Source: Planctomycetota bacterium
Lineage (GTDB): Bacteria; Planctomycetota; PLA2; JAEUHO01
Reading direction: 5' to 3'
Length of the DNA stretch: 64,000 nucleotides
Assembly (NCBI GenBank): GCA_965223505.1
Contig: CBDCWP010000030.1
Span: 244,860 to 308,859 of the forward strand
In this document: piece after piece, positions 1 to 64,000 of the stretch
Numbering within the stretch: the first letter of the stretch is position 1
How the letters are laid out: every line of letters starts with the position of its first letter
The notes under the pieces: model-generated
The model's database searches: none
The model's input: only the letters and a program-made list of their open reading frames with translations
Told to the model about the DNA's origin: nothing
Made by a program: the position numbers and the translations under genes

Positions 1-1
1 G

Positions 2-1000
2 GTCACCCATGACGTCGGGGTCTTCCGACGCGATGAGGGCCTGCACGGCCGTGCGGATCTCGGTCTCGGGCGCGTCGCTGTCGACGATGGCCTGGAGCTG
101 GTCGAGGGAACGCCGGGACCATGCGGGCGTCTGCTCGAGGATCGTCATCGCGCCCATGCGAACGGCGTTGTCGGCGTCGTCGAGACGGCCGTGAACGAGC
201 GCGAGCATGGCGTCTTCGGTGATCGCCTCGGCGCATTTCGGCGCGGGGCCGAACACGGTCTTGTGGATGGCCTGCATGCAGCGCAGCCGCACGAGACGGT
301 CCGGATCCGATTCGACGAGCGCGGCGATGGTCGGGATGCTCTCGCAATCGCCGAAATGACAGAGCGCCGATGCGGCGGCGATGATCAACAGGCCCTCGTC
401 CTTCTTGTTGGTCGTGGGGTTGTTCGACCGCATCAGGCACTTGCGCATGCCCGGCGCGAGGTCGGACCAGTCGAGCAGCTTGGCCACCTGGATCGCCCCC
501 AGTCGGGTGACGTCGCCTTCGCGCGTCAGCCACTGTTCGACGGTCGCGCGCACCTCGAACGTCTGATCGGGCGCGAAGTGCTCGATGAAGTCCGGGTGGC
601 TGGACATGCGCGAGAGGATGACGGTGCGCGTGTCGAACGGGCCTTCGCGCCAGGCCTTCTCGACCAGCGTGAGGCGGTTGCGCTCGAGCAGGATGCCGAC
701 GCAGCGGCCGCGAATGCTGAACGCCTTGTCGGGGTCCCTGATGACGTCGAGGATCATGTCGTCGACCCAAGGCTCGTTGGGAGACTCGACGAGGTCCTTG
801 TGATGCCGCTTGCGCACGGACGGGTCGTCGGAGTGGAGCCCGTTGAGCGCCGACATCACCTTCAGGTTGGGCAGGAAGATGATGAAGAGGACGACGAGGA
901 CCACGAGCAGCGAGAGGAAGATCGCGGCGTAGCGCTTCCACGGCTTGGACGGCGCCGCGTCGGGCGCGCCGGCTGCTTGCTTCTTGGGTGCTTCCGTCAT
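2..1000 (-). CDS. Membrane-anchored HEAT-repeat-like protein (3' end outside the window)
   Basis: Not in the ORF track because there is no stop within the window. Manual translation from ATG 1000 (GGAGG upstream) gives MTEAPKKQ...KRYAAIFLSLLVVLVVLFIIFLPNL (TM helix), then HEAT-like motifs 'ESDPDRLVRLRCMQAI' and 'LDDADNAVRMGAMTIL'. Confidence 0.7.
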   Translation of the reverse strand, partial: MTEAPKKQAAGAPDAAPSKPWKRYAAIFLSLLVVLVVLFIIFLPNLKVMSALNGLHSDDPSVRKRHHKDLVESPNEPWVDDMILDVIRDPDKAFSIRGRCVGILLERNRLTLVEKAWREGPFDTRTVILSRMSSHPDFIEHFAPDQTFEVRATVEQWLTREGDVTRLGAIQVAKLLDWSDLAPGMRKCLMRSNNPTTNKKDEGLLIIAAASALCHFGDCESIPTIAALVESDPDRLVRLRCMQAIHKTVFGPAPKCAEAITEDAMLALVHGRLDDADNAVRMGAMTILEQTPAWSRRSLDQLQAIVDSDAPETEIRTAVQALIASEDPDVMGD

Positions 1001-1166
1001 GGCCAAGGTCGCCTCCGCGGGTGCCAGGAGCCTATTCACGCATGAGCACGCGGCGCGCCAAGATTCGGGACGCGAGCCGTTCGCGAGCGGGTCCGGGCTA
1101 TACAAAGACCTCTTCCGCGCCCGCCCCCGGGCTCTTCACGCGATCAACGGCAGAACGGAGCCGCCC

Positions 1167-2120
1167 ATTCCCCCCGACCCCACACCGATCCGCCTGACGC
1201 TGGGCTCCGAGGCGGCCGGGCAGCGCCTGGATCGTGCGCTGGCGGACCGTCTGCCCGAGCACTCCCGCACGGTGCTCACGCAGTGGATTCGGGCCGGCCG
1301 GGTCCTCGTGGACGGCGAGCCGCTCCCGGCCAAACACAAGGTCGCGGGCGGCGAGGAGGTGGAGATCGACGTTCCGCCGCCGCGGCCGACGGAGCTGGTC
1401 GCCGAGGACCGGCCGCTGGACGTCCTGCACGAGGACGAGTGGTTGCTGCTCCTGAACAAGCCGGTCGACTGGACGGTTCATCCCGGCAGCGGCCGGCACA
1501 CGGGCACCGTGGCCAATGCGCTCGTGCACCGGTTCCGGAACCTGCCCGTCTTGGGCGGCTCCGACCGCCCGGGCATCGTCCATCGGCTCGACAAGGACAC
1601 GTCGGGGGTGATGGTCGTGGCGAAGACGGAGCAGGTGCAGCGCGCGCTGTCGGACGCGTTTGCGCAGCGGACGGTGGAGAAGTCGTACCTGGCGTGCGTG
1701 CACGGGGTGTTCGACGAGGAGAGTACGACCGTCGATCTGCCGATCGGCCGGTCGCCGACGCATCGAACGCGCATGACGATCATCGAGGGCGGGCGCGAGT
1801 CCGTCACGCACGTGAGCGTCGAGCGCCGGTTCACGCGACACACGCTGCTGCACTGCCGCCCGCGCACGGGACGCACGCACCAGATCCGGGTGCATCTGCG
1901 CGCGCTGCATCACCCGATCGTGGGGGATCCGTTCTACGGCTGGAAGAGCGCGCCGGGCGACGGGCTGCCCGGCCGATTGATGTTGCACGCATGGCGATTG
2001 GCGTTCGTGCATCCGGGTACCGGCGAGAAGGTGTCGTTCGAGGCGCCGCCGCCGGAGGACTTCGTGCGCGGGCTCGAGGCGCTGGAGGCGTTGCCGCCGC
2101 GCGAGCGAGGACGGCCGTAG
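1167..2120 (+). CDS. rluD: RluA/RluD-family pseudouridine synthase with N-terminal S4 domain (start uncertain, probably ATT 1167)
   Basis: S4 motif 'GQRLDRALA...SRT..QWI..GRV.VDG', 'NKP..VHP', catalytic '[12 protein letters not shown]', '[10 protein letters not shown]' and 'LHA..LAF.HP'. Confidence 0.9.
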
Positions 2121-2283
2121 CGCCGTTCGTGGTGACGGGGCGCTTCCCGCGAGCGCGGGCCCTCGTGGCAGCCCGAGCCCGACCCCTCGCACGTTTCTCT
2201 CGGGGCCCCCCAAACGCAACATCGCGCGAGCGCCCCCACGGGATACGCCGAGTAGCATTCGAGGTCGAATCGCGGAGGGTTCG

Positions 2284-3927
<1,644 letters not shown>

Positions 3928-3942
3928 CCGCGGGTCGTTCGC

Positions 3943-4138
3943 GGGCGACCACGGGTCTCCCCGGATCCGACGTAGGGGCAGCCCTTGTGGCTGCCCAACC
4001 GTGGATGTGTCGGGACCTGATCGACGAACGGTTGGGCGGCCACGAGGGTCGCCCCTACATTGGGCGGCAACGAGGTCGCCCCTACATTGGGCGACCACGA
4101 GGGTCGCCCCTACTGGCGACCACGAGGGTCGGCCCTAC
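3943..4138. repeat. REP cluster (REPIN plus tandem extra copies)
   Basis: GTAGGGGCAGCCCTTGTGGCTGCCC at 3972, then four tandem inverted-type copies like (TT)GGGCGACCACGAGGGTCGCCCCTAC at about 4032, 4060, 4087 and 4114. A degenerate copy lies at 3943. Confidence 0.9.
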
Positions 4139-4692
4139 TGCCCGATCGCGTCGATCTTCGCCTTCCATCGTTCGATGACGGCCTGGTTCTTCGCGGCAAG
4201 GGAGTCGCCGCCCGGCAAGTCGTCGAGCGCACGCTGCAACGCATCGCGCGTGCCGGAGAGCCGCTTGACGGCGGCCTCGGTACCCGGCTTCGCCTTCATC
4301 GACTCGATCTGCTTTTCGAGCATGGCGATGTTGCTCTCCATCTTCTCGCGCGCCGCGGGAGACACCTGCGGAGACCGGTGGCTGCTCACCTCGCGCACGA
4401 TCGCGTTCCAACGCTCGGCGCTCCACCCGTGGCGCTCCAGGGCCTTCAACAGATCCGCTTGCCCTTCTTCACGAAGCCTCTTGATCTCGGTTGCGATCGC
4501 GACGTACTGCTCCATGACCTCGTCCGTCAGCACGAGCTCTTCCACCGTCATCTGCTCGCGCACCTCGTCGGCCGGGTTCGCGGCGCCGTCGCCGCCGGGA
4601 TCGACGGCCGTGACGTCGGCCGGCTCCTCGTCACCGCACGCGGCGAGGCCGAGTCCGCAGGCAAGTACAAACGCGAGCGAAACGTAGCGCAT
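4135..4692 (-). CDS. Hypothetical lipoprotein, helical
   Basis: MRYVSLAFVLACGLGLAAC lipobox followed by an acidic linker and a coiled-coil-like C-terminal region. Confidence 0.75.
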   Translation of the reverse strand: MRYVSLAFVLACGLGLAACGDEEPADVTAVDPGGDGAANPADEVREQMTVEELVLTDEVMEQYVAIATEIKRLREEGQADLLKALERHGWSAERWNAIVREVSSHRSPQVSPAAREKMESNIAMLEKQIESMKAKPGTEAAVKRLSGTRDALQRALDDLPGGDSLAAKNQAVIERWKAKIDAIGQ

Positions 4693-4778
4693 GAATCCGT
4701 CTCCCAACCGGGGCGCGACATCGTACTCCCCTGCCGCGGCTCGCATTCAACGCGTCCGGCCCGGTACGATCTCGCGCC

Positions 4779-5231
4779 ATGACCGACCCGCCCCCGAACC
4801 CGCTTCCGCGCCTCGGCCCCGTCGACCACATCGGCATCGCGGTTCGAAGCCTCGACGAAGGCAAGCAGCTCTACGGCGACGCATTCGGTCTGACGCTGCT
4901 GCACGAAGAAGAGGTCCCCACCGAGAAGGTCCGCGTCGCTTGCTACGACGGCGGCGGATTGCGGATCGAGCTGCTCGAGTCCACCGACCCAGAAGGCCCC
5001 ATCGCCCGGTTCGTAGAACGGCGCGGCCCGGGCATCCACCACGTCTGCTACCGCGTCGACGACGCCGACGCGGCGCTCGCGCGCCTCAAGGAGGCCGGCC
5101 TGCAGACGCTCGACGACACGCCCCGGCCGGGCGCCGGCGGCTGCCGCGTCGCGTTCGTCCACCCCAAGTCGGCCGGCGGCGTCCTCGTCGAGATCTCCCA
5201 GCCCCCCGCCGATGGAGCCGCGCATGAGTGA
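4779..5231 (+). CDS. mce: Methylmalonyl-CoA epimerase (VOC fold)
   Basis: Motifs '[10 protein letters not shown]', 'IELLE', 'GPGIHHVCY' and '[14 protein letters not shown]'; sits in a propionyl-CoA pathway cluster. Confidence 0.92.
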
Positions 5232-6774
5232 GGACCCGCGCATCGAGGGCCTGCGCGAACGTCGCGAGGCCGCGCTCATGGGCGGCGGCGCCGCCGCCAT
5301 CCAGCGCCAGCACGACAAGGGCAAGCTCACGGCGCGCGAGCGCATCGACCTGCTCGTCGACGAGGGCACGTTCGAAGAGATCGACCCCTTCAAGCTCCAC
5401 CGCTGCCGCGAGTTCGGCATGGAGAGCAAGCAGTTTCCCGGTGACGGCGTCGTCACCGGACTCGGGCGCGTCGACGGGCGCGTCACGGCGGTCTTCGCGC
5501 AGGACTTCACCGTATTCGGCGGGTCCCTCTCGGGCGCCAACGCCGAGAAGGTCTGCAAGCTGATGGACACGGCGATGAAGATCGGCGTGCCGATCGTCGG
5601 CCTCAACGACTCCGGCGGCGCGCGCATCCAAGAGGGCGTCGTCTCGCTGGGCGGGTACGCCGACATCTTCCTGCGCAACACGCTCGCCTCCGGCGTCGTG
5701 CCGCAGCTCTCCGCGATCCTCGGCCCGTGCGCGGGCGGCGCGGTCTACTCCCCTGCCATCACCGATTTCGTCATCATGGTGGACGGCACGTCGTACATGT
5801 ACGTGACCGGCCCCGGCGTCACCAAGACGGTCACGCACGAAGAGGTCACCCACGACGAGCTGGGCGGCGCGACGGCGCACTCGGAGAAGTCGGGCGTCGC
5901 GCACTTCCGCGTCGACGACGACGCGAGCGCGATCGCGGCCACGCGGCGGCTGCTGGCATTCTTGCCGCAGAACAACACCGAGGTCCCGCCCGCGGGGCGC
6001 GGCACCGACGATCCGAACCGCATGGAAGAGCGCCTCAACGCGCTCGTGCCGGAAGACCCGAACAAGCCGTACGACATGCGCGAGGTCATCCAGCTCGTCG
6101 TCGACGACGGCGACTTCATGGAGGTGCACGAGCACTTCGCCGGCAACATCGTCGTCGGGTTCGCGCATCTGGGCGGACGCACCGTCGGCGTGATCGGCAA
6201 CCAGCCGCAGGTGCTCGCCGGCTGCCTCGACGTGGACGCCTCGGTCAAGGGCGCGCGATTCGTGCGCTTCTGCGACTGCTTCAACATTCCGCTCGTCACG
6301 TTCGAGGACGTCCCGGGGTTCCTGCCCGGCACCGACCAGGAGTGGAACGGCATCATCAAGCACGGCGCGAAGCTCCTGTACGCGTACTGCGAAGCGACCG
6401 TTCCGAAGCTCACCGTCATCACGCGCAAGGCCTACGGCGGCGCGTACGACGTCATGTCGAGCAAGCACATCCGCGGCGACTGGAACCTGGCCTGGCCGAG
6501 CGCCGAGGTCGCGGTCATGGGGCACAAGGGCGCGGTCGAGGTGATCTTCCGCAAGGAGATCGCGGCCGCCGACGACCCGGCCGCACTGCAGGCGAAGCTC
6601 GAACAGGAATACCGCGATCAGTTCGCCAACCCCTACGTGGCCGCGGAGCGCGGGTACCTCGACGACGTGATCGAGCCGAAGACGACGCGCCCGAAGCTCG
6701 TCGCGGCATTGGCGATGCTCGAGACCAAGCGCGACCAGAACCCGCCGAAGAAGCACGGGAACATCCCGCTCTGA
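5224..6774 (+). CDS. pccB: Acyl-CoA (propionyl-CoA) carboxylase carboxyltransferase beta subunit
   Basis: Motifs '[13 protein letters not shown]', '[10 protein letters not shown]', '[12 protein letters not shown]', 'DVPGFLPG' and C-terminal 'KKHGNIPL'. Confidence 0.93.
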
Positions 6775-8285
6775 TGGCCGTGAAGAAACGCACGATCCGC
6801 AAGCTGCTCGTCGCGAATCGCGGTGAGATCGCGCTGCGCGTGATTCGCGCCGCGCACGAGGCGGGCATGCGTACGGTCGCGGTCTACTCCGATGCCGACC
6901 GCACGTCGATGCACGTTTGCGGCGCGCACGAAGCCGTGCGCCTCGGTCCGCCGGCGCCGGGCGAGTCCTACCTGCGCGCCGACGCGGTTCTGGCCGCGGC
7001 CGAACAGACCGGCGCGGACGCGGTTCACCCCGGCTACGGCTTCCTCGCCGAGAACGCGGCGTTCGCCGAAGCCGTCGAGGCGGCGGGACTCGTGTTCGTC
7101 GGCCCGTCGGGCGACGCCATGCGCGCCATGGGCGACAAGATCTCCGCGAGGCGCACCGTGAGCGGTTCCGGCGTGCCGGTCGTGCCGGGCGCCGAGCTGC
7201 CGAACGCGGACGACGACAGAGCCGTGCTCGAGGCGGCGCGCGGCGTCGGGTTCCCGCTGCTCGTGAAGGCGTCGGCGGGCGGCGGCGGCAAGGGCATGCG
7301 CCTCGTCGACGCCGAAGACGGCGTGCTCGAAGCCGTCCAACGCGCGTCGTCCGAAGCCGTGACGGCCTTCGGCGACGGAACGGTCTACCTCGAGCGATTC
7401 GTCGAGAAGCCGCGTCACGTCGAGATTCAGGTGCTCGCCGACGCTCACGGCAACACCGTGGCGTTGGGCGAGCGCGAGTGCTCGGTGCAACGCCGCCATC
7501 AGAAGGTGATCGAAGAGACGCCTTCGCCGATCGTCACGCCGGAGCTGCGAGCGGAGATGGAAGCGGCCGCGATCGCGACGGCGAAGAGCTGCGACTACCT
7601 CGGCGCGGGCACGGTGGAGTTCCTGGTCGGCGCGGACCGGTCGTTCTACTTCCTCGAGATGAACACGCGCATCCAGGTCGAGCACCCGATCACCGAGCTG
7701 CGCTACGGCGTCGACCTCGTCGCTGAGCAGCTGCGCGTCGCTCAAGGGCTGCCGATCTCGTTCGCCAGCGAGACGCTGGAGCCGCAGGGACACGCCATCG
7801 AAGCGCGCATCTGCGCGGAGGACGCCGACCAGGGCTTCATGCCGAGCACCGGAACGCTCGGCGCCATCCAGCTACCCGGCGGTCCGGGGGTTCGCTGCGA
7901 CGGCCACGTGTACGTCGGGCAGGAAGTGACGCTGCACTACGACAACCTCCTGCTCAAGCTGATCGTGCATGCGGACGATCGCGACGAGGCCATCCGGCGC
8001 ATGCGCCGCGCGCTTCACGAGACGCGCTTGCCGGGCGTGACGACGAACATCCCGTTGTGCCTGCGCACGCTCGACGACCCGGCGTTCGCCACCGGCGACT
8101 ACGACACGTCGGTGCTCGACGGCAGCGCGCCGCCTGAACCGCAGGCCGGCGACCTGATTCCGGTGGTCGCCGCGGCGCTGGCCATGCACCGGCGCGTCAA
8201 GAAGACGGCAATTCCCGAAACCGTTCAGTCCGGCCCGAAACCGTCGGCATGGGTCGTCGCGGGAAGGCACTGGTGGCGCCGATGA
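6774..8285 (+). CDS. Biotin carboxylase subunit of acyl-CoA carboxylase
   Basis: Motifs 'KLLVANRGEIA', 'HPGYGFLAEN', 'GGGGKGMR' and 'FLEMNTRIQVEHP'; TGATG overlap with pccB. Confidence 0.93.
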   Translation: MAVKKRTIRKLLVANRGEIALRVIRAAHEAGMRTVAVYSDADRTSMHVCGAHEAVRLGPPAPGESYLRADAVLAAAEQTGADAVHPGYGFLAENAAFAEAVEAAGLVFVGPSGDAMRAMGDKISARRTVSGSGVPVVPGAELPNADDDRAVLEAARGVGFPLLVKASAGGGGKGMRLVDAEDGVLEAVQRASSEAVTAFGDGTVYLERFVEKPRHVEIQVLADAHGNTVALGERECSVQRRHQKVIEETPSPIVTPELRAEMEAAAIATAKSCDYLGAGTVEFLVGADRSFYFLEMNTRIQVEHPITELRYGVDLVAEQLRVAQGLPISFASETLEPQGHAIEARICAEDADQGFMPSTGTLGAIQLPGGPGVRCDGHVYVGQEVTLHYDNLLLKLIVHADDRDEAIRRMRRALHETRLPGVTTNIPLCLRTLDDPAFATGDYDTSVLDGSAPPEPQAGDLIPVVAAALAMHRRVKKTAIPETVQSGPKPSAWVVAGRHWWRR

Positions 8286-8800
8286 AGTACTACGTCGAGT
8301 GGGCCGGCATGACGCACGTCGTCGAGATCCGTCAAAAGGGTGGCGAGACCACCGTGACGGTGGACGGCACCGCGTATCCCGCCGACGTCGCGTCGGTCGA
8401 AGGCGGCGACCTGCTCAACCTGCTCTTCGAAGGCAACAGCGCGACGTACGCGGCACGCTTCGAGAACGGCGCGGCGGTGCTGTCGTTTCACGACCGCGAG
8501 GTGCGCGTCCCGATCGAGGACGAACGCACCCGGTTGGCGCGCGAGGCCACGGGGGGCAAGCGCGGCGGCAAGGCCAGGTCCGACATCCAGAGCGTGATGC
8601 CGGGCGTGGTGAAGGAAATCCGCGTGGCAGAGGGCGATCCGGTCAAGAGCGGGCAACCGCTGCTGATCCTCGAAGCCATGAAGATGGAGAACGAGATCCG
8701 CGCGCCGATGTCCGGCATAGTGAAGAAAGTCCATGTTGCGCCCGGACAGGCGGTCGAAAAGGGCGCCGAGCTGATGGCTTTGGGCGCGGCCGGCGAATAG
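8282..8800 (+). CDS. Biotin carboxyl carrier (biotin/lipoyl-binding) protein
   Basis: 'EAMKMENEI' biotinylation motif; ATGA overlap with the upstream gene. Confidence 0.92.
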   Translation: MKYYVEWAGMTHVVEIRQKGGETTVTVDGTAYPADVASVEGGDLLNLLFEGNSATYAARFENGAAVLSFHDREVRVPIEDERTRLAREATGGKRGGKARSDIQSVMPGVVKEIRVAEGDPVKSGQPLLILEAMKMENEIRAPMSGIVKKVHVAPGQAVEKGAELMALGAAGE

Positions 8801-8864
8801 GGCCCAACAAAGCGGACCCGTGCGCCGTACAGTCGGACGGCAGAGATTCGTTGGAGCGTTCAAG

Positions 8865-9692
8865 ATGGACAAGTTGGCACTCGTATTGGCCGTTGCGGCC
8901 GTCGCACTCGCGGGCTGGACCGCGTTCGGCGCCGGACATTCCGCCGGCACGGACGTGGAGCGTCTGGATTCGTTGGATGCGTCGGTTTCCGAGCTGACTG
9001 CGTCCATCGCGTCGCTCGAGAAGCGGATCGGAGAGATTCCCTCCGCGGCCATGGTCGGCAACGGCGGCATGACGGGCGATGACGCGGGCCTCGAAGGCAA
9101 CGTACGCCCCGCGACGATGTCGGACCGCGTCGCCGAGCTCGAGAAAACCGTCAAGGATCAGAACGAGCGGCTCGCGTCGATGCAGGATCAGGTCGACAAG
9201 CAGCCGGGCGCCGGGCGCTTCATCAGCCCGCGGCATTCGATCTTCTTCCGCAGCGTCGACGACGCCGCCAAGCAGCTCGAGCTCGATCCCGGGCAGCGCG
9301 CCCAGATGGACCGCATCATCGAGTCCACGAAACGTGAGCTCGAGGACCTCTACAACACGCCCAACGACGAAGGCAAGACGTGGGCGGAGATGAAGAAGTT
9401 CAACCTCAAGAAGCTGACCAGCGGCGACGCGAGTGACGGCATCGTCGCGTTTACCTCGAACTTCGCCAAGATCGCCAAGTTCAAGAAAACGAAGATTCCC
9501 GGCAGCAACGAGACCTTCGGCGAAGCGGAGACGCGCATCAAGAACCTCGCCAAGGAGAACATCGGCGAGACGCTGAACCAGGAGCAGAAGGAGAAGTGGG
9601 ACAACGCCCACACCGATCACCTCGTCGGCGGCGGCGGCTCCAGCATGACGTTCTCGTCGGTCGTGATGGAACGCGAGGCCGAAGACAAGTAG
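8865..9692 (+). CDS. Hypothetical exported coiled-coil protein
   Basis: Signal/anchor 'MDKLALVLAVAAVALAGW', heptad-like segments, GGAG upstream and typical codon usage. Confidence 0.7.
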   Translation: MDKLALVLAVAAVALAGWTAFGAGHSAGTDVERLDSLDASVSELTASIASLEKRIGEIPSAAMVGNGGMTGDDAGLEGNVRPATMSDRVAELEKTVKDQNERLASMQDQVDKQPGAGRFISPRHSIFFRSVDDAAKQLELDPGQRAQMDRIIESTKRELEDLYNTPNDEGKTWAEMKKFNLKKLTSGDASDGIVAFTSNFAKIAKFKKTKIPGSNETFGEAETRIKNLAKENIGETLNQEQKEKWDNAHTDHLVGGGGSSMTFSSVVMEREAEDK

Positions 9693-9718
9693 CAGACGCC
9701 GTTTTCGGCGAGCGACGG

Positions 9719-11152
9719 TCAGTCGCCCTTGATCGTCTCCAAAGCCTCGAGCGCTTCGTTCCGCGCCTCGGCGTGATCGACGATCGGATTCGGATACGTC
9801 TCGCCCAGCCGCACGTCCGCGTCGGCGAGCACGTCGTCCGACGCCTCCCAAGGCGCGTGGATGTGTTCGGTCGGTAGCGCCGCCAGCTCGGGCACCCAGC
9901 GCCGCACGTAGGCACCGTCGGGATCGAATTTCTTGCCCTGCAAGACCGGGTTGAACACACGGAAGTAGGGCGCCGCGTCCGCGCCGCAGCCCGCGACCCA
10001 CTGCCAGCTCGCGCTGTTGTTCGCGAGATCGGCGTCGACCAGCGTGTCCCAGAACCAGGCCGCGCCGTCCTGCCACGGTAGGAGCAGGTCCTTCACGAGG
10101 AACGACGCCGCGATCATGCGGACGCGGTTGTGCATCCACCCCGTGTGCCAGAGCTCGCGCAGGCCGGCATCGACGATCGGATACCCCGTGCGCCCCTTCT
10201 GCCACGCGGACAGCTGGTCCGCGTCGTCGCGCCACGGGAAGTCCGCGAACTCGGGTCGGAAAGGCGCCTCCGGCAGGTCGGGCCAATGATGAAGCAGGTG
10301 ATACGAGAACTCGCGCCAGCCCAGCTCGCGCAAGAACGCATCCGCGCCCTTGGCTTCGTTGCCGACGCGGTCCGCCGCCGCGGCCTCGTGGCGGCACTGG
10401 CGCGGGCCGATCTCGCCGAAGTGCAGATGGGGCGAGAGCCGTGAGGTGCCTTCGATGTCGGGGCGGTCACGTTGTGACGCATAGTCCGCGATCGGTCCGT
10501 CGAGGAACGCCCGCAGCCGCTCCTGCGCGCCGGCCTCGCCCGGCGTCCACGTCTCGCGCAAGCCGCCGGCCCAGTCGGGCCGCGTGGGCAACAGGCGCCA
10601 GCTGGCGAGGTCGTCGGACGCGGGCGCAGACGTGGGCGCGCGAAGGGTGTCGGGCGCGGCGACCGTCGGCTCGGGTTCCGGCCGCGCCAAGCAGGCTTTC
10701 CAGAAGGGCGTGAAGACGCGGTAGGGCTCCCCGGACTTGTTCGCGACGTCCTCGGGCTCGTAGAGCAACACGCCGCCGAAACGCTTGCAGGCGACACCGC
10801 GCTCCTCGAGGGCTTTGGCCAGCGCGGGCTCGGCCTCGGCGTCGTCGGGCTCGTACCCGCGTGTCCAGTGGACGGCGGTCGCACCCGTCTCCTCGATCAG
10901 CTCGTCGAGCACGTCTTCGATGCGGCCCTTGCGCAGCACGAGCATCGAACCGGCGTCCTCCAACGACGCCTGCAGCGACGCCAGGCTGTGGTGCAGCCAC
11001 CAGCGGCTCGCCCCACCGAGAGACGCGCGCTCGTCGAACACGTAGAGCGGGATGACGGGGCGGCCCGTATCGACGGCCGCCTTCAGGGCCGGGTTGTCCG
11101 CGAGCCGAAGATCCCGACGAAACCAGTGGATGACCGGATCACGAGACGACAT
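9719..11152 (-). CDS. phrB: Deoxyribodipyrimidine (CPD) photolyase
   Basis: Motifs 'WFRRDLRLADNPAL', 'TSRLSPHLHFGEI', 'GRTGYPIVDAG', 'MHNRVRMI' and 'DADLANN..WQW'. Confidence 0.93.
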   Translation of the reverse strand: MSSRDPVIHWFRRDLRLADNPALKAAVDTGRPVIPLYVFDERASLGGASRWWLHHSLASLQASLEDAGSMLVLRKGRIEDVLDELIEETGATAVHWTRGYEPDDAEAEPALAKALEERGVACKRFGGVLLYEPEDVANKSGEPYRVFTPFWKACLARPEPEPTVAAPDTLRAPTSAPASDDLASWRLLPTRPDWAGGLRETWTPGEAGAQERLRAFLDGPIADYASQRDRPDIEGTSRLSPHLHFGEIGPRQCRHEAAAADRVGNEAKGADAFLRELGWREFSYHLLHHWPDLPEAPFRPEFADFPWRDDADQLSAWQKGRTGYPIVDAGLRELWHTGWMHNRVRMIAASFLVKDLLLPWQDGAAWFWDTLVDADLANNSASWQWVAGCGADAAPYFRVFNPVLQGKKFDPDGAYVRRWVPELAALPTEHIHAPWEASDDVLADADVRLGETYPNPIVDHAEARNEALEALETIKGD

Positions 11153-11164
11153 GGGCGGACGGCC

Positions 11165-12232
11165 TCACAAGCGTGCAACGAGGGCACGCGCCGCAGCGCG
11201 CTTCCCCGCGCCGGCGGACGCGGGTACGACCGAGATCGAAGCATCGACCTGCGCCCGCGTCGCACCCAAACGGACCGCAGCGCGCATGTGTCCAAGAAGC
11301 GGATCACGCAGCGTTCCGAGCGCGGTCAGGATCGAGACGGCCAGGAGCTCGCGCTCGAGCAGCGTCAGCACGTGGTCGCGCGCGAGCACGCGTCCGTACG
11401 CGAAGTCGAGGGTCCAATCCGCAAGCCGCTCGCTCAAGCCTCGCAGCCCGGCTTCGACCTGCGGCGCCGTGTCCCCGTACACCTGTGCAAAGGTCGCGGG
11501 TCCGTCGCCGCCGGCGCCGCCGGGATCCGGACCCGGCGCACCCAACGTCTCACGCGCGGCGGCGAACGCGGCGATCGCACGCGGAAAGCCCGCGTACGGA
11601 ACGAGCTGCAGAAGCGTCTCACGAACGCGCTCGATCGACTCGCCGCTCTCCACGGCCGTGCGCACCTCGCGCTGCACGAGCGCCGCGTCCCCCACCGCGC
11701 CCGCCGCCGCGATGACGAGCAACGCTCGCGGGATCTCCGCGTCCGCTGCCCGCGGCTGCGGTTCGAGCCAGGTGAGCGTTCGATGGCGGCGCGGATCACC
11801 GTCCAGATAGGCGCGCAAGGGCTCGTGATACGGCGCCTCCAGCCGCTCGACGACCTCGTCTTCGGGCACCCACGCCGCCGCATCGATGCCGAGGCCCGGA
11901 ACGGGCTCGCCCTCGCACCGAAGCTCGAAGAAGAACGCGCGCCAGGTGTAGTGCGCCGGGGCGCTCGGCGCGGCGCGTTTGACGCCGTCGACCACCAGGA
12001 ACAGATCGCCCACCCGCGCCGGCAGCCCGGTCTCCTCGCGCCACTCTCGAACCAGGCCCTGTTCGAGGCGCTCGCCGGGCCTGACGGCGCCGCCGGGCAG
12101 GTCCCACCAGGAGACGGCCCGCCCCTGCGAGACACGCGGGTTTTGCACCATCAAGACGCGTCCGTTGCGGCGCGCGAGACCGAAGGCCGCGTCCCGGTGG
12201 CCCGACGGTTCAGGTAAGTGTTCGTTCGCCAT
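11165..12232 (-). CDS. NUDIX hydrolase fused to a carboxymuconolactone decarboxylase/AhpD-like domain
   Basis: Nudix box 'LPGGAVRPGERLEQGLVREWREETG'. CMD-like motifs 'LLQLVPYAGFPRA' and 'FAYGRVLARDHVLTLLERELLAVSIL'. Confidence 0.8.
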   Translation of the reverse strand: MANEHLPEPSGHRDAAFGLARRNGRVLMVQNPRVSQGRAVSWWDLPGGAVRPGERLEQGLVREWREETGLPARVGDLFLVVDGVKRAAPSAPAHYTWRAFFFELRCEGEPVPGLGIDAAAWVPEDEVVERLEAPYHEPLRAYLDGDPRRHRTLTWLEPQPRAADAEIPRALLVIAAAGAVGDAALVQREVRTAVESGESIERVRETLLQLVPYAGFPRAIAAFAAARETLGAPGPDPGGAGGDGPATFAQVYGDTAPQVEAGLRGLSERLADWTLDFAYGRVLARDHVLTLLERELLAVSILTALGTLRDPLLGHMRAAVRLGATRAQVDASISVVPASAGAGKRAAARALVARL

Positions 12233-12353
12233 CGCGTCGGGTTCTACCAGGGAAGGGGTGCCATGCTGTCAAACGCCTAAAGCTCGGCTTCTGCGGAGGT
12301 CGATAGACCCTCGGTGGCCCCGATTCGGGGGGCTCGAAGGTTTCGCTCCGCTC

Positions 12354-14876
12354 ATGCTCAAGCCTGCATCGACCCGGCACACGTTGCTGCGCAGTATCGT
12401 GCTCTTGACCAGCGCAACCGCTGCGTACGGTCTCACGGGGTTCGAGGCGGAGCTCAGCGGCCTGAACGTGCTCATGCTCGCGCACTTCGTATCGGTGTAC
12501 AGCGCCGCCGCGCTCAAGCCCGCGACCCTGACGATTCGAGCGCGCATTGCGTATCTCACCGGCGATCTGGTGGTGCTCGGATCGGTCGCCTACCTCGCAT
12601 CGGTCCCGGCGCACGCGGAGCTCGGACATCACTCGGTATTCCTCGCCGCGTTCGTCATCTCGACGATGGCCGCCGTGATCGGGCGCGAGTCCGTCGCGGC
12701 ACTGTTCGCGGTGCTGAGCGGCATGTTGGTCATCGGGCTCGGCGCCGCGCTGTTGAGCCGACAGGGCGCAGACGTCGAGTGGCTCGTGATCGCCGCGCAG
12801 ATGCTCTGGATCGTGATCGCCGCGGCCGAAGCCGCGATCATCACGGACTGGGTAGACCGCAAGAACGCGTGGATGCAGCTCAACAACTCCGTCGATCGCG
12901 AGCTCAAGGCGCGCGAGGACGAAGCGGCGGAGCTCAAGGCCTTCTCGCACTCGCTCGCCGACGCCGTCGGTGTGCATGAGCTGGCCGACGCGGTGTTGCG
13001 CCACCTGCGATGCCATCTCGAGGTGCGCGCACGCGCGATCGTCATCGAGTCGGACAGCGACGAGGTCGCGGTGTGGGAGGAGTCGGGGCGACTCGAACAC
13101 GACCACATCGAACGTCGGCGCGTCGCCGTTCAAAAGGCGCTGTCACGCAACGGCTCCAACTACGTCATCCACCGCCTGATGGGCCGCTCGATGAGCAGCC
13201 GCTCGCTGCCGGAGAAGCTCGATTTCCACACGTCCGTCGACGTGCCGATCCAAGCCGGCGGCCGCGTCGCCGGCCTGCTCTTGCTCGCCGACCCCGCGCG
13301 CGGCGCGCTGCCGCCCCACCGCATCGGCATCCTGGCGGACGTCGCGCGGCAGGCCGGTGAGGCGCTTCAGCGAATCGAACGCCGGCGCGATCTCGAGAAC
13401 CGCCGTACGGCGCTGTTGCTGCGCCAGATGCGCGAAGGCGTGCTGCTCCTGGGGCCCGACGGCAACGTGCTTCTGGCCAATCCGGCGGCGAAGACAGCGC
13501 TGGCCGCCAGCGCCGACGAGACCGGCTCGGAGTCCATCGGCGGCGTGTCGCTGCGGGAGCTCGGCAAGACGCCGCCCGGCATCTCGCGCCGTTTCCGCGC
13601 GCACATCGCCGGCGCGACCGAGGGCGAGCGCGCAACCGAGCTGTCCTGCACCGCCGTCGGCGTCATGGACAACGGCAAGCGGGTCGGCACGCTGGTCACC
13701 ATCACGGACATCACCGACGAGGAGCTCGCCCGCCGTCAGCTCATGCAGGCGGAGCGCAGCACCCTCGTCGGACAGACCCTCGCCGGCGTCGCGCACGAGC
13801 TCAACAACCCGCTCGCGGCTTTGATCGGATACGCCGACATCCTCGGCGCGCAGGAGGTGCCCGCCACGATCGAGAAGCCGGTGCGGCGCATGCGCGAGCA
13901 GGCGCAGCGCGCAACCCGCATCGTTCGCAACCTCTTGAACTTCGCGCGACGGCGGAATCCGACGCGCAGCGAAACCCATCTCGGCGAGCTCGTCGAGGCG
14001 ACCGTGGAGCTCTTCGCGTACGAGGCGCGCATGATCGACGCGGAGCTCGACGTCGACATCCCCGACGACGCTCCGATCGTCCTCGCCGACAAGCACGCAC
14101 TGCAACAGATCCTCGTCAACCTGGTGCAGAACGCGCTGCACGCGTTGGCGGCGTGGAACGGCGATCGAAAGCTCTCGATCTCGTTGCAGGCCGCAGGCGA
14201 GATGGTCGCACTCACCGTCGCCGATACCGGCGGCGGCGTACCGGACGAACTGCGGACGAGCATCTTCCAGCCGTTCTTCACCACGAAGGGCCCCGGCAAG
14301 GGAACGGGCCTGGGGCTCGCGCTCTCCGCATCGATCGCGCGTGAGCACGGCGGCGAGCTGATCCTCGAGCCCGACACGGGCGTCGGAGCGAGGTTCGTCT
14401 TGCGGCTGCCGGTGCGCGCGTCGGCCCCGGAGACGACGCCGGCCATCGACGACCCGTTGGAGGGCCTCATGCGCTCCGTCCCGGGTCACATCCTCGTGGT
14501 CGACGACGAGCCGTCGGTGCGCGAGTCGCTCGTGACGCAGCTCGGCAACCTGGGTTCGCGCGTGGACAGCGCGCGGGACTCGGCGGAGGCCGAGCGGATG
14601 ATCAACGACGGCCACTACGACGCCGTCCTGCTCGACATCCGCATGCCGGGAGCGTCGGGCATCGAGCTGCATCGGACGATCGCGAAACGGAACCCGACGC
14701 TGGCGGACAAGGTCGTGTTCATGACGGGCGACTTCGTCAACGACGATGTCCTGGGCCGGGTCATGAAGACCGGCAATCAGCTGCTCGAGAAGCCGTTCAC
14801 GATGGATGAGCTCACGAAGGCGCTCGGACATACGCCCAAGCCGCCCCCCTCGCACCCGTACACCATCACGTCGTAG
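12354..14876 (+). CDS. Membrane hybrid sensor histidine kinase (TMs, GAF, PAS, HisKA/HATPase, receiver)
   Basis: H-box 'AGVAHELNNPL', N-box 'NLVQNA', G-box 'FFTTKGPGKGTGLGL', and receiver motifs 'LVVDDE..LLDIRMPG..KPF'. Confidence 0.92.
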   Translation: MLKPASTRHTLLRSIVLLTSATAAYGLTGFEAELSGLNVLMLAHFVSVYSAAALKPATLTIRARIAYLTGDLVVLGSVAYLASVPAHAELGHHSVFLAAFVISTMAAVIGRESVAALFAVLSGMLVIGLGAALLSRQGADVEWLVIAAQMLWIVIAAAEAAIITDWVDRKNAWMQLNNSVDRELKAREDEAAELKAFSHSLADAVGVHELADAVLRHLRCHLEVRARAIVIESDSDEVAVWEESGRLEHDHIERRRVAVQKALSRNGSNYVIHRLMGRSMSSRSLPEKLDFHTSVDVPIQAGGRVAGLLLLADPARGALPPHRIGILADVARQAGEALQRIERRRDLENRRTALLLRQMREGVLLLGPDGNVLLANPAAKTALAASADETGSESIGGVSLRELGKTPPGISRRFRAHIAGATEGERATELSCTAVGVMDNGKRVGTLVTITDITDEELARRQLMQAERSTLVGQTLAGVAHELNNPLAALIGYADILGAQEVPATIEKPVRRMREQAQRATRIVRNLLNFARRRNPTRSETHLGELVEATVELFAYEARMIDAELDVDIPDDAPIVLADKHALQQILVNLVQNALHALAAWNGDRKLSISLQAAGEMVALTVADTGGGVPDELRTSIFQPFFTTKGPGKGTGLGLALSASIAREHGGELILEPDTGVGARFVLRLPVRASAPETTPAIDDPLEGLMRSVPGHILVVDDEPSVRESLVTQLGNLGSRVDSARDSAEAERMINDGHYDAVLLDIRMPGASGIELHRTIAKRNPTLADKVVFMTGDFVNDDVLGRVMKTGNQLLEKPFTMDELTKALGHTPKPPPSHPYTITS

Positions 14877-14921
14877 CTCCCGTCGCGGGCAGAGGCAACC
14901 GCCGCTCGGTCGCGATCCGAC

Positions 14922-16163
14922 TCAACGTTCCTTCGATCGCGAAACGCGCGCAAGCCGCGCCCCGACCCAACGCATGCCGGCGAAACCGCTCAACGCGCCG
15001 AACACGCCCGCGATGCCGAACAGAACGCGCGTTCCCGCCGCTTGTGCGATCCACCCGCACGCGAGCGCCGACAGCGACGTCATGCCGAGCACCGTCAGGT
15101 TGACGAGGGCGAACACCTTGCCGCGTCGCTCCTCGGGCACGTGCACCTGCAGCAGGCTCGTGCGGCCGACCACGATGAACGGGATGAAGACGCCGTGCGC
15201 CGTGATCAGCAGCAGCGCCGGGACGTAGTCGGCGATCCAGAGGAACGGGATGTACGTAAGCCCGTCCATCACCATGCCCCACAGCACGACCTTGCCCATC
15301 GGCCAGCGCCGGCCCATGCGGCTCAGCCACAGCGCCCCCAACAGCATGCCCACGGCCATGCAGCCCTCGAACCACGCCAGATGCTGGGGGCCGAGCTCGT
15401 ACACGTTGCGAATCAACAGAACGGCGCCCACGATCGCGGGGCCCATGATGGCGAGGTTGTTGAGCGCCGTCAGCACCAGCAACCCGCCGACGACCTTGTC
15501 GCGCCTGGCGTACGCGAGCCCCTCGCCGACCTCGCGCCAGAAGCCGCCGCGCGCGCCCTTCGTCCGGCGCCGGCGTGGATGCACGATCAGCAGGAGCGCG
15601 ATCGCCGAGACGACGAACGTCAACCCGTCGAGCTGCAGCACGTCGAGCACGCGCTCGGACTCGTCGCCGGATCCGCCCGCCAGGAGGAGCCCGCCCGCCG
15701 ACAGTCCGACGATCAACGCCAGGTGTTGCGACGTCTGCAAGAACGCGTTCCAACGCGTCAAGGAGGCGCCGCCGACCAGCTCGGGCAGGAACGCGTCGCG
15801 CGCAGCCATGAAAGGCGCGGAGAACGCCGCCAGAAGGAACGCAACGCCGATGATCAGCGGATACGACACGCCGCCCACGGCCATCACGACGACGGGCAGC
15901 GCGATCAGCGTCGCGGCACGCACGACGTCGGAGACGATCATGAGCGTGCGGCGGTCGAGCCGGTCGGCGAACGTGCCCGCCATCGGACCGAACAGGAGAT
16001 GCGGGACCGTGGCGATGAAAACGGCGAACCCTACGGGCGCTTCGTCGCCGGTGACGTCGCCGACCAGCCAGAGGATGCAAGGGAGGAAGAGCGAGTCGCC
16101 GACGGCCGAGATGAACTGCGCGGTCCAGAGCAGCCACGCGTTGCGCTGAACGCGATCGCTCAC
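14922..16163 (-). CDS. MFS transporter (DHA3/macrolide-efflux-like)
   Basis: MFS motif A 'GTFADRLDRRTLMI', about 12 hydrophobic segments, 'VPEERRGKVF'; GTG start overlaps the upstream stop. Confidence 0.88.
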   Translation of the reverse strand: MSDRVQRNAWLLWTAQFISAVGDSLFLPCILWLVGDVTGDEAPVGFAVFIATVPHLLFGPMAGTFADRLDRRTLMIVSDVVRAATLIALPVVVMAVGGVSYPLIIGVAFLLAAFSAPFMAARDAFLPELVGGASLTRWNAFLQTSQHLALIVGLSAGGLLLAGGSGDESERVLDVLQLDGLTFVVSAIALLLIVHPRRRRTKGARGGFWREVGEGLAYARRDKVVGGLLVLTALNNLAIMGPAIVGAVLLIRNVYELGPQHLAWFEGCMAVGMLLGALWLSRMGRRWPMGKVVLWGMVMDGLTYIPFLWIADYVPALLLITAHGVFIPFIVVGRTSLLQVHVPEERRGKVFALVNLTVLGMTSLSALACGWIAQAAGTRVLFGIAGVFGALSGFAGMRWVGARLARVSRSKER

Positions 16164-17578
16164 TTGTCTTCGGTGGGGTGCCACGGCACCACTTCGATCG
16201 GGCAGACTTGCGGCAGCGGCCCTGCGCCGGGCCCCGTCTTCGGCTTCAGCTCGCCGGCGGCGCGCGCGAGCCAGTAGGCGAAGAGCCAGTCGGCACGCGT
16301 GAGCGTCATGGTCGGGTGATCGGGCGAGCCCTTGACCGGCTTGCGTACGAGATTCAGCCGCGACTTCCAAGCCCAGTTGTGATGTCCCTCGCGCTCCCGG
16401 ATGGTCGCGATGCGGCGCACCGTCCACTCCGCGATGTCGCGCTTGGGAATCTCACGTTCCGACATGATGTGAAGCACGGCGCGCAGCTCGGCGATGATGC
16501 CCGGCCGCCGGCCGCCCGCGATGCCGCCGAGCAGCTGGCACGCGCAGTAGCCCGCGTTCCACCAGCCACGCGTCGCTCGGTGCAGCGCTTCGAGGCCCTT
16601 GCGCGCGTGATGCTGCGCCTTGCCGTCGCGCGCCCACAGGCGAATGGCGAGCAACGCGACGTGGGTCATGTTCACGTTCGACGCGGTCAGCGCGGGCCTC
16701 ACCCAGGTGTGTTGGTCGTCGAGCGCCTGCGGATAGCGCTTGCGAATGAGCTCCAGGTACTCGAGCTTCACGGGTTGATCGTCGGTCGCATTCGCGGCAA
16801 CGGCGAAAGGCGCGAGCGCGATCGCGGCGTTCTGACCGTTGCCGACGCCGAGGACCTTCACGTCCCGGCGCAAGTCGCCGAACCGGGTCTTCTTGCCGGT
16901 GTGGTCGCGCAACCACATGCCGTCGTCCCACAGACGCCGCGCGACGTTCTTGATCTGCTCCTTGGCGAGCGCCTGGATCTCGGGATCGTCCACGTAGCGC
17001 AGGATGCACGCCCAGCCGAGCGTGAGTCCGGAGAGCTGATCGCGGCTCACGTCCGGTCGGAACGCCATGCCTTCGATCGCCGGCGACGCGATCACCTTCT
17101 CGAGCGGCGGCGAACCCGCGACCAGCCGGGACTTGTCCTGGACGATGCGGCCGGCATTGCGCGCGAAGCGCCCCGGCTGTCCGGTGACGTCCGAGAGCAC
17201 CGCGAGGCCCTTTGCCAGATGGCGCACCTGTTCGAGCGCATCGGGGTCCTTGGTGACGTGCCAGCGGCAGGCCTGGCTGGCGGCGTAGCAACCGGTCCAC
17301 ATCGCGGCGTCGGAGAGCGTGAGCGCGTAGTGCGAGAGCACCTCTTCGCCGGCGCCCTGCTGGTGATAGTCGACGAGCAGGCCTTCCGGCGACAGGTGCC
17401 ACCACATGCGCGCCTGGATGCGCATCGCCTTCGCGTAGAGCATCGCGTCGGTGTTGCCCGGCTTGGGAACGATCGGCTTGCCGGGACCGAATCCGCCGCC
17501 TTTGCGCGGGTGCGCCTCGACGGACGGCGTCCAGGCGAGGCACAGCGCGAACAGAAGGAGGGCGACGAGGCGGCGCAT
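16160..17578 (-). CDS. Hypothetical secreted protein (possible alpha/alpha-toroid fold)
   Basis: Signal peptide MRRLVALLLFALCLAWTPSVEA; motifs 'DAAMWTGCY' and 'SRDQLSG'. Function unknown. Confidence 0.65.
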   Translation of the reverse strand: MRRLVALLLFALCLAWTPSVEAHPRKGGGFGPGKPIVPKPGNTDAMLYAKAMRIQARMWWHLSPEGLLVDYHQQGAGEEVLSHYALTLSDAAMWTGCYAASQACRWHVTKDPDALEQVRHLAKGLAVLSDVTGQPGRFARNAGRIVQDKSRLVAGSPPLEKVIASPAIEGMAFRPDVSRDQLSGLTLGWACILRYVDDPEIQALAKEQIKNVARRLWDDGMWLRDHTGKKTRFGDLRRDVKVLGVGNGQNAAIALAPFAVAANATDDQPVKLEYLELIRKRYPQALDDQHTWVRPALTASNVNMTHVALLAIRLWARDGKAQHHARKGLEALHRATRGWWNAGYCACQLLGGIAGGRRPGIIAELRAVLHIMSEREIPKRDIAEWTVRRIATIREREGHHNWAWKSRLNLVRKPVKGSPDHPTMTLTRADWLFAYWLARAAGELKPKTGPGAGPLPQVCPIEVVPWHPTEDK

Positions 17579-17646
17579 CGGGCGCGCAATGCTACAGGCA
17601 GCGTGCAGGGGCCGGTCCCTGTGTCCGCCAGGGTCACCTTGACCAG

Positions 17647-17673
17647 TTGGGCGACCACGAGGGTCGCCCCTAC
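17647..17673. repeat. Single REP copy
   Basis: TTGGGCGACCACGAGGGTCGCCCCTAC; overlaps the stop codon of the adjacent ABC ATPase gene. Confidence 0.88.
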
Positions 17674-18452
17674 AGGACGCGCTCGAAGAAGGCCCGCGTC
17701 CGCTCGTCCTTCGGGTTCGTCAACACCTGCTCGGCGTCTCCGATCTCCAGAATGCGCCCTTCCTGCAGAAAGGCCACCCGGTCCGCCGCCTCGCGCGCGA
17801 ACGCGTACTCGTGCGTCACCACCATCAGTGTGCGCTTGTGCTCGGCTGCGAGCGCCCGCATCACCTCCAACACCTCCGCCGTCATCTCCGGGTCGAGCGC
17901 CGACGTCGGCTCGTCGAACAAAAGGATCTCGGGATCCATCGCCAGCACGCGCGCGATCGCAACGCGCTGCTGCTGTCCGCCCGACAGCTGCCGCGGATAG
18001 TTGTTCGCCTTCTCCGCCAGGCCGACCCGCTCGAGCAGCGACGCCGCGCGCTTCGCCGCGGCCTCCGGCGCCACGCCGTTGACCTTCACGGGCGCCAGCG
18101 TGACGTTCTCCAGCGCCGTCTTGTGCGGATACAGATGAAACGCCTGGAACACGAACCCGATCTTGCGCCGCAGCGGGATCCAGAACGGATCGCTGATCGA
18201 TCCGCCGCCGTCGGCCGCGGGCACGACCTTGCCGAGCACCGTCATCTCGCCCGCGTCGCGCACCTCCAGACCGTTGAGCAATCGCAACAACGTCGACTTG
18301 CCGCCGCCGCTCGGTCCCACCAGCGCGACGACCTCGCCCGCGTACACCTCGAGATCGACGCCCGATAGCACTTCGAGCGCCCCGAAGCGCTTCACCACGC
18401 CGTGCAGCTCGATCTGGGGCGCGCGTGCGTCCTGCTGGCCGGCGCCGGTCAG
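17670..18452 (-). CDS. Polar amino-acid ABC transporter ATP-binding protein (GlnQ-like); start probably CTG 18452
   Basis: Walker A 'GPSGGGKST', signature 'LSGGQQQRV', 'LFDEPTSALDPE' and 'VTHE'. Confidence 0.9.
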   Translation of the reverse strand: MTGAGQQDARAPQIELHGVVKRFGALEVLSGVDLEVYAGEVVALVGPSGGGKSTLLRLLNGLEVRDAGEMTVLGKVVPAADGGGSISDPFWIPLRRKIGFVFQAFHLYPHKTALENVTLAPVKVNGVAPEAAAKRAASLLERVGLAEKANNYPRQLSGGQQQRVAIARVLAMDPEILLFDEPTSALDPEMTAEVLEVMRALAAEHKRTLMVVTHEYAFAREAADRVAFLQEGRILEIGDAEQVLTNPKDERTRAFFERVL

Positions 18453-18751
18453 ACGCGAAGCTCCATCACCTGGAACTGCGGATCACGTACGTGCCGATAC
18501 GGAACCGACGGCAGGTCGCTCGCCGTGCGCACGTGTTTCGACATCTCGACGTACGCGTCACGGTCGGGCAGCACGTTGAGCTCCACGAGCCGGCCGGTCG
18601 GTCCCGTCGGGCCGACCTCCTCGTAGACCTCGTAGCGCGTCGACCCCTTGCCTTCCCAGTACGGCTTGAGCTCCTCCCTGGCGCGGCGCAGGAAGTCGTC
18701 CTTGTGGCAGGCTTCGATCGAGAACGTCACCAAGCTGATCACGTGGGCCAT
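18449..18751 (-). CDS. Small hypothetical protein (possibly dimeric alpha-beta barrel)
   Basis: 100-aa ORF with typical codon usage, coupled to the ABC ATPase gene. Confidence 0.6.
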   Translation of the reverse strand: MAHVISLVTFSIEACHKDDFLRRAREELKPYWEGKGSTRYEVYEEVGPTGPTGRLVELNVLPDRDAYVEMSKHVRTASDLPSVPYRHVRDPQFQVMELRV

Positions 18752-18828
18752 GGGTCAAGGATCCCGAGGACGTCCCCGCAGGCCTCCGATTTACCGACTG
18801 CCGCGCAGCGGGTGGTAGCCTCGTAGCC

Positions 18829-19281
18829 GTGCGCACGCTGCTGCTCATCCTCCTGCCCGCCGCCGCCGCCTTCGGAATCTGGCAGTACTTCGACGACGGA
18901 GCGCCGGAGGCGGAGCGCGAGGACCGCCCGCGCGTCGAGCGCGACAGCCCGAACGATCCCCGGGCCTATGCGCGCGGCCGCATCCGATACGGCACCCTGA
19001 TCGTGTCCGTCCAGACCCGCGAAGGGACCATCCCCGAGGGCATCGAGGTCGGCTACTTCGAGCCCTACCGGGACGCACCGCGGTTGGTCTACGCCGACCG
19101 CAACGGCCGCCGCACCTTCACGGACGCGCCCTTGGGCGAGATCGAGGTCATCGCGCAAGCCCCCGGCTACAAGCGCGCCAAGCGCAAGGCCGTGCTCCAG
19201 GCGGGCATCCAGGAGAGCGTGAAGCTCTTTCTCCTCCCCGGCGACGGCGATCTCGACGCCAAGCTGCCGAGCGACGGCTAG
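18829..19281 (+). CDS. Membrane-anchored protein with carboxypeptidase-regulatory-like beta-sandwich
   Basis: N-terminal TM helix; 'DRNGRRTFTDAPLGEIEVIAQAPGY' pattern. Confidence 0.65.
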   Translation: MRTLLLILLPAAAAFGIWQYFDDGAPEAEREDRPRVERDSPNDPRAYARGRIRYGTLIVSVQTREGTIPEGIEVGYFEPYRDAPRLVYADRNGRRTFTDAPLGEIEVIAQAPGYKRAKRKAVLQAGIQESVKLFLLPGDGDLDAKLPSDG

Positions 19282-19391
19282 CACCGCGCCGGACGACCGC
19301 CAGCCGCCGGCCGTGAAGACCGCCGGACCACCGGTCCGGATTCCGGGAAGGACGGCCGAGATGACGGCGTCGAAGCTGCGGGGGTAGAACC

Positions 19392-20891
19392 TTGGCCTCG
19401 TCGCGACTCGCACTCCCGTCCGCCCTCCTCGCGGTCGCGGTATGCCTGCTCCTGGCCGCCTGCGGCGGCGCCGCGCCGGTGCTGGGCGCCGGATCGGCCG
19501 GGACGCAAGCTCCCGACGCCTCGAGTCCGGATGCGATCGTCGTCGCCACCGATGCCGACGGAGACGGCCGCGCGGACGTCCTGCTGCTCGACCCGGACGG
19601 CGAGCTCGCGTCGTTGGCGTGGCGGGCAGACGACGCCGGCTTCGCGGAGCTGATCGCGCCGGACGAGGGCGTGACGACCGTCGAGCACGGCATCCTGGGC
19701 CGCCCGCCCTTCGTGCTGCGCTCTGGCGGCGGCGTACACCGGCTGGCCGGCAGCGTGTCGGGCGCCGCCGGCGCCCCGTTCGTCGTGCTGCACACCGGGC
19801 GCGCCGACGACATGCCGCTCGGCCCGCCCGAGGTGGACGAGGTCGTCCCGGCGGCCGGCGTGCCCGGCACCTGGGTCACGCTCCGCGGTCGCGGGCTGGC
19901 TGCGCGTGGCGAGGCCACCCGCGTGCTGTTCGACGACGTCGAGGCCGCCGTCCTCGTCGCCGTGCCGGAGTTCGTGGTCGCGGTCGTCCCGATGGACCTC
20001 GCGCCGGGCGGAACGATGCTGGTCGTCGAACGCGATGACGAGCGCAGCGTGGCACAGCCGTTCGAGATCACCGCCCAGACCGCGCCGCGCATCGACGCGG
20101 TGCATCCGCAGCCGGTCGTCGCGGGCGCGCTCGCGCTCCTCCGCGGCGCCGACCTCGGCACCCCGGGCAACGACGTCACCGTGGACTTCGACGGCGTGGC
20201 CGCGCGTCACGTCGTGCCGCTGGGCGACCGCCTGATCGTCGAGGTGCCGCACGGCGCCATGGCGGGCGCGGTCACTGTGCGCGTCGACGGCGTGCCGAGC
20301 GAACCGTTCAACGTCGAGATCACGCTGGAGCAACCCACGCCGGTCATCGAGCAGGTGACGCCGGCGGCCGCGTCGCCGGGCTCGCTCGTGCGCCTCGACG
20401 GATCCAACTTCTTCGTCCCCGGAGAGCGCGTGCGGGTCCACTTCGGCGGCGCCCCGGCCGCGGTGTTCGAAGCCGACACCGACTCGCTCACCGTCGTCGT
20501 TCCGCCGGACGCCGATTCCGGCTCCGTGTCCGTGCATGTGGGCGAGCGCGTGTCGGAGCCCGCGACGTTCGACCTCCTCGTTCGCTCGGCGCCGACACTC
20601 GTCGAGATCACCCCGAACGAAGGTGCGCCCCGCGACCGCATTCTCCTTCACGGCAGCGATCTCTTCGACCTCTCGCAGTGGCGTGCGGACCGTCCTCCGC
20701 CCGCACTGGACCCCTTCGGCGACGTGGACGTTCGCTTCGGCGACGTGCGCGCCTGGGCTTTCCTTCCGACGATCGAGGGTCTCTCGGTCATCGTTCCGTT
20801 CCGCGCTCAGAGCGGCGACGTCACGGTCTCGGTGAACGGCGTTCGCAGCAATGTCGTACAGGTCACCGTGCGCGAAACATCCGCCCCGTAG
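19392..20891 (+). CDS. IPT/TIG-repeat lipoprotein
   Basis: Lipobox LLAAC and four repeats of the type 'P.I..V.P....G..V.L.G......V.F'. Confidence 0.8.
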   Translation: MASSRLALPSALLAVAVCLLLAACGGAAPVLGAGSAGTQAPDASSPDAIVVATDADGDGRADVLLLDPDGELASLAWRADDAGFAELIAPDEGVTTVEHGILGRPPFVLRSGGGVHRLAGSVSGAAGAPFVVLHTGRADDMPLGPPEVDEVVPAAGVPGTWVTLRGRGLAARGEATRVLFDDVEAAVLVAVPEFVVAVVPMDLAPGGTMLVVERDDERSVAQPFEITAQTAPRIDAVHPQPVVAGALALLRGADLGTPGNDVTVDFDGVAARHVVPLGDRLIVEVPHGAMAGAVTVRVDGVPSEPFNVEITLEQPTPVIEQVTPAAASPGSLVRLDGSNFFVPGERVRVHFGGAPAAVFEADTDSLTVVVPPDADSGSVSVHVGERVSEPATFDLLVRSAPTLVEITPNEGAPRDRILLHGSDLFDLSQWRADRPPPALDPFGDVDVRFGDVRAWAFLPTIEGLSVIVPFRAQSGDVTVSVNGVRSNVVQVTVRETSAP

Positions 20892-20913
20892 AGGACGTGC
20901 TACGCTCGATTGC

Positions 20914-22146
20914 ATGTCCGACGGACCGACGGCAAAGAGCACCGCGCCCTTCGAGGAGCGCTACTTCCGCAAGGGTCTCGGTCTGCGCCAGGAGGTGCGC
21001 GGCGAGGTCAGCAACGAGTACTGCTCTGACCTCGTTCAGCACTTCAAGGACAGCGGCTACACCCTCGAGATGGGCGACACGACGTATCGTCTCGCCCAGG
21101 AGTTCGGCTTCTGCTACGGCGTCGAGCGCTCGGTGGACTACGCGTACGAGACGCTGAAGCGCTTTCCCGACAAGCGCATCGTCCTCACCGGCGAGATCAT
21201 CCACAACCCGAAGGTGAACGGGCGGCTGCGTGAGCTCGGGATCCGTTTCTACGGCGACGAGGGCATGTCGGGCGCTGCCGACCTGACGCCGGACGACGTC
21301 GTCATCCTGCCGGCCTTCGGCGTTGCGACCGGCGAGATGGACGCCGTGCGCGACGCGGGCGCCGTGGTCGTCGACACCACGTGCGGATCGGTGCTGAACG
21401 TCTGGAAAAACGTCGAGCGCTACGCGAAGCACGACATGACGTCGCTCGTGCACGGCAAGCACGATCACGAGGAGACGCGCGCGACGGTGAGCCGCGTCAC
21501 GATGCACGGCGGCCACTACGTCGTCGTGCTCGACATGGACGAGGCGCAGATCGTGGCCGACACGATCGCCGGCGCCGTCGACGCCGAGACGTTTCTGCGC
21601 ACGTTCCCCGCGCCGAAGACGTCGCCGGGCTTCGACCCAGCGCGGCACCTCGAGCGCATCGGCGTCGCCAACCAGACCACGATGCTGGCCGGCGAGTCGC
21701 TGGCGATCGCACGCCGCATCGGCGAGGCGCTGGACGCACGCTACGGCGACGGCGCCGACACGGAGCGTTTCCGTTCCTTCGACACGATTTGCTCCGCGAC
21801 GCAGGAACGGCAGGACGCGCTGCGCGACCTCATCGAAGAGCCGCTCGATCTGCTCGTGGTGGTCGGCGGCTACAACTCGTCCAACACCGGGCATCTGGTC
21901 GAGATGGCCGAGGGCGTCGTTCCCGTGTTCCACGTGAAGGGCGCCGAGTGCTTGGTGAGCGCGGACCGGATTCGCCACAAGCCCGTCGGCCGAACGGACG
22001 AATTCGAGGCGCGTGACTGGCTGCCGGCGAAGCCCGGCGCCGTGATCGGTCTCTCGTCCGGCGCGTCGACGCCGGACGCGGTGCTCGGCGCCGTCGTGCA
22101 CCGCTTGCACGAGCTGCGGTCGGGCGCGACTGCGCCCGGGGCGTGA
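20914..22146 (+). CDS. ispH: 4-hydroxy-3-methylbut-2-enyl diphosphate reductase
   Basis: Motifs 'FGFCYGVERS', 'IIHNP', 'DTTC', 'NQTTM', 'TICSATQERQ', 'SSNT' and 'GASTP'. Confidence 0.93.
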   Translation: MSDGPTAKSTAPFEERYFRKGLGLRQEVRGEVSNEYCSDLVQHFKDSGYTLEMGDTTYRLAQEFGFCYGVERSVDYAYETLKRFPDKRIVLTGEIIHNPKVNGRLRELGIRFYGDEGMSGAADLTPDDVVILPAFGVATGEMDAVRDAGAVVVDTTCGSVLNVWKNVERYAKHDMTSLVHGKHDHEETRATVSRVTMHGGHYVVVLDMDEAQIVADTIAGAVDAETFLRTFPAPKTSPGFDPARHLERIGVANQTTMLAGESLAIARRIGEALDARYGDGADTERFRSFDTICSATQERQDALRDLIEEPLDLLVVVGGYNSSNTGHLVEMAEGVVPVFHVKGAECLVSADRIRHKPVGRTDEFEARDWLPAKPGAVIGLSSGASTPDAVLGAVVHRLHELRSGATAPGA

Positions 22147-22841
22147 AGGTTCGCCGGCTTCATCCGTTCGACATGCCGCCGAAGGACGGCGTACGCCTGC
22201 AGCGCTGGCTGGCGTCGCAGGTGGAACCGCGGGGCCGCTTCCGCCGCAAGCTGCGCCACGTCGCGGCCGCCGACTGCTCGCCGTCGCCCGACGGCACCGT
22301 GCACGCGGCGGTCGTGTTGTGTGAAGCGCCCGACTGGGAGGTGGTCGAAGAAGCCCATGCGTCCGCCAAGCCGCTCATGCCGTACGTGCCGGGACTGCTC
22401 TCCTTCCGCGAGGCGCCGGTCGTGCTGGACGCGCTGCGCCGGCTGAAGACGACGCCGGACGTCCTGTTGGTCGACGGTCACGGACTCGCGCACCCGCGGC
22501 GAATGGGCATCGCGACCCACGTCGGGCTCCACATCGACGTGCCGACGATCGGTGTCGGGAAGAGCCGGCTCACCGGCGCCCACGACGAGCCCGGCCGCCG
22601 GTTCGGGCAGTGGGAGCCGCTCACGGACGACGGCGCGCGCATCGGCGCGGTCCTGCGCACGCGCGACGACGTGAAGCCGGTCTACGTGAGTGTCGGCAAC
22701 CGGATCGGACTGCTCCCGGCCGTTCGCATCGTGCTGAGCACGGTTCGGCGCTACCGGATTCCCGAGCCGATTCGGCACGCGGATCGCCGCAGCCGCGCTC
22801 GTGCGCGAGGCCGGAACCGGGCGAAGGCGGATCGAATGTAG
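22143..22841 (+). CDS. nfi: Endonuclease V
   Basis: Motifs 'PYVPGLLSFRE', 'VDGHGLAHPRRMGIA', 'IGVGKS', 'PVYVSVG' and 'PEPIRHAD'. Confidence 0.92.
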   Translation: MKVRRLHPFDMPPKDGVRLQRWLASQVEPRGRFRRKLRHVAAADCSPSPDGTVHAAVVLCEAPDWEVVEEAHASAKPLMPYVPGLLSFREAPVVLDALRRLKTTPDVLLVDGHGLAHPRRMGIATHVGLHIDVPTIGVGKSRLTGAHDEPGRRFGQWEPLTDDGARIGAVLRTRDDVKPVYVSVGNRIGLLPAVRIVLSTVRRYRIPEPIRHADRRSRARARGRNRAKADRM

Positions 22842-22980
22842 CGGACACGCGACAGGAGTGTGGCGGCACGGGCACACCCGCGGACGACAAAGGCGTCCGG
22901 TCGGCGACGGAGTACGCAACACTGACTGGCGGGCGACGGGGGTTTGTCGCACGCCGAATGACCTCATAGGTTGGTGGGCC

Positions 22981-24810
22981 ATGGACATGCGCAACCGCTG
23001 GGTGGTCTTGCTGCTCCTGCCGCTTTGCTGCGTTGTGCAAACGGCCGGCGCCGAGCCCGAGAAGCGCGAGGGTGGGACGCTCCAGGTCGCGGTACCGAAC
23101 AAGATCCAGAGCCTCGATCCGACCCAAGCCGAAGACGAGCCGAGCAAGCTTCTCGTCTGGAACCTCTTCGACCAGTTGTACGAATACCACTATCTGAAGC
23201 GGCCGTACGAGCTGGTCCCCTGTCTGGCCGCGGCCCTGCCCGCCGTGTCGGACGATCAGCTGACGTACACGATCCGATTGAAGAAAGGCGTTCGGTACGT
23301 GGACGACGCCTGCTTCCCGGGCGGGAAGGGACGCACGCTGAACGCGTCGGACGTCGTGTTCTGCTTCAAGCGGCTGATGGACGCGCGCGTCAAGAGCCCC
23401 GGCACGTGGGTGCTCAAGGGCCGCATCGCGGGGCTCGATGCGTTCGCCGAGAGCTCGAAGACGTGGAAGCCCAAGCCGGACGAGACGACGTACCCGGACG
23501 TGGAAGGCATCGTCGCGGTCGACGCGCACACGGTGCGCATCAAGCTCGTGAGGCCATACGCGCAGATTCGCTGGCTGCTGGCGTCGCAGTACCTGTCGAT
23601 CTACCCGCCGGAGGCGGTTGCGGCGTACGGGGACAAGCTCGGCGAGCACGCGGTCTCGACGGGGCCCTATGTCGTGAGCGCCTACGAGCCGGCGACGAGC
23701 GTCCTGCTCAAACGCAATCCGAACTACCGCGAGGACCGGTACCCGTCGGAGGGCAAGGCGGGCGACGACGAGGCCGGCTTTCTCGCGGACGAGAGCCGCC
23801 TGCTTCCGCTGCATTCGATGGTCGTGGTCAAGGTCTTCGCGGGCAAGCCGCTGTCGGAGTGGCTGTACTTCCGCGAGGGACAGATCGACGTGACGATGCT
23901 GCCCGCAGGGGAGGCGTTCGACGCGGCGATCGACCGCAGCACCATGGATCTCGTGCCGGACCTGAAGAAGGTCGGGATGCGGCTGAACAAGGAGCCGCGG
24001 CTCGAGATCTGGTACGACGCGTTCAACATGGAGGACCCGATACTCGGGCATCCCAACGGTGAGAAAGGCAAGGCGATCCGGCGCGCCATCAGCCTGGTCA
24101 CCGACGACGACTGGACGATGAACACGCTCTACCGCGGGCAGATGATCCCGCAGCACGGACCGATCCTGCGCGAGTTCCAGGAGTACGACGAGTACTTCAT
24201 GAACGACGCCAAGCGCCAGCCCGGTGACACGCGGCAGCGGATGATCCGCGAGGCGCGCAAGGAGCTGGAGAGGGCCGGATATCCGGACGGCAAGGGGCTG
24301 CCGGTGTTCAAGAAGGACGTCACGGAGTACGGCCAGTCGATCTTCGAGCGGTTTCAGAAAGACGCGGCGCAGATCGGCATCAAGTTCGAGGGCAACCCGA
24401 TCAAGTGGGGCGACTACAAGACGCGGCTCGCGAACAAGGAAGCGCAGATGTGGTCGATCTCGTGGACCGCGGACTATCCGGACGCGCAAAACTTCCTGCA
24501 GCTGTTCTACGGACCGAACAGCCCGGACCCGAACGCGAGCAACTACGACAACCCCGCGTTCAACGAGCTGTACGAGAAGGCGATGCAGCTCCCGCCGGGC
24601 GAAGAACGGACGGATCTGTACCGGGAGATGGCGGAGATCGTCGCGGAGGACTGCCCGTGGATCTTCCGGTACCGCCGGGTGCGTTACGGCGTGACGCAGC
24701 ACTGGCTGCAGAACTACCGGTTCAACGCGATGGGCGAGCGTTTCTTCAAGTACTGCCGTGTCGACACGGCCGCGCGGATCCGGGGTTTGGTTCCGATCGA
24801 TGATAAGTAG
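22981..24810 (+). CDS. Peptide/nickel ABC transporter substrate-binding protein (family 5)
   Basis: Signal peptide, 'SLDP', 'LYEYHYLKRPY..P.LA', 'TGPY' and 'WTADYPDAQNFLQLFYG'. Paralog of 29858-31798. Confidence 0.9.
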   Translation: MDMRNRWVVLLLLPLCCVVQTAGAEPEKREGGTLQVAVPNKIQSLDPTQAEDEPSKLLVWNLFDQLYEYHYLKRPYELVPCLAAALPAVSDDQLTYTIRLKKGVRYVDDACFPGGKGRTLNASDVVFCFKRLMDARVKSPGTWVLKGRIAGLDAFAESSKTWKPKPDETTYPDVEGIVAVDAHTVRIKLVRPYAQIRWLLASQYLSIYPPEAVAAYGDKLGEHAVSTGPYVVSAYEPATSVLLKRNPNYREDRYPSEGKAGDDEAGFLADESRLLPLHSMVVVKVFAGKPLSEWLYFREGQIDVTMLPAGEAFDAAIDRSTMDLVPDLKKVGMRLNKEPRLEIWYDAFNMEDPILGHPNGEKGKAIRRAISLVTDDDWTMNTLYRGQMIPQHGPILREFQEYDEYFMNDAKRQPGDTRQRMIREARKELERAGYPDGKGLPVFKKDVTEYGQSIFERFQKDAAQIGIKFEGNPIKWGDYKTRLANKEAQMWSISWTADYPDAQNFLQLFYGPNSPDPNASNYDNPAFNELYEKAMQLPPGEERTDLYREMAEIVAEDCPWIFRYRRVRYGVTQHWLQNYRFNAMGERFFKYCRVDTAARIRGLVPIDDK

Positions 24811-24904
24811 GGCAGCCGTTCAGGCTGCCTAACGCGGAGCGCGTACGTCTCTAGTGGGCCCTGGCCTTGCGGTACCTGTAGGGGCAGCCCTTGTGACTGC
24901 CCAA
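24807..24904. repeat. Two REP-like palindromes (one variant, one family copy)
   Basis: GTAGGGCAGCCGTTCAGGCTGCCT at 24807-24830 and GTAGGGGCAGCCCTTGTGACTGCCCAA at 24878-24904. Confidence 0.8.
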
Positions 24905-25299
24905 ATGGCCGTCACAACCGTCTACGCGCTGCCTGAATCTCTGGTTCCGCTGCCGACTTCGTCGGCGGGCGTCTTAACTCCTGTGCTGTTTAAGGCTCCC
25001 CCGCTTCCACCCCCTCCTCCTCCCCCTCCCGGGTGGCCACCTCCCGTGTGGCCCCCTAGCACCTCGGTTTCCCTTGGCTGTTTCTGGCCATGCAAGTGCC
25101 GCCGACGCCTACCCTGCTCGAAGGCATGAACAGGCTCGTCGCAGAGCAGCTGGGAAAGCGCGAAGGTGAGAAGGTAGAGGCGAAGAAGAAGAGCTGGAAG
25201 CGCGCCGATCCTCTAAAGGAGTTCATTGGAAAGGTCGCGAATGTCCTGCGCACTGGGATCTCGACAGTCTCAGCTATCTTGGGGCCCGCGACACTTCGC

Positions 25300-26674
25300 G
25301 GCAGAGCAACGTTCTTTCTGTAAATCGCTGAGCGGGATCAAGCGCGTCCCTCAAGTTCCGTCCGGTTTCCCAACGATGAGCACCGCGCTCGCAAGCCGCA
25401 GCAAGGACGCTTCGTTTGGAAAGAGTCCGGCAACACGCGTGCGCCGCCGGATCTGTTGATTCAGGTTTTCGAGGCTGTTGGTGGTGCGCAGGCGCTTGCG
25501 TTGCGCCTCGTTGAGGCCATGGTCGAACACGGTGAATCCCTGCGAGATGTTCTCCTCGGCCCAACGCGCCAAGTCGGGCGCGGGCTTGTCCCACTTCTTT
25601 ACGAAGGCCTCGAGCTTCTCTTGAGCCTCGCGCCGCGACGTCGCGTTGAACGCGGCGCGAAGATCAGCGGCGACGTCGCGTCGAAGCTTCTGACGCGGCA
25701 CGTAAGCTTGTGCGTTCTGCTGCAGGTGGAACTGGCAGCGCTGCCAGGCGACGCCGGCGAAGCGGGCAGCGAGCGCGGCGGCCAAGCCCTTGTGGCCGTC
25801 GCTGGTGATGAGCTCGACGCCATGCAGTCCGCGGTCCTGGAGCGAGCTGAGGAACTCGCGCCAGTGAACCTCGGCTTCCGAAAGGCTCACGCTCGTTCCC
25901 AGCACGCTGCGCCTGCCGTCGTGGCCGATGCCGATGGCGATGAGCAGCGCGCAGTCGCGCACCGATCCGCCGTGGCGCACCTTCTCGTAGCGGGCATCGA
26001 GCACGAGGTACTTGAATGCCCCGAGCGGCCGTGTGCGCCAACGCGAAAGCTCCTCATCGAGCAGCGCAGCTGCTCGCGACACGCTCGTGGAGCTGATTTC
26101 AAGGCCGTTGCAAAGCACCTTCGTAATCTCCTCGACACGGCGCGTCGAAACACCCTGGACGTACATCTCCGCCAAAGCCAGCGTGAGCGCTCTCTCGCTT
26201 CGCTGGCCGCGTTCAAGGCTCGATGGGTAAAACGCATCGCCGCCCTCGACGTCGCGCACCTGAGGCACCTGTACGTCGATCTCGCCTAGGCGCGTGCGAA
26301 CGCGCTTGGGCTTGAACCCGTTGGCGTACCCGCGACGCTGCTCGCTGCGCTCGTGCGGTTCAGCGCCGAGGAAGGCACTGCGTTCGATTCTCATGGACTC
26401 GTTGATCAGCACTCGCATCGCCTCGGCCATGCCGTCGAATCCGCTCTCGCTGAGCGCTTCCAGGGCGTCGGCCCACGGCGTACGCTGTTCGTGGTGGGTC
26501 ACGTCGATCTCCAATGCAAGTTGTCGTAGACCTGCAAAGGTACGGCGTTGATCCGCCACTCAGTTGACCCCGGGAGATGGCGGCGCGCCCGCTTCGCTTG
26601 AATCAGCTAGCTGATTCAAGCGAAGCGAGCGCCTCTCTCTCGGGAGCCATTTACAGAAAGAACGGTACACCCTC
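25300..26674 (-). mobile_element. IS256-family insertion sequence with TIRs and 8-bp TSD
   Basis: Imperfect TIRs GGCAGAGCAACGTTCTTTCTGTAAAT (25300-25325) and ATTTACAGAAAGAACGGTACACCCTC (26649-26674). Direct repeat CACTTCGC at 25292-25299 and 26675-26682. Confidence 0.93.
25351..26502 (-). CDS. IS256-family (Mutator-type) DDE transposase, C-terminus apparently frameshifted
   Basis: Motifs 'EMYVQGVSTRRV', D in 'LVLDA', D in 'TSDGHKGL', 'WQRCQFH', and E in 'TTNSLE'. GGAG precedes GTG 26502. Confidence 0.92.
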   Translation of the reverse strand: MTHHEQRTPWADALEALSESGFDGMAEAMRVLINESMRIERSAFLGAEPHERSEQRRGYANGFKPKRVRTRLGEIDVQVPQVRDVEGGDAFYPSSLERGQRSERALTLALAEMYVQGVSTRRVEEITKVLCNGLEISSTSVSRAAALLDEELSRWRTRPLGAFKYLVLDARYEKVRHGGSVRDCALLIAIGIGHDGRRSVLGTSVSLSEAEVHWREFLSSLQDRGLHGVELITSDGHKGLAAALAARFAGVAWQRCQFHLQQNAQAYVPRQKLRRDVAADLRAAFNATSRREAQEKLEAFVKKWDKPAPDLARWAEENISQGFTVFDHGLNEAQRKRLRTTNSLENLNQQIRRRTRVAGLFPNEASLLRLASAVLIVGKPDGT

Positions 26675-26885
26675 CACTTCGCTGAGTGCAGTTGGAACTT
26701 CAAGAAGACGATGGAGCACATCCGCAGCATGGCAGAGACTCTGGTTGCCGCAGCCGCAGCGTGCGGTTCGGACGAGTGGGGCACCGCCCCGTCACAAGAA
26801 GGACTCCGTGAATTGCCGGAACTTGCCAACGCATTCGGTGAGGCCGCCGGGATCACTGCACCTGACATGATGCCCGGCAGGTAGT

Positions 26886-27467
26886 ATGACGCTGAGTCGC
26901 ATCTGGGCCGTCATGGCGATTGTACTCCTGTCCGCTTGCCGGACGAGTGTTCGTGATTCCAGCGTTTCGAGCACATGGACGGATCGCGATCGCCCACGGC
27001 AACTCAAGCAGATTCCGGGTTGCAGGCGTTTTCGTGAATACCTGACGCAATCACATGCGACTGCGAGCGTCAAGGGACGTGACTGGGTTGAGCGGCAGCT
27101 TGGAAGCCCCGAGCGACTTGGAAGACGCGACACTCTCGCACTGCTGGTCTGGACATACGACAACGCGCGATCTACCAACGAGCGCTGCTATCTTCTGACT
27201 GCCATCGTCCATAGATTTGATGAGGAAATCCTGTGCGTGTTGGATGCCGCCCTCGAAAGTCGCGACGTAGAGGTTAGGAGCACTGCTATCGACCTACTTG
27301 AGCAGGACGTGCTAGACATGCCCAAGTCAGAGCGCGGCAGCGCTGTGGATGATGAAGCGCGAGCAGGGCAACTTCGACTCTTGCTCCGGCGCGATTCCGA
27401 GACGATCAAGCGTCGGCTTCTTGAGAAGCGGGCGGCACAACAGCGCGCTGCCGATCGACTGCGTTAG
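26886..27467 (+). CDS. Hypothetical lipoprotein with HEAT-like repeat (atypical composition)
   Basis: Lipobox 'VLLSAC' and HEAT-like 'LDAALESRDVEVRSTAIDLL'; visibly less GC-biased codons than the flanking genes. Confidence 0.6.
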   Translation: MTLSRIWAVMAIVLLSACRTSVRDSSVSSTWTDRDRPRQLKQIPGCRRFREYLTQSHATASVKGRDWVERQLGSPERLGRRDTLALLVWTYDNARSTNERCYLLTAIVHRFDEEILCVLDAALESRDVEVRSTAIDLLEQDVLDMPKSERGSAVDDEARAGQLRLLLRRDSETIKRRLLEKRAAQQRAADRLR

Positions 27468-27730
27468 TCAATGGTGGAACGGCCAGCCGACGTACGCATC
27501 GTTGGCCGCCGTATCGATTGCTTTTCGATTTCAGCCTCCTGGCATTACAGCCCGAAGGGTGTCACCAAGACCGACTCGAATTCGGCGGCCCGCCGCTAGT
27601 CGCCGACCTCGCTGCCTAGTGATGCTGACTGGCCGGGTCGTCTGTCCTGCTCCAATCGCTCGATGGAGGCCATCGTCATCACACTGGTAATGGCGGGCGT
27701 CGCCACAACAGCGTCAACCGCGTATGTGGG

Positions 27731-28930
27731 TCAGATCCGCAGCCGCGGATCCAGCGCGTCGCGAACCGCGTCCGTCAGCAGGTTCACGACCAACACCAAT
27801 CCGAACAACGCCACGGTCGCCGCCGTCAGCTGCCACCACACCGTATCGGGGCGCAGCAGCTCCAGCTTCGCCTGGCTGATCATGCCGCCCCACGACCCCT
27901 CGCCGGGCTCGAGCCCCATGCCCAGGAACGACAGGATCACCTCGAACTTGATCGCCGAGACGAAGAGCAGCGAGAAGCTGATCAGCACGAGATGAAAGAC
28001 GTTCGGCAGGATGTGACGGAAGATGATCCGGCGCGTCGGCACGCCGATGGCGCGAGCTGCGGTCACGTACTCGCGGTCGCGGTGCTTGATGTACTCGCTG
28101 CGCACGATCCGGCACACCCCCACCCAGCTCGTGATGCCGATCACGACGATGATCTGCGCGAGCCCGAGCGACACCTTGAGCGACGTCTTGAAGAAGGTGT
28201 CGTCGTACCACTCCCGAAGTCCCGGCGTGTTCTTGATCACGTACGCGAACGAGAGCAGCAGCAGCAGGTACGGGATCGAGTCCAGCGTGGTGTAGAACCA
28301 CACGATCACGTCGTCGACCCAGCCGCCGAAGTACCCGGCGATCGAGCCGAGCGCGACGCCGATCACGCAGGAGATCAGCGCGGCGAACATGCCGATCCAG
28401 AGCGCGGTCGTGGTGCCGCGCAGGGTCATCTTGAAGACGTCCTTGCCCATGAAGTCCGTCCCCATGAGGAAGCCGCCCTCGCCCGGCGCCAGGTACTCGG
28501 CATCCTTGTGCGACGCGTCGAAGCCGGCGGCGATCCACCCCGTCTGGGCGGCGAAGCCGACGTACAGGTAGAGCACCAAGACGAGGGCGCTGGCCATCGC
28601 GACGTGGCTCTTGCTGAGCCTGCGTTTCGCGTCGTACCACGGGCCCGTGCTCTCACCTTCCTTGCGCACCCGCCCGTCGAGCGGCGGGAATTCGTCCGAC
28701 CGAAACGTCAGATAGCGCAATCCCTGTTCGCAGAAGTCGCCCAACCGTGTCTGGGCGTCCGGGAATCCGCGCTCCGGGTTGCCCTGGTGCAACGCGGCCG
28801 CGACACCGAGGCCCAGGACGCGCCACAGGATGCCGATCAGGAACACCAGCACCGTCAGGGGCCAGCAGAACACGCGCACGGGCCACACGAGCCAGGACGG
28901 ACGATAGACGTTTTCGGAGACCGTCGTCAT
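27731..28930 (-). CDS. Peptide ABC transporter permease (OppC/DppC-like) with N-terminal extension
   Basis: 'GTDFMGKDVF', EAA-type loop 'EYVTAARAIG', 'HILPN' and C-terminal 'DALDPR'. Confidence 0.9.
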   Translation of the reverse strand: MTTVSENVYRPSWLVWPVRVFCWPLTVLVFLIGILWRVLGLGVAAALHQGNPERGFPDAQTRLGDFCEQGLRYLTFRSDEFPPLDGRVRKEGESTGPWYDAKRRLSKSHVAMASALVLVLYLYVGFAAQTGWIAAGFDASHKDAEYLAPGEGGFLMGTDFMGKDVFKMTLRGTTTALWIGMFAALISCVIGVALGSIAGYFGGWVDDVIVWFYTTLDSIPYLLLLLSFAYVIKNTPGLREWYDDTFFKTSLKVSLGLAQIIVVIGITSWVGVCRIVRSEYIKHRDREYVTAARAIGVPTRRIIFRHILPNVFHLVLISFSLLFVSAIKFEVILSFLGMGLEPGEGSWGGMISQAKLELLRPDTVWWQLTAATVALFGLVLVVNLLTDAVRDALDPRLRI

Positions 28931-29856
28931 TTGAGCCGCACCCGGGGATCGACGACGGCGTAGAGCACGTCCGCCAAGAGGCTGAAGAAGATGTAGGCGA
29001 TCGAGCCGAAGACGACCATCGCCTTGATGACGGGGAAGTCGTCGGTCTGGAGGGCCTCGATGGACATCGCGCCGAGGCCGGGCACGCCGAAGAACGTCTC
29101 CAGCAACAAGCTGCCGACGAACAGGAACGGGATCGTGATCATCACGCGCGTGATGAGCGGAATCATGCCGTTCTTCAGGATGTGCTTGAACAGGATCGTC
29201 CGCGTGCTCAGCCCCTTGGCCGCCGCGGTGCGCACGTAGTCCTGCCGCATCTCGTCGAGCATCGTCGTGCGGAAGAACCGCGTCTCACCGCCGACGGACA
29301 GGAACACCCAGATCGTCCACGGCAGCAGCAAGAACACGATGCCCTGCCAGGACCACTCGTAGCCGAAGATCGGCAGCAGGTTCCAGCGGTAGGCGATGAA
29401 ATACTGTCCGAACAGGATGTACGCGAGGCTCGAGATCGACATGCCCGCGACCGACGCGATCACGGTCGTTCGGTCCGCGAGCGAGTCCCGGTAGAACGCG
29501 CAGAACAGGCCGAGTGACACTGCGAACATCACCGCCATGAGGAACGCGGGGAACGTGATCGACATGCTGGGCCCCAGGCCCTCCAAGATCATGTCGTTGA
29601 CGTCCCGGTTCGTCTTCCAGGACTCGCCGAAGTCGAGCGTGAAGGTCTGCCCCAGGAACTCGAGGTATTGCACGAGGAGGGGACGGTCGGTCCCCAGCTC
29701 CTTGCGGGTCTCTTCGATCTGCTTCGGGCTGGCTTTGAGTCCCGCCTGCGTAATGGCGGGGTCGGTGATCACGTTGAAGAGCAGGAACGTGATGATCGTG
29801 ATCCCGATCAGCGTCGGAATGGCCAGCAACAGGCGACGAACGACGTAGGCCGTCAA
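28927..29856 (-). CDS. Peptide ABC transporter permease (OppB/DppB-like)
   Basis: 'YVVRRLL', 'QDYVRTAAAKGL', 'ETFFGVPGLG' and 'DVLYAVVDPRVR'. Confidence 0.92.
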   Translation of the reverse strand: MTAYVVRRLLLAIPTLIGITIITFLLFNVITDPAITQAGLKASPKQIEETRKELGTDRPLLVQYLEFLGQTFTLDFGESWKTNRDVNDMILEGLGPSMSITFPAFLMAVMFAVSLGLFCAFYRDSLADRTTVIASVAGMSISSLAYILFGQYFIAYRWNLLPIFGYEWSWQGIVFLLLPWTIWVFLSVGGETRFFRTTMLDEMRQDYVRTAAAKGLSTRTILFKHILKNGMIPLITRVMITIPFLFVGSLLLETFFGVPGLGAMSIEALQTDDFPVIKAMVVFGSIAYIFFSLLADVLYAVVDPRVRLK

Positions 29857-29857
29857 C

Positions 29858-31798
29858 TCACCACCCCCTCTTCGTTCGTCGCGCAGAGAACAACGTCGTC
29901 CCGATGAGCAAGGCGAAGAGGCCCAACACGACGAACACCGGCCACACCACCGGCTGGTTCATCTCCTCGACGCGCCTGTCACGCATGCCCTCGTCGACCC
30001 GGCAATACTGGAAGTACTTCTCACTGATGTCGTTGTAGTAGAAGCCGTGCAGCCACGGCTGCATGAGACTGAACGTGATGCGTCGGAACCGGAACACCCA
30101 AGGACACTGATCGACGACGATGCGCTGGATCTCGCGGTACAGCCGCGTCCGCTCCTGGCCGGGCGGCAGTCGAATCGCCTGGGCGTAGAGCTCGTTGAGC
30201 TTCGCGTCGTTGAAGTTCGACGAGTTCGGGCTGGGGCTGTTGGGCCCGTAGAACAGCTGCAGGAAGTTCTGCGCTTCGGGATAGTCGGCGCCCCACGACA
30301 CGCCCCACATCGAGGCCTTCTTCTCCTTCGTGCGGCGGAGGAACTCGGGCCACGACGCGACATACGGCCGGAATTCGAGACCGATGTCGCTCATGTCGCG
30401 TTTGAACGCCTCGAAGTGCTGCCGTGACGTCTGGTCGTTGAGAATGTCCTTCTCGAGCACGGGAACGCCCTCGCCGCCCGGCATGCCGGCGTCGGCGAGC
30501 ACCTTGCGCGCCCGCGCCAAGGCCTGCTCCCGGGTCTCGCCCGGCTGCCGCAGCCAGGGGTTCTTCAGAGCGGGGTCGTACTCCGGAAACTCCTCGATGA
30601 TGGGGCCCTGCATCGGCGTCGCGCGCCCGTTGTAGAGGTGCTCGATCGCCCACTCGCGATCGTTGGCGAGCGAGATGGCGCGCCGAAGCGCCAGTCCCTT
30701 CTCGCCGGCCGGGTAGCCGAAGACCTCGTTCTCCATGTTGAAGGCGTCGTAGATCACCTCGAGCTTGGGATCGACGTGCAGGCGGATGCCGCGCGCCTTC
30801 ATTTCGGGAAGGAGGTCCATCGTCGCCGCGTCGACGGCGCCGCCGAAGTTGTCCTTCGGGATGCGCCCGCGATCGAGATAGCCCCGCTGGAAGTAGAGCC
30901 AGAGCGGGGTGTCCTCGCGGAAGACCGTCGCGACGACGCGGTCGTTGAGCGGCAGCCGCTTGCCGGCCTCCTTCATGATGCCGCGCTCGTGCGCCTGCCG
31001 GCTGCCCTCGGTCGGAAAGTACGCCTCGCGGAAGTTCTCGTTCTTGACCAGGATCAGGTGCTTGGTGCCGTTGAACGACTCGAGTCGGTAGGGCCCGCTG
31101 CCCACGCCGTGCTGGCCGAACTCCTTGCCGTGGTACTTCACGGCTTCGGGCGGGTAGATCGACGTGTACGGCATCGCGAGCACCCAACGCAGCTCCGGGT
31201 AGGGCTCGACGAGCTTGATCATCAGGGTGTGGCGGTCGACGGCCTTCAGCCCGGCGACCTCCGGGTAGCCCTCTTCCTGGGTGTACTTGTCCCGCCCGGG
31301 GTTCTTGCGCACGCCGGCGGACTGCTCGGTGAACGCGTCGAGGCCTTCCACGCGGCCCGCGAGCACCCAGCGCCCGGGGCTCTTCGTGCGCGAGTCCATC
31401 AGGCGCTTCAGACAGAACACGACGTCGGAGGCCACGACCTCTCGGCCCTTGCCGTCTGGGAAGCACGGATCGTTCGCGTAGCGAACGCCCTGCTTGAGCC
31501 TGATCGTGTACGTCAGCGCGTCGTCCGACATCTCGGGCAGCGCGTCGGCGAGGCAGGGCTTCAGCTCGTAGGGCCGTTTCGTGTAGTGGTACTCGTACAG
31601 CTGGTCGTACAGGTTGAGCACGCTGAGGACGCCGAATTGCCCGTCCGCCAGCGCCGGGTCGAGGCTCTTGACCGCGTCACGCAGGTACGTGTGTAGGGTG
31701 CCCTTCGGCTCACTGGGGTACGGGTTCGATCCGCATGCGAGCAGCGACGCGAGCAGGACGACGCCGCACGCCTGACGGATGATTCGAATGCCCCGCAC
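29858..31798 (-). CDS. Peptide ABC substrate-binding lipoprotein with extra C-terminal TM helix
   Basis: Lipobox LLAC and SBP family 5 motifs; C-terminal 'PVVWPVFVVLGLFALLIGTTLFSARR'. Confidence 0.9.
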   Translation of the reverse strand: MRGIRIIRQACGVVLLASLLACGSNPYPSEPKGTLHTYLRDAVKSLDPALADGQFGVLSVLNLYDQLYEYHYTKRPYELKPCLADALPEMSDDALTYTIRLKQGVRYANDPCFPDGKGREVVASDVVFCLKRLMDSRTKSPGRWVLAGRVEGLDAFTEQSAGVRKNPGRDKYTQEEGYPEVAGLKAVDRHTLMIKLVEPYPELRWVLAMPYTSIYPPEAVKYHGKEFGQHGVGSGPYRLESFNGTKHLILVKNENFREAYFPTEGSRQAHERGIMKEAGKRLPLNDRVVATVFREDTPLWLYFQRGYLDRGRIPKDNFGGAVDAATMDLLPEMKARGIRLHVDPKLEVIYDAFNMENEVFGYPAGEKGLALRRAISLANDREWAIEHLYNGRATPMQGPIIEEFPEYDPALKNPWLRQPGETREQALARARKVLADAGMPGGEGVPVLEKDILNDQTSRQHFEAFKRDMSDIGLEFRPYVASWPEFLRRTKEKKASMWGVSWGADYPEAQNFLQLFYGPNSPSPNSSNFNDAKLNELYAQAIRLPPGQERTRLYREIQRIVVDQCPWVFRFRRITFSLMQPWLHGFYYNDISEKYFQYCRVDEGMRDRRVEEMNQPVVWPVFVVLGLFALLIGTTLFSARRTKRGW

Positions 31799-31843
31799 GA
31801 CCGGGGACCATACGGATTGCCCGCGCGCGGAGCAACCGCGCGA

Positions 31844-33184
31844 TCAGAACCGCTGGCGGGGATCCATGGCGTCGCGCAACGCGTCGCCGACGAGGTTGAA
31901 GCAGACGACGGCGAGCACGATCGCGAACCCGGGCAGCGTCGACACCCACCAGGCCGTCTCGAGAACGCCGCGGCCGTCGTTGACGATGTTGCCCCAGGTC
32001 GCCGTGGGCGGCGTGATCCCGAGACCGAGGAACGACAGGCTCGCCTCCACGAGGATGGTGTTCCCGAGCTGCAGCGTCGACGCCACGATCACCGGCGCCA
32101 TCGCGTTCGGCACGAGGTGGCGGAAGATGATCCGGCGCTTGCCGAAGCCCATCGACTTCGCCGCCGCGGTGAAGTCGAGCTCCTTCAGCCGGAGCAACTC
32201 AGCCCGAATGAGTCGCGCCACCCCCATCCAACCGGTTGCGCCCAGGATCAACACGATCGTGAAGATGCCCGCCCCTTCATAGACGGTCACGATCAGCAAC
32301 AGCAGCAGCAGTCGGGGGAACGCCAACAGGATGTCGACGAACCGCATGATCGCGCCGTCGATGAAACCACCGAAGTACCCGGCGAGCGCGCCGAACAAGA
32401 CGCCGAGAGAGACCGCGACGCCGACCGCCAGGAAGCCGATGACCAAAGAAATGCGGCTGCCGTAGATGATGCGGCTCAGGAGATCGCGCCCCTTGTCGTC
32501 GGTGCCGAGCAGATAGGTCTCGGTGCGGAACGGCACCTCCTTGTCGCCGAGCATCATCGTCTGCTCGGTGTCCGCGCGGCGCTTCCAGCCGCGCTTGGGC
32601 TCGCCGATCCTGTTCAGCCGCACCTTCTTCTCGGGATGGTCGCCGCCGCGCTCCAGGATGAGCTTGTCGTCTTCGATGCGATAGCTCAGCCCGGCGACCT
32701 CGCCGCGCTTCGTGTCGCCGAAGATGGTGACGGTGTCGCCGGGCGCGCGGTAGGCGCTGGGCGCGGTGTCCTTGGGAATCTCGTTCGGCCCGTAGGGCGC
32801 GAGCACAGGACAGAGGAACCCGACGCCGTAGACCAGGCCGAGGATCGTGAGCCCCCACACGCCGCGCGGCTTCGTCTTGAACGCGCGGAAGGCGAGTTGC
32901 CACGTGCCCATGCCTTCCTTCGGCGGCGGCGTCACGAGGTTCTTGAGGCTCTTGTGCGCCCACCAGATCAGCGCGAACGGCGCGGCCGCCAGGAACCCGA
33001 TGGCGACGACGTTCTCCGCCGACCAATCGCCGAAGATCTCCCCAATCCGGTCCCAGCGTCCGATGACGACAGCGCCGTAGGCGACGGTGTACAGCAGCGG
33101 CCGCCAGGCCTGACGCAAGTACCCGCGCCGAAGGTGCCCGACGCCGGGGATCAAGCTCTCGTAGACCTGCGCGGGCGTCGTCAT
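31844..33184 (-). CDS. Peptide ABC transporter permease (OppC-like) with N-terminal membrane extension
   Basis: 'LGTDDKGRDLLSRIIYGSRISL', 'DFTAAAKSMG', 'HLVPN' and 'DAMDPR'. Confidence 0.9.
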   Translation of the reverse strand: MTTPAQVYESLIPGVGHLRRGYLRQAWRPLLYTVAYGAVVIGRWDRIGEIFGDWSAENVVAIGFLAAAPFALIWWAHKSLKNLVTPPPKEGMGTWQLAFRAFKTKPRGVWGLTILGLVYGVGFLCPVLAPYGPNEIPKDTAPSAYRAPGDTVTIFGDTKRGEVAGLSYRIEDDKLILERGGDHPEKKVRLNRIGEPKRGWKRRADTEQTMMLGDKEVPFRTETYLLGTDDKGRDLLSRIIYGSRISLVIGFLAVGVAVSLGVLFGALAGYFGGFIDGAIMRFVDILLAFPRLLLLLLIVTVYEGAGIFTIVLILGATGWMGVARLIRAELLRLKELDFTAAAKSMGFGKRRIIFRHLVPNAMAPVIVASTLQLGNTILVEASLSFLGLGITPPTATWGNIVNDGRGVLETAWWVSTLPGFAIVLAVVCFNLVGDALRDAMDPRQRF

Positions 33185-34632
33185 CTGAGCCTCACGCGCG
33201 GGTCTGCGACCGCATAGAGAATGTCCGCGATCAGACTCCCGACGACGACCATCACCGTTCCGATCAGCGTGATGGCGGTCACCGTCGTCACATCGCGACC
33301 GTTGATGGCCGTGATCGCCTCGCGACCCATGCCGGGCCAGTTGAAGATGTACTCCGTGATGACGGCGCCCGACACGAGGAACGGCATCCAGAGACCGAAC
33401 AGTGTGATGATCGGCAGCAGCGAGTTGCGCAGCGCGTGCTTGAAGATCACCTTGCGCTCACTCAGCCCCTTCGCACGCGCGGTGCGGATGTAGTCCTGTC
33501 CCATCACCTCGAGCATGGCGGAGCGCTGATAGCGTGCCGTGCCAGCAGCGCCCGCGATGCCGAGTACGAAGGCCGGGCCGATCATGTGCCATAACGTGTC
33601 GAGTAAGCCGTCCTCGCCGATGCTGTTCATGCCGGAAGTCGGGAGGACGTCGAACCGAACAGCGAACGTCAAGATAATCATCAGCCCGAGCCAGAAGCCG
33701 GGCATGGAGTAGACGAAGAGCGCGCCGACCGTGATGCCGTGATCGAGCGCAGTGTCCTGCTTCACGGCGGAGATCACACCGATGATGATGCCGACGATGA
33801 AATTCAGGATGATCGCGAGGGACGCGAGCTTGAGCGTGTTCCAGAGCGGCTCGCTCAGATGCTCAAGGACCGGCGTTCGGTTCAGGATCGACGTGCCCAA
33901 GCTGAAGCGTAGGCCCGTCTCGTCCAACGGATCGTCGGGAACGACGATACGCGTCGACGCGAACTCGTACTGATCCGGCTTGGCGGCAGCGGGACCGAAC
34001 GTCCCGTCGTCGTTGCGCTTCAGCGTGAGCGGCGTCAGGTCCGTCGCCGTGAGCACCAGCTCGTGCGGCGGGGTCGCCAGCGTCTTCTCGACGATCACAC
34101 GGCCGCCGTCACCGTTCCGGATCGTGAGGCCCTGCCAGAGGAGCGTGGACGTCGGGTCACCGGCGAGAAAGGTACGGCCGTCGACCTCGTAGTGCCCTTC
34201 CGCCAGCTCGAACGGTGAGAAAGCACCGTCGGCCCCGGCGCTCACCGTCACAGGAGGCGGCACCACGTCGCCAGGGTCCTCTCTGTAGTGCTCGAACGTG
34301 ATCGAGGTGGCGGGCTCCTGTACGCGGGCCCGAATGTGTCCTCTCTTGTCGATGGAGAACACCTCGAAGTCGTATCCACCACCGTCGTACGAGTCGACCT
34401 CCTCCTTCCCCCAGAACATCGTCTTGATCTGGTGGATATAGCGCTTGAAGATCGGCTTGTCGTAGCCCCACTTCGCGCGCAAACGCTCGAAGTCCTTCTC
34501 CTTCATCTTCGGGTTCTCGGCAGCCGAGAACGCGTCACCCGGCGCCAGGTTGACCGCGAAGAACGTGAGCGTGTAGACGCCCCAGATGATGAAGAGGCCG
34601 AGCAGCAGGCGGCGAACGATGTATGCGTACAA
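33181..34632 (-). CDS. Peptide ABC transporter permease (OppB-like) with large extracytoplasmic insertion
   Basis: 'YIVRRLL', 'QDYIRTARAKGL', 'HALRNSL' and 'DILYAVADPRVR'; 483 aa versus 309 aa for the neighbouring OppB. Confidence 0.9.
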   Translation of the reverse strand: MYAYIVRRLLLGLFIIWGVYTLTFFAVNLAPGDAFSAAENPKMKEKDFERLRAKWGYDKPIFKRYIHQIKTMFWGKEEVDSYDGGGYDFEVFSIDKRGHIRARVQEPATSITFEHYREDPGDVVPPPVTVSAGADGAFSPFELAEGHYEVDGRTFLAGDPTSTLLWQGLTIRNGDGGRVIVEKTLATPPHELVLTATDLTPLTLKRNDDGTFGPAAAKPDQYEFASTRIVVPDDPLDETGLRFSLGTSILNRTPVLEHLSEPLWNTLKLASLAIILNFIVGIIIGVISAVKQDTALDHGITVGALFVYSMPGFWLGLMIILTFAVRFDVLPTSGMNSIGEDGLLDTLWHMIGPAFVLGIAGAAGTARYQRSAMLEVMGQDYIRTARAKGLSERKVIFKHALRNSLLPIITLFGLWMPFLVSGAVITEYIFNWPGMGREAITAINGRDVTTVTAITLIGTVMVVVGSLIADILYAVADPRVRLR

Positions 34633-34653
34633 GGGGGTTGCTCGCGGCTCTCG

Positions 34654-36348
34654 CTACTTCTGGATCCACCACTCGTGGACGTTGCGTAGGTACCGCAAGG
34701 AGGTCACCTTCACGTTCGTGAACTTCTTGTTGATGCCGACGAGCCCGCGGGACTCGTACAACATCGTGTAGGGCTGGTCTTTGTACAGGATGTCCTGGAA
34801 CTCGTGCCAGAGCGGCCGCGCATCCTCGACGTTGGGCAATGCGCGCCCCTTCTCGATGAGCTCGTCGAGGCGCGGGTTCTTGTAGTCGCAGTAGTTGTAG
34901 CCTTTGTTGGCCGCCGACGAGTGCCACGTGGACTTCGGATCCACCTTCGTGGCGACGCCCCAGCCCGCGACCCAGCTCGTGTACCCGTGCCGCTTGAGCT
35001 GCGTCGACATCAGGTTGAAGTCCTTGATCTCGATGTTGACCTTGACGCCGATCTCGGCCAAGTCCGACTGCGCAAACTCGGCGATCTGCTTCCGCACGTT
35101 GTTGCCCACGTTGGTGACCATCGTGAAGATGAGCGGCTTCCCGTCCTTGGCGTAGATTCCGTCCGCGTTCTTCTTCCAGCCGGCCTCCTGAAGCAGCTCC
35201 TCGGCCTTGTCCGGATCGTACTCGTAGGGTTCGAGGTCCTTCTTCGACGCCCAGAACGAGCTGATGATGTTCGGACCCGCGACCTTGGCGTACCCGTAGA
35301 AGACCGTGTCGATGATATTCTCGCGGTCGATGGCGTAGGTCATCGCCTGCCGCACGCGGTAGTCGTCGAATGGGAAGGTCGTGCAGTTCCAGCCGATGTA
35401 TCCGAAGACACGTGACATGTGGGTGTAGAGCTCCAGGTGCTCGGTCTTGCCGACGCGCGCGACGTCCTTCGGCAGGACGCTGTTCATCACGTCGACGTCG
35501 CCGCCGATCAGCGACGTGAACATGGCGCCCATGTCGCCGAAGATGCGGAAGACGACCTTGTCGAGATACGGCTTGGGCGCGTCCCAGTACCTCTCGTTGC
35601 GAACGAGGGTAATTTCCTGGTTGGGCTTGTACTCCCCGAGCTTGAAGGGGCCGCCTGCGGCGGACGTGGCCTGCTCCAACCAGCTGCCGTACGTCTGCCA
35701 CTTCGAGAACGGCACCTTGCCGAAGCTGTGCTTCGGGATGACCATCGCGTCGTTGATGTCCATCAGCTGGTAGGGATAGTCCTCGGAGTAGCGCACGACG
35801 AAATTGCGCCCGTCTTCCGGGTCCACCTCGACGGCGACAATGCGGTCCACGATCGAACGCCCGGTCCAGGCGACGTCCTCGTTCTTGCCGGCCTCCACGG
35901 AGAAGGCGATGTCGTGTCCGGTGATCTGCGTGCCGTCGGCCCAGTAGCACTCGCGCAAGCGGAAATGGAGCGACTTCTTGTCGTCGCCACGCTTCGGCAA
36001 CGCCTCGGCGATGTTGGGTGTGAACGTGGGCGGGCCGTTGTAGTAGTCGGCCTCTTCGACGTAGAGCCGCGGGAAGACGAGCTCCTGCACCTCCGATGCG
36101 GTCAACGAAGACGAGATGTAGGGGTTGATGGCGTCGATGTCCTGAAGGATCGCGACGATGACCGCGCCGCCCCGGACCGGCTTCACGCCCGCGGGGGGCT
36201 TCTTCCACGCCTCGGTGGGGGTCGCGTCGTCCGATCGAACCTCGTTGGCCAGCGGTTCCCTCTCGGCCGAGGAGACGGGCGCGATCGAGGCGACGACGGC
36301 CGCAAGAAGGAAGAGGTGCAAGGTGAACCGAAGTCGAATGGGCGTCAT
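34654..36348 (-). CDS. Peptide ABC substrate-binding protein (AppA/OppA-like)
   Basis: Signal peptide, 'WADGTQITGHDIAFS', 'GPFKL' and 'RVRQAMTYAIDR'. Confidence 0.9.
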   Translation of the reverse strand: MTPIRLRFTLHLFLLAAVVASIAPVSSAEREPLANEVRSDDATPTEAWKKPPAGVKPVRGGAVIVAILQDIDAINPYISSSLTASEVQELVFPRLYVEEADYYNGPPTFTPNIAEALPKRGDDKKSLHFRLRECYWADGTQITGHDIAFSVEAGKNEDVAWTGRSIVDRIVAVEVDPEDGRNFVVRYSEDYPYQLMDINDAMVIPKHSFGKVPFSKWQTYGSWLEQATSAAGGPFKLGEYKPNQEITLVRNERYWDAPKPYLDKVVFRIFGDMGAMFTSLIGGDVDVMNSVLPKDVARVGKTEHLELYTHMSRVFGYIGWNCTTFPFDDYRVRQAMTYAIDRENIIDTVFYGYAKVAGPNIISSFWASKKDLEPYEYDPDKAEELLQEAGWKKNADGIYAKDGKPLIFTMVTNVGNNVRKQIAEFAQSDLAEIGVKVNIEIKDFNLMSTQLKRHGYTSWVAGWGVATKVDPKSTWHSSAANKGYNYCDYKNPRLDELIEKGRALPNVEDARPLWHEFQDILYKDQPYTMLYESRGLVGINKKFTNVKVTSLRYLRNVHEWWIQK

Positions 36349-36485
36349 CGAGGCGTGCTCCGTGAGGTCGGGGCCGGTCGGCGCGGCCGGGCCGCTAGCC
36401 TAGCGGTTGGGGGCAGGGTGGAAAGGCCTGCCGGGCCGAAAGCCCGTGGCCCGAGTCAGTCGGCCCTCATCGGTACGCTGACGGC

Positions 36486-37235
36486 ATGAGTGCGCTCTTC
36501 CTTGCCAACGTCACCCTCATGGGCGTCGCGGCCAGCGTCGCCCTGGGCCTTGCGATCATCCTGTTTTGGCGACTGAACCGCCGCAACGAGGCGCTGCGGG
36601 CCGACATGGACCGCTTGAAGCGCGAGCACGGCGAGGCGACGGCCGACCTGCGCTCGCGCATCAGCGAGATCGCGCGGCAGGTGGACTCGGTCCACGAGGA
36701 GGTGCCTCCGCTCGTGTCGCGCTTCAAGGAGCACATTCCGGCGCTCGAGACCCGGGTCGAGGGCGCCGAGAAGCAGCTCTCGGCGGTCGAGCGCCAGCTC
36801 AAGGCGGCGGCCGAGGGCGTTCAGACCGCGCGCAAGGAGACGGACAAGGTGCAGTCCATCGTGACGAAGCGCGAAGCGTCGCTTTCAGAGCTGCGGGAGG
36901 CGATCACGCTCCTGCGCGGGACGGTGGACGAGCATCTCGCGCGCCGGGGCGCCGACCTCGACGCGGAGGAGGCGCAAGCAGGCGCCGCGACGGCGGTCAT
37001 CGCCAAACCCGCTGCGACGAAAAAGGCCAAGACGAAGGTCGTGAGCAAGCCGTCGCCCAAGGCCGCGAAGGCGCCGAAGCAGGCGTCCGCGAAAGGAGCG
37101 GCGGAGCCGAAGGCGAAGTCGGCGGCGGCGAGCGGCGAGGACGGCGCCGACATCTCGGGCGCGCGTTGGATCTTCGTCGTCATGGCGGCGTTGCTCGGCG
37201 CCGCGTTGCTGGCCCAGTGGATCCGGACCCAATAG
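36486..37235 (+). CDS. Hypothetical membrane protein (N- and C-terminal TM, coiled coil, Ala/Lys-rich linker)
   Basis: Hydrophobic termini, heptad repeats and a KPAATKKAK-rich segment. Confidence 0.7.
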   Translation: MSALFLANVTLMGVAASVALGLAIILFWRLNRRNEALRADMDRLKREHGEATADLRSRISEIARQVDSVHEEVPPLVSRFKEHIPALETRVEGAEKQLSAVERQLKAAAEGVQTARKETDKVQSIVTKREASLSELREAITLLRGTVDEHLARRGADLDAEEAQAGAATAVIAKPAATKKAKTKVVSKPSPKAAKAPKQASAKGAAEPKAKSAAASGEDGADISGARWIFVVMAALLGAALLAQWIRTQ

Positions 37236-37252
37236 CGCGGACGGCGAACACG

Positions 37253-37325
37253 GTAGGGGCAGCCCTTGTGGCTGCCCAACCCGGGACGCCAAGACACGCC
37301 GAATTGGGCGACCACAAGGGTCGCC
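37253..37325. repeat. REPIN interrupted by the IS110 element (remaining CCTAC at 38687-38691)
   Basis: GTAGGGGCAGCCCTTGTGGCTGCCCAA, a spacer, then TTGGGCGACCACAAGGGTCGCC followed by the IS and CCTAC. Confidence 0.9.
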
Positions 37326-37329
37326 GGTT

Positions 37330-37556
37330 TAGGGAATGGCAAGCCCTTTTCTGTCGGCCGTGCGTCCTTTCCGCGTCGCCAGGGTCGGATCCGTCCACTC
37401 GGGTTTTCGAGCTCGCCTATTCGGGCGGCGTCATGAGGGGGAGTCGGACGCGCCTCTCAATCGCCTACACGAGCTGATGCGCTCAGCGGCCCGCCGGAGT
37501 ACGCGCCCGTTGGTGTCCGATTCCTGGTTTCGCTTCCTCTCTCTCAGTGCGTTCGC
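37330..37556 (-). ncRNA. Putative bridge RNA/seekRNA in the IS 3' non-coding end
   Basis: Contains GTAGG...CGCC (matching target GTAGG-GG-CG) and AAACC...ATCC (matching donor junction AAACC-GG-AT), each pair flanking a hairpin. Transcription is not shown. Confidence 0.7.
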
Positions 37557-38603
37557 TCAGGCAGCCTGGCCTAGGCACCGACGCAGCGAGAACACCTCGC
37601 CACGCGAGAACATCACCCACACGCCCACCAGTAGCCGGCGTGCAAGCGCCATTCGAACCTTGTTGCGGTGCATGCGCCTGAGCATCGGCTGTGCCCACGC
37701 CTTCACCTCTGGGTCGAAGGCCAGCAACCGAACCGCCCATTGCCCCAGCACCCAACGCAACTCGGCGTTTCCGCGTTTGGTCATGCGGCCGTGGTGCGCT
37801 CGATCCGCCGAGGCCGAAACGCGTGGAACGACACCCCCATAGCTCGAGATCTGTCGAGCACCGCGGAAGCGGGTTGCGTCACCCAACTCAGCTTGAAGCG
37901 TCAGAGCCGTCTGGGCTCCCGCCTGTGGCAGATTCCGAACGATCCAGCCTGAGACTTCGTCCTGCTCGGCCAACTCGCGGATTCGAGCGGTGAGCTTCTC
38001 GATGCGCTCCTGCAGAGCCGCAACGACATCCACCAGCGACTGCAGCGCCAGATCCTGGTTCTCATCACCCAGTCGCTGCTCGCGAAGCCACTGGATCCCG
38101 CGCTTGGTGTACAGCTGCGTCACCGGCGCTCGCAGCAGGTACGCGTTGAGCATGCCGCGGATGTGCGCCAGCACGCTGGTTCGATGCTGAACGAGCTGAT
38201 GCCGAACCCGCAACACCTTGCGCTGGCCGAACTCGGCTTCGGTGGCGAAGTAGGTCAGTGCGTAGCGGTCCAGGTCGCCAAGGTACAGCCGGCGCGAGAT
38301 CTCCTGGGCGTCGCGTCGATCCGTCTTCTTGCCCTGCTTCTTCAGATCGAGCTTCGTGGCGTCCACCACAAGCATCTCCAAACCCGCTTCGCGGCAGGCC
38401 AGCACGAACCAGCGGTTGCAGCCCAACGCTTCCACCGCGAAGCGCCCGCCGCCGTAGGTGCCAAGAAACGCAACCAGCGCCGCGGCCGCCTTTCGATCCG
38501 GCAGGCGCCACCGCCGCTCCTCTTCGATCTCGCCCTTCGCATCACGGACGCAGATTTGGGCGACACTCTTGTGCAGGTCGATTCCGACGTGGTACGCAGT
38601 CAT
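37557..38603 (-). CDS. IS110-family DEDD recombinase/transposase
   Basis: 'VGIDLHK', 'AVEA', 'KTDRRDA' (DEDD) and Tnp domain 'RFRGARQISSYGGVVPRVSASA...TKRGN'. GAGGAAGGA precedes ATG 38603. Confidence 0.95.
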   Translation of the reverse strand: MTAYHVGIDLHKSVAQICVRDAKGEIEEERRWRLPDRKAAAALVAFLGTYGGGRFAVEALGCNRWFVLACREAGLEMLVVDATKLDLKKQGKKTDRRDAQEISRRLYLGDLDRYALTYFATEAEFGQRKVLRVRHQLVQHRTSVLAHIRGMLNAYLLRAPVTQLYTKRGIQWLREQRLGDENQDLALQSLVDVVAALQERIEKLTARIRELAEQDEVSGWIVRNLPQAGAQTALTLQAELGDATRFRGARQISSYGGVVPRVSASADRAHHGRMTKRGNAELRWVLGQWAVRLLAFDPEVKAWAQPMLRRMHRNKVRMALARRLLVGVWVMFSRGEVFSLRRCLGQAA

Positions 38604-38761
38604 GGGGTGGCAGTTCCTTCCTCGGCTGATGCCGTAAACACACTTGGCACGACCGAGGATCAGGGCTGCCACCCCCTATCCCATCCCCTACCTCCGCACC
38701 CGCGTTCACCGCCTCGCGGTCCGGGGTGTCGTGCACGATCACGTTCACGTGCCGATTCCCC

Positions 38762-38839
38762 GTAGGGGCAGCCCTTGTGGCTGCCCAACCCGTGACGCCA
38801 AGACACACGCCATTGGGCGACCACGAGGGTCGCCCCTAC
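38762..38839. repeat. Intact REPIN (inverted REP pair)
   Basis: GTAGGGGCAGCCCTTGTGGCTGCCCAA, a spacer, then TTGGGCGACCACGAGGGTCGCCCCTAC. The spacer is nearly identical to that at 37280-37303. Confidence 0.92.
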
Positions 38840-38882
38840 AAACCCGTAGCCGACAGATCACCACCCGTGGGAGATGACGGCG

Positions 38883-39206
38883 CTAGTCGCCCTTCTTGCG
38901 TACCAACGTCACGAGGAACGCTGCGTTCTCGGTTCCGGGATTGCTCGGACCTGCCGGCTTCGAACCGTCATAGAACGCGAGATCGCCCTTGGTGACCTCC
39001 GCGTCGCCTTCGCCGGGCGTGACGCGCACGGCCCCTTCGAGGCAGTACAGGATTGCCTCGCGCCGGCGATGGGTGAACGGCGTGAGCCCTTGTCCGGGCT
39101 TCAGACACACCAGCGTCACGATCGACCGGTCGGTCTCGATGATCTTCTTCGTGAACGGACCGTCGTCGCGGAACTCCATCCACTGCTCTACGGAACGCGT
39201 GTCCAT
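38883..39206 (-). CDS. Cupin domain protein
   Basis: 'LKPGQGLTPFTH..EAILYCLEG' and 'GDLAFY' cupin pattern. Confidence 0.8.
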   Translation of the reverse strand: MDTRSVEQWMEFRDDGPFTKKIIETDRSIVTLVCLKPGQGLTPFTHRRREAILYCLEGAVRVTPGEGDAEVTKGDLAFYDGSKPAGPSNPGTENAAFLVTLVRKKGD

Positions 39207-39231
39207 CGGCGCAGTGTACCGTCCTCGTCGC

Positions 39232-40629
39232 CTACCTACCCGGGTTCGTCATGTGGGTGACGTCGAGCACCTTCTCGAGCTTCGCGGGCGGCAGCAGCTT
39301 CTTCTCGGTCGCGATCTCGCGAATCGTACGGCCCGTCTGGTAGGCCTCCTTGGCGAGCGCGGCCGCCTGGTCGTACCCGATGTGCGGCGCCAACGCCGTT
39401 CCCAGCATCAGGCTCTCTTCGACGATCTTCTCGACGCGGTCGCGATCGACCTCGATGCCCTTGACGCAACGAAGGCGGAAGCCCTCAACGGCGCCGCTCA
39501 GCACCTGGATGCCGTCCAACAGCGTGTCGGCCATCAGCGGCAGCGTGACATTGAGCTCGAACACGCCGGAGGCGCCGGCGGCATTGACCGTCGTCACGTA
39601 GCCCTGCACCAGCTGACAGGCCATCAGCAGGCTCTCGCTGAGCACCGGGTTGACCTTGCCGGGCATGATCGACGAGCCGGGCTGGATCGCGGGCAGCTTC
39701 AGCTCGCCGAGGCCGCAGCGCGGACCCGAGCCGAGGTGGCGGATGTCGTTGGCGACCTTGGTGAGCGCCGCCGCGGCCGAGCCGAGCGCGCCCGCGAAGA
39801 ACACGCAGGCCTCTCGCCCGCCGAGCTGTTCGAAGAAGTTCCGCGCGGGACGCAGCTGCATCCCGGTGCGCTTCGACAGGTGCGCGATCGCCTTGGTGTG
39901 GAACTTCGGATGGCGGCCGATGCCCGTCCCGACGGCGGTGCCGCCGAGCGCGACCTCCAGCAGTCCGTCGTACGCGAGCGCGACGCGCTGGCAGGAGTGC
40001 GCGACCTGGGCTGCGTAGCCCTGGAACACCTGCCCCATGCGCACCGGCGTGGCGTCCTGCAGGTGCGTGCGCCCGACCTTCACGACGTCGTCGAACTCCT
40101 TCGACTTCTCGAGCAGCGCCACCGCCAGCGAGCTCATCGCGGGAATGAGCTGTTCCTTCGCCGCGCGCGCGACCGATAGGTGCAAGGCCGTCGGGATGAC
40201 GTCGTTGCTGGACTGCCCCAGGTTGACGTGGTCGTTCGGGTGGACCGGCGTCTTCGCGCCGGCCTTCGACCCCAGACCGATGTTGGCGATGTTGCTCAGC
40301 ACCTCGTTCATGTTCATGTTCGAGGACGTGCCGGAACCCGTCTGGAAGACGTCGATCGGGAACTCCTCGTCGCGCTTGCCCTTGACGACCTCGTCTGCCG
40401 CCTTGCGAATGGCGCTGGCCATGCGCGGCTTGAGCAACTTGAGCTCCTGATTGGCCTTCGACGCGGCCCACTTGATGTCCGCGAGCGCGTAGAGGAACCG
40501 CTTCGGCATCGTGCGGCCCGACACCTTGAAGTTGTCCACCGCGCGCTGCGTTTGCGCGCCCCACATGCGCTTCGCCGGGACCTTCACGGCCCCCATCGAG
40601 TCCTTCTCGGTGCGCATCCGCTGAGCCAT
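39232..40629 (-). CDS. fumC: Class II fumarate hydratase
   Basis: Motifs 'RTEKDSMG', 'QTGSGTSSNMN', 'GRTHLQDATP' and 'GSSIMPGKVNP'. Confidence 0.9.
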   Translation of the reverse strand: MAQRMRTEKDSMGAVKVPAKRMWGAQTQRAVDNFKVSGRTMPKRFLYALADIKWAASKANQELKLLKPRMASAIRKAADEVVKGKRDEEFPIDVFQTGSGTSSNMNMNEVLSNIANIGLGSKAGAKTPVHPNDHVNLGQSSNDVIPTALHLSVARAAKEQLIPAMSSLAVALLEKSKEFDDVVKVGRTHLQDATPVRMGQVFQGYAAQVAHSCQRVALAYDGLLEVALGGTAVGTGIGRHPKFHTKAIAHLSKRTGMQLRPARNFFEQLGGREACVFFAGALGSAAAALTKVANDIRHLGSGPRCGLGELKLPAIQPGSSIMPGKVNPVLSESLLMACQLVQGYVTTVNAAGASGVFELNVTLPLMADTLLDGIQVLSGAVEGFRLRCVKGIEVDRDRVEKIVEESLMLGTALAPHIGYDQAAALAKEAYQTGRTIREIATEKKLLPPAKLEKVLDVTHMTNPGR

Positions 40630-40711
40630 CGTCGACCTCCGATTTCGCTTTCGGTCCGGCTTCATGCCGGCAACCACGAAAGGTAGCTCCGCGCCAAACC
40701 GCGGGGTCGAT

Positions 40712-41857
40712 TTACCCGAGCGCCCGCGACACGTCCGACCACAGGTCGTCGACGTCCTCCAGGCCGACCGAAAGGCGCACGAGATCGTCGGTGATGCCGG
40801 CCTGCTCTCGCTGCGCCGGTGTCAGTCCCGCGTGACTCGTCAACGCGGGCGAGCATGCGAGCGTTTCCACACCGCCGAGGCTGGGCGCGTTCGCGATCAA
40901 GCGCAGCCCGTCGATGAACGCGCGCGCGTCGCCGTCCGCGACGGCGAAAGCGAGGATCGATCCGGCTTCTTGCTCGAGCCGTTGCAACAGCGCGTGGTCC
41001 GGGTGGCTCTTCAGCCCCGGATAGAGCACGCGGCCGACGCGCTCGTCGCTCTCGAGCCGTCGCGCGAGCTCGGCGGTCGTCTCGTCCTGTCGTCGCACGC
41101 GCACGGCAAGCGTCTTGAGGCCGCGGTCGAGCAGCCAAGCCGTCTCGGGATCGCAGATGCCGCCATATACCTTGCGCATGCGGCGGACCTCGGCCGTCAA
41201 GGCCGCGCTCCCGGCCACGAAGCCCCCCAGCAGGTCACTGTGGCCGCCGAGCGACTTCGTCGCGCTCTCCACGACGAGGTCCACGCCGTGGGCGAGCGGC
41301 TGCAGCCGCAGCGGGCCCGCGAACGTCGCGTCGAGCACGAAGAGCGCGCCGTGCGCCTTGCAGCGTTCGGCGATCGCCGGCACGTCGAGCACCCTCAGCA
41401 CGGGGTTGGTCGGGCTCTCGCCGATCAGGATCGCCGCCCCCTCCAGGGACTCGTCGACGGCGTCCGGTGTGCTGTCGGTCCAGACGACGTCGATCCCCTC
41501 GTGGGACGCGAGCCGCTCGAGCAGCTCGCGCGTGCCGCCGTATAGATCGCGTAGCGCGACGATGCGCGCCCCCGCGTTGCCGTGGGCGTGGAAGACGCCG
41601 GCCAATGCCGCCATCCCCGACGCGAACAGCACGGCTTCTTCGGCGCCGTGCAGCGCGGCGAACTTGCGCTCGGCGACCTCGAAGTTCGGATGGCCGTAGC
41701 GCGTGTAGAAGCCGCCGGCGCCCGCGGCGTTCTCGAGCAGTGCGTCTGTAGAGGCGAAGCGAAAGGTGCTCGTCCGATGGATCGGCGTGACGACCGGCCC
41801 GTCGCGCTCGTCGTCCGGCGGATCACCGTGGACCGAGCGGGTTCCGGGTCCGGGCAT
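40712..41857 (-). CDS. PLP-dependent trans-sulfuration enzyme (cystathionine gamma-synthase/lyase family)
   Basis: Motifs 'YTRYGHP', 'ASGMAA', 'ESPTNP', 'SATKSLGGHSD' and 'SLGGVETL'. Confidence 0.9.
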   Translation of the reverse strand: MPGPGTRSVHGDPPDDERDGPVVTPIHRTSTFRFASTDALLENAAGAGGFYTRYGHPNFEVAERKFAALHGAEEAVLFASGMAALAGVFHAHGNAGARIVALRDLYGGTRELLERLASHEGIDVVWTDSTPDAVDESLEGAAILIGESPTNPVLRVLDVPAIAERCKAHGALFVLDATFAGPLRLQPLAHGVDLVVESATKSLGGHSDLLGGFVAGSAALTAEVRRMRKVYGGICDPETAWLLDRGLKTLAVRVRRQDETTAELARRLESDERVGRVLYPGLKSHPDHALLQRLEQEAGSILAFAVADGDARAFIDGLRLIANAPSLGGVETLACSPALTSHAGLTPAQREQAGITDDLVRLSVGLEDVDDLWSDVSRALG

Positions 41858-41872
41858 GTTCCTCCCCGGTGG

Positions 41873-42307
41873 CTACAGCTCGCAGACGATGGCGCCGAGC
41901 ACCGACGGTGCGTCGAGCGGAAGGACGTAGCGGCGTGTCGGTCCGGTGACCGACTGATCGGTCTTCTCGGCTTCATCGCCGGCGCCGACACCGGTCATGA
42001 TGATCGGGAGCTGGCGCGTCGCGCGATCGGCGCGCAGCTGCGAAGCGATGTGCCGTGCGCGGTCGTGCTGGTCCTGCATGTCGATGACGATGAGGTCCGG
42101 CCGGAACTCGCGCAGCGCAGGCGCGATCTCGCTGCCCGGTTCGGCCGAACGCGCTTCGTGGCCGGCGGCCTCGATCGCGGCAACCGCGCTGTCAAGACGC
42201 GCCGGGTCCAACCCCAGCACCCACACCCTACGCTTGATGACCGGTGTCTTGCGCATGCGCACGGTGCTCGGCTCCTCAGGTTCTTGCTTCTTCGACAACG
42301 TCAACAT
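41873..42307 (-). CDS. Atypical single-domain response-regulator receiver
   Basis: 'RPDLIVID' and 'LRADRATRQLPIIM' present; the DD acidic pocket and KP motif are not evident. Confidence 0.65.
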   Translation of the reverse strand: MLTLSKKQEPEEPSTVRMRKTPVIKRRVWVLGLDPARLDSAVAAIEAAGHEARSAEPGSEIAPALREFRPDLIVIDMQDQHDRARHIASQLRADRATRQLPIIMTGVGAGDEAEKTDQSVTGPTRRYVLPLDAPSVLGAIVCEL

Positions 42308-42398
42308 CCTCGCTGGTCCCCGTCCCGGTGGGGAAGCGGAAGAGTGTAGGTCCGCAGGCGGAAGGCCCGAAGCGACGTCGGGGGTGCGTCGAGCGCGC

Positions 42399-44558
42399 CT
42401 ACTCGACCTCCCGGCGAATTCGGGCTTTCCATGCGTCCGGCACGACCGAAACCGGAATCGCGACGCCCAGCACCTCGTTGTTGCCCAACGTCGCCGCCGC
42501 GACGCCGATCAGACGGGCCTGCGCGTCGATGACGGACCCGCCGCTGTGGCCCATGCCGATCCAGGCGTCGGTCTTGATCCAGCGCAGCGCGCTGTTCTTG
42601 CGCTCCAGCCCGGCCACCGAGCCGCGCGTCAGGATGACCGGCGTGCGGCTGCGGTCGGAGCCCTCGGCCGGATACCCGAGCACCCACAACGGATCGCCGA
42701 GGTGCAGGCCCGCCGAGGCGCCCATGCGAACCCAGGGCAACGCAAGTCCCCGGGGGATCTTGCGTTCGAACACGTCAGTCGTCAGCTCGAGCAGCGCGAG
42801 GTCCTTGGCCTTGTCTTCCTCGACGACGCGGGCGAAGAAGGCCTGGGTCGGCGGCGCGTCGAGCCTCGTCGGAAACGCGACGAGAATGCGCCGGCGTTGG
42901 ATCATGCCGTCACGCCGGCGGGGGTCGAGCACATGGCGGCACGTGAGGATCAAGCCGCGCGGCGAGACGCAGGCGCCACTCCCGCCGGCATCGCCCGCGA
43001 CGGTGAGCTCGACCGTCGCCGCCGCGACGCGCTCGCGATCGTTGAGTCCTTCGAGCGACATGACCGGCGGCCACACCAGGTCCTTCGGCAACGCGGGCGG
43101 GCCGTTGAAGCTGAGTGCCAAGCGGTACCGCACCTCGTCGCGGTGCGCGCCGCGGTTCAGAACGCCCAGCACGAACCGGCGCGGCGTATCCGGCGGACGC
43201 GCGAAGGTGTGGTCGATGCGCTCGTCGACCCGCGGTGACAGGCCGCGGCGCATGACGCTGCCGTCCGTCCAGCGCGCGACGACGAGGTCGAGCGGCGCCG
43301 TCGCGTTCAGCAGCATGGCGTGCATCGACTTCGTCTTCGCCGGCACACGAATGCTGTACCAGGTGACGCCCACGAGCCCCGACTTGACCGTGCCCCGGAC
43401 CCACGCACCGGGCGCCAGCAGCGGCGGCTCCTTCTCGCCCCACGTGCCGCGGCCCGGCTTCGCGGCGATCGTACGCATGCGCAGCGTGACGGCGACGGGG
43501 CCGCAACCGTCGACCAGGACGACCTCGCAGAAGTACGTGCCGCTCTTGAGGGGCATGGCGCCGCCGACGACGAGCCGTTCCCGCGGCGCGCTCGAGAGCG
43601 CGAAGTAGTCGGCGTCCTCGTCGCCTTTCTGGGGGCGTCCGCCGCGACGGATGTAGAGGTCGATGTCGGCGCCGGCGCTGTTCTCGGCCTGGATCTCGAA
43701 ACCGCGCGTGCGCGGTGCGACCGGGACGCGAACGCGACGAATGACCGGGTTCGACTCGCCGCCGAGCGTGACGACGACCGGTGTCGACTCGCGCAGCACC
43801 GGTTCCGCTACCTGCGGGAGCGCGGCGCCGCGACCGTAGTCCCAGCTCGCGCGTACGCGGAGGCGCGACGGCAGCGCTGCGCCGTCCGTCGCCTTCACGC
43901 TGAGCGTGTACGTGCCCGGCGGGCTCTCGCCGCGCATCAACACGATGTGCTTCGGGCCGCGGCCGCGGCGCAGGTAGCCACCCGGACCCTCGAGCGCGTA
44001 GGCGAACCGCTCGTCCGTGATCTCGTCGATCTCGACGATCAACGATCGTGCGCGCTGCGGGAGAAACGACCGCAGCGCGATCGACTTCGCGTCGTCACGC
44101 GGCGCGACGACCGCCTCGTTGCCGGGGAACACGGAGACGGCGCCGTCCTCGGCGTCGAGCATCGCGACGATCTCGACGTTGGCCGATCGGGACGGTGTTC
44201 GATTCTGGACCGTGACGAACCACGCGCCGGGTTTGATCGGCACGGTCGAGGTCGGCGTCAAGCGCACGATCTCGCGAAACGAGTCGCCGCGGCTGACCGC
44301 GTCCGCCTCCGCGGCGAAGTCGTCCTTCACCGGCTCGCCGAAGCGCAGATACAGGTCGATGTCGGTGTCGGCGCACGCGCCGACGTGCAACGCCACCGTC
44401 CCCGCCGGCACGTCGATCCGCGCCGTCCAGGTGGTGCGACCCTCGAGCATGAGCGTCTGCATCGCGACGGCGTCTCTGAGCGTGCGCGTCTCCGGCTCTT
44501 CGGCGTGGCCGCGAGGGGCGAACGCGAAGAGCGCCGCGAGAAGGAGTCCCGTGCGCAT
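42399..44558 (-). CDS. Secreted trypsin-like serine protease with PPC-like domains (start uncertain, 44558-44606)
   Basis: Signal peptide, repeated 'DIDLY.R.G' PPC motifs, and triad 'LTCRHV', 'DLALL', 'GHSGG'. Confidence 0.82.
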   Translation of the reverse strand: MRTGLLLAALFAFAPRGHAEEPETRTLRDAVAMQTLMLEGRTTWTARIDVPAGTVALHVGACADTDIDLYLRFGEPVKDDFAAEADAVSRGDSFREIVRLTPTSTVPIKPGAWFVTVQNRTPSRSANVEIVAMLDAEDGAVSVFPGNEAVVAPRDDAKSIALRSFLPQRARSLIVEIDEITDERFAYALEGPGGYLRRGRGPKHIVLMRGESPPGTYTLSVKATDGAALPSRLRVRASWDYGRGAALPQVAEPVLRESTPVVVTLGGESNPVIRRVRVPVAPRTRGFEIQAENSAGADIDLYIRRGGRPQKGDEDADYFALSSAPRERLVVGGAMPLKSGTYFCEVVLVDGCGPVAVTLRMRTIAAKPGRGTWGEKEPPLLAPGAWVRGTVKSGLVGVTWYSIRVPAKTKSMHAMLLNATAPLDLVVARWTDGSVMRRGLSPRVDERIDHTFARPPDTPRRFVLGVLNRGAHRDEVRYRLALSFNGPPALPKDLVWPPVMSLEGLNDRERVAAATVELTVAGDAGGSGACVSPRGLILTCRHVLDPRRRDGMIQRRRILVAFPTRLDAPPTQAFFARVVEEDKAKDLALLELTTDVFERKIPRGLALPWVRMGASAGLHLGDPLWVLGYPAEGSDRSRTPVILTRGSVAGLERKNSALRWIKTDAWIGMGHSGGSVIDAQARLIGVAAATLGNNEVLGVAIPVSVVPDAWKARIRREVE

Positions 44559-44650
44559 GGCGTTCGCCGTCGACATCGGGCTCATGGTACGGAGGCGTTC
44601 CTCCATGCACGAACGCAGGCTGCGCGCAATCGCGGCTACCTTGGTGCCAG

Positions 44651-45661
44651 ATGACGCGGCTCGTCCCGGCCTTCCTGCTGCTTCTCATGCTCCACGCGCC
44701 GGCGCTCGCCGAACCGGCGCCCGTCGTCGGCCGGGAGGCGCCCGCGTGGAGCGGGGTCACGTGGTTGAACCGCAAGGAGGGGCCCGACCCGAGCCGGCTG
44801 CGCGGCCGGATCGCATACCTGTTCCTCTTCGAGACCGTCGCGACGTTCGAGGCGCACCGAACGGGCCTCGAGCGAGTGCGGGCGCACTTCGCGCCCTCCC
44901 GGGACGTGTTCGTCGTCGCCGTGCACACGCCCCGCGCCGCGTCCGACGCCACCGATGCCTCGCGCGCGCGGTTGAAAGCGCTCGCCGGGGCGTTCCCGCT
45001 CGGGCAGGACGCCCGGGAGGGAGCCCCGCTTCGGACGGCCCACGGCGCGAGCGGCCTCGCGTGGGACGTGCTCATCGATCGCGGGGGCATCGTGCGCCGG
45101 TGCGCCGCTACGGACACCGACATCGTGCCGATCGTGACGCGGCTCTGGAAGACCGGCGGCTTCGCGTCGCCGCTCGTCGGCACGCGTTTCGGCGCGCTCG
45201 GCGGCATGCGCTGGCCCGGCGGCGAGGCGGTTCGATTCGCCGACCACGAGCTGACGATCTTGCGCTGGTGGACCAACGGGTGTCCGCACTGCACGGCCAG
45301 CGTGCCCGCGCTCGCGACGACGTGGCGCAGCCACCGTGATGCCGGACTGCACATGGTCGCGGTGTATCACCCGAAGGGACGGCGGCTTCGCGACGCGACC
45401 GTGCCGACCTACCTGGAGCGGCTGAACTACGACGGCGCGTACGCGTTCGACGATCGCTGGGCGAAGCTGCGCGACCTGATGCGGCGCGCGGGCTTCAAGC
45501 GCGCGACGAGCGTGAGCTTCGCCGTCGACCGTCGGGGCATCGTGCGGTGGGCGCATCCGGGCCCGCGCGTTCACCCCTCGCGGGAGCGGCGCTATCGCGA
45601 CGTGGACCGCAGCTATCGCGAGCTCGACGCGTTCGTACGCGCGTGGTTGACGAAGAGCTAG
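44651..45661 (+). CDS. Secreted tandem thioredoxin/redoxin-like protein
   Basis: Signal peptide. The second domain has 'WWTNGCPHC'; the first lacks CxxC. Confidence 0.75.
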   Translation: MTRLVPAFLLLLMLHAPALAEPAPVVGREAPAWSGVTWLNRKEGPDPSRLRGRIAYLFLFETVATFEAHRTGLERVRAHFAPSRDVFVVAVHTPRAASDATDASRARLKALAGAFPLGQDAREGAPLRTAHGASGLAWDVLIDRGGIVRRCAATDTDIVPIVTRLWKTGGFASPLVGTRFGALGGMRWPGGEAVRFADHELTILRWWTNGCPHCTASVPALATTWRSHRDAGLHMVAVYHPKGRRLRDATVPTYLERLNYDGAYAFDDRWAKLRDLMRRAGFKRATSVSFAVDRRGIVRWAHPGPRVHPSRERRYRDVDRSYRELDAFVRAWLTKS

Positions 45662-47143
45662 CGACCGTCTTCTTGTAGCTGTCGCAGCATGGCCGAGATG
45701 ATCCGCTTCGAGCCGCGCACCTCCATGCGCACCACCTGCGGCTTCTTCACCTTGAAGCGCATCGAGGGACCCATGCCGGACACCTGCCCGAGCGCGTAGC
45801 CGCTCGTCGGGCGCGAGCCGACGGTCTTGCCCTCGAGCGTGCGAACGCGCATGGCCATGCCCTGCAGCGGCGCGCCGATGCCGACGAACACGTAGGTCAT
45901 GTTCGGAACGACGATGCCGAGTCCCACGACCTCCCACTTGCTCGTGCAGCGCGAACGCACGGTCGGATCGCTCGCGGTGCCCATGTGGACCGGCGCCTCG
46001 CCGAGGTCCGCGAGGGCATACAGCTCGATCCGCGCCTGATCGCCGCCGGGCACGCCGCGCCCGTGGCCGAAGCGATAGATGCCCGGTTGGAACGGACGGA
46101 ACGACTGGAAGTTGCCGTAGCCGGGCGCGCGCCCGCGCGCGACGTCGCCGTAGCCGTTCTTCTCCGCGTCGATCCAGCGGTCGCGGATGATGGCCTGCAC
46201 CGGTTGCTGGGCGCCGAGGTCCGGAACGCTGGGCGGGACCCAGAGCACGGCCATGTCGCCGGCATCCAGGCGAAACGTCGCCGGCTTGCCCGGAACGAGC
46301 GCGCGCTCGATCTTCGGCATGGGCTCGAGCTCGGTCGGAACGACGGCGGCGTCCGCGGGAAGCTCGTTGAGGCGCACGCCGTAGGTGCCGCCGCTGCTCC
46401 ACACGCCCGTCACCTCGAGCTGGACACGGCCGAGCTTGCGCTGCGACAGGGGAATGACGTTTCCTTCGTCGTCGATCTCGGCGGGCTTCGGCACGCGGAA
46501 GCGGACGGGCGGAAACTTCATCCACGCCTGTTTCCACGCGTTCGAGTCGCCGAGAACCTGCTTGCCGCCGAGCAGCACCCGCAGGCGCACGCTGCCCGCG
46601 CTGCCCTTCGTCGTCGACACCTCGTACGGGACGCCCGGCTTCACGAAGAGATCCCATTCGTTGCTCTCGCGCAGCAGGAGCTCCCCCACCTTCGGGCTCG
46701 TCGCATCGGGCTCGAGGAACCGGAAGTGCGGCTTCGACTTCTCGCCGGCGGGACCGATCGTCTCGAACTTGATCTTGGCGCGGCCGACTTGCGCCGAGAA
46801 GCCCATGACGCGCACGGCCATGTTCATGTCGCGCTGCGCATCCCACTCGTGAACGGCGTCGACGCCGGACTGCCCCGCGTCGATGCGATGCTGAGCGATC
46901 GCGTCACCGACGGGCGCGATCTCCATGATGGGCCGTGCGAGCGAACCGGGCTGGGCCGTCAGGCGATAGCGACAGCCGGCGAAGACGTCGAAACGAAACG
47001 CCTGATAGCTGCCGGCGGCGGAGATCTTGAACGACCGCCAGCTGCCGTTCGCCTTCAGCACCTTGGGACGCGGGGCCCGACCAGGCAGGCGATACGGCGA
47101 GCAGCAGCGCGACGACGGCCGCAAGACGCGCGACACGGGCCAA
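45658..47143 (-). CDS. Hypothetical secreted beta-rich protein; apparent 1-nt frameshift at about 47072-47075
   Basis: The signal peptide 'LARVARLAAVVALLLAVSPAWS' is in a different frame from the body 'PRPKVLKANGSW...'. Removing one base from the G4 run joins them. Confidence 0.6.
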
Positions 47144-47173
47144 TTGCCGCGCCGCCGGGTACGGTGCGCGGCC

Positions 47174-47582
47174 ATGGAATCCGACGTTGATCAGCCGATC
47201 GTGCATGCCTTGTTGATCTGTCGCGACGTCGCGACGGGCGAAGGGGGTGAGATCTCCCTTCAAAACGTCGTCGAGATCGTGCCGGTCGACTCCTTTCCGG
47301 GCGGAGATCGGCCCACTGAACTTCGTGGCTTTCGTCCGGAATCTGCCACCGGGCCCCGGCCAGGGCGCGTTCGTGCTTCGAACGCCGGGAAGCGAGGAAT
47401 CGCTGGGACGGCTGCCGCTGGACGTGACCATCCCCCAAGGCTACGGCGGCCGCCAGGTCGCGCTCCAGGTCCGGGTCCCGGCGCTGCCGGTCAAGAGCGG
47501 CGGGTGGTTCCAGGTGATGTTCGAGTGGAACGGATCGATTCTGGCGGTCAATCAGTTCGCGGTCGGGGCGTCCGGAGCCTAG
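47174..47582 (+). CDS. Hypothetical protein; apparent 1-nt frameshift at about 47299-47301
   Basis: 'MESDVDQPIVHALLICRDV...VDSFP' continues as 'AEIGPLNFVAFVRN...' if one G is removed. Confidence 0.65.
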
Positions 47583-47598
47583 CGAACGGGGGGCCGCC

Positions 47599-48453
47599 CT
47601 ACGCCGCCCCCGCCACGAAGCGTCCCTTCTCGTCCCGCGCGACCTTCGCCAGCGCCACCTCGGGGTCGTGCGTGAAGAACACCAGGCCGTCGCGGCCGAG
47701 CAGGTCCGTCAACAGCTCGCGCTTCTCGTCGATCAGCATCTCCGGAAAGCGGTCGTACCCCATCGTGATCGGCAGGTGCATCCACGGCCGGCCGGGAATG
47801 AGATCGCCCACGAACACGACGGGCCCTACGTCGGCATCGACCTCGGTCATCAGCAACCCCGGCGTGTGCCCCTGGCTGTAGTGGAAGCGGTAGCCCGCGC
47901 CGAGCACCTCGCTCGATGCGCCCGCGACGATCTCGAGTCGACCGGACGCCTCCAGAAGCTCCTGGATCTCGGGAATGAACGATGCGCGGTCGCGCGGATG
48001 GGGATTCACGGCGCGCTCCCAGGCCTGCTCGCCGACGACGAATCGCGCGTTCGGGAACAGCAACCTCGGCTCTTCGCCCTCTTGCCAGCGTGTCAACAGA
48101 CCGCCCGCGTGATCGAAGTGCAGATGCGAAAGGACGACCACGTCGATCGCGCCGTCGTCGAGCCCATGCGCCGCGAGGCTCGCCAACAGCACGTGCTCGT
48201 CCTCGACGACGCCGTAGCGCGACCTGAGCTTCGGCTCGAAGAAGGCGCCGATGCCCGTCTCGAACAGCACGCGCCGATGGACGTCGCCGCCTTCGCGTTC
48301 CTCCACCAACATCGCCCGGCAGGCCAGCTCGATGCGGCCTTGATCGTCGGTGGGCGACCAGCGCTCCCACACGACACGAGGGCAGTTGCCGTACATGGAG
48401 CCGCCGTCGAGCTTCTGGCTGTTGCCGAGGACGGGCGTGATCGTGCGGTCCAT
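47599..48453 (-). CDS. MBL-fold metallo-hydrolase (YtnP-like)
   Basis: Motifs 'LDGGSMYG', '[10 protein letters not shown]', 'GHTPG' and 'THDP'. Confidence 0.9.
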
Positions 48454-48516
48454 ATCGGCAGCATACGCAAAGGCGGGGGTGATTCCGAACAGGTGGCACG
48501 GGTAGGGTTTCGCCCC

Positions 48517-50025
48517 ATGAGGGTGCGCCTCCACAGCTTGATCTTCATCTGCATGGCCGCGGGCATCGCCGTAGGCATCCCCCTGTCGCTCACGAACGGG
48601 CCGCACGACGCGGACGGCGACGGCTGGGTCACGGAGAAGGAGTGGATCGAAGCAGATCAGGATCCCGAAGCGTTCGCCGCGGAAGACGCGGACGGCGACG
48701 GCCGCATCGACGTCAACGGCTATGCGGACACGCTCACGTGGTTCGACTTCTTCGGGAAGATCGTCTTCATCGGCCTGCTGAAGATGATCATCGCGCCGCT
48801 GATCCTGGTCAGCATCGTCGCCGGCATCACGAGCATCCCCTCGTTCGGCGAGGCCGGGCGCATCGGCTGGAAGGCCGCGGCGTACTACGTCGGCACCACG
48901 ACCGTGGCGGCTGCGATCGGCCTGATGCTCGTGCTCACCGTGCAACCCGGCAACCGCGGCGCGTCGCAGGACATGCGCGACAAGCGCGCGAAGAAGATCG
49001 CGAGCGTCAAGCTGGACTACGAGCAAGAGACCGGCAGGGATGCCGACGCCGACGAGAACTACAACGAGTGGATCGAGTATCTCACCAAGCGGGAAGGCGA
49101 AGCCGGCGGCGAGAAGTACCAGCGGGTGGCGTCGAAAAAGGACCGCGGCACTTACGACATGTTCGTCGACGACATCGTCAAGCCGATGATCGCCAACCCG
49201 TTTCACTCTCTGACGACGCGCAGCAGCCTCGGCATCATCTTCTTCGCGATCGTCCTGGCGTTGGCGTGCATGGCGGTCGGCGCGCCCGCGCGACCGCTGA
49301 TCGACCTGTTCCAGGCGGCCAACCAGGTGGTGTTGCGCATCACGATGTGGCTGATGTCGATCTCCGCGTTCGCGATCTTCTGCTTGATGGGCGCCATCGT
49401 GGCTCGACATGGGCCGACGGTGTTCGAGACCCTGGGCTGGTATTGCGGCACCGTCATCGGCGGGATCCTGATCCACGTGTGCGTGTTGCTGCTGATCTGC
49501 CGGGTGTTCGGACGGATGTCGCCGATCAAGTTCCTGCGCGGCATGCGCGAAGCGTGGGCCATCGCGTTCGCCACGCGCTCGAGCGCCGCGACGCTGCCGG
49601 TCACGGTTCGCTGCGTGACGGACAAGCTCGGCGTGTCACCGAAGGTCGCGAACTTCACGTTGCCGGTGGGCGCGACCATGAACATGGACGGAACGGCGCT
49701 GTACGAAGGCGTCGCCGTGATCTTCCTGATCCAGATCTTCGGCGGGATGGAAGACGTGGGGATCACGTTGACCACCGCGGCGGTGCTGGTGATCTTCATC
49801 ACGGCCGTGCTGGCGTCGGTCGGCGCGGCGGCCGTGCCGGACGCGGGATTGGTGACGATGGTGCTGGTGGCGACCGCGGTGCACCTGCCGGTCTACTACC
49901 TGCCCTTCATCTTCGCCGTGGACGCGTTCCTCGACATGTTCCGAACGTCCACCAACATCATGGGCGATGCCATCGGCGCGGTGGTTGTGGACCGTCTGGA
50001 GGGCAAGTCGGACGGACCGGGATGA
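48517..50025 (+). CDS. Dicarboxylate/amino acid:cation (DAACS/GltP) symporter with EF-hand-like insert
   Basis: Motifs '[10 protein letters not shown]', 'TRSSAATLP', '[12 protein letters not shown]' and '[12 protein letters not shown]'. Confidence 0.92.
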
Positions 50026-50154
50026 GCCGGCCACCACGGCCGCCCACAGGCCGTTCGGCCCCGTCACATCGCCCCGATCCGGGCCCCTGATCCCCGTTTG
50101 GCCCGGCGTTCGCGCTAGGCTGGTCAGACTCCAGATCTGTCCGGCAGACGGATT

Positions 50155-52071
50155 GTGAGGTTTCGATGTCGGAAGATCCTGTCATTCAGCGTCGCCCTGC
50201 TCGGACTGATGCTCCTGGGGCCCGCCCTCGCCTCCGCCAACGAGGGCCGTCGCGTCGGCGGCGCCCGTCGCGCCCCGGTGCGCGCCGCCCCGCCGAGGGC
50301 CCGCGCGCCACGCCCCGCCCCCGTTCGCCGTGCGGCCCCGGTCCGACGCGCCGCGCCGCAGCCGGCCCGTCGCGCGCCCACGCCGGCGCGCACGCTCCGA
50401 ACGCAACCCGTTGCCCGGCCTACGGTTCGGACGACGAAGCCTTCGACCTTCCGGCCCGCCGCCCCGGCGGCCTCGCGCCGTCGTGCGGCCCCCAACGTCC
50501 GCCGGGCTGCGCCCGCGCCTCGGCCGACCCCGAGCGTCACCACCCCGACTGCGCCCCGCCGCGCCCAGCCGCGCTCGGCCGCCGACATCGCTCGCCAACG
50601 CGCCTCGCTCGAGCGGCTGCGCGTCTTGAGCGGCGGATCGAAGGTGTCACGGACGACCCCCACGCCCCGAGCGACCGGCGTCCGCCGGGGGACAGCACCG
50701 TCCTCCTCTGGGGACACGCGCCGTCGCGGTCGCCCGTTCGCCAGCTACCCCGACCTGGGCAATCCGTCCCGGACGACCCCGGCGGTCACATCGGGCTCGC
50801 GCACGCTGACGCGCGCGCCCCGAACGGGCGTGAAGAGCGGCACCCCGCGGGCGAGCTCGCTCGAGGCCCTGGCGCTCCAGCGACAGGGCTCGCGACGCAC
50901 CCGGACGACGGGCATCCGCAACCGCGCGACGGCACCCAACGCGCCGACGCCGCGTCGCGGCCGCGGCAACGTCTTCCAGCCGAACCCGGCCATCGGCGGC
51001 GGCGCGCAACCTGCCGTCGCGCCCGGCAATCGCACGTCCGGCGCCGGCATTCGCGGCAACGTCTTCCAGCCCAATCCCGCCGTCGGCGGCGGAACGCGCC
51101 GGGCGGGCCCCGGCGGCCGCGCCATGCGCGGCAACGCGTTCCAGCCCAACCCGGCCATCGGCAGCGCCGGAACGCGACGCGCCGGTCCGGGCGGCCGTGT
51201 CGTGCGCGGCAACGCCTTCCAGTCCAACCCGGCCATCCCGGTCGCCTCGTCGCGCATCGGCACGACGCGTGTCCGCCACCGTCATGGTCACCATCACGGC
51301 AAGCTGCACCACTACGCGCACTCGCGCCGCCGGCACCTGCACCACCACGGTCACCACCTGCACTTCACGCCGTACATCGACTGGCACTTCTGGTGGGCCC
51401 GTCATCACAACCACTACGTGACGTCGACCATCTATGTCGAGCCGTACCCGGTGGTCGAGTACTACGAGCCGTACGACCCGTTCCTGCCGCTCGTCGAGGA
51501 AGAGTACGTCGAGGAGTACATTCCTGCGGAGCCGCTCGAAGGCGAGTCTGAAGAGCTCGTGGTGCCCCCGGCGAAGCCCGAGGACCTGGGCATCCACCCC
51601 GAGTTCGAAGCCGGCCTCGACGACTTCCTGGTCGGGAAGTACGACGACGCGCGCAAGCACTTCAACCGGGTGCTCGCAGAGGAGCCGGAGAACGCCGAGG
51701 CGTGGCTGGCGTGGCTGCACGTCGGCTTCGCGCTCGGGCGCTTCGACGACGCGGCCAACGGCCTGGCGCACGCGGCCGAGCTCGGCGCCTTCCCGCGCGG
51801 CTACCGCTTCGATCCGAGCCCGCTCTACCCGGAGCTGAAGAACTTCGAGAAGGCGTACGAGCGCCTCGAGAAGCGCGTGAAGGACGCGCCGCGCGACATG
51901 GACGCGCGCCTGGTGCTCACGTACTTCCAGCTCTCGTTCGGCGACAAGGTCGCGGCCTACGCGAACATCGAGCGCGTCCTGCTGCTGCGCCCGAAGGATC
52001 CGACGGCGCCGGTGCTCGCGATGGCGCTGCTGCCGCCGGAGGAGCCGGAGGCGCAGGCACCCGCCAAGTAG
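50155..52071 (+). CDS. Secreted low-complexity Arg/Pro-rich, His-rich protein with C-terminal TPRs
   Basis: Signal peptide, four RGNxFQxNPA repeats, a His cluster, and TPR-like 'GKYDDARKHFNRVLAEEPENAEAW'. Confidence 0.78.
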   Translation: MRFRCRKILSFSVALLGLMLLGPALASANEGRRVGGARRAPVRAAPPRARAPRPAPVRRAAPVRRAAPQPARRAPTPARTLRTQPVARPTVRTTKPSTFRPAAPAASRRRAAPNVRRAAPAPRPTPSVTTPTAPRRAQPRSAADIARQRASLERLRVLSGGSKVSRTTPTPRATGVRRGTAPSSSGDTRRRGRPFASYPDLGNPSRTTPAVTSGSRTLTRAPRTGVKSGTPRASSLEALALQRQGSRRTRTTGIRNRATAPNAPTPRRGRGNVFQPNPAIGGGAQPAVAPGNRTSGAGIRGNVFQPNPAVGGGTRRAGPGGRAMRGNAFQPNPAIGSAGTRRAGPGGRVVRGNAFQSNPAIPVASSRIGTTRVRHRHGHHHGKLHHYAHSRRRHLHHHGHHLHFTPYIDWHFWWARHHNHYVTSTIYVEPYPVVEYYEPYDPFLPLVEEEYVEEYIPAEPLEGESEELVVPPAKPEDLGIHPEFEAGLDDFLVGKYDDARKHFNRVLAEEPENAEAWLAWLHVGFALGRFDDAANGLAHAAELGAFPRGYRFDPSPLYPELKNFEKAYERLEKRVKDAPRDMDARLVLTYFQLSFGDKVAAYANIERVLLLRPKDPTAPVLAMALLPPEEPEAQAPAK

Positions 52072-52090
52072 CGACGCCCGAGAAACGAAC

Positions 52091-52125
52091 GAGGGCCCGC
52101 GGCGCCGGACGCGCCGCGGGCCCTC
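52091..52125. terminator. Hairpin between convergent genes (putative bidirectional terminator)
   Basis: GAGGGCCCGCGGCGC-CGGAC-GCGCCGCGGGCCCTC, a perfect 15-bp stem. Confidence 0.65.
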
Positions 52126-52149
52126 TTCCAATTGCGGACGAAGCGCTCG

Positions 52150-52596
52150 CTACTGCGGGCGATGCGCGGTGTGACAGTCGTCACAGGTCTTCTGCACGGC
52201 CTGCAGCTCGGTGGCGCACTTGTCGAGCTTCTTGAAGGCGAGGGCCTTGCGCAGGTCCGCGGCCGCATCGCGGAACGCGGCGGACTTGGCCTTCCAGCTC
52301 GCCGCATCGCCCTGGGTGGGCTCCCAGCGCATGAGCAGATTGCCCATCTCGGCCATGACGATGGCGCGCGACTGGTTGATCTTCCAGCCGGCGTCGCCCT
52401 TCTCGGGGTTCGAGGCGACGAACTTCTTGATCATGCCGTAGAAGCCGTGCTCCTCGTGGTTGATGGCGTTCATGACGTCCTTGACGCGGGCGACCTGCTT
52501 CTCTTCGACGTCGGCGTCGGTGTTGACCGCGAACAGGGCGGCGCTCAGGCCGATGACCAGGGCGGCGAGGCCGAGGCGGTAGATCGTGGTGCGCAT
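52150..52596 (-). CDS. Class II-like (cytochrome c') c-type cytochrome
   Basis: Signal peptide, helical body and C-terminal CxxCH 'CDDCH'. Confidence 0.85.
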   Translation of the reverse strand: MRTTIYRLGLAALVIGLSAALFAVNTDADVEEKQVARVKDVMNAINHEEHGFYGMIKKFVASNPEKGDAGWKINQSRAIVMAEMGNLLMRWEPTQGDAASWKAKSAAFRDAAADLRKALAFKKLDKCATELQAVQKTCDDCHTAHRPQ

Positions 52597-52971
52597 GGCT
52601 GATGGTTCTCCGTACTGAATGGGCTGGCGAATCCCCGGATCGCCGGATGTCCCTCGGGGGCGAGGCCAGATGCTCACGGCAGATGCAGGGGGAATCAAGT
52701 CCTGGGGTTCGGGGTGGGTCTCGTCCCCGATCCCACGCCCGTCCCAACCCCATTCCCCATCCGAATCTCCCCATCCCGAGCCCGACTCCGATCCCGGACC
52801 CGCACCCGATCCCGATCCCGATCCGGGAGCCCGGCCCCGGGCTCGCGTGCAAACGCTCCGAACGCAAGCGCAGCCCCGGTCTCGATCCCTGCCGAAGCCC
52901 CGCGCCAACCCGGCCGATTGCATGAGGTAGGTAGGCGGGCACTGTCCCCACGGCCGGGGAAGGTAGAGCAC

Positions 52972-53649
52972 ATGTCGAAGCGACGACGCAACAGACGCGG
53001 AAAGCGCCGAGGATCGGCCGCCGCGACCAAGGATCGGATCGTGCCCTGGCGCGAGCGCGTGCGGACTCTGCAGGCGCGGCTGCGCGCGTTCGGCCGCGAG
53101 CACCACGCGGAGATGATCGCCGCCCGGCTGGAAGCACGCTTCGGCAACCCGCCGGTCGCGGAGCACGAGGCCGACATCGAGCGCGCGATCGACGACCTGC
53201 TGGCGGAGCCGGCGTCGGCCGGCCCCGACCGCTCGATCGTGCGCGCGTTCAGCGAGGACGCGCCGGACCTGGACGTCCAGGATCGCAACGAGGTGCTGCG
53301 CTGGGAGTCCGAGCGGCGGCGCGGGGTGTTCCTGATGCAACGCTGCCACCGCGACCGCATGGAGGTGTGGGATCCGCTGGAGGGCGCGGGCTTGACGCTG
53401 CACCTGCTCGAACGAATGCCGGGCGCCCGTTCGTCGGAGGTTCGCCCCGGCACCGTCGTGACGACTGAATACTTGCCCTACATGGCCCGACTAATTGCAG
53501 TGGGCTTCATCGAGATGTATGGCGATGAGCGCGCACTGAAGCTTTACCGGGACGAGGTGCGCAACAGCGGCGCCACCTGGCACGCTCCGCCGCCCGTTGC
53601 CCCCGCGTCGGCTCCCCGATCCGCTGCGCCGGGACCGCGGCGGACCTAG
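52972..53649 (+). CDS. Hypothetical protein
   Basis: Basic N-terminus MSKRRRNRRGK and typical codon usage. Confidence 0.6.
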   Translation: MSKRRRNRRGKRRGSAAATKDRIVPWRERVRTLQARLRAFGREHHAEMIAARLEARFGNPPVAEHEADIERAIDDLLAEPASAGPDRSIVRAFSEDAPDLDVQDRNEVLRWESERRRGVFLMQRCHRDRMEVWDPLEGAGLTLHLLERMPGARSSEVRPGTVVTTEYLPYMARLIAVGFIEMYGDERALKLYRDEVRNSGATWHAPPPVAPASAPRSAAPGPRRT

Positions 53650-53756
53650 ATCCCGGATCCGGGCCCGCCGGGCGCCTCGATGCGCCTCGATGCACCGCGA
53701 CGCCGTTCCAGTCGGAGGCGTCGGGATAATCACGGCAAGTCCGCGGAGGTCGACGG

Positions 53757-54197
53757 ATGGTGCGTACGAACGCCGATGGCTGCTGGGAGGAGCTGGCACG
53801 CTTCCCTGCGCCGGTTGCGCGTTCGCTCCTGTGGCAGGCGCTGCTCGACAAGACCGAGCATCCCGAGCGCTACAACCCACGCTTTCGAAGCGCGCAGCTC
53901 ATCGACCACGACCCGACGGTCGTCTTGCGGCGGCTGTACCCCCGCGAGGGCGCGCCGTTCACGGAGTTCGTCCATCACGAGCGCGGGGAGCTGCGCGTGG
54001 AGTGCGTGCGCCCCGGCGGGTGGCGCACGGCGCAGGCGGTGGTGGAGACGGACGAGGGGCGCTTTCTCGTGTACGAGGTGAGTGACGAGCGCGCGGCGCG
54101 CGCGACGGGGATCAACCGCCGTCGGGCGGAGCGCACGCTGCGACAGCTGCTGGCGGGCGCGGAGCTTCGCCGTCGCTCTCGCGAGGGCGCGGTCTGA
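53757..54197 (+). CDS. Hypothetical SRPBCC/AtaL-like protein
   Basis: 'LLWQALLDKTEHPERYNP' resembles the SRPBCC/AtaL N-terminus. Confidence 0.55.
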   Translation: MVRTNADGCWEELARFPAPVARSLLWQALLDKTEHPERYNPRFRSAQLIDHDPTVVLRRLYPREGAPFTEFVHHERGELRVECVRPGGWRTAQAVVETDEGRFLVYEVSDERAARATGINRRRAERTLRQLLAGAELRRRSREGAV

Positions 54198-54198
54198 G

Positions 54199-54507
54199 CT
54201 ACGGCGTGGGCGGGATGGCGAAGGCGCCGGTACCGGTTCGTCCGATCGCGTTGTCGCCGCCGCAGTGGTTGGCGTAGACCTCGGTCTGCTCGCAGGGGGC
54301 TCCGCAGTCGGGGATCGAGTCGAGCTCGCTGTCGAGGCGATCGACGCCGGAGCAGACGGTGCGCTTCGCGCAGTTCCAGGAGCTCTCGACGGAGCCCGCG
54401 ACGGATCTGGCGCCGGACGCGACGTTGTCGCGGACGCAGCACACCTGCTGGCAGCCGGTACAGACGAGGAGGGCGAGAGCCAGGAACGCGATGAGGGATG
54501 TACGCAT
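54199..54507 (-). CDS. Small Cys-rich lipoprotein
   Basis: Lipobox-like 'LVCTGC' and seven further Cys residues in the mature part. Confidence 0.65.
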   Translation of the reverse strand: MRTSLIAFLALALLVCTGCQQVCCVRDNVASGARSVAGSVESSWNCAKRTVCSGVDRLDSELDSIPDCGAPCEQTEVYANHCGGDNAIGRTGTGAFAIPPTP

Positions 54508-54661
54508 ATTGCGTTAGGTCGGCCGAAGGTGACCGGCTCCTGATCGGATCCCTGCGGGAGACGGTGAAAGCGGATGCGGGCCGCGGCCCGCTTTCGCCAT
54601 CTCCCGATCCAGGTCTGGTGCAGGTTCACGTGCACGTTCACGTCGACGGGACGCAGGACCT

Positions 54662-54688
54662 GTAGGGGCAGCCCTGGTGGCTGCCCAA
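54662..54688. repeat. Single REP copy
   Basis: GTAGGGGCAGCCCTGGTGGCTGCCCAA. Confidence 0.85.
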
Positions 54689-54744
54689 TTGGGCGGATGG
54701 AGGAGCGACCGTGGTCGCGCTGGTGCGTCCGACGGCGGTAGACG

Positions 54745-54777
54745 AAAAACGGGCGGGCGCCTCGAGGCGCCCGCCCG
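54745..54777 (-). terminator. Rho-independent terminator of the 54812-55597 gene
   Basis: On the minus strand, the CGGGCGGGCGCCTCGAGGCGCCCGCCCG hairpin is followed by TTTTT. Confidence 0.75.
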
Positions 54778-54811
54778 CATGAATCGCAGTCGAGTTGAAG
54801 GGGTCCCCCCG

Positions 54812-55597
54812 CTATGCGGTCTTCTTCTCGGTCTTGGGCGTCAGCTTCCAGAGCTCACGCTGGGCCTTGGCGAGCTCGTCGAGCTCCGCACGCACGTCGG
54901 CACGCTCCTTCTTGACCTTCTCGAGCTTCTTCTCGTCGTCGGCCGCGCGCGCTTCCTTGTCGGCAAGCGTCTTCTCGGCGTTCGCGAGCTTGTCCTGCTC
55001 GGTCAGCATCTTCAGGTGGTCCTTGACGACCTTGTCGAGCTTCTCTTTCCAGAACTTGCCGGAGACCTTCTTCATCGCGCTGAAGAGGCCGCTCGCCTTG
55101 AGCTTGCTCTTCTCGACGACGGTCACCTTGGTCTTGACGGGATCGACGAGCAACATGCGCGGCACGTCTTTGCCGTGGCCGGTCAGGATCGCATCGGCTT
55201 CGACCTGCTCGGGATCCATCTTGACGGTGCGGAAGGCGCGCATGCCGAGCGCGATCTTCTCGTCCTTCAGGATGATATCGTTGATCTTGTCGATGCCTTC
55301 GCAGACCTCGGTCTCGTCGCAGACGAACACCAGGATCGGCTTGTCGGACCACTTGAGCTGCGCGTCGTCGGACGCCTCGTCTTCCGTCGCGTCCTCACCG
55401 GTGACGACGGCTACGGCCGGCTTGGTGATCGACTCGACGGTGTGCCACTGGATGGTGAGTGCGGCCATGCTGGCCGAGGAGCGACCGCTCCCCTTGCTTC
55501 CGCCTCCGCCGCATCACCCGGCTTCCGCGGGGATCGTCCCAAGGACGGCAAGTGCGGCCATCGAAAAGACGGCTACGAAGAATGATGCTCTGCGCAT
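54812..55597 (-). CDS. Secreted thioredoxin-like protein with in-frame TGA (candidate selenoprotein), paralog B
   Basis: AGGAG plus ATG 55597 gives MRRASFFVAVFSMAALAVLGTIPAEAG, then TGA (55514-55516), then CGGGGSKGSGRSSASMAALTIQW in the same frame as ORF 54812-55468. Confidence 0.72.
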
Positions 55598-55842
55598 GAA
55601 CAGCTCCTGATGCGGGGAGTTGAGATCGATCAGCGGTGTATACGTCCCAAGTGTAGCGGCTGCGCCCCCATTTCGGCCGGCAAAAGGCCATTGGGGGCCG
55701 TTTGACCGGGGTCCGATGTCCTGCTGCACAACCGCACACCGGCGCGCGAATTGAGAACGGGCGAGCGCCGAAGCGCCCGCCCGCAGGTGATGGGTAGGTC
55801 GAGAGCCCGAAAGGGGCCGCGCCCTTCTCGGACGGAGGACGG

Positions 55843-56607
55843 CTACGCGGTCTTCTTCGCCTTGGGCGTGAGCTTCCAGAGCTCGGCCTGGGCCTTCGCG
55901 AGCTTCTCGAGCTCGGCGCGGACCTCGGCGCGCTCCTTCTTGACCTTCTCGAGCTTCTTCTCGTCGTCGGCCGCGCGCGCTTCCTTGTCGGCAAGCGTCT
56001 TTTCGGCGTTCGCGAGCTGGTCCTGCTCGGTCAACATCGAAAGGTGCTCCTTGACGACCTTGTCGAGCTTTTCCTTCCAGAACTTGTTCGAAACCTTCTT
56101 CATCGCGCTGAAGAGGCCGCTCGCCTTGAGCTTGCCCTTCTCGACGACGGTGACCTTGAGCTTGACCGGATCCAAGAGGAGCATGCGCGGGACTTCCTTG
56201 CCGTTGCCCTCGAGGAACGGATCGGCGTCGACCTGGCTGGGGGTCATCTTCACGGTGCGGAACGCACGAACGCCCAGCGCGACCTTCTCGTCCTTCAGGA
56301 TGATGTCGTTGACCTTGTCGAGACCTTCGCACGCCTCGGTGTCGTCGCAGACGAAGACGAGAATCGGCTTGTCGGTCCACTTGAGCTCGGCCTCGCCGGT
56401 CTCTTCGTCGGCTGCTTCCTCACCCGTGACGACGGCCTTGGAAGGCTTGGAGATCGTCTCGACGCTCTCCCACTTGATGTTGAGGGCGGCCAAACTGGCG
56501 CCCGAACGGCCGTTGCATCACCCGGCTTCCGCGGTGATGTTGCCGACGATGGCGATCCCGAGGCCGACGATCAATGCCGCGGCGACGTACATCGATGCTC
56601 TACGCAT
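55843..56607 (-). CDS. Secreted thioredoxin-like protein with in-frame TGA (candidate selenoprotein), paralog A
   Basis: AAGGAG plus ATG 56607 gives MRRASMYVAAALIVGLGIAIVGNITAEAG, then TGA (56518-56520), then CNGRSGASLAALNIKW in the same frame as ORF 55843-56493. Confidence 0.72.
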
Positions 56608-56829
56608 TCGATTCTCCTTCTGGAACTGCGGTTACGACGCCCCAAATGGGTAGCTGCGGGGTGCAGCGCCTCCCTTGATTCGTCGGGAAATCCAATGGTC
56701 TGACGTTGAATGTATCGGAAACGATCCCCAATCTGTGGGGCCTGACGCAGGTCGAAAGTCCCTGAGGGCCGTAGTGGCGGTCTTTCGGCCCTGGACCGGC
56801 GGCCTGCGAGGTCCCGTTAGGGTTCTCGA

Positions 56830-57441
56830 ATGGCCGCGCCCGAACCCTGGAAGAAGCCCAGTCCGCTCCCCGATCCGGTCGCCACGACCGACCGGCTCGT
56901 GATCGGCTGGTACGGAGCGTCGGACGCCGAAGCGCTCCACCGGGTCGTGGCGTCGAACCGCGCCGCCCTGCTGCCCTGGTTGCCGTGGGCCGCGAAGGAG
57001 CACGGCGACGTGCGTACGAGCCGCGAGCAGATCGCCGACTTCGAGGCACAGCGCGCGTCTCCCAACTGCACCAACTTCGTCATGGCCATCTTCGATCGGG
57101 CCGGCGAGCTCGTCGGTGGAACGGGCTTCCACCTCGTCGATCGCGACGCCCACAAGGCCGACATCGGGTACTGGGTGCGCGCGGACCGGCGCCGGCAAGG
57201 ACTGTGCACCGAGGCCGTCGCTGCGCTCATCACGGCGGGCTTTGACGCCTGGCACTTCCGACGCATTCGCATCCAGTGTGCGGCGGCCAACGCGTCGTCG
57301 GTGATGGTGATCGAGAAGCTCGGGCTTCGGCGCGAGGGGCGCGAGGTGCAGGCGCGCTACGTCGAAGGTCACGGTTGGACCGACCAGCTGACGTTCGGCG
57401 TGCTTCGTGACGAGTGGGACGCGGGCCGAGGTCCCGCCTGA
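56830..57441 (+). CDS. GNAT N-acetyltransferase, RimJ/RimL type
   Basis: 'IGYWVRADRRRQGLCTEAV' and 'NASS..VIEKLG.RREG'. Confidence 0.88.
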   Translation: MAAPEPWKKPSPLPDPVATTDRLVIGWYGASDAEALHRVVASNRAALLPWLPWAAKEHGDVRTSREQIADFEAQRASPNCTNFVMAIFDRAGELVGGTGFHLVDRDAHKADIGYWVRADRRRQGLCTEAVAALITAGFDAWHFRRIRIQCAAANASSVMVIEKLGLRREGREVQARYVEGHGWTDQLTFGVLRDEWDAGRGPA

Positions 57442-57503
57442 CCGGCACGGCGCGTTCCGCGACGCCTGCAATCGTTGCTACGGTGGGCGTGTTGGGGGCA
57501 GCC

Positions 57504-59294
57504 ATGCACGAATCGCGAACGCGTCGCACCGGATGGAACGCACTTCGGACGATCGGCATCGCGTTGCCAGCGGTCGCGTTCGTCACGCTCACGCTGGGCG
57601 GGTTCGCGAACGCGGACCCCGCCGCGAAGGACCCCGCCGCGGAAGCGGCCAAGGTCGAGCTCGGCCGACGCCTGTTCTTCGATCCCAACGTGAGCCGCAG
57701 CGGCACCGTGTCGTGCGGCTCGTGCCACCTGCCGGACCACGGCTTCAGCCACCCGGACAAGACGAACCGCGACGACGACGGGACGATGACGAAGCGTCAC
57801 TCGATGACGCTGATCGACACGAAGGGCGACGGATTCCACTGGGACGGCGAGTTCAAGCACCTCGTCGATCTCGTGACGGCTCGCGTCGGCAACGCGAACG
57901 AGGTCGTGCGCATCGGCGAGGGCCGGGACGATCCGCTCCGCACCGCAAATCGAGGCGGGTACGCGCAAGCAGCAATGCTCGCCCACCGCGAGGTGGCGCG
58001 CGCGCTCAACGAGGACGGCACCTATCGCAGCGCGTTCGAGGCGGCGTTCGGCACGTCGACCGCGTTCACCGAGCGGATCGCGATCGCCATGAGCGCGTAC
58101 GTCGAGAGCCTGCGTCACACGCGCGCGCCGATCGATGCGTACCTCGACGGAGACCAGAGCGCGCTTTCGGCGCCCGCGCAGCGCGGCATGAAGCTCTTCC
58201 AGGGCGCGGCGGGCTGCAGCGAGTGCCACACCATCAAGGGCAAGAGCCCGGACTTCACGGACGGCGCCTTCCACAACACGGGGATCGCGTGGAAGGCTGG
58301 TCCGGTCGGGGATCCCGACATCAGCGTCAAGAGCGCCGACGAAGGCCGCTTCGCGTTCACCTCGAAGTCGAACGACATGCGCAGCTTCAAGACACCGAGC
58401 CTGCGCGACGTCGCCAAGCGTCCTCCGTACATGCACGACGGCTCGTTCCCGACGCTGGAAGAGGTCGTCCGGTACTACGCGTCGGTTCGCAAGACGAACC
58501 AGGACGGGCTCCTCGATGCGAAGCTGAAGTCCTTCGAGCCGACGGACCGCGACGTGGACGATCTCGTTGCGTTCCTCGAGTCGCTGTCCGGCAGCGAGCG
58601 CCCGGGCGTGGCGGACACGCCGTGGACGGCGCGTGCCGAGAACGCGGGGGTGCGCCTCGTCGATCGAACCGGCGCGCCGCTCCGCAACGTGACCGTGCGC
58701 GTGACCGGCGCCGGCGACGTCGCCTGGAAGGGCGCTTCGCCGGCCAGGGCGTTCTCTTGCACGACGGACGAGCGCGGCTGGATCGACCTGCCGGCGATCG
58801 ATCACACGCACTGGCGTATCGAAATGCCGGTGGACCGCCCGGACGTGGACGGACCATCGGCGACGGTCAAGGAGACGCTGCAACTCGCGCAGCCCACTCC
58901 GGTCTTCGGGCACCCCAGCCACCGCCCGACGCCGCGGCCGGACCGGGTGCAGGACGTCTGGATTCCCGATACGTGCGCCGCACGAACCGTGCGGCTGCCG
59001 GTGGACGGCTTCGCGCGCTTCGACGTCGATCTGCCGCGCGAGACGGTGGCACCTGACGTGCTTGCGCTCGAATCGACGGTTGACGTCGGCAAGCCGTTCC
59101 CCGCGACGCGGCTTCACAGCGTCGAGACGAAGCAGGGCAAGCGCGTGACGTACGGCGTCTGGCTGCGCGGGCTGTACCAGGAGGCGCTGCCGTTCACGTT
59201 CCAGTTGCCGGGGGGCGCGGCCGGTCTCGAGCGGTGGATCCAGCTCGACCGCGACGAGACGAACGTGGCGCGCACGTCGGCCAACAGGAAGTAG
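57504..59294 (+). CDS. Di-haem cytochrome c peroxidase/MauG-family protein with C-terminal extension
   Basis: 'LGRRLFFDP', CxxCH motifs 'CGSCH' and 'CSECH', 'FHWDG', and 'FKTPSLRDV...PYMHDG'. Confidence 0.88.
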   Translation: MHESRTRRTGWNALRTIGIALPAVAFVTLTLGGFANADPAAKDPAAEAAKVELGRRLFFDPNVSRSGTVSCGSCHLPDHGFSHPDKTNRDDDGTMTKRHSMTLIDTKGDGFHWDGEFKHLVDLVTARVGNANEVVRIGEGRDDPLRTANRGGYAQAAMLAHREVARALNEDGTYRSAFEAAFGTSTAFTERIAIAMSAYVESLRHTRAPIDAYLDGDQSALSAPAQRGMKLFQGAAGCSECHTIKGKSPDFTDGAFHNTGIAWKAGPVGDPDISVKSADEGRFAFTSKSNDMRSFKTPSLRDVAKRPPYMHDGSFPTLEEVVRYYASVRKTNQDGLLDAKLKSFEPTDRDVDDLVAFLESLSGSERPGVADTPWTARAENAGVRLVDRTGAPLRNVTVRVTGAGDVAWKGASPARAFSCTTDERGWIDLPAIDHTHWRIEMPVDRPDVDGPSATVKETLQLAQPTPVFGHPSHRPTPRPDRVQDVWIPDTCAARTVRLPVDGFARFDVDLPRETVAPDVLALESTVDVGKPFPATRLHSVETKQGKRVTYGVWLRGLYQEALPFTFQLPGGAAGLERWIQLDRDETNVARTSANRK

Positions 59295-60242
59295 TCAGGG
59301 CGCGGCGACCCAGCCGTCGCCGCGTTTGACGAACCGGTCCTCACGAAGCGTCTTCTGAGGCGCCCACGACAGCACGACCGCGCTCGCGGCGTCCAGCATG
59401 CGCGTGCCGACGTAGTGCCGTGCCGCGTTCTGGGCGTCTGCCGAGAGCCACGCGGCGCGCACCGTCCCTCCCGCGGGGCGCTCCCGCGTGACGCCGCGCG
59501 GCGCCGGTGACGGCCGGTCGGGAAACACCCCGCGATGAAGCGCGAGCACACGCGCGAGCTCTTCGATGGGTCGTGCATGGTCTTCGACGTGCAAGTCGAT
59601 GTACCGGTCGTTCCATGCGGCGTACCCGCCGCCGCGCCGGACGACCAACAGCGCGGCGGACTGCCGTCCCCGTTTGTCGCCGCCGGCCGCTTGCCCCGCG
59701 GCCAGCGCCGCGACCAGGCGTTCGGGCAACTCCGCCTCGCTCTCTTCGAACGCTCGCGCCATGGCGTTCACGACCGTCTCACCGGCGAGGATGTTGCCTT
59801 GGCAACAGTACCCGTCCCCGATCTTGTGACCCGCCCATTCGTTGTTCCTCGATCCCGTGTAGGCGCAGGACACACCGCGCGCGTCGACGACACCGAGCTG
59901 ACGACGATCGCGTCCCGCGTCCTCGCGTGTGAGCGTCGCGACGACGTCGGTGGCATCGACGCCCACGTCCAGCAGCGCCAATCCGCGCGGACCGTAGGTC
60001 GTGTTGGCGTACGCCTGCGTCGCAATCGCGCCCACGTCCGCGCGCGCGAAGGGCACGACGGCGCCGACGCCGAGGAACTTGCTCTGCACCGCCACACCCA
60101 GGTCGCCGGTGTCGGGATCGCGCGCCACGATCGAGAACGTCGCGACGGGACCGGCGTCTCGCGGCGGGCTCGCACGTTCGTCCCCGCCGCAGCCGGCTAC
60201 GCACAACACCACGAGAACGAGCAACGAAGGGCGATGGACCAT
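59295..60242 (-). CDS. DUF1028 (Ntn-hydrolase-like) lipoprotein
   Basis: Lipobox 'VAGC', 'TFSIVARD...GVAVQS', 'QGNIL' and 'GGDKRGRQSAAL'. Confidence 0.85.
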   Translation of the reverse strand: MVHRPSLLVLVVLCVAGCGGDERASPPRDAGPVATFSIVARDPDTGDLGVAVQSKFLGVGAVVPFARADVGAIATQAYANTTYGPRGLALLDVGVDATDVVATLTREDAGRDRRQLGVVDARGVSCAYTGSRNNEWAGHKIGDGYCCQGNILAGETVVNAMARAFEESEAELPERLVAALAAGQAAGGDKRGRQSAALLVVRRGGGYAAWNDRYIDLHVEDHARPIEELARVLALHRGVFPDRPSPAPRGVTRERPAGGTVRAAWLSADAQNAARHYVGTRMLDAASAVVLSWAPQKTLREDRFVKRGDGWVAAP

Positions 60243-60317
60243 GGCGCGCTCCACAATCGGGGGGCACGAGATCGCCCCGCTGATTACCATTCTGCGCCCA
60301 CATGGAGGTCGATCGCA

Positions 60318-63300
60318 ATGCAGCCCGCCCGACTGTTCGCCCTGCTCGCACTCACTGTCGTCCCGATCCTCGGCGCGTCCGCCGCGTCGGCCGACCAGGC
60401 GTCGGAGACGTTGCTCCTGCAGTCGCCGACGATCTCGGAAGACCACATCGTCTTCGTCTATGCGCGCGATCTCTGGGTCGTCGGTCGGGAAGGCGGCGAC
60501 GCGCGCCGCCTGACGAGCCACGTCGGCAGCGAGTCGAACCCGCACCTTAGCCCTGACGGCACGATGGTGGCGTTCAGCGGCGCCTACGACGGCAACACCG
60601 ACGTCTACGTGATGCCGATCGACGGCGGCGTTCCGCAGCGACTCACCTGGCATCCGGCAAGCGACACGGTCCAGGGCTGGCATCCGGACGGCAAACGCGT
60701 GCTGTTCTCGAGCGCGCGGGGCGGTCGGCCGGGGCGAACCCTCTACCTCGTCTCGGACGAGGGCGGCATGCCGCGCGAGCTGAAGATCCCGCGCGTCGGG
60801 CACGCGTCCTACAACGACACGGGCGACCGCATCGCGTACACGCCGATGAACGACGCGTTTCGCTCGTGGAAGCGCTACCGCGGCGGCCTGACGCCGCCGG
60901 TGTGGATCTACGACCCGGCAACGCACGGGATCGAGCAGATCCCGCACGTGAACGCTTCGGACACGTTCCCGTGCTGGATCGGCGACGACGTCTACTTCGC
61001 GTCCGATCGCACGAACCGCATGGAGATCTGGAAGTTCACGCCGGGCAGCAAGGCGCCGGTGCAGATCACGAAGTCCAGGAGCTTCGACGTGCGCTCGATG
61101 TCGTCGGGCGCCGGTGTGCTGGCGTACGAGCAGGCGGGCGCGCTGCATGTCTACGACCCGGAGAGCGGCTCGAGCGAACGGCTGCGCATCACGGTCCGCT
61201 CGGACGGCCTGCACAGCATCCCGCGCTGGCAGACGGTTCGCGGCGGCGTGCGCAACGCCGCGATCTCGCCGAACGGAAAGCGAGCGGCGTTCGAAGCGCG
61301 CGGCGAGATCATCACCGTCCCGCGCGAGCACGGCGCGCCGCGCAACATCACCGACTCGCCCGGCGTCCACGACCGCGACCCGGTCTGGAGTCCCGACGGC
61401 GCCACGATCGCCTGGTTCAGTGACGCCGGCGGTGAGTACCGGCTGGCGGTGCGAGATCGCCGCGGACGAGAGCCGATCACGTACCACGCGCTCGGCGGGG
61501 CGGGCTTCTACCACGACCCCGTGTGGAGCCCGGACGGCAAGCACATCCTGTTCAGCGACAAGGGCAACCGCCTCGCGTACATCACGCTCGAGACCGGCAA
61601 GGTGACGCCGATCAGCCGGACGCAGGGGGCGCTCGGCGTGTGGCGTCCGTTCGGCGTGTGGTCGCCCGACAGCAAGTGGATCGCGTACGAGAAGAAGAAC
61701 CCGAACACGGCCTACAACGGCGTCGATCTGTTCGAGGTCGCGACCGGCAATACGACGCCGCTGACCGACGCGTTCAGCAACGCCGACTCGCCCACGTTCT
61801 CCCGGGACGGCGAGCACCTGTTCTTCCGCGCGTCCGTCAACAGCGGTCCGCGCAGCTTCGGGCTGGACCTGTCCACGTCGACACTGCGCACGCCGAGCAG
61901 CAGTCTCTACTTCGTCGTGCTGAAGAAGGACGGCAAGAACCCGCTTGCGGCGCGCAGTGACGACGAGGAGCCCAAGCCGAAGAAGGACCAGAAGAAGGAC
62001 GCGCCCAAGAAGGACGCGGACAAGAAGGACCCGGACAAGAAGAAAGAGAAGAAGGACGACGAGGACGCGCCCGGGAAGAAAGACGACGAGGGCGACGACG
62101 AGAAGGACGACGAGAAGAAGCAGCCCGAGGACGAGGCGAAGCCCGCCGCGAAGGAAGACGACGAGGGCGCGAAGGACGACGAAGCGGGCTCCAAGGAGGC
62201 CGCAGAGAAGCCCTCCATCGACGTCGAGGACATCGACCAGCGCATTCTCGCACTCCCGGCGGCCGGCTCCGGCACGTTCTACAACCTGCAGTGCTCGCAC
62301 GGCAAGCTGCTCTATCTCCACCGCCCGACGAGCGGCGGCGGGTCGTCGATGAAGGGCTTCGACTTCAAGAGCCGCAAGGCCACGGACGTCATGAGCGGCG
62401 TGAGCGCATTCGAGGTCTCGGCGACGGGCAAGCACGTTCTCGTCCGTGTCGGCTCGCGTTGGTCGGTCGTGAACGAGTCCGGCAAGGGCAAGAAGGACTT
62501 CGGCATCGACAACGTCAAGGTGCGCGTGGTGCCGGAGCTCGAGTGGGCCGCAGATCCTGCGCGAGACCTGGCGCATCCAGCGCGACTACTTCTACGACTC
62601 GAACATGCACGGCGTCGATTGGAACGCCATGTGGGAGCGCTGGAGCCCCTTCCTGCCGCATGTCAGGCACCGCAGCGACCTCTCGGTGCTCCAGAGTGAG
62701 CTGATGGGCGAGCTGTGCTGCGGCCACGAGTACGTGAGCGGCGGAGACACGCCCCGCGCGCCGTCCGGCAACAATGTCGGGCTCCTGGGCGCGGACCTCG
62801 AGATCCACAACGGCCGCTTCCGCGTCGCGCGCATCTACAAGGGCCAGAACTGGAACACGCGGTTGCGCGCGCCGCTCACGGAGCCGGGGGTGGACGTCAA
62901 CGTCGGCGACTACCTGATCGCGGTGAACGGCGAGGACATCACGTACAACGCGAACCTCTACCAGGCGTTCGAAGGCATGGCGAACCAACGCGTCGAGCTC
63001 ACCCTGTCGGCGACGGCGGACGGCTCGGAACCGCGCACGACGACCGTCGTTCCGCTCTCGAACGACGGGACACTGCGGCGTCTCGCCTGGATCGAAGGCA
63101 ACCGGCGCAAGGTCGACGAGCTCTCGAACGGCCGCTTGGCGTACGTGTACATGCCGAACACCGGGCGCGGCGGTCTCGCGGCGTTCGACCGCGACTACTT
63201 CAGCCAGCTCGACAAGGAAGGCCTGGTGCTCGACGAGCGCTACAACGGCGGCGGCAAGGTCGCCGACTACGTCGTGGAGATCCTCGACCGCGAGCCCATC

Positions 63301-63732
63301 TGCTACTGGATGAACCGCGAGGGCTGGCTCGGGCGGACGCCGTTCGGCACGATGACGGGCCCCAAGGTGATGATCATCAACGCGTACGCGGGCTCCGGCG
63401 GCGACGCGATGCCGTGGATGTTCCGCAAGCTCGGGCTCGGTAAGCTCGTCGGTACGCGCACATGGGGCGGGCTCGTCGGCATCTCGGGGTACCCGCCGCT
63501 GATGGACGGCGGCAGCGTGACGGCCGCGAACTTCGGCATCATGGACACGGACGGCAACTGGGTCGTTGAGAACGTGGGCGTCGCGCCCGACATCGAGGTG
63601 TTCCAGACGCCGAAGGGCATGCTCGACGGCGGCGATCCGCAGCTCGAGCGCGCGGTGCGGGAAGCACTGAAGATGCTCGAAACCCACGTACCCCCGAAGA
63701 AGCCGGAATACAAGCCGCCGAGCAAGCGGTAG
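60318..63732 (+). CDS. Tricorn-like S41 protease (PD40 propellers, PDZ, S41); apparent 1-nt frameshift at about 62545-62547
   Basis: Signal peptide, repeated 'P.WSPDG', 'WKRYRGG', 'RYNGGG', 'AGSGGD' and 'GTRTWGG'. Removing one G gives EWPQILRETWRIQRDYFYD, joining the two ORFs. Confidence 0.9.
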
Positions 63733-63743
63733 GCAGGAGCCGG

Positions 63744-64000
63744 ATGAGCGCGGGACGCTCCAGGAAGTGCAGAAGCTGCGGTGAGAAGCTGACGGCGGAC
63801 GACCTGACGTGCCCTGCGTGCGGCGTGAAGGCGCCGCGCGAGGAGCGCACGAGCAACCCGTTCGAGCTCTCCGGCGAAACGCGGCCGTTGCCGGATCCGG
63901 CGCCGGCGCCCGAGCCCCTCCCCGTCACCGAGCCCGTCACCGAGGCCGAGGCCGAGCCGGGACGTAGCGCCCGGCGGGTCCTTCGCGCCGCCGGACGAGC
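63744..64000 (+). CDS. Zinc-ribbon domain protein (3' end outside the window)
   Basis: AGGAG plus ATG gives MSAGRSRKCRSCGEKLTADDLTCPACG (CxxC...CxxC). Confidence 0.7.
   Translation, partial: MSAGRSRKCRSCGEKLTADDLTCPACGVKAPREERTSNPFELSGETRPLPDPAPAPEPLPVTEPVTEAEAEPGRSARRVLRAAGR

Follow-up and report, generated by a model that had tools for sequence, protein, structure and literature searches.

The insertion sequence analyzed here is, with a probability of roughly 85%, a recently active IS1111-group element of the IS110 family, with a DEDD/serine recombinase that would be guided to a REP by an RNA of about 140 nt encoded in the 231-nt non-coding 3' end of the element. Guidance by an RNA of its own, which was absent from the original prediction of an IS110/IS1111 recombinase inserted into a GTAG REP, is most likely what explains the REP specificity. 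The element is located in a metagenome-assembled genome of the Planctomycetota (5.15 Mb, 44 contigs, 92.47% complete). The window, i.e. the whole stretch of 64,000 nt that was analyzed, corresponds to G000:C30:244860-308859. The element and its insertion site comprise the following features (window positions):

37253 to 37325, plus strand: interrupted REP doublet, consisting of an intact CAGC-type REP (37253-37277) and a CGAC-type REP (37306-37325) that is split by the insertion sequence
37324 to 37325, strand not applicable: core dinucleotide at the right junction, CC on the plus strand and GG in transposase orientation
37326 to 38684, minus strand: body of the insertion sequence, 1359 bp (1361 bp counting one GG core), with four full copies in the genome and flanks in common with intact REPs
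37328 to 37347, minus strand: right sub-terminal inverted repeat AGGGCTTGCCATTCCCTAAA, with the -35-like TTGCCA inside at 37337-37342
37557 to 38603, minus strand: transposase gene, 348 aa plus stop, with the DEDD residues D9, E58, D95 and D98 and the conserved serine S265
38662 to 38680, minus strand: left sub-terminal inverted repeat GATAGGGGGTGGCAGCCCT, which opens with a -10-like hexamer, part of a putative promoter at the circle junction
38685 to 38686, strand not applicable: core dinucleotide at the left junction; the restored REP keeps only one of the two core copies
38687 to 38691, minus strand: GTAGG head of the interrupted REP, parted from the remaining REP by the insertion sequence
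38762 to 38839, plus strand: adjoining intact REP doublet, which served as empty-site comparison

In transposase orientation, the left junction reads ...GGAG GTAGG GG ATGGGATAGGGGG (window 38691 down to 38672) and the right junction ...CCATTCCCTAAACC GG CGACCCTTGTGGTCGCCC (37339 down to 37306); on the minus strand, the window letters thus bear out both junctions as originally proposed. When the element is taken out together with one GG, the sequence GTAGGGGCGACCCTTGTGGTCGCCC results. It is one loop base off the neighboring intact REP at 38815-38839 (minus strand, GTAGGGGCGACCCTCGTGGTCGCCC), exactly the restoration that had been claimed for excision. The proposed absence of a target site duplication past the GG core also holds, with the GG alone being ambiguous at all four copies. 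The range 37326 to 38691 given earlier is correct at its start only: its end also covers one copy of the core and the flanking 5 nt, GTAGG, and the element ends at 38684. The sub-terminal TAGGG/CCCTA repeat is real and longer than had been noticed. It spans about 18 bp, with GATAGGGGGTGGCA-GCCCT (38662-38680) facing the reverse complement of AGGGCTTGCCATTCCCTAAA (37328-37347), and comprises approximately 15 matching positions, two mismatches and a 1-nt indel. Relatives of the element carry the same repeats. The non-coding ends measure 83 nt on the 5' side of the transposase gene and 231 nt on its 3' side.

To locate further copies, the 1366-bp stretch was used as a blastn query against its own genome. 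Four full-length copies were found, namely C44:25535-26900, C44:79593-80958, C34:164281-165646 and the window copy, three of them at 100% and one at 99.93% identity over 1366 bp. A stop-free open frame of 372 aa is present in each of the four. All have GTAGG GG on the left and GG CGAyCCwTGTGGTCGCCC on the right, i.e. they occupy the site GTAGG-GG-CGAyCC of the GTAG-headed REP in the same orientation. Upstream of GTAGG, each copy lies in unrelated DNA; the right-hand REP halves vary (CCCATG, ATCCTTG, CCCTTG), and the partner REPs vary in spacing and type. Since the flanks past the REP are unrelated, the copies represent four separate insertions and not segmental duplications. None of the mapped copies lies at an unrelated sequence or has other boundaries; together with the left junction of a fifth, rearranged remnant, which has the same REP position and orientation, they confirm the predicted site-specific insertion, a pattern well outside what chance would produce. 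The copy C44:79593-80958 has a single base change in its left sub-terminal repeat, GGAGG where the others have GGGGG. On its right, the flanking sequence is GGCGATCC, which has two mismatches to the encoded guide described below.

The remnant (C40:226622-227215, outside the window) was detected by blastn as two partial pieces. Its order is REP head GTAGGGGCGAC, positions 568-755 of the insertion sequence in forward direction, positions 403-1 reversed, and finally GTAGG at a left junction of the usual form. Compared with the full copies, the 403-nt piece has 3 mismatches and the 188-nt piece 1, so that the remnant is probably not an assembly chimera of them. An origin by guide-directed recombination at an internal pseudo-site was considered and rejected, as the joints are located at GAC and CGG microhomologies, off the core. 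A second, distant IS110-family transposase gene, whose product shares 26% identity with the one studied here, is found at C30:203722-204723, likewise outside the window.

The REP family that serves as target comprises 301 sites across the whole genome (at most 3 substitutions from four 25-mer variants). Two main types dominate, GTAGGGGCAGCCC... with 147 and GTAGGGGCGACCC... with 125 sites; they are mostly paired face to face as inverted doublets, and inverted pairs are also found in the window. Joining the flanks of the element yields a 13-mer that occurs intact elsewhere in the genome 92 times (exact matches, CGACCC type), in agreement with the earlier suggestion that the REPs supply many landing sites. 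These sites might in addition be safe ones, as was also suggested. Exact intact 13-mers of the other types number 130 (CAGCCC) and 4 (CGGCCC). All four insertions are located in the CGAC arm type, and the CAGCCC arm type is unused. As the CGAC type accounts for 96 of the 230 exact sites (92 intact plus 4 occupied), the chance of finding four of four insertions there is about 0.03 if sites are equivalent. A preference for the CGAC arm is thus suggestive, not firm; candidate target variants for a comparison of the arms are GTAGGGGCGACCC, GTAGGGGCAGCCC and GTAGGGGCGGCCC. A search for a cognate RAYT (Y1 transposase, PF01797) gave no match in the 92.47%-complete assembly and was positive in 6 of 14 control genomes.

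The presence of the same REP halves beside every copy could also mean that these halves belong to a mobile unit wider than 37326-38684 and that pre-existing REPs were never the target of an insertion. This is exceedingly improbable, because the joined halves form the 13-mer that is intact 92 times without the element (among about 301 REPs in all), because the right REP halves and the partner REPs differ between copies, and because relatives with the same ends have quite different flanks. Insertion into existing REPs is the reading adopted in the following.

Judged by its sequence, the 348-aa protein is a DEDD transposase of the IS110 family. Residues 6-155 match the N-terminal RuvC-like DEDD domain PF01548 (43.1 bits, cut-off 29 bits), and the C-terminal domain PF02371 scores 69.7 bits (cut-off 21.3 bits). 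The NCBIfam equivalog NF033542, 'IS110 family RNA-guided transposase', is matched with 181.5 bits (cut-off 140 bits) over profile positions 2-342 of 343. All 38 aligned homologues share D9, E58, D95, D98 and S265 without exception; the serine motif is GVVPRVSASA, so that S265 is followed by alanine and not by glycine. The layout of the element, with sub-terminal inverted repeats and a long non-coding end 3' of the gene, is that of the IS1111 group as described in PMC11187229 and PMC11208160. The repeats are in keeping with those that define the group (7-17 bp or more). The recombinase identity assigned earlier is thereby corroborated by both Pfam domains, NF033542 and IS1111-group anatomy.

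The closest protein among 5.8 billion is 79% identical, the best match outside the own genome among 40 related genomes has 53% identity, and 562 proteins among 8000 candidates scored reach E <= 1e-30. In a tblastn comparison against plasmids, the closest named elements were ISHvo10 (33.0% over 97% of the query) and ISPa25 (29.2% over 97%). The length of 348 aa falls in the 330-350 aa range of IS1111-group transposases.

For the analysis of the 3' end, 71 loci in species genomes and the best 80 of 166 loci from metagenomes were gathered as relatives. A conserved block was found by aligning the downstream ends of 17 relatives with clear sub-terminal repeats and of the present element. From a 16-row alignment of this block, two identical duplicates being left out, a two-domain structure was derived, on which the covariance model R1 was built. 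The 3' end most likely encodes a predicted guide RNA of about 140 nt with two loops, modeled as follows:

37379 to 37519, minus strand: predicted bridge/seek RNA of about 140 nt with two internal loops, starting 38 nt past the stop codon (model R1, 99.6 bits)
37485 to 37492, minus strand: target loop, 5' guide GGGCCGCU, predicted to pair with GGCGACCC on the top strand (core and right flank), apart from a single G-U wobble and a single A-C mismatch
37464 to 37468, minus strand: target loop, 3' guide GUAGG, the same as the 5 nt left of the core (5/5), which would pair with the bottom strand
37434 to 37441, minus strand: donor loop, candidate 5' guide CCCCCUCA, opposite the left end of the element GGATGGGA (5/8 here)
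37402 to 37406, minus strand: donor loop, 3' guide AAACC, the same as the last 5 nt of the right end of the element (5/5)

Of 96 related sources, 93 contain one full-length hit to model R1, always on the strand of the transposase gene. Where the transposase was also matched over its full length (85 sources), the distance from its stop codon to the start of the RNA ranges from 15 to 881 nt, with a median of 34. Paired cells amount to 93.1%, compared to 77.5% in shuffled and 31-42% in slid alignments, the alignment having been fitted to the model, which somewhat favors the structure. Compensatory changes on both sides are found in 19 of 23 pairs, and the observed values were attained in 0 of 500 shuffles. 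The single-sequence fold of the 3' end is no stabler than shuffles (z of 0.53 and 0.46), so that it is covariation that speaks for the structure. None of the described Rfam families fits: the three hits obtained (E 1.7-4.6) all fall far short of the respective gathering score.

The guides were assigned with element ends taken from the inverted repeats alone, independent of the RNA, and four loop segments were compared with four DNA segments. Guide reading by exact k-mer search had left ambiguous 6-7-mers and was given up for comparative alignment. Guides agree with their own flanks and ends better than in mismatched pairings. For the left flank, the agreement (of 5 positions) is 4.18 versus 1.54 among 38 elements and 3.94 versus 1.88 among 16 elements; for the right flank (of 8), 6.18 versus 3.40 and 4.69 versus 2.65; and for the right end of the element (of 5), 4.71 versus 3.12 and 4.94 versus 3.42, respectively. 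The signal of the left end (of 8) is weak, with 4.26 versus 4.02 and 4.94 versus 4.56. In the same order, the observed sums were attained by 0, 0, 0 and 4 of 2000 permutations for the 38 elements and by 0, 0, 0 and 65 of 5000 for the 16 elements, counts that overstate independence, as relatives share ancestry, even if the guide/flank pairs are still very diverse. In the 38-element test, a one-base shift of the right-flank register was permitted, and the permutations were given the same freedom. No convincing register was found for the 5' guide of the donor loop (5/8 here, and the weak signal among the 38 elements).

Within the window copy, GGGCCGCU and GGCGACCC match at 6 of 8 positions, or at 7 of 8 with G-U. 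Every occupied site mismatches the 5' target guide at one position, and the C44 copy with GGCGATCC does so at two. The right guide encodes GCGGCCC, which is one mismatch from both main REP arm types including the unused CAGCCC. The RNA as read therefore leaves the 4/4 arm preference unexplained. In the predicted RNA, the match to the top strand is located 5' of the match to the bottom strand, an order that is also described for IS1111-type seekRNAs (PMC11187229).

These imperfections bear on a different explanation, in which the recombinase would read the REP by protein-DNA contacts or hairpin shape and the conserved RNA-like 3' region would be no more than an end bound by protein or a leader with a regulatory role. 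The target is strongly palindromic, none of the four occupied sites is matched perfectly by the 5' target guide, and the exclusive use of CGAC arms does not follow from the RNA as read, all of which fits such recognition. It is nevertheless quite unlikely: loop segments and flanks change in concert among 38 relatives, which have unrelated targets that in many cases are not REP-like, the stems co-vary like those of a folded RNA, and published IS1111-group elements require a guide RNA (PMC11187229).

We therefore favor RNA guidance, with pairing between guide and target as in published relatives. In the target loop, GGGCCGCU would pair with the top strand of the core and right flank, GGCGACCC, and GUAGG with the bottom strand over the 5 nt that adjoin the core on its left. 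On the donor side, AAACC would fit the last 5 nt of the right end, and a less clear segment would face the left end. Through recombination at the GG core, the element would then come to lie between GTAGG and GGCGACCC, in one arm type of the REP doublet, without target duplication. By analogy with published relatives, excision would produce a circle with the expected junction ...CCCTAAACC-GG-ATGGGATAGGG, at which a promoter (TTGCCA, 17 nt, GATAGG) could drive transposase and RNA. The -10-like hexamer GATAGG is poor. Joined ends in relatives would give TTGACT, 17 nt, TATAGA, and a promoter scan of the integrated copy returned 0 sigma-70-like sites.

Five entries of sequencing-run data from two studies contain the stretch or part of it, all as Logan contigs and none of them on record as RNA. 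In the assembled contigs of the four runs that span both junctions, no circle junction or empty site was found, rare forms being beyond what contigs can show; other joints in these contigs are REP-to-REP and uninformative. Taken with the poor -10 hexamer of the junction, this would suit an element that is real in all its copies and now immobile, the site pattern stemming from old events or from duplicated REP-containing segments. Such a history is very improbable given three copies at 100% and one at 99.93% identity over 1366 bp, four open frames without stops, and flanks past the REP that are unrelated and point to separate insertions. Recent activity is thus retained for this element.

Relatives were found in Planctomycetota, Gemmatimonadota, Myxococcota, Krumholzibacteria and many metagenomes. 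In one of them (L092, 64% aa identity), GUAGG is kept, the site is GTAGG-GG-CATCGT, and the 5' target guide, i.e. the right-flank guide, matches at 8 of 8 positions. Another (L022, 53% identity, from a genome of the same family) is inserted in the GTAG-headed REP of its own genome, at another position and in the opposite orientation; the REP of that genome has 58 matches, compared to 0 for a reversed control. Several further relatives (L033-L039, L133, L162) sit mid-way in short G/C-rich palindromes, for example left ...AATGCCCCCC with right GGGGGCATT..., and, as a second example, left GTCCACCC and right GGGTGGAC. Targets able to form hairpins may be frequent in this clade. A broader proposal is put forward tentatively, at somewhat worse than even odds: the elements might constitute an undescribed, widespread IS1111-type RNA-guided subfamily with a compact 140-nt RNA whose two loops are symmetric, a conserved CGA following the 5-mer that forms each 3' guide. 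Its members might have been repeatedly retargeted between host REP positions, and the CGAC-only use observed here might be a natural read-out of position-specific mismatch tolerance.

Several characterized elements share features with the present one. That IS621 and other members of the IS110 family target REPs, as had been stated earlier, is backed by the literature (PMC11208160; PMC1525189). ISPa11, an IS1111-group element of Pseudomonas aeruginosa, likewise has a fixed REP position and sub-terminal inverted repeats (PMC11187229). Its long 3' non-coding region yields a transposase-bound seekRNA with the top-strand match 5' of the bottom-strand match (PMC11187229), the order also read in the predicted RNA of the present element. 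The likeness to ISPa11 is one of description and not of sequence; the host here is a Planctomycetota metagenome-assembled genome, the REP is a different one, and the serine is followed by alanine instead of glycine. IS621 (IS110 group, Escherichia coli) resembles the element in its DEDD/serine recombinase, 2-nt core and REP sites, and has a bridge RNA with target and donor loops (PMC11208160). Most natural IS621 sites are one base off the specificity of the target loop (PMC11208160), and a similar offset is seen here. In contrast, the IS621 RNA is located in the long left end and the sub-terminal repeats comprise only 2-3 bp, while the predicted RNA described here is located in the right end and the repeats span about 18 bp.

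ISPpu9 and ISPpu10 of Pseudomonas putida are IS110-family elements with REP-specific insertion as found here (PMC1525189; PMC12288879), and ISPpu10 is among six elements with a manually inspected bridge RNA (PMC11208160). Both are likened by description only, and host phylum and REP differ. ISHvo10 and ISPa25, closest named elements by sequence although at low identity, are grouped with IS1111 relatives in PMC11187229; their hosts and targets are unlike those of the present element, the target of ISPa25 being attC. ISHvo10 has long non-coding regions on both sides (PMC11187229), whereas the long end is only 3' here.

REP targeting (2003, 2006) and bridge/seek RNAs (2024) have already been published, and the picture of the family is unchanged. 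What is added is an insertion sequence with clean boundaries, probably both active and RNA-guided, from a phylum that has received little study; in this element the target, the donor ends and the predicted guides are readable. The approximately 90 relatives with different guides are a possible comparative set for the guide-target rules of IS1111-type elements, and they are also candidate programmable recombinases. For its own genome, the element accounts for four repeat-induced features, with the REP family as landing pad. The main interest lies in the large uncharacterized clade and in the natural pattern of mismatches and arm preference.

Follow-up and report, generated by a model that had tools for sequence, protein, structure and literature searches.

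The window, i.e. the whole stretch of 64,000 nucleotides that was analyzed, carries on its minus strand an insertion sequence (IS) with a gene for a DEDD transposase and a non-coding region downstream of this gene, for which an earlier note had proposed a guide RNA (Table 1). The ATG taken as the start codon is the position at which homologues begin to align. The predicted protein is recognized by the Pfam models PF01548 (N-terminal DEDD/RuvC-like domain, E 5.8e-11) and PF02371 (C-terminal domain, E 3.2e-19), and the NCBIfam model NF033542, 'IS110 family RNA-guided transposase', scores 181.5 bits at a cut-off of 140. D9, E58, D95, D98 and S265 are invariant in an alignment of seven sequences; their roles as DEDD and serine residues are assigned from the literature. 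We place the predicted protein in the IS110 family of RNA-guided DEDD transposases. Its C-terminal motif reads GVVPRVSASA, that is a proline, four residues and SA, in contrast to the IS1111 motif GL-P----S(t)G, for which SG, TG and occasionally TA are listed in PMC11187229. The nearest named proteins found are the IS1111 relatives ISHvo10 and ISPa25, with only 33% and 29% identity, respectively; metagenome proteins without an IS name reach 79%.

A search of the source genome with positions 37250-38850 returned four full copies of 99-100% identity: the one in the window (contig C30), one on contig C34 and two on contig C44. The copies are 99.8-100% identical, their outer left flanks differ, and the limits of the element are exactly equal. 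When the copies are aligned with their flanks, the left junction reads ...GTAGG GG|ATGGGATAGG... and the right junction ...CCCTAAACC GG|CGA(C/T)CC(T/A)TGTGGTCGCCC... in all four. The alignment thus defines a core of GG, a target of GTAGG-GG-CGAYCC and an element of 1361 bp, and the corresponding donor junction would be AAACC-GG-AT. Insertion is site-specific, with a short core common to the target and the IS junctions, and the flank logic and GG core that the earlier note had read from one copy hold for all four.

The target, GTAGG-GG-CGACCC, forms the beginning of a REP hairpin, and an intact copy of the REP unit hit by the insertion lies just upstream at 38762-38834 as a 73-nt direct repeat. 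This REP/BIME-like repeat of about 75 nt is abundant: it is found in the window at 37252-37325 and 38762-38834, and at more than 80 places in the genome. It comprises two inverted hairpin units, GTAGGGGCAGCCC...GGCTGCCC and GTAGGGGCGACCC...GGTCGCCC, and all four IS copies sit in the second unit type. Unoccupied sites in the genome number 92 for GTAGGGGCGACCC, 130 for GTAGGGGCAGCCC and four for GTAGGGGCGGCCC; five other AAACCGGCGA(C/T)CC sites in the genome lie in unrelated contexts. A rearranged remnant of the IS is present on contig C40 (226540-227300), where GTAGGGGCGAC directly abuts an internal segment of the transposase gene, after which come the 5' part of the gene in inverted orientation and a left junction of the usual form. 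The remnant could have arisen by IS-mediated inversion or deletion, or could be an assembly error.

Table 1. Positions in the window of the IS, its gene and ends, the target halves, and the predicted RNA with its helices and guides.
Feature	Position	Strand	Remarks
Whole IS	37324..38684	minus	1361 bp including one GG core; limits common to four full copies
DEDD transposase/recombinase gene	37557..38603	minus	348 aa from ATG at 38603; mechanical ORF from GTG at 38672
IS left end	starts at 38684	minus	starts ATGGGATAGG
IS right end		minus	...CCCTAAACC, then GG at 37325-37324
Left target half	38685..38691	minus	GTAGG (38691-38687) + core GG (38686-38685); same at 4/4 copies, differs further upstream
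Right target half	37252..37323	minus	CGACCCTTGTGGTCGCCC...; remainder of the REP-like palindromic unit hit by the insertion
Left subterminal inverted repeat	38662..38678	minus	TAGGGGGTGGCAGCCCT; -10-like GATAGG at 38680-38675
Right subterminal inverted repeat	37330..37347	minus	contains -35-like TTGCCA at 37342-37337
Conserved seek/bridge RNA core (predicted)	37375..37527	minus	about 150 nt; covariance model match
Helix P1, 3' strand	37385..37392	minus	pairs with 37512-37520; 7/8 pairs changed on both sides; AUCC (37390-37387) lies here
Helix P2, 5' strand	37497..37505	minus	pairs with 37449-37456; closes the target-binding loop; 96.6% paired, 7/8 pairs compensatory
Helix P2, 3' strand	37449..37456	minus	within GAGAGGCGCG, the segment that the earlier note took for an inner hairpin arm
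Hairpin P5 in the donor-binding loop	37408..37433	minus	96.1% paired, 4/7 pairs compensatory; CGCC (37430-37427) in the 5' strand
Right target guide (RTG), putative	37485..37492	minus	GGGCCGCU; complementary to the top strand of core + right flank GGCGACCC
Left target guide (LTG), putative	37464..37468	minus	GUAGG; equals the left flank; followed by conserved CGA
Left donor guide (LDG), putative	37402..37406	minus	AAACC; identical to the terminal 5 nt at the right end (37330-37326); followed by conserved CGA
Right donor guide (RDG), candidate	37434..37441	minus	CCCCCUCA; 5' side of the donor loop; weak

Taken singly, the sequence of the non-coding region says little about an RNA. The earlier note had picked out four minus-strand words as guides, i.e. 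GTAGG and CGCC for the target and AAACC and ATCC for the donor, all of which stand where it had placed them (Table 1). Its caution that such short matches could each be due to chance is borne out: in 5000 dinucleotide shuffles of the 233-nt region, GTAGG recurs in 6%, AAACC in 37%, ATCC in 61% and CGCC in 97%. The minimum free energy fold of the region has a z-score of +0.72 (153 of 200 shuffles are at least as good) and lacks the conserved fold described below. A scan of 36500-39500 against Rfam, with E-values up to 10, yielded seven weak matches, none of them in the non-coding region. Because single words are weak, the fold is no better than that of shuffled sequences and Rfam offers no match, the question could be settled only by comparison with relatives.

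Homologous loci were taken from a protein scan of genome contigs (two loci), from 400 other genomes in a sample of the same phylum (four loci) and from metagenomes (80 loci kept of 279 matches). At 44-64% protein identity, there were 42 loci with sufficient sequence downstream and with the conserved anchor GCUCGA. Two of them (L029 and L044) were dropped as duplicates of L028 and L013, so that the RNA alignment holds 40 homologues and the present element, i.e. 41 sequences. We left out L051-L054, L062-L064, L066 and L068-L070, where the contig ended or the anchor pattern failed, as well as L071-L103, whose identity is 26-31%. The guides played no part in locating the IS ends of the homologues, for which the subterminal repeat and a -35-like box were used. 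Right ends were placed by hand in three cases (this element, L024, L032) and by a generic pattern in six, including L058; the left flank of L037 was set by hand, and the right ends of L046 and L050 were excluded. Since the homologous loci are mutually related, counts of loci overstate their independence, and counts of distinct guide words are the safer measure.

The architecture of the element is that of the IS1111 group. Imperfect subterminal inverted repeats of about 17 nt, in the range of about 7-17 bp typical of the group, are present at both ends. The left one, TAGGGGGTGGCA-GCCCT, is set 6 nt in from its end and the right one, AGGGCTTGCCATTCCCTA, 4 nt; with AGGGCTTGCCATTCCCTA read as its reverse complement, the two coincide at about 15 of 18 positions. 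The non-coding sequence downstream of the gene (233 nt, 37324-37556) is longer than that upstream (81 nt, 38604-38684). Both subterminal repeats and a long downstream non-coding region are described as IS1111-group features (PMC11187229, PMC11208160). When the right end, the core and the left end are joined, the pattern TTGNNN, 17 bp, (T/G)ATAGN arises in 28 of 31 loci; in the present element, the boxes are TTGCCA and GATAGG with a 17-bp spacer. By their sequence, the joined boxes fit the junction promoter described for these families (PMC11187229; review PMC13604230). A scan of 37200-38800 for sigma-70-like promoters and terminators returned no promoter, and no terminator in the non-coding region. 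With no promoter or terminator of its own in this region, the RNA would presumably be cut from the transposase transcript. In the contigs of four DNA runs from one study, neither a circle junction nor a clean empty site was seen; the sole joint listed there has 16 foreign letters and a 21-nt side, and nothing was read from it. The depth over the IS is about 5-6 times that over the flanks in one run, which fits several copies.

Near the left end, the segment GGGGTGGCAG of the subterminal repeat (38666-38675) is perfectly complementary to CTGCCACCCC (38604-38613), the 10 nt before the transposase ATG. Complementarity of this kind, over at least 8 nt and with differing sequences, is found in 21 of 35 homologous loci. 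It resembles a hairpin of the 5' UTR, which could make the ribosome-binding site inaccessible in transcripts that read through.

Comparison with the relatives reveals a conserved RNA-like core downstream of the gene. From 38 homologues, leaving out both this element and L024, its closest relative, we built a covariance model that matches the window at 103 bits (E 4.4e-25), the next best match in the window being at 11.7 bits. Over the whole genome, the model finds exactly four matches, one per IS copy, and thus no orphan RNA genes outside of them. RNAalifold predicted a UGAGCC/GAGCUCG hairpin and a long-range helix between GGCGyACUy and rAGGCGCC, the latter located about 50 nt downstream. In the present element, the long-range helix (P2) joins GAGAGGCGCG to CGCGUACUC 45 nt upstream. 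The inner hairpins of the earlier note (UGAGAGG/CCCCUCA and agugga) have no place in this conserved fold; the pairing of GAGAGGCGCG in P2 replaces them. With P1 added by inspection, the fold has five helices. On the 41 RNAs, 87.1% of its cells are paired versus 73.9% in column shuffles (none of 500 reaches the observed value), pairing drops to 29-43% when the partners are slid against each other, and double changes occur in 20 of 29 pairs. P1 is only 65.9% paired because the position of its bulge shifts in the alignment; P4 is conserved without covariation. The secondary structure is thus conserved and backed by covariation, and G.U pairs at fixed columns (e.g. 39 of 41 sequences at columns 120:146) fit an RNA on this strand. 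Two loops are organized in a similar manner: the target loop, closed by P2, has the hairpin P3 between two variable stretches, followed by a conserved CGA, and the donor loop, closed by P4, contains a C-rich stretch, the hairpin P5, one A, a variable 5-mer and again a conserved CGA.

One could object that the non-coding region acts as DNA or as a plain 3' UTR, carrying protein sites, a promoter or a stability element, and that matches to the flanks are by-products of insertion preference. The right end does bear signals at the DNA level, namely the subterminal repeat and the -35 box. Compensatory changes, however, maintain all five helices on a single strand, and G.U pairs, which would read C.A on the opposite strand, are frequent; both points count against such a reading. 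Moreover, three segments covary with different DNA flanks over at least 11 guide classes, which a DNA-site model does not predict. We therefore regard this objection as very improbable.

The three covarying segments are the putative guides LDG, LTG and RTG. The clearest signal comes from the LDG, the 5-mer after GAGCUCGA: its final 4 nt are identical to those of the IS right end in all 38 loci examined, with 11 distinct 4-mers, and none of 1208 cross-class pairs match. For the LTG, identity to the left flank at successive positions outward from the core is 0.88, 0.97, 0.88, 0.84 and 0.62 (n = 32), and a match over all five positions occurs in 15 of 32 loci versus four of 976 cross-class pairs. 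Having the same sequence as the left flank, the LTG would pair with the bottom strand. The roles of left donor guide and left target guide that had been proposed for AAACC and GTAGG are hence corroborated, and the conservation of CGA after each left guide extends to the homologues the parallel that the earlier note had drawn between its two loops.

The right target guide lies elsewhere than had been supposed. In the zone 5' of P3, exact complementarity of at least 7 nt to the core and right flank is present in 18 of 34 loci versus 0.1% of 1042 mismatched pairs, and the mean longest run is 6.76 nt versus 3.05 nt in mismatched pairs. The closest locus, L024 (64% protein identity), is instructive: it has the same GUAGG and another right flank, GG+CATCGTG, and its 5' stretch CACGAUGCC is the exact reverse complement of this GG+CATCGTG. 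In the present element, the putative RTG GGGCCGCU forms six Watson-Crick pairs with GGCGACCC (37318-37325), one terminal G.U pair and one internal C.A mismatch, the latter at all four occupied sites (GGCGA(C/T)CC). The same RTG would pair perfectly with GGCGGCCC; the four GTAGGGGCGGCCC sites of the genome match it perfectly and are empty. Among the homologues, the register of the RTG moves by 1 nt between subgroups, and in a third to a half of the loci the match of LTG or RTG is only partial. The segment matching the top strand (RTG, 37492-37485) lies 5' of that matching the bottom strand (LTG, 37468-37464), which is the order that PMC11187229 reports for seekRNAs of IS1111.

Among the homologues, the core is GG at the left junction in 32 of 35 loci, and the cores of both junctions are equal in 21 of 31. 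In eight loci (L027, L030, L037, L039, L041, L042, L047 and L058), the right-junction dinucleotide is TG, GA, GC, GT or TA, mostly with GG retained at the left junction. In several of them, the 3' end of the right guide tracks the right-junction dinucleotide.

The exact layout proposed in the earlier note was different. In both loops, a left guide was to stand 5', followed by an inner hairpin and, on the 3' side, by a 4-nt right guide, i.e. CGCC for the target and AUCC for the donor. The four words do occur in that order, a combination seen in 0.02% of shuffles, though for a pattern chosen post hoc, and the parallel between ...cucgNGUAGGcga and ...cucgaAAACCcga is real, being conserved as '[left guide]-CGA'. 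The right guides, however, fail in the comparison. CGCC is part of the P5 stem and AUCC of the P1 stem, both of which show compensatory changes. The zone after UGA has no excess of complementarity to the target (a mean longest run of 3.24 versus 3.30 in mismatched pairs, and none of 34 loci with 7 nt), and the position of AUCC stays ..CCGA even though the left ends vary between AT, AC and AA. The frequency of both words in shuffles, given above, adds to this. Of the guide-target covariation that the earlier note had named as a check among homologues, the part concerning GTAGG and AAACC is found and that concerning CGCC and ATCC is not, and its rule that the right guide follows the inner hairpin does not hold for the target loop, where the RTG is located 5' of the LTG. 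The detailed layout was borrowed from IS621; it is wrong here, and we consider it hardly credible for this element.

What is more difficult to judge is whether the donor loop also contains a right guide. The C-rich strand CCCCCUCA 5' of P5 is a weak candidate: in the aligned register, 58% of its positions are complementary to the core and left end, as opposed to 20-41% in six slid registers. Covariation is seen at left-end position 5 only, where G goes with C in 4 of 4 loci and T with A in 17 of 26, and at left-end position 2 the candidate pairs almost never (0.11). Alternatively, reading by the RNA might be limited to the target and the donor's right end, and the protein would recognize the left end via the subterminal inverted repeat. 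The modest pairing of the candidate and its near absence at position 2 speak for such a division of labor, as do the long subterminal inverted repeats that exist in this element; furthermore, the seekRNA paper emphasizes target matches and end recognition (PMC11187229), and according to Durrant et al. the donor-binding nucleotides of IS1111 lie in multi-loops (PMC11208160). Against it stand the aligned register, which tops all six slid ones, the covariation at position 5 and the construction of the donor loop, which is symmetrical to that of the target loop. We judge a system without an RDG to be unlikely, if by no means far-fetched.

In sum, the locus is very probably an active-looking IS of the IS1111 group whose 3' non-coding region, to judge from the comparative data, yields a seekRNA or bridge RNA with two guide loops. 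The main idea of the earlier note, an IS1111-type element with a GG core and a downstream region encoding a conserved structured RNA with covarying segments, is thereby upheld. According to this model, the region would be transcribed, probably together with the transposase gene, and the transcript would fold into an RNA of about 150 nt. The target loop, closed by P2, would present the 8-nt RTG on its 5' side, the small hairpin P3 and the 5-nt LTG on its 3' side, with GUAGG pairing to the bottom strand left of the core. The donor loop, closed by P4, would contain P5 and the LDG AAACC, which would read the right end of the IS, and reading of the left end may fall to the C-rich strand 5' of P5. 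In complex with the DEDD recombinase, the RNA would then unite the circular IS junction AAACC-GG-ATGGG with the REP site GTAGG-GG-CGACCC, and strands would be exchanged at GG. The formation of the ribonucleoprotein, the circular intermediate and the chemistry are steps that we infer.

Several known systems share parts of this architecture. The IS1111 elements with seekRNAs (ISEc11, ISPa11 and ISKpn4; Siddiquee et al. 2024, PMC11187229) resemble the present one in their DEDD transposase of about 340 aa, their subterminal repeats and the long region downstream of tnp; in the seekRNA itself, where a segment complementary to the top strand precedes one complementary to the bottom strand; and in a promoter that arises at the circle junction. 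A REP-type site is likewise used by ISPa11; it starts GTAGGGCG, and the element inserts at GG*CG (Table 1 of PMC13604230). Differences concern the C-terminal motif and the low identity to named relatives, both mentioned above, and the kind of evidence, the RNA described here being predicted from sequence. The donor-reading segment (LDG) is backed here by covariation, and we found no such description in the sections of PMC11187229 drawn on here. According to Durrant et al. (PMC11208160), 93% of the IS1111 elements in ISfinder have a predicted bridge RNA in their right end. The predicted small RNA downstream of the transposase gene also recalls, by description, ISPpu9 of Pseudomonas putida, an IS110-family element in REP sequences with the small RNA Ssr9 (PMC12288879); ISPpu9 has extra orphan copies of ssr9, in contrast to the present element with none outside its four IS copies.

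The comparison with IS621 of the IS110 group (Durrant et al. 2024, PMC11208160) is twofold. Its bridge RNA likewise has two internal loops, of which the one for the target precedes the one for the donor; in each of them, the two strands around a common core dinucleotide are recognized, and one compact recombinase works with one RNA of about 150-250 nt. In IS621, however, the RNA lies upstream, in the left end (PMC11208160), whereas the RNA predicted here occupies the right end and would pair with the top strand through the 5' side of its target loop. Compared with IS621, the guides have a mirrored polarity: the long one (7-11 nt) is on the right and matches the top strand, and those on the left, 4-5 nt in length, end short of the core. 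We tentatively propose, at rather less than even odds, that in this environmental clade, with only about 30% identity to named IS1111 members, the mirror image applies to both loops, each with an RTG-type guide on the 5' side and a left guide of 4-5 nt on the 3' side that stops before the core. If true, the right guide of 7-11 nt would hold most of the target information, and a different order or geometry of strand recognition would be implied. The RTG of the present element also fits a REP of the CGGCCC type better than the occupied CGACCC sites, which would point either to tolerance of the mismatch or to an element that has only recently come from a host whose REP variant differs.

As far as its sequence allows us to predict, the element is a real system of an already known kind, a new member of the IS110/IS1111 family without an IS name. 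RNA-guided DEDD recombinases are under development as tools for genome insertion without double-strand breaks, and IS621 has been described far better than the IS1111 branch. For the annotation of this genome, the IS accounts for a four-copy repeat and for the preference for one of the two REP types. The known mechanism is unchanged by the finding. Its main use lies in the less-studied IS1111 branch, for which the element and its approximately 40 relatives form a natural reprogramming series, with 11 donor-guide words, more than 10 target-guide words and a fold backed by covariation, that separates guide nucleotides from scaffold nucleotides in a system of a 348-aa protein and a 150-nt RNA.

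Follow-up and report, generated by a model that had tools for sequence, protein, structure and literature searches.

Two tandem planctomycete genes with an in-frame TGA behind a predicted signal peptide very probably encode exported selenoproteins

Two adjacent paralogous genes, here called A and B, lie on the minus strand of the window, by which we mean the whole 64,000-nucleotide stretch of Planctomycetota contig CBDCWP010000030.1 that was analysed, and each carries a TGA codon in frame just behind what appears to be an export signal. This raises the question of whether these TGA are stops, errors, or codons for selenocysteine (Sec, U), and, if the last, what a Sec at the very tip of a secreted protein might do. 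Based on the sequence evidence set out below, it is highly likely that both genes encode real, exported selenoproteins of one conserved family, a judgment that does not extend to their chemistry.

Architecture of the two paralogues

The full read-through coding sequence of gene A (54812..55597, minus strand) comprises 261 codons plus TAG, running from an ATG at 55597 to the TAG at 54812-54814, and the frame between them is open apart from one TGA (55514-55516, codon 28). This TGA is followed directly by a TGC (55511-55513), and the two codons (55511..55516) would read Sec28-Cys29. An SD-like AGGAG (55604..55608) is located 6 nt upstream of the ATG, and codons 1-26 (55520..55597) are predicted to specify a signal peptide, recognized from a basic MRR, an uncharged hydrophobic run and an A-x-A motif, which ends in PAEA and would be cut by SPase I after AEA, with an N-terminus of MRRASFFVAVFSMAALAVLGTIPAEA before the cut and Gly behind it. 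Gene B (55843..56607, minus strand; 254 codons plus TAG) has the same layout, with an ATG at 56607, a TAG at 55843-55845, a Shine-Dalgarno AAGGAG (56614..56619) again 6 nt upstream of the ATG, and a predicted signal peptide of 28 codons (56524..56607) ending in TAEA, which would likewise be cut after AEA (MRRASMYVAAALIVGLGIAIVGNITAEA, then Gly). Its frame is also open except for the TGA (56518-56520, codon 30), which together with the adjacent TGC (56515-56517) forms the putative Sec30-Cys31 pair (56515..56520). No further stops or frameshifts were found in either gene, and a body of about 220 amino acids follows the TGA-TGC in frame in both, so the order of ribosome-binding site, ATG, signal peptide, TGA and TGC described in the initial annotation was recovered in full. 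Translation table 11 reproduced the truncated frames predicted there as well, starting at ATG 55468 (Met44) in gene A and at TTG 56493 (codon 39) in gene B. A terminator-like hairpin (54749..54778, minus strand), with 13 pairs followed by a T run, is found 34 nt past the stop of gene A.

The read-through proteins share 76% identity, and the DNA encoding their bodies 85%. The signal-peptide and linker DNA, by contrast, gives no alignment between A and B except for a 24-nt island of 96% identity that spans ...GAAGCCGGGTGATGC, and thus the TGA and the Cys codon have been kept despite the divergence on both sides, as had been claimed. The linker of gene A is Gly-rich and 7 residues longer than the short linker of gene B.

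We propose that translation starts at the SD-preceded ATG (55597 in A, 56607 in B), that the first 26-28 residues serve as a Sec-pathway signal peptide cut after A-E-A, both steps being suggested by sequence, and that the UGA two codons past the signal peptide would be decoded by SelB and Sec-tRNA(Sec), for which the argument is comparative. SelB might be recruited by a hairpin 22-27 nt downstream, inside the same reading frame. The mature protein would then begin with Gly-Sec-Cys, and the linker would join this dyad to a thioredoxin-fold domain and a helical hairpin.

Decoding of the TGA codons

Genes for Sec synthesis and insertion are all present in the same genome, each above its curated cut-off, as the Sec reading demands: tRNA-Sec (69.2 bits, cut-off 47; identified by ARAGORN as tRNA-SeC with anticodon tca), SelB (335.7 bits, cut-off 242.25), SelA (507.2 bits, cut-off 267.9), and SelD (338.1 bits), which itself carries one internal TGA. 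Across the phylum, SelA was found in 41 of the 43 genomes that bear a TGA copy, the exceptions being G004 (92% complete) and G096 (90% complete); since SelA is present in 221 of the 301 sampled genomes anyway, this co-occurrence discriminates weakly.

The TGA recurs well beyond this locus. Of 41 related genomes, 36 gave family matches, most of these with exactly one TGA, and in 65 of the 66 copies from these genomes the TGA stands directly past the signal peptide; more distant copies, taken from other families within the phylum, have it in 17 of 20 cases. TGA-bearing rows come from 43 of the 301 genomes sampled. Gene A matches the family profile over positions 1-252 (E 4.5e-94) and gene B over positions 1-251 (E 1.2e-92), with one TGA each. 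Among the 65 copies, the tip reads UC in 37, CU in 25, and UGU, UU and U in one each; thus the family tip would consist of a Sec plus, usually, an adjacent Cys or a second Sec. Of these copies, 55 have an SD-like motif 5-16 nt ahead of the signal-peptide start, and 62 pass a simple test for signal-peptide-like sequence. Cys takes the place of Sec in all 11 matches that reach the profile start among the database members listed, and also at loci L062, L128 and L130, with forms at the site that include CCC, CGCC, CACC, CSSC, CEHC, CGC, HC and DC. L129 has Trp at the Sec site and L064 neither Sec nor Cys, while L056 and L136 carry one Sec with no other chalcogen close by. The N-terminal tethers are Gly-rich and vary from 5 to over 40 residues. 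A search for related loci with a single protein confirmed none of 246 candidates; all 16 loci from a search with a 14-row alignment are Planctomycetota MAGs. Homologues thus have the upstream signal-peptide frame in register, and their site is occupied by TGA or, in the few full-length forms, by Cys, which is the pattern that the initial annotation had asked of them.

A SECIS-type hairpin past the TGA, the remaining element expected of a bacterial selenoprotein gene, has a candidate in both paralogues. In gene A it occupies 55476..55493 (7-bp stem GGGGAGC/GCUCCUC, GGUC loop, 27 nt past the UGA, -10.7 kcal/mol), and in gene B 56484..56503 (8 pairs with one bulged C, an A-GUU-U top, loop 22 nt past the UGA, -12.9 kcal/mol), both on the minus strand. 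The gene B hairpin needs its bulge and failed a strict contiguous-stem scan, and the folding energies of the whole regions are no better than those of shuffles (z -1.22 and +0.46), although such scores are uninformative in this GC-rich DNA. The gene A candidate falls inside a 7-codon insertion specific to that gene. Further downstream, about 43 nt from the UGA, gene A retains what appears to be a relic of the family hairpin (55462..55476, CGGCC-AGCAU-GGCCG), in which AGC replaces the family AGT; all three long-linker copies that were folded, gene A among them, have an extra hairpin at the canonical distance.

The family alignment also speaks for the hairpin. In 47 aligned copies, GCCAGU..GGC is invariant downstream of the TGA, and the hairpin top reads GCC-AGU-N-UGGC. 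Pairing holds in 85.9% of cells, compared with 30.9-42.3% when the partner strand is slid, and the covariation score of 0.302 (0.113 in shuffles) was reached by none of 500 shuffles; since the shuffle control ignores relatedness, the weight lies on the slid control and on compensation between wobble positions, as at pair 24-36, which joins two codon wobble positions and is GC in 21 copies, CG in 16, AU in 2 and UA in 1. The published bacterial consensus has a loop N1-G-[G/U]-N-N2 at a spacing of 16-37 nt (PMC13188914), and the family loop A-G-U-N-U, at 16-27 nt, fits both. A strict SECIS scan passed 51 of 65 family copies but only 354 of 2997 random genomic TGAs, and CCAGUNUGG occurs downstream of 46 of 65 family TGAs and of none of 3000 background TGAs. 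For the Ser of the loop, 49 of 62 copies use AGT; genome-wide, AGT makes up 3.9% of the Ser codons. Taken together, machinery, homologues and hairpin were the three points at which the proposed Sec reading could have failed, and it stood at each; both TGAs are very probably, on this sequence evidence, selenocysteine codons.

Other readings of the TGA have to be weighed against this one. The upstream 27-29 codons might simply end at an ordinary TGA, with a separate cytoplasmic protein made from ATG 55468 or TTG 56493. Database annotation looks like this, as all 72 homologues of similar length are called from the downstream start and lack the N-terminal part, a truncation that had been foreseen, and about 36 of the best 150 profile matches begin with residue 1 at profile position 35. 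An ATG, GTG or TTG also stands at the rival start in 35 of 62 copies, including gene A (ATG) and gene B (TTG), and therefore a shorter cytoplasmic product is possible for these two. However, the other 27 copies have CTG (16) or a codon that is not a start (11) at this site, and an SD-like motif precedes it in just 2 of 62 copies, as against 55 of 65 for the upstream ATG. The supposed stop is TGA in 65 of 65 copies, yet the stops of the genome's long open frames are 2219 TGA, 1801 TAG and 230 TAA, so that TGA accounts for only about half. Further, the upstream frame is always in register and signal-peptide-like (62 of 65), ending 1-2 codons past a small-x-small motif; the residues between the TGA and the rival start (G-R-S-x-A-S) are conserved; and gene callers annotate the Cys forms at full length, including that same signal peptide. 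We therefore regard two separate frames as very improbable. Less probable still is that the UGA is read through without Sec, whether by near-cognate insertion of Trp, Cys or Gly, by a local suppression signal, or by a lineage-wide reassignment of TGA. The TGG (Trp) of L129, whose paralogue has TGA, would be in keeping with such decoding, and a hairpin could in principle stimulate generic read-through, but TGA is the ordinary terminator of GNAT, SDF and PD40 genes in the window, none of the seven Pfam-matched neighbouring frames examined contains an internal TGA, and this hairpin fits the SelB-type consensus in loop and spacing. The replacement of U by Cys in 11 of 11 full-length matches examined and at three further loci speaks for Sec as well, and so does the complete Sec machinery of the genome.

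It is scarcely credible that these are decaying paralogues whose TGAs arose by nonsense mutation or as artefacts of assembly. Tandem duplicates do often decay, and both stops are near the 5' end, but the recurrence of the TGA throughout related and distant copies contradicts such decay, as does the intact remainder of both frames, and we reject the pseudogene reading, in line with the initial annotation, which had argued against chance nonsense or error. Both TGAs are also covered by contigs of four public runs, all from one study, and every letter agrees, although these contigs may share the source sample of the window, and their agreement is thus not independent. It is also very improbable that the family consists of lipoproteins in which the Cys or Sec past the signal peptide occupies position +1 of a lipobox and would carry a lipid membrane anchor. 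The CU-type members do read ...A-[TSVI]-G-G-C-U..., which is lipobox-like, and a homologue appears in one source as "outer membrane murein-binding lipoprotein Lpp", a name most likely derived from the coiled-coil tail. The usual lipobox rule is [LVI][ASTVI][GAS]C, with which Glu at -3 or Glu or Gln at -1 is incompatible. The window genes, however, read A-E-A-G before U, with Glu at -3, and elsewhere in the family position -1 is taken by Glu or Gln (S-G-E-C, A-Q-A-Q-C). Every type has, one residue upstream, a canonical A-x-A or small-x-small motif suited to SPase I. The lipoprotein reading was rejected; the A-E-A-G-U-C of the window genes contains no lipobox.

Fold and standing of the family

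A model of gene B was built with AF2 with Cys replacing Sec (pLDDT 87.9, pTM 0.80). It places a helix at residues 7-16, with low confidence up to residue 30, then a thioredoxin-fold domain at residues about 40-180 (56068..56490, minus strand), which is also indicated by structure matches, and finally a Lys/Glu-rich C-terminal helical hairpin (55879..56067) whose helices, 181-211 and 216-243, have pLDDT 96-98. The top VIA-align match is 1vrs_D, the C-terminal domain of DsbD (Z 11.5, rmsd 2.4 Å, 105 residues), and many thioredoxins and DsbD-gamma structures match the same domain with Z 9-11.5; Foldseek matches 1uc7_A with E 4.2e-3. According to the model, then, the body has the beta-alpha-beta-alpha-beta-beta-alpha order of a thioredoxin fold, DsbD-gamma-like, with a helical hairpin, much as the thioredoxin-like body with a coiled-coil tail had been described from sequence.

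Neither paralogue has the CxxC, UxxC or CxxU active-site motif with which, in thioredoxins, the helix after the central strand begins. Instead, both have a C-x5-C there, C93-x5-C99 in gene A (55301..55321, minus strand), at the position of the thioredoxin active-site loop, and C87-x5-C93 in gene B (56329..56349, minus strand), read from sequence; from the secondary structure of the model and the usual thioredoxin topology, we take this to be the classical CxxC position. The pair is limited to 13 of 62 family members; the loop is free of Cys in 44 of 62, and the whole body in 11 of 62. Hence, as far as the sequences go, no chalcogen site other than the N-terminal Sec dyad recurs throughout the family. 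The suggestion that the dyad shuttles electrons to the C-x5-C site finds no support as a general mechanism, but it may apply to these two paralogues, where the local pair may act as resolving partner.

Sequence searches place the family outside curated classifications. Pfam scans of both read-through proteins gave coiled-coil noise alone, with no thioredoxin family for either even at E up to 1 and no match to PF13899 (Thioredoxin_7) above its gathering score; this model is precomputed on 2 of the 72 homologues. NCBIfam (release 20.0, June 2026) likewise returned coiled-coil noise (E 0.018 or worse), with no match to any family including the SAO, Hgc, Mer, KCU-star, UXX-star and Tso families. 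A profile search of PDB sequences gave nothing significant, the best match being a coiled coil (E 0.022) and the best to a thioredoxin-fold chain having E 0.033. Clustered at 50% identity, the family yields 660 representatives, and members turned up in 69 of the 301 Planctomycetota genomes sampled. No exported planctomycete family with an N-terminal Sec-Cys is described in the full-text literature that could be searched, and the words "Planctomyc" and "signal peptide" occur nowhere in the texts of the 2026 review, BSepDB and deep-Sep; the BSepDB family table or Haft and Tolstoy (2025) could list it. This is very probably a large planctomycete selenoprotein family absent from searchable Pfam, NCBIfam and selenoprotein literature, in agreement with the earlier impression of an undescribed family. 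It adds to the known selenoproteins a large family that current annotation systematically truncates, and being unlisted and truncated, it would leave the selenoproteomes of a major environmental phylum undercounted. Because Cys forms are a small minority, methods that rely on abundant Cys homologues may miss it.

Possible role of the N-terminal dyad

Given that these are selenoproteins, it is quite possible, and it is our tentative preference, that the tip carries out selenol/thiol redox chemistry outside the cytoplasm. The bond that forms and breaks on the tether would be a vicinal selenenylsulfide, replaced by a diselenide in U-U members such as L055, L146 and L147, and the thioredoxin scaffold without CxxC would offer a docking surface for the tip; a conserved P-R motif (P140-R141) lies at the presumed cis-Pro loop position. 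Members with a single Sec (L056, L136) and the 11 of 62 without body Cys fit poorly with an obligatory intramolecular redox pair. A more far-reaching and rather doubtful extension is that the family is a phylum-wide, exported "selenium-tipped" class, in which a dyad (Sec-Cys, Cys-Sec or Sec-Sec) one residue past the cut, outside any fold and on a tether whose length can be tuned, acts in trans on the CxxC-less thioredoxin scaffold. Such a design, if real, would amount to a new architecture for a chalcogen redox or metal site. In it, two neighbouring UGAs with a single SECIS, only 27-30 codons after initiation, would encode a vicinal diselenide genetically.

Alternatively, the same selenoprotein might use its N-terminal Sec/Cys tip not for redox catalysis but as a ligand for a soft metal or metalloid, such as Hg, Cu(I), Cd, As or even Se, and serve as a periplasmic carrier, scavenger or sensor, with the thioredoxin-like domain and the helical hairpin used for docking or oligomerisation. 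CU and CC dipeptides, rare in selenoproteins, have been argued to mark heavy-metal sites such as SaoB, SaoC, SaoL, MerT forms and the N-terminal PCUGP of HgcA, and the non-Sec homologues of CU selenoproteins are described as Cys-packed in that study (Haft and Gwadz, bioRxiv 10.1101/2022.07.06.499078). The Cys forms of our family are similarly Cys-packed (CCC, CGCC, CACC, CGGCC, GCP x3), a site 2-3 residues from a free amino terminus on variable Gly-rich tethers would suit capture, and most members have no body Cys pair to resolve a redox cycle. On the other hand, no conserved metal-resistance or transport genes adjoin the family among the flanking ORFs examined, no SAO, Hgc or Mer NCBIfam model matches, and CxxC-type Cys forms (CSSC, CEHC) together with a thioredoxin scaffold are equally typical of redox proteins. 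We consider this metal-binding role somewhat unlikely.

Comparison with known systems underlines how unusual the design is, with Sec at position 2-3 of a secreted mature protein, beside a Cys or a second Sec, on a thioredoxin fold without CxxC. Animal thioredoxin reductase (TrxR) carries its redox arm at the C-terminus as Gly-Cys-Sec-Gly. The family shares with it a vicinal, Gly-flanked Cys-Sec pair on a flexible terminal extension; CU-type members (25 of 65) read G-C-U-G exactly, whereas the window genes have the reversed order G-U-C. However, the dyad here is N-terminal and would be exposed by signal-peptide cleavage instead of being C-terminal and penultimate, no flavoprotein or pyridine-nucleotide disulfide oxidoreductase domain is present (no Pfam match), and the family is bacterial and predicted to be extracytoplasmic and decoded through an in-ORF SECIS. 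Homology to the TrxR arm is excluded, and the likeness is an analogy of design only, which would make these proteins a natural bacterial counterpart to that arm; in the U-U members, nature would provide cases in which a single bacterial SECIS supports the decoding of tandem UGAs.

Bacterial thioredoxin-fold selenoproteins share with the family the fold, an in-ORF hairpin within 16-37 nt with a G[G/U] loop, Sec/Cys homologue pairs and systematic truncation by gene callers. Examples given in a 2026 catalogue are a Prx-like thiol:disulfide oxidoreductase UxxC, a thiol:disulfide interchange protein UxxC, a DsbG-like UxxC, Trx-like Sec.1/Sec.2, and SaoT (PMC13188914). Unlike in these, Sec is placed outside the fold, at a distance of 2-3 residues from the start of the mature chain, and not in a U/CxxC/U motif at the start of the thioredoxin helix; it stands beside a Cys or second Sec, and the fold itself lacks CxxC. 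None of the Pfam and NCBIfam models cited for the catalogued proteins matches the window proteins. With the CU selenoproteins SaoB, SaoC, SaoL and HgcA (PCUGP) the family has in common the adjacent Cys-Sec and the extra Cys of non-Sec homologues, with HgcA an annotated start downstream of the UGA, and with SaoB and SaoC exposure outside the cytoplasm. In contrast, those proteins are described as having unrelated folds, as coming from anaerobic Firmicutes, Desulfobacterota and spirochaetes, and as lying in conserved metal-handling neighbourhoods that were not found around this family; the list of known CU selenoproteins in that paper contains no exported family with a dyad at the mature N-terminus (bioRxiv 10.1101/2022.07.06.499078). 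Closest in structure is the group formed by the DsbD gamma domain and Thioredoxin_7 proteins (ERp19, AGR2/AGR3, DsbH), which gives the best matches (1vrs_D; 3f9u_B, Z 11.3; Foldseek 1uc7_A, 1sen and 3ph9_B) and which, like the predicted location of the family, is extracytoplasmic. Sequence similarity to this group is insignificant, however, and the family differs from it in having neither CxxC nor membrane domain and in its added helical hairpin and Sec tip.

The gene neighbourhood was also surveyed. Clustering of flanking ORFs from 57 loci returned mainly shadow frames of the family gene. A small Cys-rich ORF downstream of gene A was considered as a partner, and was dropped because it recurs only in L030 and L113 (tblastn). 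When 108 ORFs flanking five loci were scanned with Pfam, no redox or metal partner came to light, and no conserved nearby reductant such as DsbD/CcdA was seen in the flanking ORFs examined; the scans revealed only local synteny with a PD40/tricorn-type protease, a GNAT protein and a TPR protein.

Two tandem genes and their conserved TGA codon

Both genes lie on the reverse strand. Gene A runs from an ATG at 55597 to a TAG at 54812-54814, with AGGAG 6 nt 5' of the ATG and an internal TGA at 55514-55516, and gene B runs from an ATG at 56607 to a TAG at 55843-55845, with AAGGAG 6 nt 5' of the ATG and an internal TGA at 56518-56520. This TGA is the only stop inside either frame, and the N-termini read MRRASFFVAVFSMAALAVLGTIPAEAG-TGA-C-GGGGSKGSGRSSASM... 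in gene A and MRRASMYVAAALIVGLGIAIVGNITAEAG-TGA-C-NGRSGASL... in gene B. The read-through proteins are 76% identical and the DNA of their bodies aligns at 85%; the GAAGCCGGGTGATGC segment, 24 nt long and 96% identical, stands apart from this alignment, and the signal-peptide and linker DNA on either side of it cannot be aligned. The initial annotation, which had described a Shine-Dalgarno (SD) sequence, signal peptide and TGA-TGC in each gene and a conserved dyad (predicted selenocysteine, Sec or U, and adjacent Cys) amid diverged surroundings, was accurate. A terminator-like hairpin (54749-54778) follows the stop of gene A, and the GC-rich hairpin 3' of gene B lacks a T run.

Among 5.8 billion clustered proteins, we found 72 homologues of 150-227 amino acids, which cover at most 84% of the read-through query, so that none includes the signal peptide or the Sec site. 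This agrees with the initial annotation's claim that gene callers would truncate both genes. A direct genome search that translated through stops gave matches in 36 of 41 related genomes, and nearly all strong rows contained exactly one TGA. Family copies recovered by tblastn from the fetched loci numbered 66, and in 65 of them the TGA directly follows a signal-peptide-like N-terminus; the sole exception (locus L062) reads ...VEA/H-C at the site (slashes in such motifs mark the putative cut). The dyad types in the TGA copies are U-C (37), C-U (25), U-G-U (1), U-U (1) and U alone (1). Fourteen rows listed without a stop were refetched: in six, longer Gly-rich linkers place the TGA 5' of the aligned region (L051, L054, L055, L056, L057, L061), six others gave no readable N-terminus with the query used (L052, L053, L058, L059, L060, L063), L062 has Cys, and L064 has neither TGA nor Cys.

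In a profile search across the phylum, the family was present in 69 of 301 sampled genomes (52 of 191 high-quality ones). Distant copies from other families of the phylum keep the TGA after a signal peptide in 17 of 20 cases, with motifs that include G-U-C, Q-C-U-G, U-U, G-U-GGGR-C, C-G-U and C-A-H-U; the other three read Q-CGGCC, Q-CKGC and G-W-C, the last being one base from TGA. This G-W-C copy (L129, genome G120, contig C21; ...AKG-W-C-GGGRS) resembles one reading ...AKG-U-C-GGG (L131, genome G067), and its TGG may be a one-base Sec-to-Trp change or an error. All 16 named family loci come from metagenome-assembled genomes labelled Planctomycetota.

When 1.84 billion cluster representatives were searched exhaustively with the profile, 660 proteins matched at E ≤ 1e-3, 408 at ≤ 1e-10 and 92 at ≤ 1e-30. 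Among the best 150 of the 660, about 36 by hand count begin with residue 1 at profile position 35, the truncation signature, and 11 match from the first 12 profile positions. All 11 have a signal peptide followed by Cys at the TGA site (AG-CCC-GRS, G-CGCC-GRS, G-CACC-SRS, G-CSSC, G-CEHC, D-CGC, H-C-D, D-C-D, H-C-P, G-CP...GCP...GCP and Q-CGGGCC). These Cys forms are a small minority and are often Cys-packed. Comparison with homologues, proposed in the initial annotation as a check, thus finds TGA or, in full-length forms, Cys behind the signal peptide.

Many genomes hold tandem or closely spaced copies (L026, L028, L030, L031; rows for G067, G120, G256, G303 and G313), and the pairs often consist of one copy with a short linker and one with a long Gly-rich linker, like genes B and A. 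A third copy in the window's own genome (contig C34, 241154-241909, forward strand; L061:307-1113) is of the C-U type (...YAKTVG-C-U-GISPASSAVLNKAW), shares about 36-41% identity with genes A and B, and has its own GCC-AGU-UC-GGC hairpin.

A candidate SECIS element and the decoding of UGA

For 47 short-linker copies we built an alignment that starts at the TGA; these are 47 of the 48 distinct AGT-anchored sequences, with the long-linker L031:2582-2641 omitted. GCCAGU and GGC are invariant in this alignment, and RNAalifold predicts a hairpin. In the specified 8-pair helix, 85.9% of cells pair, and sliding the 3' partner along by 1-3 columns lowers this share to 30.9-42.3%. Covariation scores 0.302, a value reached by none of 500 shuffles (shuffled mean 0.113); relatedness inflates this statistic but not the slid control. 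The most telling pair of the helix, columns 24-36, connects two codon wobble positions (GC 21, CG 16, AU 2, UA 1, GU 2, UG 1), where compensation is synonymous and therefore acts at the RNA level. In 49 of 62 anchored copies, the loop G-U comes from an AGT Ser codon; the share of AGT among Ser codons in the genome's long open frames is 3.9%.

The bacterial SECIS model specifies N1-G-[G/U]-N-N2 in a loop of 3-9 nt, a stem of ≥ 4 bp, a spacing of 16-37 nt and an energy of ≤ -7.5 kcal/mol (PMC13188914), and the family loop A-G-U-N-U follows this pattern. Our own strict scan, which accepts contiguous stems only, was passed by 51 of 65 family copies vs. 354 of 2997 random genomic TGAs, and CCAGUNUGG follows 46 of 65 family TGAs vs. 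0 of 3000 random ones. The candidate SECIS of gene B (56484-56503, reverse strand) has 8 pairs with one bulged C and a GUU loop 22 nt past the UGA (-12.9 kcal/mol), and fails the strict scan because of the bulge only. In gene A, a 7-codon insertion has shifted the ancestral hairpin to about 43 nt, its AGT now being AGC, and the candidate element lies inside the insertion (55476-55493, reverse strand; 7 bp, GGUC loop, 27 nt past the UGA, -10.7 kcal/mol). In the other two folded long-linker copies (L030b, L031b), too, an additional hairpin lies at the canonical distance. Such relocation is exactly the behaviour predicted for a distance-constrained recoding element. The SECIS presupposed by the initial annotation was thus found as a hairpin of the published consensus type 3' of the TGA, with wobble-wobble compensation and a slid control.

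Two adjacent UGAs occur in L055, L057, L082, L133, L146 and L147, and U-G-U in L024; each of these members, the U-U copies included, has one strong hairpin with a G[G/U] loop 3' of the codons, and the U-U pairs, if decoded, would give vicinal diselenides. The sole other genomic open-frame TGA followed by CCAGTNTGG lies outside the window (contig C38, forward strand, offset 23615; ...ELVRMIPT-[TGA]-DSCGGQFGAPKDK...) and could mark another candidate selenoprotein or be a coincidence.

All parts of the Sec machinery that the initial annotation had asked for were found in the window's genome (5.15 Mb, 44 contigs, 92.5% complete), each above its cut-off: tRNA-Sec (69.2 bits, cut-off 47; called tRNA-SeC, anticodon tca, by ARAGORN), SelB (335.7 bits, cut-off 242.25), SelA (507.2 bits, cut-off 267.9) and SelD (338.1 bits, cut-off 125), the last with one in-frame TGA of its own. 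The selD gene (L018, contig C8, 38315-39232) lies directly 3' of selA (C8, 36851-38236). Many sampled genomes of the phylum have SelA (221 of 301), and so do 41 of the 43 genomes with a TGA-bearing family row (hand count from the profile search of these 301); the exceptions are G004 (92% complete, 340 contigs) and G096 (90%, 410 contigs). This co-occurrence lends weak support to Sec; related genomes are not independent.

Genome-wide reassignment of TGA is excluded, since the GNAT, SDF and PD40 frames of the window end in TGA as an ordinary stop and all seven Pfam-matched neighbouring frames checked are free of internal TGA. Alternatively, translation might start, as gene callers have it, at an L/M/V codon that precedes the invariant Trp by seven residues. 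Genes A and B do have ATG and TTG there, so these two may yield a minor internal-initiation product. However, across 62 copies this codon is ATG in 20, TTG in 9, GTG in 6, CTG in 16 and a non-start in 11, and it has an SD-like tetramer ahead of it in 2 of 62, compared with 55 of 65 for the signal-peptide start. Further, all 65 of 65 copies use TGA as the 'stop', whereas TGA closes about half of the genome's long open frames (2219 of 4250). The downstream codon falls in the hairpin loop, leaving its first base free to vary.

Predicted export, fold and possible chemistry

The conserved UGA, the SECIS-type hairpin, the machinery and the Sec/Cys pairs are established at the level of sequence comparison. 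Simple sequence rules assign the signal peptides, and in all dyad types the dyad stands one residue past a small-x-small motif (A-E-A/G-U-C, A-S-G/E-C-U, A-Q-A/Q-C-U), so that a signal peptidase I cut would make Sec the second or third residue of the mature chain. Export and cleavage would leave G-U-C at the tip.

An AlphaFold2 model built on a 62-row alignment, with Cys in place of Sec, has a pLDDT of 87.9 and a pTM of 0.80; only the part up to residue 30 is modelled with low confidence, and the stretch right after the dyad reaches 85-96 (gene B numbering). Residues ~40-180 are predicted to adopt a thioredoxin fold and residues 181-243 a helical hairpin. The closest VIA-align match is the C-terminal domain of DsbD (1vrs_D; Z 11.5, rmsd 2.4 Å over 105 residues), followed by a DsbD-like domain (3f9u_B, Z 11.3) and many thioredoxins (Z 9-10.5), and Foldseek ranks DsbD-gamma, ERp19 and AGR2/3 highest (E 4e-3 to 1e-2). 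Invariant or nearly invariant are U30, C31, G33, S35, A37, W46, P81, F116, D129, M169 and D196; P140 occurs in 55 and R141 in 54 of 62 members. In the modelled secondary structure, C87-x5-C93 lies in the loop joining the central strand and the next helix, which we take to be the CxxC place of classical thioredoxins. The loop has no Cys in 44 of 62 members, and the entire body has none in 11 of 62. An electron relay from U-C to C-x5-C, proposed in the initial annotation, is possible in the subclade including the window's genes but is not family-wide, as only 13 of 62 members have the pair.

We tentatively favour, at somewhat below an even chance, a tethered selenenylsulfide redox centre (diselenide in U-U members) that would act with a CxxC-less thioredoxin scaffold, because of the fold, of Cys forms that resemble CxxC and of the conserved P-R motif (P140-R141), which we take to lie in the putative cis-Pro loop. 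The main rival, that the tip binds a soft metal or metalloid, seems somewhat less likely, and it draws on Haft's argument on CU/CC motifs, the Cys-packed homologues and the members without a resolving Cys. Single-chalcogen members argue against an obligatory intramolecular pair and may work via dimers or external thiols.

Novelty, gene neighbourhood and related modules

No model in Pfam or in NCBIfam release 20.0, which includes the curated selenoprotein models cited in a 2026 review, matches the family. Planctomycetes and signal peptides have 0 occurrences each in the passages available of the 2026 review catalogue, BSepDB and deep-Sep. Haft & Gwadz's list of known CU-motif selenoproteins contains no exported N-terminal family, and the Porphyra planctomycete paper lists candidates found via homology to known selenoproteins. 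The family is apparently undescribed, as the initial annotation had surmised, with the reservation that parts of this literature are not visible. The deep-Sep authors state that selenoproteins without Cys-containing homologues may escape their method (PMC12013277), which may be why the family has been overlooked.

Genes A and B are flanked by a divergent GNAT gene, a di-haem cytochrome c peroxidase/MauG-like gene (57414-59294) and a tricorn-type protease (PD40, PDZ_Tricorn, S41; 59535-63732), the latter two on the forward strand upstream of and divergent from gene B. No conserved redox or metal partner gene was found in the neighbourhoods of the family loci compared, and the protease/GNAT/TPR synteny is confined to close relatives. 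A DUF1028 match (59295-62576) lies on the strand opposite the protease frame, and probably one of these overlapping frames is not a real gene. Directly 3' of gene A, a 102-amino-acid ORF (54199-54507, reverse strand) has a lipoprotein-like signal ending LLVCTGC, 11 Cys and no Pfam match; its weak relatives adjoin family genes only in L030 and L113, and a similar ORF was seen by eye in L034.

The thioredoxin-plus-helices module also occurs, without TGA, inside large multidomain proteins. For example, a 1598-amino-acid ORF on contig C40 of the window's genome (L148:2589-7385, reverse strand) comprises a Ser/Thr kinase, Glucodextran_B, the module (residues ~629-816) and an FGE-sulfatase domain. 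Similar modules are found in ORFs of 700-950 amino acids in other genomes.
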